Shown one piece after another: positions 1 through 64,000 of a stretch of DNA of 64,000 nucleotides. The notes below the pieces were generated by a model. That model was not told where the DNA came from, did no database searches, and saw nothing but the letters and a program-made list of their open reading frames with translations. The position numbers were made by a program, and so were the translations under genes. The DNA comes from Hormiphora californensis (Eukaryota; Animalia; Ctenophora), in the NCBI GenBank assembly GCA_020137815.1, contig CM035360.1, positions 3,038,001 to 3,102,000 of the forward strand, given 5' to 3'. Numbering within the stretch: position 1 is the stretch's first letter; each line of letters opens with the position of its first letter.

Positions 1-56
1 ACTCCAGAATTTAGTACTCATGCCCTGCCCCAAGGTTCTTTTTCGGAAGGCGTTAC

Positions 57-1048
57 CTTGAATTGTATGTTCCTAGGTGCTAGGTCCTCAGGTCGGATGA
101 TTGGGTTATGTGATAAAGCACGTCGAGCATGGATAGCATGTCTTAAATCTTCCTTCACACTTCGTCTACCTTGGTCCCCAGACTGAAAACAGATGGTGTT
201 AGTCAGGGGGGGGGGGTGGGGGTGAGGAGGGGTGTTAGGAGGGGTGTTAGTCAGGGGGAGGGATGGTGAGGAGGGGTGTTAGTCAGGGGGGGGGGGGGGG
301 TGAGGAGGGGTGTTAGTCAGGGGGGGGGGGCTGAGGAGGGGTGTTAGTCAGGGGGGGGGGGTGGTGAGGAGGGGTGTTAGTCAGGGGGGGGGGGGGTAAG
401 GGTGTTAGTCAGGGGGTGAGGAGGGTGTTAGTAAAACTGTGATATCACGTGACACGGTCCACACACTGTAAAGCAGCGGTGTGGGGAAACATGACGTGAA
501 AACACTCGAGTTGTCAGCCATGCTGCTGGGGTACAGGAACCGACCGAATCAGGAAATACTGGTCTCTGATTGGCTGCTAACCAGTCACGTGACCTAAATA
601 ACGAGTACTGATTGGTTGTTTACTTGTGTCGGTCACTTACCACGGCATTGTTTTGATGGGGTGCACTGTGGGGGAACAATCCACTTAACTGAAACAAAAA
701 CAGGGTTAGACAGTAGACACCTTGGATATCTGATATAGTTCTACTGCTCACAACTCATACTTTTTATTTGCACCAACTATAATAATTATCTCGAGTTTCA
801 ACTTCTATATCTCACTCTAAATCCCCCCCCCCCTCAAACCACCTTTTCCCATCCCCCAAAACCACCTTTTCCCACCCCCTAAATAGCACCTTTTGCCGCC
901 GAACAACAGATGGCTTCACCCCTCCTGACGGAATTACGGGAGGGTGGTCTATAAAGACAGGCCTGCCGCTAAGCAGCCTGTTCAGATGGTAATGCAGCAT
1001 TATATCCATGGTCATTGGTCGGCGAGTTGGAAAAGTTTTACTCAGCAA
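57..1048 (-). CDS. Three putative phase-0 exons of an unidentified gene (890-1048, 641-688, 57-182)
   Basis: Each segment has an AG acceptor with a pyrimidine tract and a GT donor, is a multiple of 3 long and is open (LLSKTFPTRR...RRQK / LSGLFPHSAPHQNNAV / SGDQGRRSVKEDLRHAIH...NIQFK). No family recognised. Confidence 0.45.
195..432. repeat. G-rich intronic minisatellite, about 30-bp unit GGTGTTAGTCAG(G)nTGAGGAGG
   Basis: About 8 direct copies with variable G-tracts. Confidence 0.9.
534..634 (+). mobile_element. MITE family A (109-bp CCAAT/E-box element), right end truncated
   Basis: CAGGAACCGACCGAATCAGGAAATACTGG...GTCACGTGAC...TGTGTCGGTC; matches the other copies. Confidence 0.85.
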
Positions 1049-2040
1049 CTACAGAGATGTGTATGGGATATGGACAGGGAGATAACACAAAGATACGTGT
1101 ATGTGATGGATAGGGAGCTGTAGCTGGAGATAGCACACAGAGCAGAATATGAACCAGGGAATATGCGAGGAGGAGGAGGGACAATAAAATCATGTCAACA
1201 ATATTCCCATGTTGTTATATTTAGGCTCTTTGTTAATCATCAACAACGCCCCATCTTGATTAATACAGGGTGATATAGGAGGATATATTAATTAACAAGA
1301 TTGAGATATTATCTCATTTCATTATTGAACAGATTTATTGATGTGGTCAGTCAAAGCAGAGTGAATGTCCCATTTTGGTGAGTCGTATGAGTATGACACT
1401 GTATCCGTGCTCCGGATAAAGTATAAACAATTCAACATTTTTGGCCAATATCACATTATCCCGACCATTAGTTATGGACATCATAATATATCCCCTTCCG
1501 GATAACATGATATTATTGCGTTCTAAAGAACTAAGGAACAAATAGATCAAAGCTGTGCAGATATATATATGCAGGATTCAAAACTTGTAAAATGTGAAGT
1601 GTGAACAAATCGAGTTGGAAGGAAAACAAAAGACTGGAAATAACTCTACGAGAGAATCTTCTTGAAGGAGATCAGCAGCAATTCAGTCGGTTCAACTCAC
1701 ACAAATGAACTGACAAGAGAGTAGAGGATACTGGAGTAGCTGAAGGAGCGATCTAACCGCCACACAACCGCAGAGCAAAGATGAACCGCATTCTAGCGAA
1801 GAACTCTGCAACACAAAAACGATCCATACAGTAGGTGAGGGGGGGGGGGGACAAGTAATTTTCGAATACTATATTTTTACCGACCTTGTTTTTACCCTTA
1901 TCCGATTTTCCGGCCGGTTTCATCTCTCCGAGTCGGTGCGAGGATCAACGTGGAAAGAAAGTATAGAATGATCAACCAAACCACAAACAAATGACAAATA
2001 ATTCCCCTCCTCTCGAAAGGGCTTGTAAGCATTGCACGAT

Positions 2041-2420
<380 letters not shown>

Positions 2421-2769
2421 GGAGGTCACTCTGCAAAATGACATCATCAAGAACTAAGAAGAGACAAGAGGTGGATCAGAGTGAGAGCAGCGGAAGGGTT
2501 AGGCCACGCCAAGCCTGTAGTGTCTAAAGAACCCATCATCAAAAGGTCGGAACTCTCTAAAGACTTTTAGACAACAACTATTTGGGGTGCTTACTTAGTG
2601 ATTACACGTGTGGAGGATAGGAGAGTGAGAGATAAACCCCATGTTCAGGGTTACTGTGTCGGCATCTTGAGCATACATCACACATACATCACACATCGCA
2701 CATGTGATGGTGATTGAGAGGAGACTATAGTGGTCGACAAAAGATAGTGCGAGAAAGCGGGCGAAAGAT

Positions 2770-2838
<69 letters not shown>

Positions 2839-3734
2839 GAGAGAAAGGGAGAGAGAATGAAGATAGATGGTGGGGGAGTAGAGAGAAACAGAACATGCTT
2901 ACGTAAACCCGGATATTAAGAACTATGACTCATAATTCCACAACATAGTAGTGCCATACATGTCGACGAGCAGCTTGTCTAGACTGAGTAGTTCAGCACA
3001 CCCTACTAGTAGACATTGACCAATGGAATAGTTGGGGAATAAGTTCCAAAAGATACCCTTTCTAACTTCAAAACTGCCAGACTGTTGGTGTCAATGAATC
3101 AATTGTGTCAAGTTGTGTGGGTAAAAGCGGCATTTGATCAATGAGGCCTTTCCTAGGCCTAGAACTAGAAACCAAAAAATAGTAGGGCGTTTTAGTAAAT
3201 AGTAGTAATAAAAAGTCCCACGAACTCAAAGAAAAATCAGAAAACTAGAAAAAACAAGCCAAGTGTGATGTGAATTCGATGACTCTATCAAACATCTTAC
3301 CGCGTTTGGTCGATGGTCGTTGAAGATCATAGTGCAGAAATATAAAGTTTAAACAGAAATGAGGACAAATGTTTTCAGATAGTTGAATATTGGACTGATT
3401 CTCACTCCGCCGAGCCTTTTTATATATCCCCTGGGACTGCTGGACTGCCATTGATGGTCTTTCTCTGCTGCTTTCGTCACCACTAGCTGGGGATCACGTG
3501 ACGACCACGTGACGCTACCCGCCTACTACTGCAGCAGCAGCACCACGTGGGAATCCAGTCACGTGATACCTCTCTCTCCAGCTACTGTGTTGAACTGTGC
3601 AGGTTTGCTTGTAACTGTTGTTGTGACGTAGCTCCCTGTTCTGGCTAGACGGACCGTCTCCCTCTCGTCTAGACAGTGAATTATTCCTGTCACATCCTGG
3701 TGCTACATGATCACATGAATAGAAATAGATAGAA

Positions 3735-3758
3735 TAGAGATAGAGAGAACAGAGAGAG

Positions 3759-3855
<97 letters not shown>

Positions 3856-4389
3856 GAGAACAGAGAGAGAGAGAGAGAGAGAACAGAGAGAGAAAGTAGG
3901 TAATTAACTTGATATGCCACTCTGTAGTAGGGGATAGTGGAACGTGTTAAAGTGTGACTCCTCCCTCGCTCTCCTCCCTCTCTCTCTCTCTGTAAATAGT
4001 GCTTCCTAAAATAGATAGAGGAATGAGATATCATGTTTTCTGCACCACCCCACTCTGATGACGTCATTTAGTTGAGCTGCAGCGATCATGTTTTAATTAT
4101 AACTGTGTGCCGGAAACAGCTGCTGTGCATATTAGACCATGACCATATATGGGCATTGGAATGCTGGGAGGAGTTGCCACTATAGGAAGTGGTGGAGTGG
4201 CTAGAAGCACATGCCCCCCATGAGTGAAGTCACCACATAACCACACCCGTTATTGGATGAAGCAGTGGTAACAGGGTGGGGAACCAGGGCCGGGATCTCT
4301 GGAATGTGGAGTTACAGAAATTAATGAATGGGATAGAGAGAGAGGGTGAGAGAGGGTGAGTGAGAGAGTGAGAGAGTGAGAGTGAGAGA

Positions 4390-4432
<43 letters not shown>

Positions 4433-4436
4433 GAGA

Positions 4437-4508
<72 letters not shown>

Positions 4509-4520
4509 GAGAGAGACAGA
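3735..4520. repeat. Two (GA)n-rich tracts (about 3735-3893 and 4334-4520)
   Basis: Direct reading. Confidence 0.9.
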
Positions 4521-6965
4521 GTGGGGTGGGGAACATACCCTCACAAACTGTGATAGCTCAGATGTCTGAAGGTCTTTTCTAGCGTGTCACTTGTGTCTGT
4601 CAACCCCTACAAAATTACAGGTCTCTCCCTATCCAGTCTCTATCCCTCTCTATCTCTCTCTCTCTATCCCTATACCCCTCTCTCTATCGCTCTACCCCTC
4701 TCTTTCTCTTTCCCTTTTCTCTCTTTCTCTCTTACCCACCATCTCTCTCTCTCTCTCTATTATTATACCTCTTCCTCTCTCCTTTTCTCTAAAAGTATCA
4801 CAGTACTACTGCACTGAGTGATCTGGTTTCCAAGGGAGGAGCCGTCTGACAAGAGGATGACCAAACCGGAACAAAGTGTTCCTGCTGCACCACACCCATC
4901 ACTTACCCCCCTGATTCAACACACCAGGTCACCCTAAGTGATATCTCTATCACTCTTTCTGTCTCTCTATATCTTTCTGTCTACCTCTATCTCTTTACTT
5001 TCAAAGTCTCACTCAGTATCTTACCCCCTCTCTCTCTGAAGAGTGGGCGCTCCCCGTCTGATACGGGGTCCGGGCGGAGACGACTGGATCAAGAGAACTG
5101 TCCAAGGGTGCGGGGGAGGGGACACGGCTAGCACATGCGCCTGGAGGAGGGGAGACAGGGGACTCAGGGAGGAGACAGGAGTGAAGATCATGGCTCATGT
5201 GTGGGGGAGGGGGATGCAGGAGCGAGGACCATGGCTCAAGAGGAGGAGACAGGAGGATCCTCCTGTCTCGTCCTCTCTCCTCGAGGAGGATCATGTCGCC
5301 ATGTGGTACGGGTTGACTCTCACCAAGCTGCACAGCACATTATGCAGTCACACACAGCTACCAGACATCTCACAGGGAGACTCCCAGACCCTCTACAAGT
5401 CTCTCAGCAACTAATTCTGATCCCAGCTGGGTCCGTCCTATTTTATTTCTATTTTATCGACACCGGGCGATAGACTTTGTATGAAAGGGGGGGGGGCTGT
5501 ATTAGCGTAAATTTGTCAGATACCCTTGCTCACTTTTGTAGCCATCTAGTAGAGCGATTACCGCAGCCTTAGAAATAAAGATTTTGTGTCATCAGGGATC
5601 CAGAATTAGACAAAAAATTAGACTTGATCTAAGAATCCTAGTCTGCACTTTGGTTAGAGGTGGGTCAGTCTATTATTGAAAGTCAAATTGGGGTGGGAAC
5701 ATGTTTCAGCCACAAATCGATCAGATCAATTGAGGAGGGTGCGCCCTCAGATAACCATATTACGCCCATTAGCACCTTTCTAGGTGTAAATAAAGAAGCT
5801 GAGGGACCTCCTCTTTATCTTCTCTCTATCTCCTCTCTATCTCGTTCAGGGGATGAGTCTGTGCAGTATTATATTGGATTGATGGTCCCCACACTTCATA
5901 CCTGTACTTCTGATATTGCCCCACCCAACTTGGAGCCGTCCTGGGAATTACAGTAGTCAGGGGAACCGTTTAGAACAAGACCTCGAGGAAGAATTATAGT
6001 GATACAGACCATTCCAAGTTTCAAGGAATAATCAGACCGTTCAGAGTTTATTAGGAGACATACAGTGGTGATCGGAGCTAGGGTGTGCTCTAGTGATAAG
6101 GATACTAATTCTTACAAATTCGGCTGGTACGCCTTGCATAAATTGCATTTATTAGAAGCGACATTTTGAAGTGAGAAGAAGGCGGAGAAAAGAGACAAGG
6201 TCCCCTCTCCTGTCGCTAATGCAGACCGATAAGAGAGAGAGAGCTGATTACAATTTACAGTTGGCTGCAGGTGATCCTTCCTCCCCGCAGGAACCTAGAA
6301 TTCGGAGAATTGACAGAGAGAGATTAAACTCCTGCATACGTTAGGAGTGTCAATTCCAGGGCAACATGGCTAGTATTCAAATTAAAATTGAGAGATAAGG
6401 CGAATTGGTCCGGGAGAACCGAGCAGGACTTTAATCTGGAAACGGTTTCAGGACTAATTCATTGCAAGGGTGAAGGGTGATAGGTAGGGAAAACGGGACA
6501 AGGGGACATAAGGGCATCCTTATCTAGGTGATCAGGGCAGGTACGTGACGCTTCTGGATTTGCAAGATTCATAGATTGAAGGCGCCACAAGAGAATAACG
6601 AATCTATAGGGTTGTTTGGAAAGGAGAGGTTGGGCCAGTGACAGTGACTCAAAATAGAAATCAGGATCGATCATGTAAATAGCATACATGAAACAATAGA
6701 AAAAGATGGGCAGTATACTAGTAAGAATGCTTCACTACAAGTACTGAGCTGTTTTACCTTTACGATATTCGACCTAGAAAACTTCATTTGTGGCCCGTTG
6801 GGGTATGATATGCCTAATTTAAAAACCTAAAACTATGAAAGTGTTAGCAATGTCTTGTAGCAACAAGATGAAGAGCAAGTTGAGCAAAATGAGGTCACAA
6901 CTTGTTACTGCTCTTTCTGGAGAGAGAGAGAGACAATAGTGATCATGTGATGAATCAACTACAAA

Positions 6966-7432
6966 TCTCTCTATCTCGTCCCTAACACAACTCTCTCTAT
7001 CTCGTCCCTAACACAACTCTCTCTATCTCGTCCCTAACACAACTCTCTCTCTATCTCGTCCCTAACACAATTCTCTCTCTATCTCGTCCCTAACACAACT
7101 CTCTCTCGTCCCTAACACAACTCTCTCTCGTCCCTAACACAACTCTCTCTCGTCCCTAACACAACTCTATCTCCCCCCTAACACAACTCTCTCACGTCCC
7201 TAACACAACTCTCTCTCGTCCCTAACACAACTCTATCTCCCCCCTAACACAACTCTCTCTCGTCCCTAACACAACTCTCTATCTCGTCCCTAACACAACT
7301 CTCTCTCGTCCCTAACACTACTCTCTCTCTCGTCCCTAACACAACTCTCTCTCACGTTCCTAACACAACTCTCTCTCTCTCTCTCTCTCTCGTCCCTAAC
7401 ACAACTCTCTATCTCGTCCCTAACACAACTCT
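6966..7432. repeat. Minisatellite, 22-27 bp unit (CT)nCGTCCCTAACACAA, about 19 copies
   Basis: Direct tandem copies; unit length varies with the CT tract. Confidence 0.95.
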
Positions 7433-8448
7433 TCTAATCTGCATCCTTACATTCCAGAAGTAGTCCAAACAGAGAGCAGCCTCAACGGATACAATCTGAG
7501 GAGTTGGGAGAGTCCACTCGCACGATGCAGGAGCAGCGGCTCTAATCCCAGATCTTCCACCAACAACATGGTGGCTGTGGGGGAGACAGTTGCTGTGGGG
7601 GAGATATTGTTCCGGCCTTTGCATGCATGCTCCACCGAACATTTCCGGGCACAAAGATGACGAAGTTGATACTTGTTTTTTAAAACGAGAATTGTGCCTA
7701 CTGTAGAGAGAGCAATGGAGAGAGATCTGAATAATGACTGCATTTGTGCGAGTTTTTAAAGCACATGAGGAGAGAGATAGAGTGACCATCTGGTGTGAGC
7801 GTCCTCATGAAAAGACTAGTAATGAATTGATTGGACCAGTTTTGTAGATGACACAAACAGTTGTTGCGAGAGAAATTTAGATATGGAGAGATAGCAGGAG
7901 GGAGATAGGAGGGAGATATGGAGAGTGATATGGCGAGAGATATGGCGAGATATCAGGAGGGAGATAGATATGGAGAGGGAAAGTGAGGGAGACACAAATG
8001 ACACGATTACCCAGAATTGAATGTCTGCCATCATTGCGATAAGATATGTGACGAATATTATATCAACAACAAGGCTGCATCTAGATTAAAACTCCAACAT
8101 CCTCCTGTCCTCCCTTTTAACATGCCAAGATTAAAGCGATAGGATGACAAATATCAGTCTATAACTCCACCAAACTCGTAATGCTATCTAAGCAACTCTA
8201 TATCAAGGCCTGCAGTTTGTGGTGATATGAACACGTACCTGCATTACCATGGTAGCCATAACAAATATCAGATGCAGAGAAATATGCAGAGGTGCAATGC
8301 AAAATCGGGGAAAAACCGTCTTATGGGTTTGGTAATTTGTGGCAGCTTTTGAAGGGTCCTGTTCCCGGGGTATCCCTGCATATAAGTTGATAATTCGTAG
8401 TAACCTAGTTAACCCATCCTCTCTCTCCCCCACTCTCTCTCTCTCTCT

Positions 8449-8522
<74 letters not shown>

Positions 8523-9473
8523 TCTCTGATGTAGCGATAAAACTAGCGATTATCGCCCATCAACCCGAGACCCCATGCCAGATTGGGTGAAAATTGGCCT
8601 TTCAGAATGAGGGTACAAAGAAAAAGAAGAGGGCTCGAGACAATATGGGGGCGCGAGAAAGAGAATGAATGAGAAAACGAGAGAGAAAATGAATGAGAAA
8701 ACGAGAGAGAGAAAATGAATGAGAAAACGAGAGAGAGAGAGAGAGAGAGAGGGATTAGAAAATAATATTGAAGATGGATAATGTATGCAGCTGGGTTATT
8801 AGTATAGGGCTCCTCCCGCTGCAAAGAAGTAAAAACTGATAATCATTCTCCGGGGAGCATTATCTGTTTAAAATATAAGTTTTTACCATTTCTCTTTTCC
8901 CCCTCTTTTTTCATACCCTCTCCTCCTCCTTCCATACCCTATCTCCTTTTCTCTCCCTACCCATCTCTCTCTCCCTATTTTCATACCTATCATATGGATG
9001 TGTTGTTGCTGGTGAGATAGCAGCGGTGCTTCGATCATTCCTCGCATACCTCCACCTGCCAGCATACCTCAACAGAAACACAGAGAGATGGAGCTGCTCA
9101 CAGAGAGAGAGCTGCCCTCTCCTGAGTCCTACTGCACAGTTTATAGAGTTCCACGGGATCATCCAAAACAAGAGAGAGAGGCAGCTCTAGGAGGGCGTCA
9201 TGAGGCTATAAGAAATGCGGGGATATTTTAGAGGAGGGTGTGATTGTTATCATTGATATTATATATAACTTATCAAAAGTATAATCTGAGTAGCCGGGCT
9301 GCTTCAATTGAGGAATCTGCCAATAACACCAAACAATACCGGCCGATCAGAGAGACTCAATATACACAACAAGAGATACCCGTGTCTACTGCCTTCTCCG
9401 GTAGTCTTTCAAAGACAGGGGGAAGCGGATTATCGGGGTTTCATTAGGCAGAATTAGGGATCAGGGGGGGGCA

Positions 9474-9556
9474 TTGGTATCCAAGACACCTCACACTCAG
9501 CCGGCTTCGCCGGCGCGCTTCGCGCGCCGGCAAGGGAGGGGTAACTTCGTTACCAA
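9474..9556 (+). mobile_element. MITE family B with 9-bp TSD
   Basis: Imperfect TIR TTGGTATCCAAG...CTTCGTTACCAA flanked by the direct repeat GGGGGGGCA; internal GC-rich hairpins. Confidence 0.8.
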
Positions 9557-9644
9557 GGGGGGGCATGTACGAAAACACAGATATCTTGAAAAGGGGGGCT
9601 ACAAAACTAAAACATAAAACTCTTTAAAAACAGTCCTGCAGCAT

Positions 9645-10823
9645 CTACTCGGCTGGTTCCTTCCTTCCCTTTAAGAGACTATCCAGTAACTGGTTAATCC
9701 TGGGGACCATCCTTCTTGGATCGTGAACCAGATTAGCATTAATTAGCGCATTATCAAACAACTGAGCAGCTACCAGACCCGCAATATCAGGACTACCCTC
9801 CCTCAACTCACTCAGTTCCCGGATGATAGGGTGGGATGGGTTTAGTTCCAGTGTCACGTTATCGTGTAACAAATACTTGTAACTTGCCTCTTTCTGCTCC
9901 GGTGGCGCCATATCCAGGTAATGCCGGAGGGTTGTCAGATTTTTAACACTCACCACAGCCGGTTGGGAGTGCTGACGATCAGTGATTTTCACCTCTTTCA
10001 CCGTTTCCCTCCCCAGAACATCTCTCATCCAGGTGGCGAGATCTTTACCGTCCTGATCTGATAGCTGGTCCTCTGTGGATGTGCTGTCTCGGGATTTGGT
10101 GGTGGGGAGATTAGCGTTCTCCGCACTGCAGATCTTCTTATCTTTGTAGGACTCCAATCTGTAATAAAGTACATTTTATATGATAGATGCGCAAAACAAT
10201 TCCGTGCAAGACTTTGGGGGGGTGAACAGTTGAGCCAGTTGAACCGGGGCAAACCTATTCGAGATTAGTTTGTTTATTTGAGTCAATAAATATTGTCATG
10301 TTGTGCACTTCTTTCTTTGCACAGATTGGATCCCCAGAAAGGTCTAAACCAGGAACCGACCGAATCAGGAAATACTGCTCCCTGATTGGCTGATAACCAG
10401 TCACGTGACCTATATAACGAGTTCTGATTGGTTGTTTACTTGTGTCGGTCGGTTCCTGGTGGAGAAGATGGGTTTATCTCCCCCTTCCGTTAGGAACAAT
10501 TGCTGGTAAATTGTTGTTGACTCAACAACCATGCACTGTGGAATAGTCTACGACATAGTGTATGTCAGAGCGCCAGACAACATTCTTATGTGTCATTTTG
10601 GAAAGTTCTAGACACACAAAGGCAAACAAATGAATTCTAGAATTTCCATACGGTGCAGCTGTCTAACGATTGTTCGGTATTCAGAGAATTTTCTAGATCT
10701 ACTTTTCACCTATAATAAATGATCATAAATTCAGATGATACTAAAATTAACGGCCTTTAAATGATTGTGACCGAAGTTTCTAGAAAGAAAATAAATATCT
10801 GTCACAGTGAGCGAGAGAGAGAG

Positions 10824-10916
<93 letters not shown>

Positions 10917-10919
10917 TGA

Positions 10920-11004
<85 letters not shown>

Positions 11005-14000
11005 ACTACCTGAACATTGCAACATCATCTTCTTTGTTGAAAGTTAGGAGAACCTCGTAACCCGCATCACTGAGCGATTCATAGTAGGGAGATGAAAGGG
11101 CAACTTCCCTGCTCGGGGCACACAGGTAGTACACCTAGGGAGGGGGGTTTTAGTGGTTACTAAGGATGTTACTAGTGGTTACCAGGGGGGGTTATTGGTG
11201 GTTACCAGGGAGGTTAGTAGTGGTTACTAAGGATGTTACTAGTGGTTACCAGGGAGGTTACTGGTGGTTACTAGGGAGGTTACTGGTGGTTACCAGGGAG
11301 GTTACTAGGGTGGTTACCAGGGAGGTTACTAGTGGTTACCAGGGAGCTTACTCGGGTGGTTACCAGGGAGGTTACTGGTGGTTACCAGGGAGGTTACTCG
11401 GGTGGTCATTAGTTGTTACTAGGGAGGTTACTATACTCCCCCTCCTATAGAACTGGCGGTGAGAGAAAGGAGAATCATACGTTATTTTTCTTTCTCTCAC
11501 CGCCAGTTCAAAAGAACGGGGAGTTTAGGGGGGTTGCTAAGGGGGGTTACCAGAGAGGGTAGCCCCCCCCCCCCGGAGGTTACCAAAGAAAGTAATATAA
11601 ACCTGTTTCTGGTCCTCCTTGGCACGTTCAATATACTGATCTAGAGATACCAACACACCACTCTCCTCTGCAGTAGACTCAAACCGCAGCAGTTTAGCCA
11701 GGTCCTCCCTCTCGGTTGTAGACTCAGTGGTTACCATGCCAATACGGATAAACCGGCCAAACTCCCGGTAAAACTTTTCAAACTTTACGGGGTCTCTCTT
11801 GCTCTGAAACAGTGATTTGATTAGGTCTGATTATGGGGTCTCTCTTGCTCTGAAACAATACATGATCAGCTCTGATTAGCTAAAGTTTGTTTGTTTGTTT
11901 GTACTTGCTGCGTCTGGCGAGTGACCTGCCCGAAAGTAGCGGCGGCCGCACCGAGCACGCTTATTAGGCGCCCCAGCACGTCCACCACTCCGCCGTAGCA
12001 ATGCCACCCACCAATCAGTTTATGCAGAGCATGTTACTTCAGACGCTCCAGGAAGACCGTGGTCAACCACTGGCGACGCCGAGCGGCGTGAGCCGCACGG
12101 CGTCGACAGGGGTATCACACTACTCCTGGCCTAAATCAATTCCTAAGGGTGATATTAAGCTGGAGCAGGTAACGTTTTGCCTTTGAGAGTGTCTTGAGTT
12201 AAATTTGGTCTGGAACAAGGTAACGTTTTGCCGTTGAGAGTGTCTTGATTTGAGTTTGGTCTGGAACAAGGTAACGGTATCCCTTGGAGAGATTCTTGTG
12301 TTTGGTTTAGTCTGGATCACGGTAACGATTTGCCTTTGAGAGTGGCTTGAGTATAGTTTGGTCTGGAGCAAGGTAACGTTTTGCCTTTGAGAGTGTCTTG
12401 AGTTGAGTTTGTTCTGCAACAATGTAGCAAGTCTTGGACTTGGTCTGGATCAAGGTAACGTTTTCCATTGTGAGTACGGTCTGTCAACAGCGCTAGCTAA
12501 ATATACTAAGAATACGATTTTAATCTCGCAATGGCAACGTTCATGTTTTGGATACAACTGTACATAACAACGGACTGACAAACTTACGACCTTGATGGAT
12601 GTGATGTGTACCGTGACGTGTTGTTGATGAGATGTGAAGTGTGTCAATTTCCAGTAGAGACAAAGATAAACGAAAACGATCAAACACAAATAAGGGGTAG
12701 GACAGATTGTAGGGCTAATGGAATGTAAGATGTTCTAGAAGACAAGTCGGGTGGGACAGATAAGAACATTTGTTAATTGTTACACGCGATAAGCGACTTA
12801 GTGCACCAAAACACAAGGATTGTCTCTGTAGTGGCGTGTTTCACAAAGTCCTCTACTTTGGGACGGGCCAGGGTGGGGGAGGTGGGCGGGGTGGAGGGGT
12901 GGATGGTGGCTAGTACAAGAAAACGAGCAGGTATTGAGTGCGTCAGAGATCAGATATTAGAGGTACTGTGTTGAAAGATACAGAAAAGGAGCACCATTTG
13001 ACAGAATGACTGAACTAGGCGACACGGTTGTGAAGTGATAGATTTAGGATTAAAGAGAGACTTAGACGGGTGTATGTCAGTGTAACAGAGCATTCAAAAT
13101 GAAACAAGAAAACGAGCAGGTATTGAGTGCGTCAGAGATCAGATATTAGAGGTACTGTGTTGAAAGATACAGAAAAGGAGCACCATTTGACAGAATGACT
13201 GAACCAAACTAGGCGACACGGTTGTGAAGTGATAGATTTAGGATTAAAGAGAGACTTAGACGGGTGTATGTCAGTGTAACAGAGCATTCAAAATGAAACA
13301 AGAAAACGAGCAGGTATTGAGTGCGTCAGAGATCAGATATTAGAGGTACTGTGTTGAAAGATACAGAAAAGGAGCACCATTTGACAGAATGACTGAACTA
13401 GGCGACACGGTTGTGAAGTGATAGATTTAGGATTAAAGAGAGACTTAGACGGGTGTATGTCAGTGTAACAGAGCATTCAAAATGAAACAAACATGAAACT
13501 GCAAATGTATGAACTGTTTGTCTTAGCTAAAGTATTTGCCTGGCAGCTGGCTAGACTGTCTTTCAAAGGGTTTGAACAAAACAACTAAAGTATACAACAG
13601 CTAGGATTGTGGACCCTGGGGCCTTGACTTGACGGTTCCTAAATCACAATGTGACTTGTTAAAGTACAACAGTATGGACAGTGTGACGGGAGTGTGTTTA
13701 CAAGAAAACGAGCAGGTATTGAGTGCGTCAGAGATCAGATATTAGAGGTACTGTGTTGAAAGATACAGAAAAGGAGCACCATTTGACAGAATGACTGAAC
13801 CAAACTAGGGGATTGGGGTAGGGCTTAAAGAAAACGACGAGGTATCAGGTGTAAAGGCCTTTCGGCTAAAATGCCATCTTCAGTACATCCTACAACATAG
13901 AGAGTTAATACAACAGGTCACAAAACACTGCCACACACACACACACACAGACCACCAAGAGAATCGCCCTGAATCTTCTCCTCTTTCGTTGGTCTCCACT

Positions 14001-16977
14001 TGGAATCCTCTCCTCACCTGTTAGCCTGTGATGTTCAATCTTGCGCTTCACTTTTGCTTTAGCAGTAAACGTATCCTTTTTAAGCTGCATGTTAGTAGCT
14101 CCAGTGTCCGGGATCACCTCCCTCAATGCTGCAATGTCTCTGTTGGCCTCGACTAATGAGCAGTGTAGGATGATTTTTCGCCGGGCTTCCAGGAGGATGG
14201 CACTGCATTTCTCGGCTAAGTCTTCATAGGCAAAAGATCTACCGACCCTGGGCCACAAGGATGGGAGTATGCTTGATTGGAGTAAGCTAGGATCCAATGA
14301 AGATACCAGAAGGGACCTCTGGGCAACCTTTCTAGCTAGCTGTGTGACCTCTCGTATCATCACTCAAATGTTAAAACGTCCACACTACACTCAGGGGCCC
14401 CAAAACTGGTATAATCGCTGTTCCCTTTCCCCTCTGATTAAGACAGTGGTAGATAACATTTGTGTTTGGAACGAGATGCAGCTCCCCCGAGGAGTGTTGG
14501 ACTGAACCTAGTCGTCTCCTCCCGCCCTCAGCATGGTGTTACACAGCAGATAGGGGATTGGGGTAGGGCTTAAAGAAAACGACGAGGTATCAGGTGTAAA
14601 GGCCTTTCGGCTAAAATGCCATCTTCAGTACATCCTGCAACATAGAGAGTTAATACAACAGGTCACAAAACACTGCCACACACACACACACAGACCACCA
14701 AGAGAATCGCCCTGAATCTTCTCCTCTTTCCACCAAAGAACCAAACTAGGCGACACGGTTGTGAAGTGATAGATTTAGGATTAAAGAGAGACTTAGACGG
14801 GTGTATGTCAGTGTAACAGAGCATTCAAAATGAAACAAACATGAAACTGCAAATGTATGAACTGTTTGTCTTAGCTAAAGTATTTGCCTGGCAGCTGGCT
14901 AGACTGTCTTTCAAAGGGTTTGAACAAAACAACTAAAGTATACAACAGCTAGGATTGTGGACCCTGGGGCCTTGACTTGACGGTTCCTAAATCACAATGT
15001 GACTTGTTAAAGTACAACAGTATGGACAGTGTGACGGGAGTGTGTTTACCTGTCGGTTCAGATAAGATATCATCTTAGCAGTAATGACACTCTTGATCTT
15101 GTTAATAATGACACTCTCCTGCAGGAGCTCCCTGCTCAAATTCAGCGGGACATCCTCACTGTCAACCACCCCTTGAGAAAAGTGAGATCGTTACTGGTTA
15201 CTATAGAGAAAAGGAGAGTTTGTTACATTAACTAAGGAGAGAACAAAAGAGAGTTTGTTACATTAACTAAGGAGAGATTACCTTGTAGGAACAACAACCA
15301 CTCTGGAACAAGTTTCGGGTTCCGTGCTTGGACCATCACCTTCCTGCTATACAGAGATATCCCGAAGTTTCCCATGCTGGAGATATCGATTTGGGGCATA
15401 AACTCAGGAACGTACAGGACACATTTGATACTGACTGGTGTGTCGACCGAGAACTGCATAGTGTACATTGGGGAATCACGCCTGGTTGAGAGGGACTGGT
15501 ATAGCTCAACATGTTCCTCCTCAGTGACCTCACTGGCTCTCCTAACCCAGAGTGGATCCACAGTGTTGACCTGGGTCCCCTCCAGCATGACAGGAAACCC
15601 TACAAAGTTGCTGTGTTTTTGTAACACCTCCCGGATCCGGTCCTTTCTACAGAATTCTTCCGCGTCCTCCCGCAGTTGGATTACTATGCGTGTTCCACGA
15701 GGGATACCAACACCTGAGAAAAGTGAGATCGTTACTGGTTACTATAGAGAAAAGAAGAGTTTGTTACATTAACTAAGGAGAGAACAAAAGAGAGATTGTG
15801 GTAACAACTAAAGAGAGATTACCTTCAGCGATCTCATATCCATCAGCACCATTACTATTCCACACCAGGCCCGGACTACCCGGCACAGCACTGCGTGTCA
15901 TGACTGTCACATGGTGGCCCACCATGAAGGCCGAATAGAATCCAACCCCAAACTGACCAATAATGTTACTCCCCTTGTTGTCCCCAGACTCTGACTGATT
16001 CTTCTTAACAAACTCCTTGGACCCTGACCGGGCGATGGTTCCCAGATTGGCTATTAGTTCATCACGAGTCATGCCAATGCCGGTGTCCCCGATAGTGATC
16101 GATTTGAGGGAGTCAGACAGGGAGATTTGTATGGATGGTTCCAGATCAGGAGACTCTATTTCATCTCCCACTACTTGTCGGTATCGGAGTTTCTCTAGGG
16201 CATCCGCGGCGTTGGACACCAACTCTCTTAGGAACACCTGTGAATAGAAATGTTTTGAGCAGGAACCGACCGAATCAGGAAATACTGGTCCCTGATTGGA
16301 TGTTAACCAGTCACGTGACCTAAATAACGAGTTCTGATTGGTTGTTTACTTGTGTCGGTCGGTTCCTGCCTTCTACTACTACGTAGGATACTAAGTGTGA
16401 CGAATTTAAATAAAGTATTATACCTCACGTTCAGAGTAAAGACTCTTGGCGACAATGTCCAGGAGTTGCCGTGTCTCTGCTTTGAACTCCATCTGTTGAG
16501 GGGCTGCTGCCTCAGAGGAGAGAGGGCGGTGTTGGAAGTTGCTTGTAGAACAGATAACAGTCCTGAGAAGTGAGGGGTGGTGATGATTTGACCATAAACA
16601 TGGAAAATAGCAATGCTGAAATTGAACCGTTGGTCGCCGCGGTGGAATTTGCGGAGACAGTCAAACAGTTCAATGGTAATGTGTTGGGGTCATTATGGGA
16701 TTAGATTGAGGGGGGTCATGTTGAGGGGGGGGTCATGGCAATTGTCAGGGTCACATTGGGGGTCCTGTAACATTAGATGTTAATTGCCAGGAAATAATGG
16801 TCCCTGATTGGCTGATAACCAGTCACGTGACCTAAATAACGAGCTCTGATTGGTTGTTTACTTGGTCCTGTAACATGTTAATTGTCAGGGTCATTATTAC
16901 CTTGCAACAGCGTTTTGTCCCCGGCTGCTTCTAACCCAAGCTGATCGAGACGCAGGTACTCTAATAACCCATCTCAT
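9645..16977 (-). CDS. TRAP1: Mitochondrial HSP90 / HSP75 (TRAP1), 8 exons: 16901-16977, 16424-16562, 15823-16237, 15282-15713, 15050-15171, 11603-11803, 11010-11134, 9645-10158 (2025 nt, 674 aa)
   Basis: Arg/Ser-rich N-terminal presequence; motifs [75 protein letters not shown] and [10 protein letters not shown]. All GT-AG phases are consistent and there is no MEEVD/KDEL tail. Confidence 0.95.
10350..10458 (+). mobile_element. MITE family A, full length (109 bp)
   Basis: 14-bp TIR CAGGAACCGACCGA / TCGGTCGGTTCCTG. Confidence 0.9.
10813..11002. repeat. (GA)n microsatellite in TRAP1 intron 7
   Basis: Direct reading. Confidence 0.95.
11150..11432. repeat. 21-bp minisatellite GTGGTTACCAGGGAGGTTACT in TRAP1 intron 6
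   Basis: About 13 degenerate copies. Confidence 0.9.
12160..12480. repeat. 51-bp tandem repeat, about 6 copies
   Basis: Unit CAAGGTAACGTTTTGCCTTTGAGAGTGTCTTGAGTTGAGTTTGGTCTGGAA. Confidence 0.9.
12914..13807. repeat. Near-identical about 190-bp tandem units (3 full plus a partial); part of the block recurs at about 14735-15049
   Basis: ACAAGAAAACGAGCAGGTATTGAGTGCG... starts at about 12914, 13104, 13298 and 13700. Confidence 0.9.
13846..13892 (-). ncRNA. Minimal type I hammerhead ribozyme motif, copy 1
   Basis: UAGGaUGUA-CUGAAGA-u-GGC(AUUUUA)GCC-GAA-A(GGCC)U-U/UACACCUG: intact core, stems I and II, and a 1-bp stem III with a palindromic loop. Confidence 0.75.
14591..14637 (-). ncRNA. Minimal type I hammerhead ribozyme motif, copy 2
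   Basis: Same core; stem I is CAGGaUGUA/UACACCUG (8 bp with a bulged A). Confidence 0.75.
16260..16368 (+). mobile_element. MITE family A, full length
   Basis: Both 14-bp TIRs present; lies in TRAP1 intron 2. Confidence 0.9.
16788..16863 (+). mobile_element. MITE family A internal fragment flanked by a host direct repeat
   Basis: Core without TIRs between two copies of GGTCCTGTAACAT..GTTAATTG.CAGG. Confidence 0.8.
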
Positions 16978-17401
16978 TATTATGATGCTAAAACATATTA
17001 TGAGTGTTAATTAAAATAAAATACATCATCCTTTGGAGGTTGCTTTAGGGGGGGGGGGGGGGGGGGTAAGTGTCAGTCTCAGGAGTAGAAATGACGTGTC
17101 ATAGGGCAAGTAGTATTGCTTGCGAAAGGAGGGGGAGGAAGGGTTATATTAACGCTATGGTGTCAACTCGAGGAGCAGGGGCGTAAAAATATAACGGAGT
17201 CATATTATTTAATAAGTTACGTAATAATTTAATACTTGCGAAGTTAATACAAAATATCATGTGTAAAAATATCCATTGTTTCATTTCGTCATTTTAATCT
17301 GACCTAATATTTCTCTGTATGGCGGCGCCATACACCATTTGGTTCTCAACAGTGCGCTCAGATGGGGTCGCGGCGCCAGACAGAGATTTCTACTATTTAT
17401 T

Positions 17402-19579
17402 TCAACCTAAAAACTGGCGAATATCCCTAGTCCCTTTTCCACATTTCTGTTTCTTATCACTCAACCTCTTCATCAGTGCTTTAGTCTCTGCTTTATGGCA
17501 GATAGTACAGAGTGTCCTAAAGTTATCGATATCGCTCAAACCACCACCCTCGGCTACCGGTATGATGTGATCCGCCTGCCACAGCAGTCCTTCCCTCGGC
17601 TGTGTGAGAATGGCACTTTTCTGCTTATCTGAAAAATGAACGTTTTCGATCAGAAATTACAGAAGAAACAATATATTTTACATGTATCGTTCGACGACCG
17701 TTACTGACAATATGTATTGACTACCATTTCATGCATTTCACAAGTTAACCAACAAGTCTAGACCCATGGATAGTTATCAACAGTGCAATGTTATCCAACA
17801 AGTCTAAAATTTAGACTTCTTAGACTCTAAATCAATTGTAATACAGTCGGACCCCGATTTAGTGGTACCCCGATTTAGTGGCACCCCGATTTAGTGGCAG
17901 GATTTTTTTACAGGAAAGCGCCAACTTCCTATATGGCTCACCCCGATTTAATGGACAAAACCCTTTCCCCCGACTGTATACCTGTTAGATCACGAAGAGT
18001 AGTGCCATTAATCAGCTTCACCTTCTCTTCACTTCTCTCCAATACCTTCAACCTTCTCGCTAGCATGCTTGTATCCAGACCACACACCTAAAAGAGATAG
18101 AGAGATATTGGTTATGACGTTACTTCCCACCTAGAGAGAGTTGTTGTTCAAATAGTATAGACCAGGAGGGAAATATTGACCGTGAAGAACAATGATAGTG
18201 GATGGATTGAATCCTAAGGATCAGGAACCGACCGAATCAGGAAATACTGGTCCCTGATTGGCTAATAACCAGTCACGTGACCTAAATAACGAGTTCTGAT
18301 TGGTTGTTTACTTGTGTCGGTCGGTTCCTGAGATAATCATATGTGCAGTTCAATTGTTGAATACTTGCCTGACAAACGCCCAGTTCCAGATCAAACAGTA
18401 TCTTCCTCACAAACTGAGCACTGGCCTTCACCCCGTAACTCTTGGAACACTCCAAGGAGCAAAATCTGCCCTGGAATGGCAACTTTGACAGCTGGACATT
18501 GGAATTAAAGTCCAACTCCTCGACCCCGTTAAACTTGAGCTGAGAGCTAACAACACCAGAACATGTCATACAAAGTGGACTGCCATTCTCCGTGCTAAAG
18601 TTTTGTGTCATTTTTATCCGTTTGTTCTTCGCCTTGTAGGTCCGGGTCCGGGTTATGGAGGTGGTTGATTGGGAGGGTTGGTGAAGGGTTGGGGCGTGCC
18701 GGGTTGTTGTTGTCAGCCGGGAATTGTATAATGGAACGCACTTCATCATCAACACTGGATATCACCCTAAAGAGGTTAACGATAGCTTAGGAAATGTATA
18801 GAGATAGGAAAAGAGTTAAAAGGGTGCTTTTTCTTAAAGAGAAACAAGAACATCCCCAACCTAGCTACGAGATTGGTAACGAAGTTACCCCTCCCTTGCC
18901 GGCGCGGCGTGCGAAGCACGCCAAACGAGTGTGAGGTGTCTTCGATACCAAGCTACGAGAGGAAACCTAGAGGGAGAGATAGGGAGAGAGAGGTAGTACC
19001 TGTTGTATAGTTTTGATTGCGTTGCCTTGGTGATGGTTGACCACCGTTTTGCAAATGATCTTGCTGCTTTAAGGTAGCTGGTGCTGCTCAGTAGGAACGG
19101 GCAGGAGGAGACATCAGAACAGAGAATGTCATCAATCAAACAGTTTTCACCCAGGTACTCCCCTGGGATAAGTGAACAAGTAGTTAATTAATTAATTAAT
19201 TAACTAATTAACTAATTAGTTAACTAATTAACTAATTAGTTAACTAATTAGGTAATTAATAATAATTTGTGTCTGTTCGTCTTTGTGGATCTGCTCAACT
19301 TTGTGAGTTCGTGCGCATCTGTATGTTCGTCGATTTGTAACGTGAGTCAGTCCGTAATCCGTATTATATTCGTCATTGTAAAATTTTGAGATATAATATA
19401 ATTCTTTAGGTACCACTGCTTGTACAACTTATAACACCCCCCAGTGTTATAAGTGAAAACTTGTAACACCCCCCAGTGTTATAAGTGAAAACTTATAACA
19501 CTGGGAGGTGATACATGAAAACTTATAACACCGCTGCACTTAGAACTCCACCGTTAGAAAGATAAACGTGTACGAACTC

Positions 19580-19646
<67 letters not shown>

Positions 19647-22600
19647 ATGTCACACTCTCACGCCGTTGCAGCACCGAGATCAAGATAACAGTTACGAACT
19701 CCCGGACCCACACATTCTTTATCTCTCTCACTCTCACTAATCTCTCACTCTCTTTACCTATCTCAGGCGTTATCTTATCTTATACTGATTTCTCTGCCTG
19801 CTACCTTATCATGAATTTGTTCTAATTGTTACGCCCTAAAGTGTCTCTCACTCTTGTTTAAAAAATTTTACAATGCAATTTTATTATGCCTGTTTTCGTT
19901 GTACCTGACGTCAACAATAATGTCCCAGATTCGTACACTTTTAGACCTCGCAGGCTCGGTCAAAAAGTAAAACTACATCACTCGCAGGCTCGTGAGGTAG
20001 TTACACTTATTGCCACTCGCAGGCTCGTGCACTAAAGTACAAGAATCTGCCTCGACCTGTGGTCTCGGATCATTATTGTTGCACTTATAACACTCGACCT
20101 TCGGTCTCGTGTTATAAGTTTTCAGGTACAACTTATAGGCATAATAAAATCCTACAGTATAATGTGATTTCCAGGAACCGACCGAATCAGGAAATACTGG
20201 TCCCTGATTGGCTGATAACCAGTCAAATGACCTAAATAACGAGATCTGATTGGTTATTTACTTGTGTCGGTTCCTAGTGATTTCTCACCTGCACCATCAT
20301 AAAAGTAGAGGCGGTCGGTGAATGCACTAACAGAGAAGAGGATGGTATCCGTCCCCTCAAATAGGTCCTCATTGGAATCCTCGCTAATATCACATTCTTC
20401 GCCTTGCTCGACCCTGTCAACATCACATTCTAATCCATTCTCTTGATTTTCTGCAACGACTTCAGTTTCCAAAACAGCCATCTCATCTGCTGCATTCCCG
20501 TTACTATCACCGGTTGCAGAGCCCATCAGGTTTGTATTAATAGAAGGCTCGACAGCAAGTAGCTCTACACTGGTCTCAAGGTTTTCTGTATCATCCTGCC
20601 CTGGATTTGCGAAATATTTAGATGAAGTTTCCTCGCCCGTGCAATGCCTCTTTGCTTGTCCTTCCTTCCCTTCCCGGCATTTCCTTTTTCCTTCTTTCTC
20701 AGATACTAAAACACCATCCTCCTCGTCACTCGAGATCACCAATATATTCCTAACAGCACCCTTCTTCTTCTTCTTTTCACCCTTCTCAGTGTTGGCCCTC
20801 CTTTTAAACATACTCAACCTGAGCCTGTCTCTCTTCTCCTCAGCCTGGCTGAGAACCAGGTCTGTCATTGTCTTAGCGGGGGTTACAAAGTCACGGTCCC
20901 CGGGGGATGCGAATAGTTTAGAGCTGCTAGGGCTGGATGAGAACAGTTTAGTTTGTCCTGGAGTCAGGGGTGTGGGGGAGTGAGCTCGTCGGATGGTGCC
21001 TGGTCGGGCAGGAGTACTGCTGCTGGTAGTGCCTGATGATGAGGTAACCTGGGAGGAGGGAGACTGTTCAATTTACAATTATTGCGGCAATATCTCGAGT
21101 GGATCATTGCACTTATCATCACACAATCTACACGTCGAATCACCCCCTCCCCTCTGTATTGAATACCCAATTTGGTAGCGCGGCTACAGTGTAGGGGTGA
21201 CTGCGTCACCAAATACCCAATTAATAGTTCGGATTTAAACAATATAAATTGTGTACCTGTTTGTTGTTTCCACAATATATTTTGTACCTGTTTGCAGTTT
21301 CCACAATATATTTTGTACCTGTTTGTTGTTTCCACCACCCCTAACAGGTGTAACTCCACACGCCGCCAGTAGTTCCTTCACCCCCTCCCCGTTCTCTATC
21401 TCATCAGTTCTCATATCTCCTCCTTGAATACCTTCCAGCGCCTGTGCCACTACATCAACCTAAACATGGAAAATAAACAGGAACCCTTTTCATTTTTCCA
21501 AAAAATAGGGAACAGGGTCATAAACGAGACCCAAAAATTGTGTTCAAACCCTTTTTATTTTTCAAAAAAGTTTGGAACGGAAACAGGGTCGAGCAAGTCA
21601 AGGACAGTATACATAGTATTTCTATGTTTTACAATTATTGGTCTAAAGATACATGAAAAGTAGAATTAATTCAGCTAACCTTGTTGTTGAGTTTCCTCCA
21701 TAGCATTTCATCAATTGTTCCCAATCCAATCAGGTAGTACACATTCACCGCATTCTTCTGCGATATCCTGAAAGTAAAGTGTCAGTGTAGAAACTATAAT
21801 ATATAGTGTTTGGGCACGAGGTCCCCCTTTCTCTCTCTCCTGTGCTGCTGCTGTACTCTCGCGAGATAAGAGACGGAACCGGGAACACCCTTCTCAAATA
21901 TAGTATTAACTTGGGTAAATGCTTATGCATCCCCCAAGCCTGGCTCCACGGGGTGGGGGGGGGGCAACACTCTACTCTGCTCACCGGTGGGGGGGGGCAC
22001 ATCTCTCCTCCACTCCCCGGGTTTGATCAAAACAACACCTCAAATATATTATGTGAGCTCCTTCATTGTAGTGCTAGGATACAGGTCTGTACAAATGTGA
22101 CACCTCCATCCCAAAGAAAAATAAAACGGAGAAGAAAAATATAAGTTAACCCCCAATAACCCGATTTATCGGGATATATCCTTTCCCCCGAGCATCCCTT
22201 TAAATCAGGGTCCGATTGTAAAAGTAAAACTAAAACTCAAACATTGGCAATTTTTTCAAAATAACAATTTATTTTTTAAACCAGCTTTTTGAAACTGTTC
22301 TTTAGCAATTGACTTTTTTTACTTTTTTTTTTCATTTTTCCTTTTTTTAATTAAAAACAACCCGATACCGATCGGAATCACTGCCCAATGTAGTTCTCCA
22401 ATCTGCATCCAAAACTAAAAGTCAAAACCTACGGCCAATATGACTCGGTGAACCAGCCTTTAACTTTTAGACATCGGCCTATCTATCAGGACTCCATATT
22501 TAATTCCACAGCCCTTAAGGGTTATTGTTTGTTCATATAGTTAAATGTTTATAGCTGCAGGGATATCTTGTTCAGCTGCAGTAAGAACTCATAAACTTTA

Positions 22601-25600
22601 GTTTGCAGAATTTCAGTGCGGCAGAAACGGTTTCACTGTTGTAGAGCAGAGGATTGATGACGGCATTTATGGGCATAATGGTTAGAGAGAAAACCTGGTA
22701 CCATGGTGACATATCAACCACCTCGGCGCCTGTGGAGGGCACAACAAATCAGAAACGGCATCCAGCAGCAGAAATCCGTGGCACAAACTAGCATAATTTT
22801 CCGGTTTAGCTTCGATGAAAGATTGCTTCCCTCCACAGAGTTGTTCCGTGTTACCAGAACCGCAATGACAGTGTGACACAGAGCCACAGTTAGGGCAAAC
22901 GAATTGCAGGGAAATGTATGACCATACAAATTAGCTGGGATCATCTGGAAGGACAAAGAACTTGAACAAGCAAACCGGATCATTTCCATAGAAGGATAAA
23001 TTCCTGTGCTGTATCCCACCGTTATCTGTAGTAAAAATCTGCTCACAATACTCCTGATCCTCGCCAGAGAGCCAGTTTCGGATTGGTAATCATCCTGGTG
23101 CCATGGTATCCCTGGATAATTGGTAGGAGCTTCTCTTTGTCATCACTCCCAGGAAGAGCTGAGCTGCATCTTCGTATGTAATCCCATTAACAAAGCCATC
23201 CTCAAAGCTGGGTATGATCGGGGTAACACAAACTGACTGCCACGAAACTGATTGCGATCACCATAAGGAATACTTTCTTCTTGAACTTCTGGTCGATATC
23301 CTTGGACCTCCGGTATCGCAGACCACGTGTAGTTCCCTGGAGCTTGAAGAGGCTGACTACAGCCATAGAGAGAGACGTGATAGTGGTGCCTGTTGTGCTG
23401 ACAATTCCGATAAATTACAGGCCAGCTGCTGACCCAAGCTAGTTGCTTCTCACAGAAACTATTTTGATAAGCCCAGTGAAAAGCTACCAGAATCAGTAGG
23501 TATGATGATGTAAGGAAGTCTCCTAGTGCAATGAGTGTGGAAAAAAACTCTGTTCACAAACGTACTGTCCGTCTTTGAAGGTTCATCCCAGAAGAGACTT
23601 TTAGAGATCTGGACTAAACTCAACACTGTCCCGATTACACCCATCAAAGTTGCACAAACCATGATTCCGGTATTTTCAATAGACCTTCGATGGCAAACAC
23701 TGTTGCATTCGTCCGAAAAATCAGGACTGTCCCATCGCACATTTGACTAACCGCTACGTATCTACTGCTTTCGCTGCATTTCACGCTATTTTCGCAATTC
23801 CCTTCGTCTGACCCATCCCCACAGTCATCCACCAAATCACAAACCTTGGAAAATGGTAAGCAGATGTAGTTGTTACATGCAAAGAAGTATTGTGATAGCC
23901 GTATCTGTCTTTTGCTATCACAGTGACGCCGGTTGTGCAATGGAATACTGGGTATTCTTGATATTTCCACAAGATGAGTGCAGGATTGGTTTTTTCAGAG
24001 GACACTTTGTGTTATGACACTGGCCACTGCAACTTTTTAAGACATACTGTTTACCAAAGAAGTAGCGGCAATCACTTTGAAGTTGAGAGACAGTCAGTCG
24101 AGTTGTGAGAGTTTTACCTTCAAACTCATGAAATGGATGAATGAAATCCTTTTCAGTACATCCGTCGCCGATCAGTTCTCTTAATGCTTCCAATCCTTTT
24201 TGGCACCATCCACTCCGTATTATTCGATCGTTACCTTTAACAGTTCGGTAAAAGCAGATCTAGTCACGCGTATGGGAGTTCTGGCAGGCTTTTCCTCCGC
24301 ACGTTGCCGCAGTTGCACAAACTTCTTCCAGCTCCAGATATTCCAATGCCTCCTCGGTCGACACAAGAAGACATCGCTACATTTCCATCTCTCTGGATCC
24401 TGTTTGTTGATCCTGTTCCAACCTCTCCCAGCTGAATCTCATCGTGTCCTCCACACAATCAACCATGCCGTCCTGAACCCAATCGTAGGAATGGGTAGTA
24501 AAGATGTTACCTGAGTCATCCTCCGTTCACACTTTGTCTAGTGAGCCTGCTACATGCACCAAGTTTCTCATCCGCACCTGAGTTGCAGTCACTATGACCG
24601 TCACAAGTCGGTGTTGTGAACGCGACAATGACGATCAGTTGTAAAACACTTTCCATCTAGTTTGTCATCGCACAGGATGGCATCTTTAACACACAGGATG
24701 TGGGTTGAAATGTCGTGGGAATCCATCTACCATGCATTCCCGCTACAAACCCCGAGTAGGAACAGTTGGTCTGATCAAGCCACTAGTACAGTACGGTTGG
24801 TACTGTCTGTTGCCGGCGGCAAGGAAACTCCTACCATTCTAATGACGTTGTAAATAAAAAACAACGAGTACGGTTGTTTAGCGGAAACTTGAAGTCGTCT
24901 TTCTCTGGACAAGTTTTTTCAAACTGCATCAGTTCCTTAATTTTATCGTCTGTAAAAAAGACAGTAGGGGAAAGATACCCGATTCTGTGATGACACCATA
25001 TGACAACCCATTACAATCCAACTCATCAATACACCTCCAATTAACATTGAAGGTCTTCAAATCCATAATCACACTTCCCGTCGCACACAAGATTGGGGCG
25101 AATAGGGAAGCTGACATTTGGAAAGCGAGGTACGGTGTAACTGTAATTAGAATCCAGTCGCTGATCCTCAGGGCAGTATTGCTCATCTGTAAACTGATAG
25201 GCGTGTTCCTTAGCATTCCAACACAAGCGACCACACACAGGAGGAGAATCAAACAGCCGGATCCTGAAACCTTTGTACGGAAGCAGTTTCTGAAACAGAA
25301 ACCTAGCTATGCAAGCTTGATAGCCTGCGGAGTCGTGTGGGCAGAGCCGTGTCACCAAGTTAATTTTACCACGAAGTGCAAATAAATATCGTGAGAACGC
25401 TCCGAAGGTGAGGTTTGAGTTGGGGCACTGGAATGTTTCAACCCCTGCTTCAAACGAGCATGACTTAGCGAGAAATGGACCGGTTTCTTTTATGTTGCAG
25501 TTGTTGTAGATGTGACAGTTAATATGAATCACACAATGACCAATTATAGTCAGCACTAGCAGATAAAACCGCCACATTTGTAACCATGTAGAAGTCAGGT

Positions 25601-28600
25601 CATATTGATAATAGTGTGTACTAAAAAATAAACAGTAGAATGAGGTTTAACAAAGTCCAAATTTTTAATTAAGCGGCAGGCCGCTGCACATCAAAATGCA
25701 GCGCATGAAATTTATTTCCGGTTCCTGATAAGATAGAGACTCGTCATTGGTCGCATTGGAAAGATTTTTTTTTCTTTCTAACGCGACCAGGATCTTATCA
25801 GGAACCGGAGATATGGCCAATTTATTGTGAAAAAGTTAAAACGGGAACATTTATAAATCATAACGAGCTCATAGGGCTCCACCAACAGGGTAAAAACCCG
25901 CGGTTACAGGCGGCACCCTCAGGACACACTTAACAGTCTTATAAAATTACTATACGGTAATTTTGTAAAATACACACAGAAACACAAGTCCATGAAAATC
26001 TCTCAGCCCGTGCTGTCTCCCAAACACTGCCATCGTGTACACCGAAGAGTTGGGCAGGCGAGGGTGAGTTGACGAGTTGACGAAGATGTGTTGCAGCTGG
26101 TATGCCGCAGGATACAGGTAGAGGTCAAAACCACTGAGCGCATGTATATGGAGGAATAACATAGGGGGGGGGGGGGTAAATAGAAATTAAACCTAGTCAC
26201 CAAGAGAGTTGAAAATGTGGCATTTGAAACGTAACAAAAGCTATCATACGAAGTAGCTTGTCTAATCTCATATGGGATAGAATTCCATGCTTTAACAGAT
26301 CGGTAGAAAAAACTGTCACGGAAAGTACTGGTGCAAGGGTCAACAGTACACTTGATAGTTGTAGTATCGACCCCGTCAACAATATCTTTATTCAGTCTAG
26401 ACCTGTATGAGTAATCCGTAGGGAGAATCACTGCGCTGGCAAGCGCAAAGGTGACCATCCCCTCCCAGCCGCGCGTGCCAGAATGCAGTAATAACTTTCG
26501 TTTGTTTTTAGCCAAAAATGGCATTTTGCGACGCCCATAGCGAGACTCCCACTGCACCAATCAGTCTGAAATTTGGTATACAGTGTCACATAGCCTAGAT
26601 CTACTGTAGTTTAAAAGGGCAAGTCTCTATCTTATTTAGTTTTAGAGATATGGCATCGTGAAAAAAGCAATAAGTGTCCCGGGTCTATCTATCTATGTAT
26701 CTATGAATCTAATCTCGCTATAATGCAATGCTCCTTCAATTTATTTGTTGTAGAGCTCTCTTGTGGATCTGAGGACACGTACGACATCTGGTTTTGAGGA
26801 ACAATGATCAAAATGGAATACAGATTACACACTCCAAGAAAGGGAAATGGTTGACGTACTTTGAAACTGGGGAATCTAGAGGTCCAAGATACGAAGATGT
26901 GACGTGAAATGGAGCTACTAATTCTAACTAGGAACGTTTGACTGACTGGTTTTATGAAGGAGTCATACTTTATCACAATTCATTCTCATTTTGATCTTTG
27001 TCTACTGATGATTGGTGCCTCCTCGTGGGGCACCATGAAACATGTGTATAGACCTTAAAAACTGCTGTTGTTTTTAATTTGTATATCTATGAATCTATGT
27101 ATCTATGGATAGACGCTGTTTTACCAAATTTATAATCGTTTTTGAGAGAAAACGACATAAGATAGACACTTCTCGTTTGTTGCATTCGAAAGATAATCGT
27201 TTGAATTGTGTAGACGAATAGTTTTCATATTCTAGGTCCAACCAGAACGTCTTAACAAACTGTCATAAAGATAAGACATTTTCAAATCAACCAAATTTCT
27301 TTGAGCTCAATTTACACCTGAAGACGGCTTCTGATTGAGAAACGGAGACCACACAGATAATCGTCTAACTTTCAGAAACTATACCGCGAATTTGTGAAAC
27401 TCTAGGTCTAAGGTCTCAAATCGCGTCTGAAGTGTTAAGACTGTATGAAAATAGATATGACGATAGTACGTTTTTCACCATAGCGACCTCAAATCTAGTC
27501 CAATCGATCTCAAACTTGGTCAGCCTATTTATCTAGATGAGCATAATAATAATACTCCCTGGCATGACGTTATAACGTCGTGACGTCACGCTATGACGTC
27601 ACAATGACGTCAAAATTGAAATTTTCTTGTACTTTAGCGATTCCTGAGGTCTTTACACGTTCTGCTACGTCTAGACATGTCTTACATCGTATTTCACATC
27701 AGAAAATACCAAAAATATACCCCAATTATGCCAAAAACTAACAGAAATTAGTTGGCTGGAAAGGTGACCACTTTTGTTGTCAAACTGACACCTTTGCCCG
27801 GCCCGGGTTACGGATATCATCGATTGGGTAAATCAGGGGGTAAATCAGGAATTTTGAGAAAGAGATATAGGGAGGAAGAGTGATAGAGAGAGAGATAGAG
27901 AGAGCTAAAGAGATAGAAATCAGAGAGGGAAAAATAATGATGAAACCCGGAGAGGGCCAAGGTGTCAGTTTGACAACAAAAGTGGTCACCTTTCCAGCCA
28001 ACTAATTTCTGTTAGTTTTTGGCATATATAACAAATATAACCCGGGAGGCCGTACGGAGCTAGGCCATGGATAATCTTGAATAAAAGTTTCATATCGTTG
28101 AAATAAAATTGCTCACGAATGGGTAAAATACGAAGAGTCACTAGTTTATCGTAATAATCACGCTCACTCCAATTATCAAGGGGCTAACACCATACACCCA
28201 CTTAATGCATCTTTTTTGAGCAGCCTCCAGATCATTGAGAACACCCACGTGGTGTGGGGTCCAGATTGGAGAGCAGTGCTCAAAAAATGAGCGCACCAGG
28301 GTAACATAGAGGGTACGTTTTTGGTGTGGGTTTACAATCATATACATAGTTCTACGTAATAAGTTAAACTGTCAGTAAACTTACCAAGAATGTACTGACA
28401 ATGGTACCTCCAGTCGAGATCCCGGCATACATAGATACCGAGATCTCGCTGAATATCCACATTATCGAGCACAACTCCGCAAGTTTGTAGGAGTAAAGAT
28501 AGAAAGGTAGGCTGACTCCAAGTGGCAACCAATAGCTCGTTCGGGTAGAGACTACCTTACACTTACCGGGTGAAACACATCTTATTGGCAACTGCCCAAG

Positions 28601-31600
28601 ATTGTAGACAATCTACTGTGAACTGCAAATCCAAGTGTTCCTGCAGGCAGGCAACCTTACTCCATACTTTCAGGTCATCTGCATACAACAGCATTTTGGT
28701 GTTACCTACGAGGCACTCAGTGATGTCGTCAATAAACATAACAAATAGAAGCGGCCCTAGACAAACTACCCTGGGGAACACCACTAAGAACAGAGAGAAA
28801 AGAAGAAAAACACCCTCCTACAACCACTCTTTGAGTTCTACCCATGTTGTTGTTGTTGTTGTATGCGCCTCCGCTTCCAATCCTCTACTTGTGATTTTAT
28901 CCCGTCAGGTAGCCAGTTCCTCACGCCCGAGAAGGACGGAGCTCAGGTTCCAGAGTTTCCTCTTTCCCCGGAGATGTTTTTCCTCGTCTTATGTCATGGT
29001 TTTGGAGATAAGGGTGGAATCGTCTCCATAACTATCTTAACAGGTCCATGAAGAGGACCGCACCAGCACTGTTTTCACATTGTGCCAGTCTCGGATATCT
29101 CCAGCGACCCTTGGTGAGTGGCATCTCAGCATTGATCGCTCTAGATGTGGCCTTGGCTAGGACAATTCGGACGCTCCATTGACTATGGCACCTTTGTAGA
29201 TTTTGCGCTGCCAACCTCTGATTTGTAATCAGTACTCCATGTGGGTTCATGGAACATCACTTTTTGTTCGTGATGCAGATGCAGCGTCCGGCCGTTCATG
29301 GGGTAGTTTAGGGCAGGTTCCTTCCCAATTAACGGAACTCTGGCGTGTGAAATGTTTAGTGGGTTAGGTATCTATGTGCGTCACTCATAGAAATTTGTTT
29401 TGTAGCATGGGATAGTGTGTTTGTTCTGTTTGTTGATCAGGTTTTTGTGGAGGCTTGTTTGTTGGTAGAGAATGATGATGTTGTGTTGTTACCTTCATCG
29501 TTTGGGGGGTAATCGCCATTTGGGATCTCCTACGCTTCTCATGGACTTTTGAAGAAGCGTAGGTAGTAGCGAGGCTACTGGTTTGTGTAGTTTCTCCTGT
29601 TGGGCTACGGAAACACCCCTTGAGTTTATCGACCTCGGCGTGGGAATTTTGCCGAGAGTCGGTGGTAGCTAACCAGTTATGACCTAGCTTGTTAGACCTT
29701 TTATACCTGTCAGAGGCTAGGTGGACAGAAGGTAGAGGAAGGCCAGTTGAGATTAGACCTCCTCCAGCCTGGACTTTTGCTGAGAGACGGTTTTGGCCGG
29801 TATTTAGCCATCTACTTTGGCCCAGTGCACAAGGCTGGGGAGATGGGTGTAATACCGGCCGGGGGTATCTCTATTCAGAGAGAGATGAGTCATGAGCGGA
29901 TTAGAGAAAGGAAGAGAGAAAACACACCACCCAAGGAGGGCAGCTCTGTTTCCTTGGAGTGGTATGTGAGATGCTCCAGGTAGTTCAAGAGCTTCATGGT
30001 TTACCCCGGGGTATGCCGGGTCACCCCTGAAGATTCCCTGCCTGGTCTGTAGGACACTATTGCTATCTAAAAAAATAGACATTAGCCGCGGCCTGCATCT
30101 CAAGGGCGTGGGAAGGAATCTCACCCTCCAAGTTCTACCCATAAGATACACCCTGATTAATCCCAGAAGAAGAATAATTCCACTATATTAACCTTTTGGG
30201 TATTTGCAAGATCGGGGCACCGGGGGCCAATTAACGAATTTAGTGAGTGGCGGCCTGTCACTTAAATAAAAAATTCGACTACATATATTGTTATTTTCTA
30301 ATCCTCTAAAATATTTGTCGCGGGGTGCGGTAAAGAGGGTCGAGCAAGGCAATAAAAAGCCCTCATGCTTGCGGCTATATAATCCTATTGAGTCAATGTG
30401 TATTATATTGACTGTATCACAATAAAGCAACATCACAATACATTTGGGGGGCTCTCAATTCTATCGGAGTGCTACTTTGAACTTTGAAACTTAATTCTTC
30501 GCTCCGGTAGAAAAATAAAAGGAATGTATTATATACAGATCTATCGTGCCATATGCGTCAACCATTATATTATCCACCTATAACATAAAAAGAGTTTGAG
30601 GAATACACGCACACAAGATTTTTTGTATTTTCTCCGTACCGGGGTGCCGAAACTCTTAATTAAACCTCTCATTCATATCGCAAAGGATGATTGGTGGCGC
30701 CGTCACCTCTCTACAACTCAGCCCGCAGGCCGCGGGAGTTGTAAGGGTGACTGCTACTAAAAAGGAGGAGATAATGAAGTTTTAATCCGGCTACCAGGGG
30801 CTGAAAAACTATCTTAAGTCAGATTTTGTGAAGTTGTCATGTCACCCCAACCAAACGTCGAATTTTGTGATATTTTTCACTTATTAACGTGCACACCACA
30901 CGTTAACATGTGATAGGCGTGCAAAAAAAACGAGCACACGAGAGGGAGGGAGGGGGGTTACAACTTTATCCTTCCCTAAAATCTCACTCGACAGTTACCT
31001 GTGTACTCTATCTCATGTCACTCGACAACCCAGTTACCTGTGTACTCTATCCTCGGCCTGTTGCAGAACACCTGGTGACCAATGGAGCTCACAGAATACC
31101 ACCACGCTCGCTGCAGTAAGGGTGAGACCCACCCCTGCCGCCTGAATCCCGAGTAGGGCCACCCTGCAACTCTCACTGTTCTGAAAGACATAGTTGTTAT
31201 CAAAATGGAAGGAGATCTTCTGAAAGACATAGTTGTTATCAAAATGGAAGGAGATCTTCCCATGTGATATTGGGCAGGGGCGACCCACAATTTTCAGCTC
31301 CTGATCAGTAGAGCTAGGACAGTCGGGCCCTGGGGTCTGAGGAACAATATTAACAGTATGAACGGAGTGTGATTTTAATGAACAGTCACCTCAGGTTCCT
31401 ATACAAACCTGGAATGTAGTGACGTGTTGTTGTTCCTATACAAACCTGGGAATGTAGTGACGTGTTGTTGTCGTTGTGCCGCCCCCACACTCCCATCTAT
31501 CCGCATGTACCCGGTACGAGATGCTATCAGCTCTCTTTCCACTGCATCCAACATGGCTATGTGATGAGCAAATACCAGAAATTTCACCTTCTGTTTTAGT

Positions 31601-34600
31601 ACTTCTTTGACGTATTCGACACATGCTGGGATCTGCAAGCGGGATAGTAGTATGTTTTAAAATCATGTTTGTCGTGGGGTTGTATTGTTCAACTGACGTG
31701 AGATTTAAACGAATGTTGTCAGGCACTGACTGTAACATCGCACACGCTGCGGCCTCATGTAGCCGCACCGGAGAAGACAGTCTTATGTGAGACGAAACGA
31801 ATATGTTACCTTCGCCTCTCCAGTTAGTTTGTATAGTTCCATGATGTTTTTATTTATCAGGAACTCATTCTTGCCAGTACTGTCCGAACTTTGTAATTCA
31901 TTCAACTCCAATTTAACCTTTTCTATCTCACGCAAGCTTTTTAACTACACAGGGGGGATAAGGGAGTTGGTTACGAAAGAACCCCTCGTGGAGCGTGCTT
32001 CGTGCACCGGCAAGGGATGGGTAACTTCCTTAAGAGAGGGAGTGTGTGTGTGTGTCGTGTACCTCCCGTACTTCCACCCACTTGCTGTCGTTGGGGAGCA
32101 GCGTTCCCTTGATTTCACAATTCTCTCCTCAGGTCACAACACACATGGCTGCCCAGAGCGCCGTGCTCGATCTCCCGGTCAGGTCCCACCAAGGTAGCGC
32201 CGGGTTTCCCCGGTACCCCTAGTAGTACCCTTCCATTGGAAGACACGAGTCGACAGACGAGAACTGTTTCGATAAAGAGCATGAAGGTCACCACCAACAG
32301 CAGGCGCACTAGTACTACTGTACCAGTCTTACGGTACTGGGTTCTCCCAGAATAGGTTAAATCGCCGAACGATAGTGCGCGTTCATCTTCACCATGATGA
32401 GGCCACATTTGTGCACTACCACCTGCCTGTTTCCAGGCGTGTACCTCTGATCGGGTACAGTGGTAGGGTTCGGTCCATCGAGTCGTCATAGCAGCTATGA
32501 TCGAGTCGACCCAGGTGGCGCTGTCTTTTTTTGTTTTGCCGATCTAGCTGTGGGGGGCCAGTCCAAAGGCTAGTGACTTGGTTGTATTGCGCTTTTGCTA
32601 GTTGCGGATTTGCTTCTGCCGTGATGGTTTCAACAGACTCTACCTGATGAGATCAGGACTTTGCCAGTGTGCACTTTTAAACTACCGTTAGTATAGAATC
32701 ATTTTGGTGGTAGCGTTATGTTTATTTGAATAGACCGATTTGGTGACTACATTGGTGAGTTTCCTTAGTTCTAGTGGCTCGTCTTCATTGTATATGTTTT
32801 CTTTGATGTTTTGATACTCTTGGGTGTATCTGAGGTGGTCAAGGTCAGGACAGTTTAGTAGTTTGTGTTTGGAGTTTTCTCTTTCCCCACATAACTCACA
32901 GTTGGGTTTTATGGAAGGGTCTCTGTGGGAGAGGGCGCTTCCCAGGTTGTTCTGGCCAGATATGGCCAGTGTCAGACTTCTCATTGTTTCCTTGTTTTTG
33001 ATTGTTAGTTTTGTGTTTTCTTTAATAATCTTCCCGATAATCGTTGTGGTAAACTCAGAGTAATTGTTTGTCTTTAGTTCGGCGATTATACCTATCTTGT
33101 GTTGTTGTTTCAGCTTTGTCGTTATTTGACTCTTTGTTTGTCCCAGTGCATTCTGGGTGTTTTTGCTGTTTGCAGTCGCTTGTTTTGCTATTTGATCTGC
33201 CCTCTCATCATGTTTGCATGGGCCTTCACCTTTACTATTTCTACGCCATTATCTCTTTGCAGTTCGTGTATACTTCGTAGCGTTTCGGTTAGTTGTTTTG
33301 AGTTTGAGAAATTTCTTGTTAGTCTTCTCAGTGTAGTGCTAGAGTCGGTGTGGATCACTAGGTGTGACTCCTTTGTTTCCATTTCTAGTAGTTTCTTTAT
33401 TACCATATGTATTGCCAGTAGCTCTGCTTGGTTATGGTGTTTTCGGGTGCAAGGGACTCTTGAAGGATGATTTCCTGGTTATCCATGTAGATTATGGCTC
33501 CTGCCCCTGTCATGTGTGTTGAGTCTTTCTTAATTCTTGACCCATCTGTGTACGCGTTTATACTTTGTTCTTGCTCAGTTGGGAGTTTTGTTCAAAGGTT
33601 ATATCGGTGTGTTTTGTCTGGTCGATGGCATTAGGAATTTTTAGGCTTGTTAAGAGTAATTTCATCGCCTTCGAGTGCGTTAGATGCGCTCTTTTTTCGT
33701 GGAAGGGGTCTGTCCACCAGTTTCCCTCAGCCTTCAGGTGTATGTAGTTGTTGATACTTTCTTTGTTGATATGGTAGGTGACATCGTCCACTCCTGCCAT
33801 TGTGGTTAGCACTATGTGCTGAGTGTGTTCGTGTCCTCCGGTGATCCTTCGAGTGATAGAGTTCTGTGCTGCTTCCAGCTTCTTCTCTAGTGTTTGGTTT
33901 TTCAGTACTTTCTGTCCCCATATATGCCTGCCCCGTACGTCAGGGTCTTCATAAGTATATTGTCGTGAACGTATCTGCCTTGGGCTGTGCTTATTCCCCA
34001 TTTTGTTGTCATGAGGTGTCTCAGTGGTCTCGCAGATCGTTTAATTGTTTCTGTTTTATTTTGGACGTGGGATTTGTAGTTTAGGTTTTTGTCCAGGGTT
34101 ATTCCTAGATACATCGCCTGGTTTGTGACTGGGATAGTGTAGTGCTAGAGTCGGTGTGGATCACTTATAGGTGTGACTCCTTTATTCCCATTTCTAGCAG
34201 TTTCTTTATTACCAATTGTATTGCCAGTAGCTCTGCTTGATTTATGGTGCTGTTAGTTTGCCAGAATCCAGTTTCTGGTCTTTGTCATATTTGTTTTGTT
34301 GTATCGTGTATCGCCGATATTATCGGAAATTTAAATGTTTCAATATCAAGCAAAAGTGAAAAAAGATATCTATAAAGCCGCCTGACGGGATTTGAACCTG
34401 GCATCTTATGCTTCTTAGCCCAATTGTGGCCATTAGACCACGGAGCTGTTAGGTACAGTGCAATTCAGATACACTTATCCTGTGCCGAGATTAGAAATGT
34501 GGCAGAGGTTCCCCAGGGGCTCCTGGCCCTACTCGGTTTTTCAAGAAAGTTCACCGGCCAGATTCTGGCCCGCCGGTGCCTGTTATTGGAGCAACAGGAG

Positions 34601-37022
34601 CCCTTGCACAAAGCTTTATTGGCACTTGAGTAATGTTGGTATATATTTACAAGTGTTATCGTGTTGGTCGTAGGGCAGGATTCCCTCAATTTGTGTTAAT
34701 ACATTTGTTACAGTTGGCCGCACTTAATTGATCCATCAGGCCCAGGATCGCGGCTACGGGACCTATCCCTGGCCTTTCCCCAGAGAGACCTCCCTCCCCG
34801 GGTCCTTCCTGTGAAGGACCCGCAGCACCCACCCCCCATGAGATTAGGCCCTAGGCTGCCACAGGGAGTCAGAAAATCCTGTCACCTGACTCCCCCCGCA
34901 GAAGAGAGGGAGTAATGATGACTAAGAATTTAGAATACACACATGTATTGAACAAGCTGAATACTGCAGTATTGGTGGCTGTTTCTTTGATCAGTGACAT
35001 CAAACATTGCAATTGAGTCGCTTGACACAATTCAACATTGCAATAGGAGTGTTAATCAATCAAGAAAATTACCGGAAGATCAAAAGATATCTTCTGCCGT
35101 TGTTTCGGCGGAAGTTGGGTTAGAACTTGGTCCTTAAGTCGTCTTATCATGATATCTTTAGTCAGACGAGAATGTAACTCCTCTAAATTACTCGATCCGC
35201 TAACATCGTACCTCTTAATCCGATAGTTGTAATGACCTGGAAATTTGGGGGGTCAATTAATTGGGAGGGGGGGGGGGGGGGGGCGGTCAACTAATGGAGC
35301 CCTCATTCGCCCAAATGTTTCGGACCACATGGCTTTCATATAATACGTAATCGTTTATAAAGATTAACAATGAACCCCTCCCCCTCCAACCCGAACACCA
35401 TGTGTATTTGAGCTCACCGTTACAGTAGCGCTGGCAGTATTCAGTGTAAGCACCACACATTCCAGGTCGAACAGCACTGATCAAGGTGTATAGCTGAAGA
35501 GATTTACATTTCATGACATTGCTACAGTTGATACTTCGTTGTACTAGTATTTGATGAAAGTCATACCATAGCTTAGTGCAGATCCTATCTTTTCTGGATG
35601 TTCACCCTAGTAACTCTTCCCTCCCTACTAAGTACCTACCTCTTCTGGGCGTGCCAGGAAATACTGGTCCCTGATTGGCTGATAACCAGTCACGTGACCT
35701 AAATAACGAGTTCTGATTGGTTGTTTACCTCTTCTGGGCGTGCCAGGGCAGGGGTTCCACTGATCAGTATCCTTCTATTGGCACTCTTCAGAAGTTCCAG
35801 CAGATTCTTTGTTCTCTGGCTTTTCCAGTTCTATAACAAAAGAGGGGAAATAAAGTCCCCGACAATTGTGATCAAGGTGCCGTGAAACGAGCTTGTAGAA
35901 AAGTTTTAGTAGGTCGAGTTTGATTCACTCGATCGAGAGAGACCGGGTATTTCGAGAGTTGACCATCATATGCAATGCATAATATTATGCATACCTTCAG
36001 ATAGTGTGCTTCATCGCAGACAATTACACGAAAAGTTATCTTCTGACTCTTGAGGAGGGTGTAGAACCGTTTGTACTGGAATAACCCGTACGATACAACC
36101 GCTACCTTGCACTTGTTTAAGTTCCTGGCAGATTGTGGCTTATAGTAAGGGGGTAACAAGCTAATTCAAGTTCCTATAAAGGGGATGATTGTGGCTTAGA
36201 GAGGAAACACTATTTGTTTTAGGATTAGCCATTAGGTTCCTAACTTATCTAGGGTAGTAGAGAGTGTGGCTTAGATGATAGCAGTGGCACAGCCATTCTG
36301 CAAGAGCGCCACCAACAACTCACGGAACGTCCTCTGCACAGCTAACAAGGTGAATGAGATCGGGAGTTAGTTGGGGTAGCCATCTCTGCAGCTCTTCTAA
36401 CCACACATACTTCAGACTACTGGGTACAACCACTAACATGGGCCACTCATCCTCGTAACACACGGACAGTCCTGAGGGAGAGGGGACCGATTAGCAAACG
36501 AACAATCGATCCTGAGAAAGAGGGGACGATTAGCAAACGGACAATCGATCCTGAGAAAGAGGGGGCGATTAGCAAACGGACCGACGACCGTCCTAAAGAA
36601 GTGAAGGCGATTATAATCTTTAGCAGGGTTGAAAGATTTAGTCAAGTATTTAATAAAGAGGGTATTATCGTTGTTAGAAACACAAACCTATCGCCTGTAG
36701 AGTTTTCCCTAGACCCATCTCATCAGAAAGAAGGCAGGAACCATTATGCTGAAATCCAAACAGTATCCCCTCCCTTTGGAATGGAAGGAGACATTCCCTG
36801 AGCCGTTTTGGTAACTTTTTCAGCGCCTCCTCACCCTCCTATGTGGATCAGTCAGCTGAGTTAACCAAAACAATTGGCAAAATGAGACATGGCAAAGAAA
36901 TGAATAATGATGAATTTCGAAAAATCAAAAAGTATATTACTAACCAGGTAATGCTGGGCTGCTTGCCGGCAGATTTCATCCGTTACACTGTCATCAAGCA
37001 GCAGCGAATCGTCATCCGACAT
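17402..37022 (-). CDS. ZRANB3: ZRANB3-like annealing helicase / HNH endonuclease, about 17 exons; two apparent +1 frameshifts (about 31449 and 18720) and one GC-AG intron (18088-18368)
   Basis: Motifs [108 protein letters not shown], the HNH domain [25 protein letters not shown] and a C-terminal DIRQFL. Confidence 0.92.
17844..17976. mobile_element. MITE family C (TA-flanked, Tc1/mariner-pogo type), starting a few nt inside a ZRANB3 donor
   Basis: TA|CAGTCGG...CCGACTG|TA with repeated CCCCGATTTA. Confidence 0.8.
18222..18330 (+). mobile_element. MITE family A, full length
   Basis: Both TIRs present; 38 nt from the GC donor. Confidence 0.9.
18873..18951 (-). mobile_element. MITE family B with 9-bp TSD GCTACGAGA
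   Basis: Reverse-complement homolog of 9474-9556; perfect 9-bp direct repeat at 18864-18872 and 18952-18960. Confidence 0.85.
19869..20159. mobile_element. Non-autonomous TIR element with an array of CTCG..CTCG motifs
   Basis: Imperfect TIR ATTTTATTATGCCT..GTTGTACCTGA / TCAGGTACAAC..AGGCATAATAAAAT; five CTCGCAGGCTCG or CTCGACC..GGTCTCG motifs. Confidence 0.6.
20172..20275 (+). mobile_element. MITE family A, near full length
   Basis: Same sequence as the other copies; 13 nt from a ZRANB3 donor. Confidence 0.88.
22560..25577 (-). pseudogene. Frameshifted LDLa-repeat GPCR (GRL101/LGR-like), nested in a ZRANB3 intron on the same strand
   Basis: Signal peptide [13 protein letters not shown]; Cys-rich LDLa modules ([30 protein letters not shown]); TM6 [23 protein letters not shown]; TM7 [14 protein letters not shown]. 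Many frame breaks and no obvious introns. Confidence 0.85.
26490..28027. mobile_element. Non-coding interspersed element (Helentron/DINE-like?) with a (CTAT)n tract and an inverted repeat of about 80 bp
   Basis: Interrupts the LINE frame; CTGAAATTTGGTATA motif; TCTA microsatellite; 27727-27810 is inverted at 27945-28027. The family call is tentative. Confidence 0.4.
27000..27053 (+). ncRNA. Type I hammerhead ribozyme motif (second family)
   Basis: GUCUA-CUGAUGA-u-UGGUGCC(UCCUCGUGG)GGCACCA-u-GAA-AC(AUGU)GU-A/UAGAC, with a GUA cleavage triplet. Confidence 0.72.
31967..32030 (+). mobile_element. Degenerate MITE family B copy
   Basis: TTGGTTACGAAAG...GCTTCGTGCACCGGCAAGGGATGGGTAACTTC. Confidence 0.6.
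32060..34915 (-). mobile_element. Degraded RNase H-containing LINE (I/R1/Tad/LOA-type) in a ZRANB3 intron
   Basis: [16 protein letters not shown] (RT thumb); AYTDGS, AELLAI, VIHTDS and KVKAH (RNase H); C-terminal zinc knuckle [18 protein letters not shown]. Frameshifted. Confidence 0.85.
34378..34447 (-). mobile_element. tRNA-derived SINE head or tRNA pseudogene
   Basis: Minus strand has an A-box TGGTCTAATGG and a B-box GGTTCAAATCC at tRNA-like spacing; no clean cloverleaf. Confidence 0.55.
35655..35728 (+). mobile_element. MITE family A internal fragment forming a ZRANB3 splice donor
   Basis: On the minus strand the exon ends GAAGAG|GTAAACAACCAATCAG, which is element sequence; the exon end is duplicated on the other side. 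Confidence 0.8.
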
Positions 37023-37292
37023 TTGACATCTCTCTAAAAATGATGTTTAGTTGTTTTATTTGGTGCAGAGGAATCATCGCGCGTCATGTGTAAAATGGAG
37101 GGGTCGCGCGAGGGTCATAACAGAGCTTACACCGCGCGTTACGTAAAGTAGTCCCATCGAAGAGTCTGGAGTCACTATGCGGAATTACAGGGAGTGTAAA
37201 TTATTATTGGGCCAACTCGGAGTTGGGAGTTATCTTAGAACAAAACAATGGGATCCTTGACTAGAATTGGCGAGTATTACAATCAATAATGC

Positions 37293-38581
37293 GGCAGGTC
37301 GGTAGAACTTCGACAGAATTTAGGGTAGGTCAATTTAGGGTAGGTTTGAATTTAGGGTAGGTCTGAATTTAGGGTAGGTCTGAATTTAGGGTAGGTCTGA
37401 ATTTAGGGTAGGTGCATTTAGGGTAGGTCTGAATTTAGGGTAGGTCCGTAACGTATCGTTTATTAAAGCATTGCAATTCGACATTAGGTTCTGATTAGGT
37501 CGCTGAACCGTATCTCGTATCAACTCATTGAAATTCGAGGTTAGACACAAATTAGGTCCCTGAACCGCGTCCCGTATCTCGTATCAACTCATTTCAATTC
37601 GATCTTAGTCACCGATTAGGTCGCTGAACCGCGTCCCGTATCTCGTATCAACTCATTGCAATTCCATCTTAGTCACCGAGACTAAGTACTACTTAAAGTA
37701 GGTGAACTGAGTTAGGTCGGTAATCGGTATACTGTGTTCCGTATTGCATCAAATGAAATTATTAGTTTATGCACGTAGACTTTAAGAGTTCCATCCTGAG
37801 TTGAAACCTGTTTAAGAAAAAAAACAATAATTCGTTTGCCATCTCATTTGTGTCTAACCTCGAATTCCAATGAGTTGATACGAGATATGGGACGCGGTTC
37901 AGCGACCTAATCGGTGACAAAGATCGAATTGAAATGAGTTGATACGAGATACGGGACGCGGTTCAGGGACCTAATTTGTGTCTAACCTCGAATTTCAATG
38001 AGTTGATACGAGATACGGGACGTGGTTCAGCGACCTAATCGGTGACTAAGATCGAATTGAAATGAGTTGATACGAGATACGGGACGCGGTTCAGGGACCT
38101 AATCGGTGACTAAGATCGAATTGAAATGAGTTGATACGAGATACGGGACGCGGTTCAGGGACCTAATTTGTGTCTAACCTCGAATTTCAATGAGTTGATA
38201 CGAGATACGGGACGTGGTTCAGCGACCTAATCGGTGACTAAGATCGAATTGAAATGAGATGATACGAGATACGGGACGCGGTTCAGCGACCTAATCAGAA
38301 CCTAATGTCGAATTGCAATGCTTTGATAAACGATACGTTACGGACCTACCCTAAATTCAGACCTACCCTAAATTCACCTACCCTAAATTCAGACCTACCC
38401 TAAATTCAGACCTACCCTAAATTCAGACCTACCCTAAATTCAGACCTACCCTAAATTCACCTACCCTAAATTCAGACCTACCCTAAATTCAGACCTACCC
38501 TAAATTCAGACCTACCCTAAATTCAGACCTACCCTAAATTCAGACCTACCCTAAATTCTGTCGAAGTTCTACCGACCTGCC
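37293..38581. mobile_element. Foldback element, about 1.29 kb, with long modular inverted arms
   Basis: GGCAGGTCGGTAGAACTTCGACAGAATTT is perfectly inverted at the right end; arms carry 17-bp TGAATTTAGGGTAGGTC and about 61-bp tandem units. No ORF and no TSD seen. Confidence 0.9.
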
Positions 38582-38589
38582 CCAAGGTC

Positions 38590-39670
38590 GGCGTCCACTA
38601 TGTTTGAAAACTCTTTTTCGGTTCTTGGGGCGAAACTATGGAACACTCTTCCAAAGTGTGTCAAGGAGGCCGGGAATATCGATGAACTCAAGGTTGTACT
38701 GGGAGGGTACCTCAGGGGCATTGCTGATAGACCACCAACGAGGGGGTACTCGTGTGTTCATGGAAACTCCTTGTTGGACTATGCCCTGAGCCGGGGCCCG
38801 GGGCACGGACTTCTAGGTAGTTGTAAAACCGATGGAGTTCATAGAGGCTCAAAGCGTTTGTTTGTAATGTGGATGTCTCGACATGATTGGTCAAACTATT
38901 TTGAAGATTTGAAGATTTGATTGACCTAAGCTTTCGCATGTAGGAAGGAATATAGAAAGGAATGGTGCAGAATAGAGATAGTAGGTCATAGGTGGGATAT
39001 AAGGGAGCTGGAGCTCCTCTGATGGAAGGTTCATCGATCCGTCAGACACTGTGCGTGATTTAGGTGTTATACTCTCGAGTGATGGGCAATGGTCGGCCCA
39101 AATATCTCGTGTAGTCACCACGGCTAGTCGGGTTGCTGGATGGACACTAAGTGCCTTCAGATCCAGAACTCGCCGCACCATGATGACTCTTTACAAGTCA
39201 CTAGTTCATCCCCATCTAGACTACTGTTGCACACTGTGGTCACCTACTAAAATTGGGGATATCAGTCGTGTTGAGGAGATCCAGCGATCCTACACTCGCA
39301 AGATTGCTGGTCTCAAGGGGTTGGATTACTGGCAACGTCTTCAGTCTTTGGGACTTATGTCACTTCAACGCCGACGGGAGAGGTACACTGTCATCCTTGT
39401 TTGGAAAGTGTATAACAACGAGATTCCTAATAGTACTGCTATGTCCTTCGGTGATACGCACCGCTCTGGCCCAAGAGCTGTCGTCCCGCGTTATTCATAT
39501 GAAGCCCAACGCTCTATGAACAATCATTTGCGGTACTGGGGGCAAGGTTGTGGAATGTTCTTCCACGAACTGTAAAAGAGGCTCCAACTCTTCACCAGTT
39601 CAAATCTCAGTTGGGTAGTTTTCTCTCCACTATTCCTGACACACCCCCTGTCAGCAGTTACCCTGCTCAA
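38590..39670 (+). mobile_element. Two CR1/L2-group LINE 3' fragments
   Basis: SFSVLGAKLWNTLP..DRPP..GY..NSLLD; RDLGVILS..TLYKSLVHPHLDYCCTLWSP..LMSLQRRRERY. Confidence 0.88.
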
Positions 39671-40204
39671 GCCAAGAGAGACAACAGACAGGACACAGGA
39701 ACCCAGGAATAAACCAGGTAAGGACAAGGGAGGCAGGGTTAGGGTTGGGAGTTGGGACTTGGGTTAGGGTTGGGGTTTGGGTTAAGCCAGATAAACTTTG
39801 AATTAGCCAAAACGGTTGAACGGTTTGGCGGTTAGAGCCATTTTAGTGAATTAACTTTTTAGGCAGCGTGCACACTGCACCTGTTAACATGCTACGAAAC
39901 ACCCAGATCGTAACGGCACGCCCAAACACCCAGATCGTAACGGCGCCCCGCAAAACGGCCATCTTGGAAACTTTCAAGTGGGTCCCTGAAAAAGCTCGAA
40001 AACGTCGCGCGGCGTCGCGTTTTCGTAACGCGCAAATCACAAAAATGTGCCGCGCAACACAATTATTTTCGCGCGCGCTGTTTTTTAATTGTTACATTTT
40101 TTAAATGTAAAGTTTTCAGCCCAGAAAATTTTCTAATTTTTAAAACTAAGTAAGAAAATTTTCTAATTTTTAAAACTAAATTTCTGAAACTTCTGCAATC
40201 AGCA

Positions 40205-40591
40205 ATGGCGAAGTTTATCACAGCTAACAACTTTGCCGAATATATGAAGGCCGCTGAGAGCAGCAAAATGTCTTGTTCGCAGATTTTTGCCCTCTTTACT
40301 GGTTCACTGACAGCGTCCGGAAAAAGCTGGTGTCCCGACTGCGTCCGGGCCGATCCTGTCATTGAGGAAGCAGCGAAATCACTTCCTTCTGGAACATGTC
40401 TCATCACTACTTACATTGACCGACCCACCTGGAAGGATCAAGATAATCAATTCCGGAAGGGGAGTCTGAAATTGAAGTCGGTACCTACTTTGGTGAAACT
40501 GGGGTCGGAACAGCGATTAGTGGAGAGTGAATGTGCCAAGAAATCGCTTGTTGAAATGCTCTTCGAGGAAGTAGACAGTTGGGGTAGATGA
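40205..40591 (+). CDS. TXNDC17: Thioredoxin domain-containing protein 17 (TRP14), intronless, 128 aa
   Basis: FTGS...GKSWCPDCVRADPVI active site, DRPTWKD..N.FR, LKSVPTLVK and RLVESEC..LVEMLFEE. Confidence 0.93.
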   Translation: MAKFITANNFAEYMKAAESSKMSCSQIFALFTGSLTASGKSWCPDCVRADPVIEEAAKSLPSGTCLITTYIDRPTWKDQDNQFRKGSLKLKSVPTLVKLGSEQRLVESECAKKSLVEMLFEEVDSWGR

Positions 40592-40644
40592 TATAACTTA
40601 TTTTTACACTTTATGTTTTACACTTTATGTTTTACGTTTCCTCG

Positions 40645-42287
40645 GACAAGAGGTGACATGTGTGACTGGAGCGAAAAAATACCACTCAGAGAGAACACTG
40701 TCAGACTGGATTATCATGAGGACTGAGGCTCTCTTTCCCCAAACATGTAGAGAGTGTAGTGAATCCTATACGGTGAAAAGGACTGATACACCCCCTGTTC
40801 GGTGTAACTATTGCGATGCTGGACTTCACAACTGTGCGGCTATCCTTGCTGAAGCTGGGAACAAAACCAACACAAGGAGCCGAATATGGATGTGCAACGA
40901 CTGTGTCTCAAAACATACTATTGAGAGGTTCAACAGTCACCTACCTGAGGGAGGTCCTCCAAACCCTACTCTTAATTCAACTCGACGCAGTTCAAATAGA
41001 GAGGTATTGGACAGAAGGACCAGTCAGCCTGCTGGCGGACGGAACGATCTTGCTGGCAGAAGGAATAATGGCCCACCTACCGGTGGAGATACAGGGTCGG
41101 ACACGGAGGTTTGTAAATTCTACCTGCAGAGGAGATGCCGACACGGCAAAAACGGAACCGCCAGGGTTGGAAACAGAACCTGCCCAAAAGCCCACCCCAC
41201 CCTGTGTAAAAAGTTCTGTAACTATGGAACCATGAGGAGATTTGGATGTGATGCCACAAATTGCAACCTATTTCATCCTCCCCTCTGTAAGAACTCAGAG
41301 TTACGTCACCAGTGCTTTAAACAAAACTGCATGAAGCAACATCTTAAAGATACTCAGAGGAGCCCGCCTTTTAGAGTTGATGAAGCACCCCGGAACACTG
41401 GTTATGCTCGGAATGATCGTGACAGAAACCAATCCTCTCGGAGCAGGGGTGCAAACCAAGCACCTCCAAATGAACCAGGAAACTGGTCGTCTGAGCCAAC
41501 TAGGGATAGGATACCAAGCAGATCCCAATGGCCTCAGGATCAGAACAGGGGCACGAGGCCTGACCCAGACCCGGCTTTTTTAGTCCATCATTAGGCCTCA
41601 GGTGGAGTACTGTTGTCCATTATGGAGCCCGGTGAAAAAGTCTGATATCGCCCTGGTTGAAGAGGCTCAAAGACACTTCACACGTAGGATTGAGAGCTGT
41701 TCCGGCATGGGGTACTGGGATCGGCTCCAACATCTTGGTATCTTGTCCCTCCAGCGGCGTCGTGAGCGATACATGATTATCCATGTCTGGAAGGTTCTTC
41801 ATGAGGTAGTTCCAAACGGCACGGGTCTCCTGTTTACTGAGCACACCCGTCTTGGTACCAGAGCATTGGTCCCCCGTTACAATTACCTCGCTCAAAAATC
41901 CATATCTGGCCCTTATGACTCATCATTCGGTGTTAGAGGAGCACAGTTGTGGAATTCCCTACCCCGTGCAGTGAGAGAGGCAACATCACTGCTCGAGTTG
42001 AAACAGTCCCTTGGGTCCTACTTAACCACCATCCCCGACCAGCCACCTGTCCGCGGTTACCGGGTGGAGCACAGTAACTCCTTGATTGATTGGAGAAATG
42101 ACCCCAGTGTGTTTAAAGAGATGGGCGAATCATAGAAATGTGTTTTGCTTTTCATTGTCATTTGGCTGATACATATAACCTGCTGACTTTCCATGTCATC
42201 TGAGTGTTGGCTCCTTTTGAGCTAAAGCTTTGTGTACAATACTAAATTTATTTACGAATGTTTACGAATGTTTACGAATGTTTACGT
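40645..42287 (+). mobile_element. Internally deleted CR1/L2-group LINE: PHD/CCCH zinc-finger ORF1 (40653-41594) joined to the ORF2 C-terminus (about 41590-42134) and a (TTTACGAATG)n tail
   Basis: ORF1 has CREC..CNYC..H.C..WMCNDC, CKFYLQRRCRHG and HPPLC; ORF2 has EYCCPLWSP..SLQRRRERY..PDQPPVRGY; tandem tail at 42251-42286. Confidence 0.85.
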
Positions 42288-42386
42288 TGGATCACTTTTA
42301 CAAACTCTTGTCCATTTTCTTCACCCAAACCCCTGTGTTATTATCGTAAACCATTATATTATCTAGAAATGTAAACTCGGAAGGAT

Positions 42387-43340
42387 ATGTATTTTGACCC
42401 CGTTAAATGTGTTGCCCTTGCCCTTGGAACCACCGGATTTGTAATCAACAGTATCCTAGTTGGTCTCAACTTTACCTCTCCATCCCTTCCCTCGGTAAAA
42501 CATGAGCTCCTGATACTATACAGACACATCGTGACGGTAGATGTTCTATCATGCTTCCTTCCCATTGTCTTATTCTTCTCGGACACCCACATCTCTGAAC
42601 TTGGCTCCGTTGCTTTCCTCCTCGGCGTGGCCCAGTTCTTTCTCAGCAGCGTTCTAACCATTACTTCCCTCGGTGTTTTCTCCGCTAGCTCCGTCTTTAG
42701 AAAAATCAACTTCATTGTTTCCACCTGTGTTGGGATTTGGCTTCTTTCCACAGTGGCTGGAATCGTCTCCCTGATCATCAAAAACATCCTTGATGTGTGT
42801 GAGATACTCCGCAAGGGGTACTTCATCGTCCACGTCTTTGCTGGTTCTGTATGCAGCGTGGCTGGCCTGGTCCGTATTTGCCTCCTCCTATCATGGATAA
42901 TCCGGCTTGTCCAATTATCCCCCTCCTGGATTCACTACTCTCGACCTCTTCTTGGTGTCCTCGCGGAAACTGTTGTCAGTTTTCTCGCTAACTTGGCTGC
43001 CTTGCTGTGTGGAATCATGTTCATGATGCCCCATGATGGTGATGAAGGGACTGGGAGAGAGTTTCACTTATCTCTCTTTGTCATGTCTGTGTGTGGAGTC
43101 TCGTGTGTTAACGGCGTGGTTATTTTACTGCAGCCCTACTACAAGGAACGGATCAAGAAGGTGTGTGGAATCAATAGCTATGAGCCGATCGTGTCGTCTT
43201 ATTTCGTTATTCGATCAGGCGGAATCCTGGATTTCAGTATTGATACCACTAAAGATGAAAGTATTGAGGTTCCACTGTTACTCAGGAGAGATCACAGCCA
43301 CGGGGCCATGTCAACCATGCGAACTTTAGATGGATTGTAG
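42387..43340 (+). CDS. Intronless multi-pass (about 7 TM) membrane protein, orphan GPCR-like, 317 aa
   Basis: Long intact ORF with about seven hydrophobic segments, a TM1 G..IN and a basic segment after the last TM; AATAAA at about 43562. Confidence 0.65.
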   Translation: MYFDPVKCVALALGTTGFVINSILVGLNFTSPSLPSVKHELLILYRHIVTVDVLSCFLPIVLFFSDTHISELGSVAFLLGVAQFFLSSVLTITSLGVFSASSVFRKINFIVSTCVGIWLLSTVAGIVSLIIKNILDVCEILRKGYFIVHVFAGSVCSVAGLVRICLLLSWIIRLVQLSPSWIHYSRPLLGVLAETVVSFLANLAALLCGIMFMMPHDGDEGTGREFHLSLFVMSVCGVSCVNGVVILLQPYYKERIKKVCGINSYEPIVSSYFVIRSGGILDFSIDTTKDESIEVPLLLRRDHSHGAMSTMRTLDGL

Positions 43341-43754
43341 ATGGACCAATCACATTTGAGAATCTCACACGGATTGTAGATGGACCAATCACATTTGAGA
43401 ATCTTAGCAATCATTTCTCGATTCTCCAAAACTGACTTGAATGTATTGATATTTTTTGTGTTGATGTTTTAATTTTGTAACTGTGTATCGTATTTTCAGA
43501 AAAGGGCTTGTCAGTAATTTTTACCGTGTTTTTAATTTAATTTTTGTTTGTAAATTACACTAATAAACATTTTTTATACCGTCGATGAGCTGTCTCAACC
43601 CCCCCCCCCATATAATTCTTCTGATTATATCTCCTTCCACCATTGTTTCATAATCATTCTCCCATTAGAACATGTCAAGTTAGTGATCAGATTTGGTAGT
43701 ACCCACCAGCTACTTTCTGATTGCGAGGTTACCAAGTTAGTGGACCATATAACA

Positions 43755-45341
43755 ATGACGGGTAAGAAGGGAGTCTTGACAGACACTCTGGACACTCTCA
43801 GTTTCTGGGTTAGCTGGTCCTGGACCTACCTACTAATGCTCTGGTTCCTGCTCATCATGTTCCTTATCTGGTTCCTCCGGTAATTGATTAGTTTACTAAT
43901 TAGGTTACTAATTAGTAAACTAGTAAAATGTTTCCCTTTCACATATATACTACTCCGTACTATTCTACACATGAATCCTACACACATGCTATAGTTTTCA
44001 ATTAACACCTTTGTACAGTAGATCTGATATATCTTTTGTTACACGTTGTGTATCATGTTACACAATAACTGCAGTTGTAATATGTGTGGTACTACTGGGT
44101 GAAATATAGCATGTGTTTTTAGAGGGGTGTGTAACACCATTGAAAACTAAAGATAGTTTTGGGCGTCATTTTGTTTGTAACTATTTGATCATGATTCTTT
44201 TCCTTTCAGAGCCCCATTACGCCTGCACGAGAACCTCGATCAGCTTGGTTTTTTCATGAACAGTCTGACTCCCAAGTTTTACGTTGCCCTAACCGGGACT
44301 TCTTCTGTGATTTCCGGAGTTATTCCTCATCTTTGAATGGTGGTAAGTGATTGTTTGATGAAGGAGCACAGTGAATGATTGTTTTTATGAAGGAGCACTG
44401 CAACATTAAGAGCGTGATTTGTACACCTACGTGCTAAGAGGTTATGTTATGGAAGTGGAACCTTGCTTTGAGTGTTCACTAAAAGAGTAGTTGACCAGAA
44501 GAGGAAGAACATGCTCTAGAGAGTGTAAAGTAGAATGTAGTGTGTAAAGTAGAATGTAGTGTACCCAAATATTTGGATTGAGTAGTACTCAATGAGTACA
44601 TTACTCTCTATCGTTCTCTGTATATCTTCTCTATATTTCTTTCCCGCGTCTCTCTCTTTTGCTCTTCCCCTCCAGCTCCCTTCCCACTGCTGCGTTCTAG
44701 AATCCTTATTATAAAGTACAAATGAGTGGCGTGATGATGGAGTATCCTAGCTTGCAACACTAGCGTGCAACAATCTGTCCATTTGCCCGTGCGAATCAAG
44801 GGGTTGTTATGGTTGGTGGGGAAAGGTGTGAATACTGCACGTGAATGTTGTTGGTTGTTTGTTGTGTGTTCCTGCGGTGTTTTGCGATGTGATGGCATCT
44901 ACTGTTGCTGCCCCGATGAATACCAAAGCGTTTCTACCTACGTACCCCTGTTAACTACTCTACACAGCTACAATTCTACGGATGTTTATCACCTAATTCG
45001 ACACGTTTCAAGCAGCCATCAAACGATGACCCTTGATGTTCATCATGATCTCTACCACTCTACCAACCTCCATATTCTTCAGCCTGACATGATGGAGTAA
45101 GAGAGTGAGAGAGAGAGAGAGTGGGTAAGAGAGGTAGAGATAGAGACAAAGAGAGATAGAGAGGGAGAGAGCTAGAGAGAGAGAGAGAGAGAGCTGAGAG
45201 AGATGGAGCGAGAAAGATAGAGATACAGAGGGACAGCGAGCTAGATAGAGCGAGAGATAGAGAGATAGAGGGAAAGAGAGATAGAGGGACAGAGAGAGAG
45301 ATAGAGAAAGGATATGATGAAGAGATGAAGTGAGAGAATGG

Positions 45342-45383
<42 letters not shown>

Positions 45384-48300
45384 TAGAGAGAGGGGGGGGA
45401 AGAGAGAGGGAGAGAGAGACATCAACGGGGTCCAGCCAACGGGCTTTCTAGTATTATATATCTTTGGTCTAACAGGCAACAACTCATACATGCTCTTATC
45501 TGTAATTTGTGTGTAACAAGTAACAATTCTTTACTCTTATTTTCTCAGGCCAGCTTCTTCCATGGCACCTTCCTTCCCAGTTGAGTGCTCCCTCTCTCAT
45601 CCTTCTTTTTTCCAGGTACTTCCAGAAGTATGGCAACTCTCTGATTGAGCAGCTCGCTCTCACCTACGTAGCCCCTTTTATTGGTGGTATTGACCTGCCT
45701 GAGAAACCGGCCCAGAGCGAGTGCAAGGTATGTTATACAATGTGTTATAGAAGCATTGGTCTTCTAGGCCATTATGGAATAGGAAATTAGGAAGTTGTCT
45801 CACAAAAGACTGTCCTCTCCGAACCGGGCCGAAGCTCGACATATGACAAAGTACAAGGTAGTACCTAGTACAATTACCTAGTGTTATATATCCTCTACTG
45901 TGGAGGGTGTGTATGTTTCGGGTGATTTGTAAGTCTTGCATGTGTCGAAATATGCACAGGGGGAGGAAAGGAAAGATGTACATATAATATTGTTGTGCTG
46001 GAATGGGGAGAGAGAGATGTAATTGAAGGGGAGGGAGAAGTTGGCGGGAGAAATCATAAGTTTTCAAGATCATGAAACATGTACAGTCGAACCCCGATTT
46101 ACCGGGAAATTCCGGTAAATCTTTCATCTGGGCCCGGTAAATCGGAGTCCGACTGTACAATGTACATCATACACTATTCATGACTCAGTGTAAAAAACAA
46201 TAGACACACGTCTTGTAAATTGTGATGTTCTCCTTTTTGACACACGTTTTTACAGGTCTGGAGGAACCCAATGAACCTGATACGAGGTTGCGAGTATTTT
46301 AAATTTATGCAGGTAACGGTCTCCCCCCATTTTCCCAATCATTTATTCGAATTTTGAAATCCAGAAAGCACAGCTTCCATTGTAAACCAGCTCATACAGT
46401 GTAAAACCCCGGTTCACATCAGGTAACAGGTAGCAGTCCCCTGACTCACTACGACAAGAACCTATCATCACAGGACCAGCAGATGTTCTTCTGCGCTGAT
46501 GTCTCAGGTGAATATTGTAATAATGGGGGGGGTTCAACCCTAAAAATTTCCATTGATACCCACTTTTTTGGCAAATGGAAATTTTATTTTGGAAATTTTT
46601 AGAAATTTTTAGAAATTATTGGAAATTTTTGGAAATTTTTAGAATTTTTTGGAAATTTTTAGAAATTTTTAGAAATTTTTAGAAATTTATGGACAATGGA
46701 AATTTTTGGAAGTTTTTAGTAAATGGAAATTTTTAGAAATTTTTAGAAGTTTTTAGAAATTTTTAGAAATTTTTAGAAGTTTTTAGAAACTTTTAGAAGC
46801 TTATATAAGTTCGTCGGTAACCCGATTCCAAGGTAATGACAGGTAATCTATGCATGTTTTCGACAGTAAGTTAGTACTTATTCTCGCTATATCCCTTATC
46901 GAGTTTAAAAAGAGTTTAAGTTTCTATATTGTATGCTAAGAAACCTGATCTACTACGGTATTAAGCATTAGTCATGGTAAAAGGACCCGTCCGAAGGAAT
47001 ATTTAAAAGTAAGTTACCAAATAGCACCTTATATAAGTACATAAGGTATCTTGTGCTATTTGGTAACTTATTTTTAAATCAGTTTTCGAGACGTCCGCGT
47101 CCTTAGTTGTCCAATGAAGCTATGATTTCTGAAGAAATTGTACGGATTGCCCAAAAATATATGATATCGATGTCTTATCTATCATTCAATAACTTATTGA
47201 TGCTCAGTTGTCACAAGAGGTAAGGAAAAGGAACCAGTTCTTCGACAACTGTGTTTATATATTTTCAAGTTTTTGTTAATTTTTCTTTTCTTGGTCAATG
47301 GAAATTTTTGGAAATTTTTAGAATTTTTTAGAAATTTTTGGAAATTAATGGAAATTTTTGGAAATTTTTAGAAATTTTTGGAAATTTTTAGTACTAAAAA
47401 CTTCTAAAAATTTCTAAAAATTTCTAAAAATTTCCATCGATACCCGGATTTTGGCAAATGGAAATGGAAATTTTTAGGTTGAACCCCCCCCAATAATATA
47501 ATGCACACGGTGCTCCTGATAATTCACTATACTGCACTATACTCAATACTGCTGTTCTGAGAATGTAGGGATATAGAATTTAGACAGTAAAACTAAATCA
47601 CGACATACTAATTGATGTTTCAGGTGCGGGAGATAAATCAGATGAGATGATGGCTGAGGCGTGGCGGACCACGGACACAGAAAAACGTGTCTCTCTTGCC
47701 CTATCAGCAGTACAAACGAATTCCTCCTGTGCCTCAGCGTATATCATGCTAGGAGAAGAGATGGCCTCCACTGTCCCTGAAGCAGACAAATATTTCCGAT
47801 TGGCGCTCAAAGTTGCAGATAACAATATTAGGAAGTTTGTATCAATTCAAACTCACGACTCAAAAGCTAACTCCCTACACCGACGTGATATCAATATTTG
47901 TGTCTACGCGAGACGGCGTGTGGCAATGTGTCTCCGGAAGATGGGGAAGCTAAAGGAATGCATTAAAATAACCCGAGAGCTGATTAAAGAATTCCCAATA
48001 ATGAGCGTCCTCCACATCCACGAAAATCTGATCGAAGCGCTTCTAGCTCAGAAGGCATACAGTGATGTCCAGCAGTTGTTGACCCGATACGATGACCTAA
48101 ACCTGCCCAAATCAGCCGTTATTTGCTACACAGCGGCCCTTCTTAAAATCAGACCAGTCTGCGAGAAGTTCTTCTCTGACGTCACCCAAAGGAAAGGTCT
48201 AACAGCGCTCCAATATACCGCTGTGGAGGCGTTGCAGAGGGCAGTGGAGTTTAACCCTCATGTCCCTCAGTACCTGTTGGAAGAGAAGGCAGTTGTCCTT

Positions 48301-48750
48301 CCCCCGGAACATTTGTTAAAACGGGGCGACTCCGAAGCCATCGCTTATTCCTTCTACCATTCCTCCCACTGGAAGGAAGTCCCTGGTTCGGTTAAGTTCC
48401 TTCAATGCTTTTGGAAGGATACCTTCAAACTGATTCCGTTCCCTCTCGAAAAAGGAGTCATGTTCCATCCCTATACGATTGGAACAGAGGAAACGGACAG
48501 GAAACTACTTCCATCTTTCCACGAAGTCTCCGTGTACCCCAGAAAGGAGCTACCCTTTTTCCTGGTGTTCACTGCGGGTTTGTGTCTGTTCACCCTGACC
48601 CTGGCCCTCCTGACCCACTTCTATCCGGTCTTCATGGGAGAGCTAGCTAGGATCGCGTTGGAGTATTTTGCAACTCCATTTTCCGTGATTGCCGAGCACC
48701 TCCAAGCCCTCCTACCTCAACAGATATGGAACTTGTTAACTCGCACCTAG
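43755..48750 (+). CDS. ST7: Suppressor of tumorigenicity 7 homolog, 6 exons: 43755-43879, 44210-44342, 45616-45727, 46256-46312, 46423-46507, 47624-48750; apparent +1 frameshift at about 44325
   Basis: Motifs [86 protein letters not shown] and [15 protein letters not shown]. Confidence 0.95.
46084..46155. mobile_element. MITE family C, short copy
   Basis: TA|CAGTCGAACCCCGATTTACCGGG...CCCGGTAAATCGGAGTCCGACTG|TA. Confidence 0.85.
46525..47491. mobile_element. Non-autonomous TIR element with 10-bp GAAATTTTTA subterminal arrays, filling most of ST7 intron 5
   Basis: TIR G8-TTCAACC(C)TAAAAATTTCCAT / ATGGAAATTTTTAGGTTGAA-C8. Confidence 0.8.
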
Positions 48751-49068
48751 TGCAGCTCTGATCGTGATGACTGGTGATTGGCTAGAGAAAGTAAACCATG
48801 TTACCTAGCAACATATATGGTGATGGTAACCATGGTAACCATGGTAGCTACCAGCTCGCCAGACGGGTGATTATAATTGATATAATTTGTTACTTGGAAA
48901 TGGGAAGAATTTACAATAATCAGAAGTTGGTATGGAGCGAGATAAACCATGACCTTATATGGTGGTAAATACCACGATCTCATATAATACGACAGTTGGA
49001 AGCTTTATTATAATCGAAAAAAGTCACTTTCAGTAATGATCTAGATAAATTGCTGCTCCTTCGTTTAA

Positions 49069-49518
49069 AGGTTGACAAGATACCTAAAACTTTTCGTATA
49101 TCGTCTTATTTTGATTTATCATTAATTTTCAGCATTTTTTCAGAATTTTTTGTCGGCTAGAAATATGTGCAAAATAGGGGGTCTACTGACAAATGAGTGT
49201 GCCTTTTTTAAAATTGATACTGGAATATCTCCGGTTCCTGATGAGATACAGAAACCGTTTTGGTAGCGTTGGAAAGGTCTTATTAAGGCCAATCCAACGC
49301 AACCAAGATCAAGTAGCTATCTTTTGAGGAACCGGAAACGTGAATTTCAATTTGCGAGACGCAGTGAGTGTGCCCAGTAAAACCAGTGCTGACAATATCG
49401 GTAGACCCCCTATTTCGAATTTTTTTCTAGCCGACAAAAAATTCTGAAAAAATGCTGAAAATTAATGATAAATCAAAATAAGACGATATACGAAAAGTTT
49501 TAGGTATCTTGTCAACCT
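49069..49518. mobile_element. Non-autonomous Kolobok-like DNA transposon (450 bp)
   Basis: TTAA|AGGTTGACAAG...CTTGTCAACCT|TTAA with a perfect TIR of about 95 bp. A TTAA TSD with purine termini fits Kolobok rather than piggyBac. Confidence 0.8.
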
Positions 49519-49976
49519 TTAACTTGTGCAGTCGGACACCTCTCTTGCTCGATGGTAAGAGTTTTTCCCGGTATATCTTGTTACTTCCGAGCCGGTTACT
49601 AAAAAACAGGGTCGCGTAATCTGACAAGGTATATCGGGGTCCGATTGTAACTCTGAATCTTGGGGATCCTTGTATTGTTCATACTATTATGTGCAACCGC
49701 ACAAGGGGATCCCTCGTCTTTGTGTACCGTGAGAGAGGTTAATAATCAACATGTTATATCATCATCTCTGTATGTTCTGGCTGTATGTATCGTCAGCTTG
49801 TTTTATTTCGTCACGCTGTATAATATTTATTTTGTGAGATAAAACTTGAAACAGAAACATTATATAATACAGGCAACAGTGAAAGAATATAAGTAGGGAG
49901 AGAGCGGTGCAGCTGTCGTTGATTTGGAGAGATCAGTCTTTTACTAGACAAAGCTGTAGTAGGGGAGTAACGAGTA

Positions 49977-50147
49977 CAGTCGGACCCCGACTTACCGGGA
50001 TGCTCGGGGGAAGGGTTTTGCCCGGTAAATCGGGGTGCCCGGTATATCGGGGTCAAATACCGTTAATTTCCTATTTCGGGGGAAGTTTATCCTCCCGGTA
50101 AATCGGGGTTCCGGTAAATCGGGGCCCGGTAAATCGGGGTCCGACTG
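49977..50147. mobile_element. MITE family C, full copy
   Basis: TA|CAGTCGGACCCCGA...TCGGGGTCCGACTG|TA. Confidence 0.9.
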
Positions 50148-50361
50148 TAGTAGCTTAATTAGTTGTCTGAGGAGTATATTGTGTTATTTACTTGTTGAAT
50201 TGTTTTAAATTTTGCCCAAAATGTTTGTTTTTCATTCTGATTTCCCCTCAATAAATCCACACTCTGCCACTGAGCATCCCTAATTCAATCCATCTTCCAT
50301 CCCCTCCAATAGCATGTAGACTACCAGGGACTATAATATACATCTGAGCTGTCCCAGAGAG

Positions 50362-63689
<13,328 letters not shown>

Positions 63690-63721
63690 GTAAATGTTGT
63701 TTTACAACTATTGCTGTGCTG

Positions 63722-64000
63722 TCCTTAGCAACTACCCCCACCCATAGCAACAACCCCCGCCCTTAGGAACCACTCCCACCCTTAGCAACCATGCTTTACA
63801 AGATTCTCTCTCCCCAGGTGGTTTGGTATACAACTCATCACCACGGGGCACCAACCCCACCATAGCAACCACTCCCGCCCTTAGCAACCACTCCCACCCT
63901 TAGAAACTACTTATACTCCTGCCCTTAGCAACCACTCCTGCCCTTAGCAACCACTCCTACCCATAGCAACCACTCACACCCTTAGCAACTACTTATACTC
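63722..64000. repeat. About 21-bp minisatellite CCTTAGCAACCACTCC..
   Basis: Multiple degenerate copies up to the window end. Confidence 0.85.

Follow-up and report, generated by a model that had tools for sequence, protein, structure and literature searches.

The insert and its host intron

The window, that is, the whole stretch of 64,000 nucleotides of Hormiphora californensis DNA analyzed here, contains a TRAP1-like gene on its minus strand, in which all the features described below are read. The host gene was searched exon by exon. The exon pieces 15053-15184 and 11597-11824 delimit an intron at 11825-15049, recognized from exon matches to PF00183 and from a GTAAAC donor at 15049. The flanking exons belong to the HSP90 family; among solved structures they match mitochondrial HSP75/TRAP1 best (E = 2e-38). 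The host exon is divergent from human TRAP1. The intron includes a host tandem repeat of about 190 nt, and inside this repeat sits a 923-nt insert derived from a Penelope-like element (PLE). A 300-nt stretch near the insert is also present twice, 1,348 nt apart, at 100% identity (13396-13695 = 14744-15043).

The insert is bounded on either side by an 11-bp target-site duplication. Its two copies, TAGTTTGGTTC, were read from the sequence at 14738-14748 (upstream) and at 13797-13807 (downstream), and the neighbouring host repeat unit holds a paralogous empty site, cgcctagtttggttcagtcattc. Sister copies of the same PLE family have 11-bp target-site duplications as well. The insert can be compared with L013, a 3.2-kb copy elsewhere in the genome with an intact open reading frame (ORF) of 937 aa. 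The two are 99.6% identical in one aligned stretch of 732 nt and 100% identical in another of 155 nt, and 2,458 nt (L013 1801-4258), with all the reverse transcriptase (RT) and endonuclease (EN) regions, are missing from the window copy.

Two direct repeats organize the insert, 13806-13947 matching 14551-14692 at 99% identity with a spacing of 745, and 13934-13987 matching 14677-14730 at 100% identity with a spacing of 743; the copies are set apart by one substitution and by the length of a (TG)n tract. The 3′ region is present twice because the insert is a partial tandem. L013 and L014 are likewise partial tandems with pseudo-LTRs. Next to the upstream target-site duplication lies a 7-nt filler, TTTGGTG (14731-14737), which cannot be aligned with the full-length element: in BLAST, the match to L013 begins at element position 9. 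The upstream partial copy, or 5′ pseudo-LTR (14553-14730), begins 24 nt upstream of the deletion junction, its element positions 9-32 corresponding to L013 1777-1800 and positions 33-189 to L013 4259-4417. The 3′ pseudo-LTR of the full, deleted unit (13808-13987) is 100% identical to L013 4259-4413. Its last 46 nt, from the predicted cut site to the 3′ end of the insertion (13808-13853), form a terminus common to all copies of the family, which end in ...CCAATCCCC(TAT). By analogy, this stretch matches the PLE “tail” or internal RT start region, a concept developed in earlier work (PMC11167929, PMC8557442).

The insert contains an ORF of 152 aa (13905-14363, first ATG at 14360). It consists of residues 1-133 of the 937-aa PLE protein, with one substitution, and of 19 out-of-frame residues read from the (TG)n tract of the 3′UTR. 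In Pfam it matches no domain, TMEM62_C and SNARE being sub-threshold noise. The 937-aa protein itself gave no Pfam domain, either whole or as three pieces, and a single-sequence search against solved structures returned nothing meaningful, so that RT and endonuclease are assigned from homologues, from a profile, and from the reading of motifs. The profile of this protein matches the RT of a group II intron maturase (E = 6e-5), and its aligned homologues match RVT_1 in 5 of 15 cases and GIY-YIG (PF01541) in 6 of 15. The RT motifs of L013 are DKGG at residue 307, LDV (motif A) at 478, GIPTG at 538, and FIDD (motif C) at 576; all of these, and CX4CxxC, fall in invariant or near-invariant columns of the homologue alignment. 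The endonuclease motif comprises VIY at 836, CxxC at 842-845, and YFG at 849, followed by R860, H864, E916, and N931, all of them conserved in the same alignment. The combination of CX4CxxC with CCHH points to the Neptune/Nematis type, as judged from the residues, and the nearest named relatives of the element are Mnemiopsis proteins.

Hammerhead motifs in four PLE families

Exactly two copies of the 38-nt motif CTGAAGA-T-GGC-ATTTTA-GCC-GAAA-GGCC-T-T-TACACCTG are present in the window, one at 13846-13883(-) and the other at 14591-14628(-); the chance expectation there is 0.00, as estimated from dinucleotide-preserving shuffles. The first hammerhead (14591-14637) is composed of helix I (CAGG-A-UGUA/UACACCUG), the core, helix II (GGC/GCC), and loop 3 (GGCC). 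In the second (13846-13892), the outer pair of helix I is U.G and not C-G, a change that keeps the pairing. Both copies contain the conserved core CUGAAGA ... GAAA ... U-U. Helix III amounts to 1 bp, and its loop renders AGGCCU self-complementary. Counted from the motif matches, U17 lies at 14599 and 13854, and the predicted cuts are therefore 14599/14598 and 13854/13853. Genome-wide, the motif has 10 copies, every one in the pseudo-LTRs of this family, and those outside the insert sit in full-length or simply 5′-truncated PLE copies.

The general ribozyme models did not recover these motifs. No Rfam hammerhead match reached the gathering score in the whole window, a scan of 12500-16000 at E ≤ 10 returned noise only, and the sister loci L018, L025, and L034 gave no match to the Rfam hammerhead models even at E ≤ 10. 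Rfam models expect a real helix III, so that these misses reflect the reach of the models more than the motif. Monomer folding energies were not significantly better than those of shuffled sequences (z = -0.6 to -1.6).

The same hammerhead architecture follows the ORFs of three further PLE families in this genome, whose protein identities are 69%, 50%, and 48%. The four variants were parsed with a scripted descriptor, as the MAFFT alignment was structurally incorrect. Common to all four are the CUGANGA core, the extra U, G10.1-C11.1, GAAA, a 4-nt loop 3, U16.1, and U17. The sequences of helices I and II are entirely different among the families, with pairing kept: helix II reads GGC/GCC, GAU/AUC, GUAGA/UCUAC, and GCUGGAU/AUCUAGC, and its length in the sister families is 3-7 bp. 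The helix III strands AGGCCU, AGUGCU, AGUACU, and AACGUU all follow the scheme A-NNNN-U and are self-complementary. The sequences thus compared indicate compensatory differences in helices I and II and in the helix III loop across four independent families. A generic hammerhead descriptor gave 50 matches in the genome as compared to 4 in a reversed control. At least four PLE families with a C-terminal EN are present in one ctenophore genome, and their hammerheads provide a clean natural covariation series.

Most structural points of the preliminary description are borne out by these data. It had reported tandem direct repeats of about 180 nt with the same minimal type I motif on the minus strand, which were found at a spacing of 745, and it had assigned the motifs to the Penelope type, an assignment supported by the same architecture behind other PLE ORFs. 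The motifs do lie on the TRAP1 pre-mRNA strand within the intron, since the element and the HSP90-family exons share a strand. The arithmetic of the two cuts and of the 745-nt product is right when derived from the U17 positions, and the 152-aa ORF (13905-14363) is indeed present and wholly contained in that predicted product. An autonomous parent with RT and GIY-YIG, which had been anticipated, exists in the form of L013.

Origin of the insert and rival readings

The insert, which lies in sense orientation in the TRAP1 intron, is very probably a young, non-autonomous copy, with an internal deletion, of a canonical endonuclease-containing PLE. At the level of DNA, its homology to the autonomous family, its deletion, its target-site duplication, and its motif with the accompanying covariation can be regarded as demonstrated. 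The element would have entered the intron by target-primed reverse transcription in the sense orientation, leaving the partial tandem that is usual for PLEs, namely, a 5′-truncated copy and then a whole unit, with the 3′ region twice as pseudo-LTRs. Its transcription may start from its own pseudo-LTR or occur within TRAP1 pre-mRNA. By analogy with the PLE and retrozyme literature, helix III could bring the two motifs together and allow a 745-nt RNA to be excised, which intact PLE copies could then copy in trans. Against this, the minimal hammerheads described for PLEs show poor cleavage in vitro (PMC4209133), and PLE insertion in vitro did not depend on cleavage (PMC11167929).

The deletion junction, in which L013 1800 is joined to 4259, occurs first at 14706/14707 and again at 13963/13964. 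Both occurrences of the junction string belong to the insert, and there is no other in the assembly. Splicing is ruled out as the source of the deletion because its boundaries are not GT...AG. Two independent or post-insertion deletions would be unparsimonious, given that the upstream copy starts just 24 nt before the junction. The insert, with its RT and EN deleted, amounts to 1.24 units at a single locus. Since the junction is duplicated within one insertion that has a single target-site duplication and no donor in the assembly, the arrangement suggests that a deleted monomeric template was copied over about 1.24 unit lengths. It is possible, and put forward tentatively, that this template was a single 745-nt deleted RNA copied for about 1.24 rounds, giving rise to a retrozyme-like element from an autonomous PLE. 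Either rolling-circle reverse transcription of a circle formed by hammerhead processing and ligation, or end-to-end template jumping from one monomer cut by the hammerheads to another, could account for the copying. If this is true, the locus would capture, in a ctenophore, the moment at which an autonomous PLE gives rise to a retrozyme-like element, and it would offer natural evidence that PLE pseudo-LTRs are regenerated from monomeric RNA at each transposition. The insert is a dated, single-event case of an internal-deletion derivative that has itself been retrotransposed, and the duplication of its junction is relevant to the formation of PLE tandems.

The hammerheads are accompanied by another kind of signal. 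A pyrimidine tract followed by AG, similar to a 3′ splice acceptor, is found directly 5′ of hammerhead 1 (14635-14649) and of hammerhead 2 (13890-13904), and in all four PLE families such a tract lies 0-8 nt upstream of CUGANGA. A leader-like sequence ending in ...AAATTAATTTGAG was located at 151 places in the genome, within 0-14 nt of CUGANGA, as compared to 0 in the control; in the family with 50% identity it is joined exactly at the AG. The leader-like sequence followed by GT was found at 24 loci, some of them in a cluster on C13. It might be proposed from these observations that this site, and not the ribozyme, is the signal relevant to the host, either as a spliced-leader trans-splice acceptor or as a cryptic cis-acceptor in TRAP1 pre-mRNA, with the consequence of a capped 5′ end for the element or of aberrant TRAP1 transcripts. 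There is a precedent in Drosophila virilis Penelope, where the 3′ end of an intron adjoins helix I (PMC4209133). This proposal is nonetheless rather unlikely: no spliced-leader fusion was found in the genome for the window's own PLE family, the leader is taken for a host spliced leader solely from its genomic pattern, and use of the sites at 14634 and 13889 is putative. A sense-strand intronic copy of this type allows RNA-seq to test the effect of ribozyme cutting or of the acceptor-like site on the host gene.

Very unlikely is the reading advanced in the preliminary description, according to which the insert is a functional, retrozyme-like unit whose tandem hammerheads could self-excise a coding 745-nt circular RNA from every TRAP1 pre-mRNA or modulate TRAP1 splicing. 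It can appeal to two motifs with identical cores on the pre-mRNA strand, to the self-complementary AGGCCU strand of helix III, to the ORF within the predicted product, and to the proposal that the non-LTR retrozymes of animals, with consensus units of 51-972 bp, are non-autonomous PLE derivatives (bioRxiv 10.64898/2026.07.22.740005). However, the supposed coding unit reduces to the truncated N-terminus of a PLE protein, created by the 2,458-nt deletion, with a frameshifted tail and no domain. The 745-nt unit is a singleton deletion derivative, as opposed to an amplified retrozyme family. The 99.6-100% identity to the parent, in which selection for a host role is not visible, indicates an insertion too young to supply an argument for a conserved host function. 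Furthermore, the minimal hammerheads of metazoan PLEs are reported to have low activity in vitro (PMC4209133), and for a PLE of Anolis no RNA-seq ends were reported at the predicted position of cleavage (PMC11167929). No evidence of a host function or of a new mechanism was found.

It is scarcely credible that an error of assembly produced the duplication or that the motif is a chance match: PLE tandem and inverted structures do trouble assemblies (PMC8557442) and the nearby 300-nt stretch is duplicated without differences, but the repeats differ by a substitution and in (TG)n length, the target-site duplication brackets the whole insert and has a paralogous empty site, independent copies have the same partial-tandem layout, and a motif with an expectation of 0.00 covaries across families.

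Relation to known elements

The window element belongs to an already known kind, of which it is an ordinary example. In the PLE literature searched, ctenophore PLEs are represented only by Naiads, which have an N-terminal EN. The closest comparison is with the EN+ PLEs of the Neptune/Nematis type (Arkhipova 2006; Craig et al. 2021, PMC8557442), with which the family shares both Zn-finger-like motifs and a single ORF arranged as N-terminal region, DKG, RT, CX4CxxC linker, and C-terminal GIY-YIG with CxxC. Partial-tandem pseudo-LTRs, target-site duplications, a hammerhead in the pseudo-LTR, and insertions that end a few tens of nt past the unit boundary are also shared. The differences are the ctenophore host and the 2,458 nt, with all of RT and EN, missing from the window copy; the clade is a tentative assignment from the motif pattern.

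The first descriptions of PLE hammerheads date from 2014, and the diagnostic features of the minimal form listed at that time (Cervera & De la Peña 2014, PMC4209133) are those seen in the present families. They include type I topology, the G10.1-C11.1 pair with an unpaired nucleotide separating it from A9, and presence in both flanking repeats. Helix III is very short, and its palindromic loop implies that the motifs act as dimers. Helix II has 3 bp in the window family, whereas many described examples have 6-8 bp.

PLE-derived retrozymes are an active topic. As in the non-LTR retrozymes (bioRxiv 10.64898/2026.07.22.740005), the hammerhead units of the insert are arranged head to tail, stem from PLE terminal sequence, and have no RT of their own, and the 745-nt unit falls within the 51-972 bp range. 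Unlike them, the insert comprises 1.24 units at one locus, keeps a 5′ ORF stump, belongs to no amplified family, and has a circular RNA only as a putative product. The plant LTR retrozymes (Cervera et al. 2016, PMC4918200) resemble it in having one hammerhead in each of two direct terminal repeats, with a predicted RNA between the two; in plants this RNA is 600-1000 nt long and can circularize. Plant elements have true LTRs, type III hammerheads, and Ty3/Gypsy machinery, whereas the window element is PLE-derived and its hammerheads are of type I.

Structure and identity of the intronic element

The insert, a 923-nt Penelope-like element (PLE) copy read on the minus strand (14730->13808), starts with a stretch of about 178 nt and continues as a 745-nt unit, the final 180 nt of which repeat that stretch. 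It is flanked at both ends by TAGTTTGGTTC (14748-14738 and 13807-13797), and the uninterrupted target site is present in a neighbouring unit of the ~190-nt tandem repeat of the host. Duplications of 11 bp are also found at sister PLE copies. Each repeat of the insert contains the 38-nt string CTGAAGA-T-GGC-ATTTTA-GCC-GAAA-GGCC-T-T-TACACCTG. Read as RNA, the sequence provides the parts of a putative type I hammerhead: helix I, in which (C/U)AGG-A-UGUA pairs with UACA-CCUG; the core CUGAAGA; one unpaired U before helix II (GGC/GCC with G10.1-C11.1); GAA after helix II; A15.1-U16.1, closing a GGCC loop; and U17 as the predicted cleavage nucleotide. The two motifs in direct repeats reported in the preliminary description are confirmed by exactly two matches to the string in the 64-kb window, against a shuffle expectation of 0.00. 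The match positions reproduce its predicted cuts (14599/14598 and 13854/13853) and 745-nt product, within which the ORF 14363->13905 indeed lies.

Copies of the element were sought in the window's own genome (110.7 Mb in 45 contigs), which gave 12 matches. A full-length relative, L013 (G000:C10:2313800-2319300), has 2,458 extra nt between the window's 5′ repeat plus internal part and its 3′ repeat, and carries an intact 937-aa ORF; it is the autonomous parent with reverse transcriptase (RT) and GIY-YIG for which a genome-wide search had been proposed. The insert is identical to L013 at 99.6% over 732 nt and at 100% over 155 nt. The window ORF is the beginning of the 937-aa frame, namely, residues 1-133 with one substitution (T115P), followed by a tail of 19 out-of-frame residues across the (TG)n tract of the 3′UTR. 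The 937-aa protein has no match in Pfam; a database search with it yields 79 relatives, the closest named ones being from Mnemiopsis leidyi. Among 15 aligned relatives, RVT_1 is matched in five and GIY-YIG in six, and their profile matches a group II intron maturase RT (6me0, E = 6e-5). According to the motif definitions for PLE proteins in PMC8557442, the conserved columns correspond to the DKG motif that is diagnostic of PLEs, to RT motifs A, B, and C, to the CX4CxxC linker, and to GIY-CxxC-YFG, then R, H, E, and N. L013 and L014, another copy, are partial tandems with pseudo-LTRs, that is, with the 3′ region present twice. Homology to L013, the motifs of the relatives, the partial tandems, and the 11-bp duplication together identify the feature, at the level of sequence, as a canonical EN+ PLE copy, internally deleted and non-autonomous. 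The earlier family attribution was largely correct. The weight it gave to a unit that codes and excises itself lacks support; the ORF is a PLE N-terminal stump.

By protein search, the genome also contains PLE families with identities of about 69%, 50%, and 48%. Distant RT relatives (23-28% identity) occur at about 40 further loci plus G000:C5:8628838-8630235 and C6:8102899-8104296. They have long open frames, and no hammerhead was found within 1.5 kb of them; Naiad-type PLEs and other retroelements are possible identities.

Host gene and surrounding repeats

The host gene was compared exon by exon. HSP90-profile matches lie on the minus strand at 15280-15576, 15053-15184, 11597-11824, and 9657-10199. 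The best solved-structure match of the upstream ATPase exon is mitochondrial HSP75/TRAP1 (E = 2e-38), with HtpG, GRP94, and cytosolic HSP90 ranking lower. The host intron spans from a GTAAAC donor at 15049 to about 11825; the element thus lies within an intron, in sense orientation.

The host repeat, of ~190-224 nt, surrounds the PLE (12915-13520, 13700-13796, and 14749-14870). At least 133 matches to it are scattered over the genome, frequently as arrays with periods of ~450-550 nt on C8, C10, and C3, and it may be a satellite or a mobile element. The flank of another copy from the window's PLE family, L007 (G000:C4:7415397-7418549), is homologous to window ~12800-12880, intron just downstream of the tandem repeat (ctacagagacaatccttgtgttttggtgcactaag...); both copies thus lie in or near one dispersed repeat family. 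Two copies of a 300-nt segment, 100% identical, lie at a spacing of 1,348 nt (minus strand, 13396-13695 and 14744-15043). The segment starts exactly at the G of the GTAAAC donor, which places a second GTAAAC inside the intron at ~13701. The duplication is either segmental and recent or due to a problem of the assembly. A 120-nt repeat (15165-15284 and 15706-15825, 91%) is also present, and the next intron region downstream holds a long (AG)n microsatellite and a 22/12-nt minisatellite (10782-11027 and 11152-11440).

The duplicated deletion junction and predicted RNA processing

The deletion junction, which joins L013 1800 to 4259, is seen twice in the insert (14707/14706 and 13964/13963), and the 5′-truncated upstream copy begins a mere 24 nt ahead of it. 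That the same deletion arose twice independently is implausible, and a single target-site duplication surrounds the insert; the template therefore carried the deletion beforehand, and copying ran through two hammerhead sites that were uncut (or re-ligated), in the order unit 614-745, then 1-745, then 1-46. Its source could be a tandem donor with two junctions, absent from the present assembly, where a junction-spanning query has no match outside the insert. This order could also come from a circular 745-nt RNA copied by a rolling-circle mode, or from end-to-end template jumping between hammerhead-cut monomers. Both agree with the model put forward in PMC4209133, and an origin by one or the other is regarded as rather unlikely.

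Transcription from the pseudo-LTR, or TRAP1 read-through, would place two motifs on one RNA. Their AGGCCU strands would pair into a helix III of 6 bp, so that both sites could be cut after U17; the 745-nt RNA set free in this way would have 5′-OH and 2′,3′-cyclic phosphate ends. A host ligase could circularise this RNA, and RT-EN could come in trans from intact copies such as L013. Strong activity is doubtful because in vitro cleavage by metazoan PLE min-hammerheads is weak (PMC4209133) and because, for an Anolis PLE, in-vitro insertion proceeds without cleavage and no reads end at the cut site (PMC11167929). Neither a coding role for the ORF stump nor a host function under selection is indicated by these data.

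Acceptor-like sites and comparative support for the hammerhead

A pyrimidine tract and AG are located just 5′ of the hammerhead in all four PLE families, the window's included, where the acceptor-like AG lies at 14636-14635 and 13891-13890 (minus strand). A spliced-leader-like sequence ending ...AAATTAATTTGAG occurs 0-14 nt from CUGANGA at 151 genomic places versus 0 in the control. These include G000:C11:7679500-7682500 and C2:6598709-6598859, and many are fold-back pairs. In the 50% family, the leader is joined exactly at the AG after the pyrimidine tract; no leader fusion was found in the genome for the window's own family. Leader followed by GT is present at 24 loci, with a cluster at C13:3181663-3195361; these loci look like SL RNA genes. 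In this sense intronic copy, the candidate acceptor sites may be of greater consequence for TRAP1 RNA than the ribozyme.

Rfam hammerhead models give zero matches at the insert and in the sister families, even at E <= 10. Monomer folding energy is unremarkable (z = -0.6 to -1.6), and the predicted monomer fold forms helices I and II. Support for the putative hammerhead is comparative. Genome-wide there are 10 exact copies of the window motif, all in pseudo-LTRs of the window's PLE family, and a generic descriptor has 50 genomic matches versus 4 in the reversed control. With a descriptor, this architecture is recovered ~100-130 nt behind the ORF of each of the three further families, built from other helices. 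Helix II and the dimer helix III strand are GGC/GCC and AGGCCU in the window family, GAU/AUC and AGUGCU in the 69% family, GUAGA/UCUAC and AGUACU in the 50% family, and GCUGGAU/AUCUAGC and AACGUU in the 48% family. The helix III strands are self-complementary in all four, one via G.U pairs, and helix I differs in each with pairing kept. Neither the core nor the extra U, G10.1-C11.1, A15.1-U16.1, or U17 varies. These features of the four ctenophore families are exactly the non-descriptor diagnostics of Cervera and De la Pena for PLE min-hammerheads (PMC4209133).
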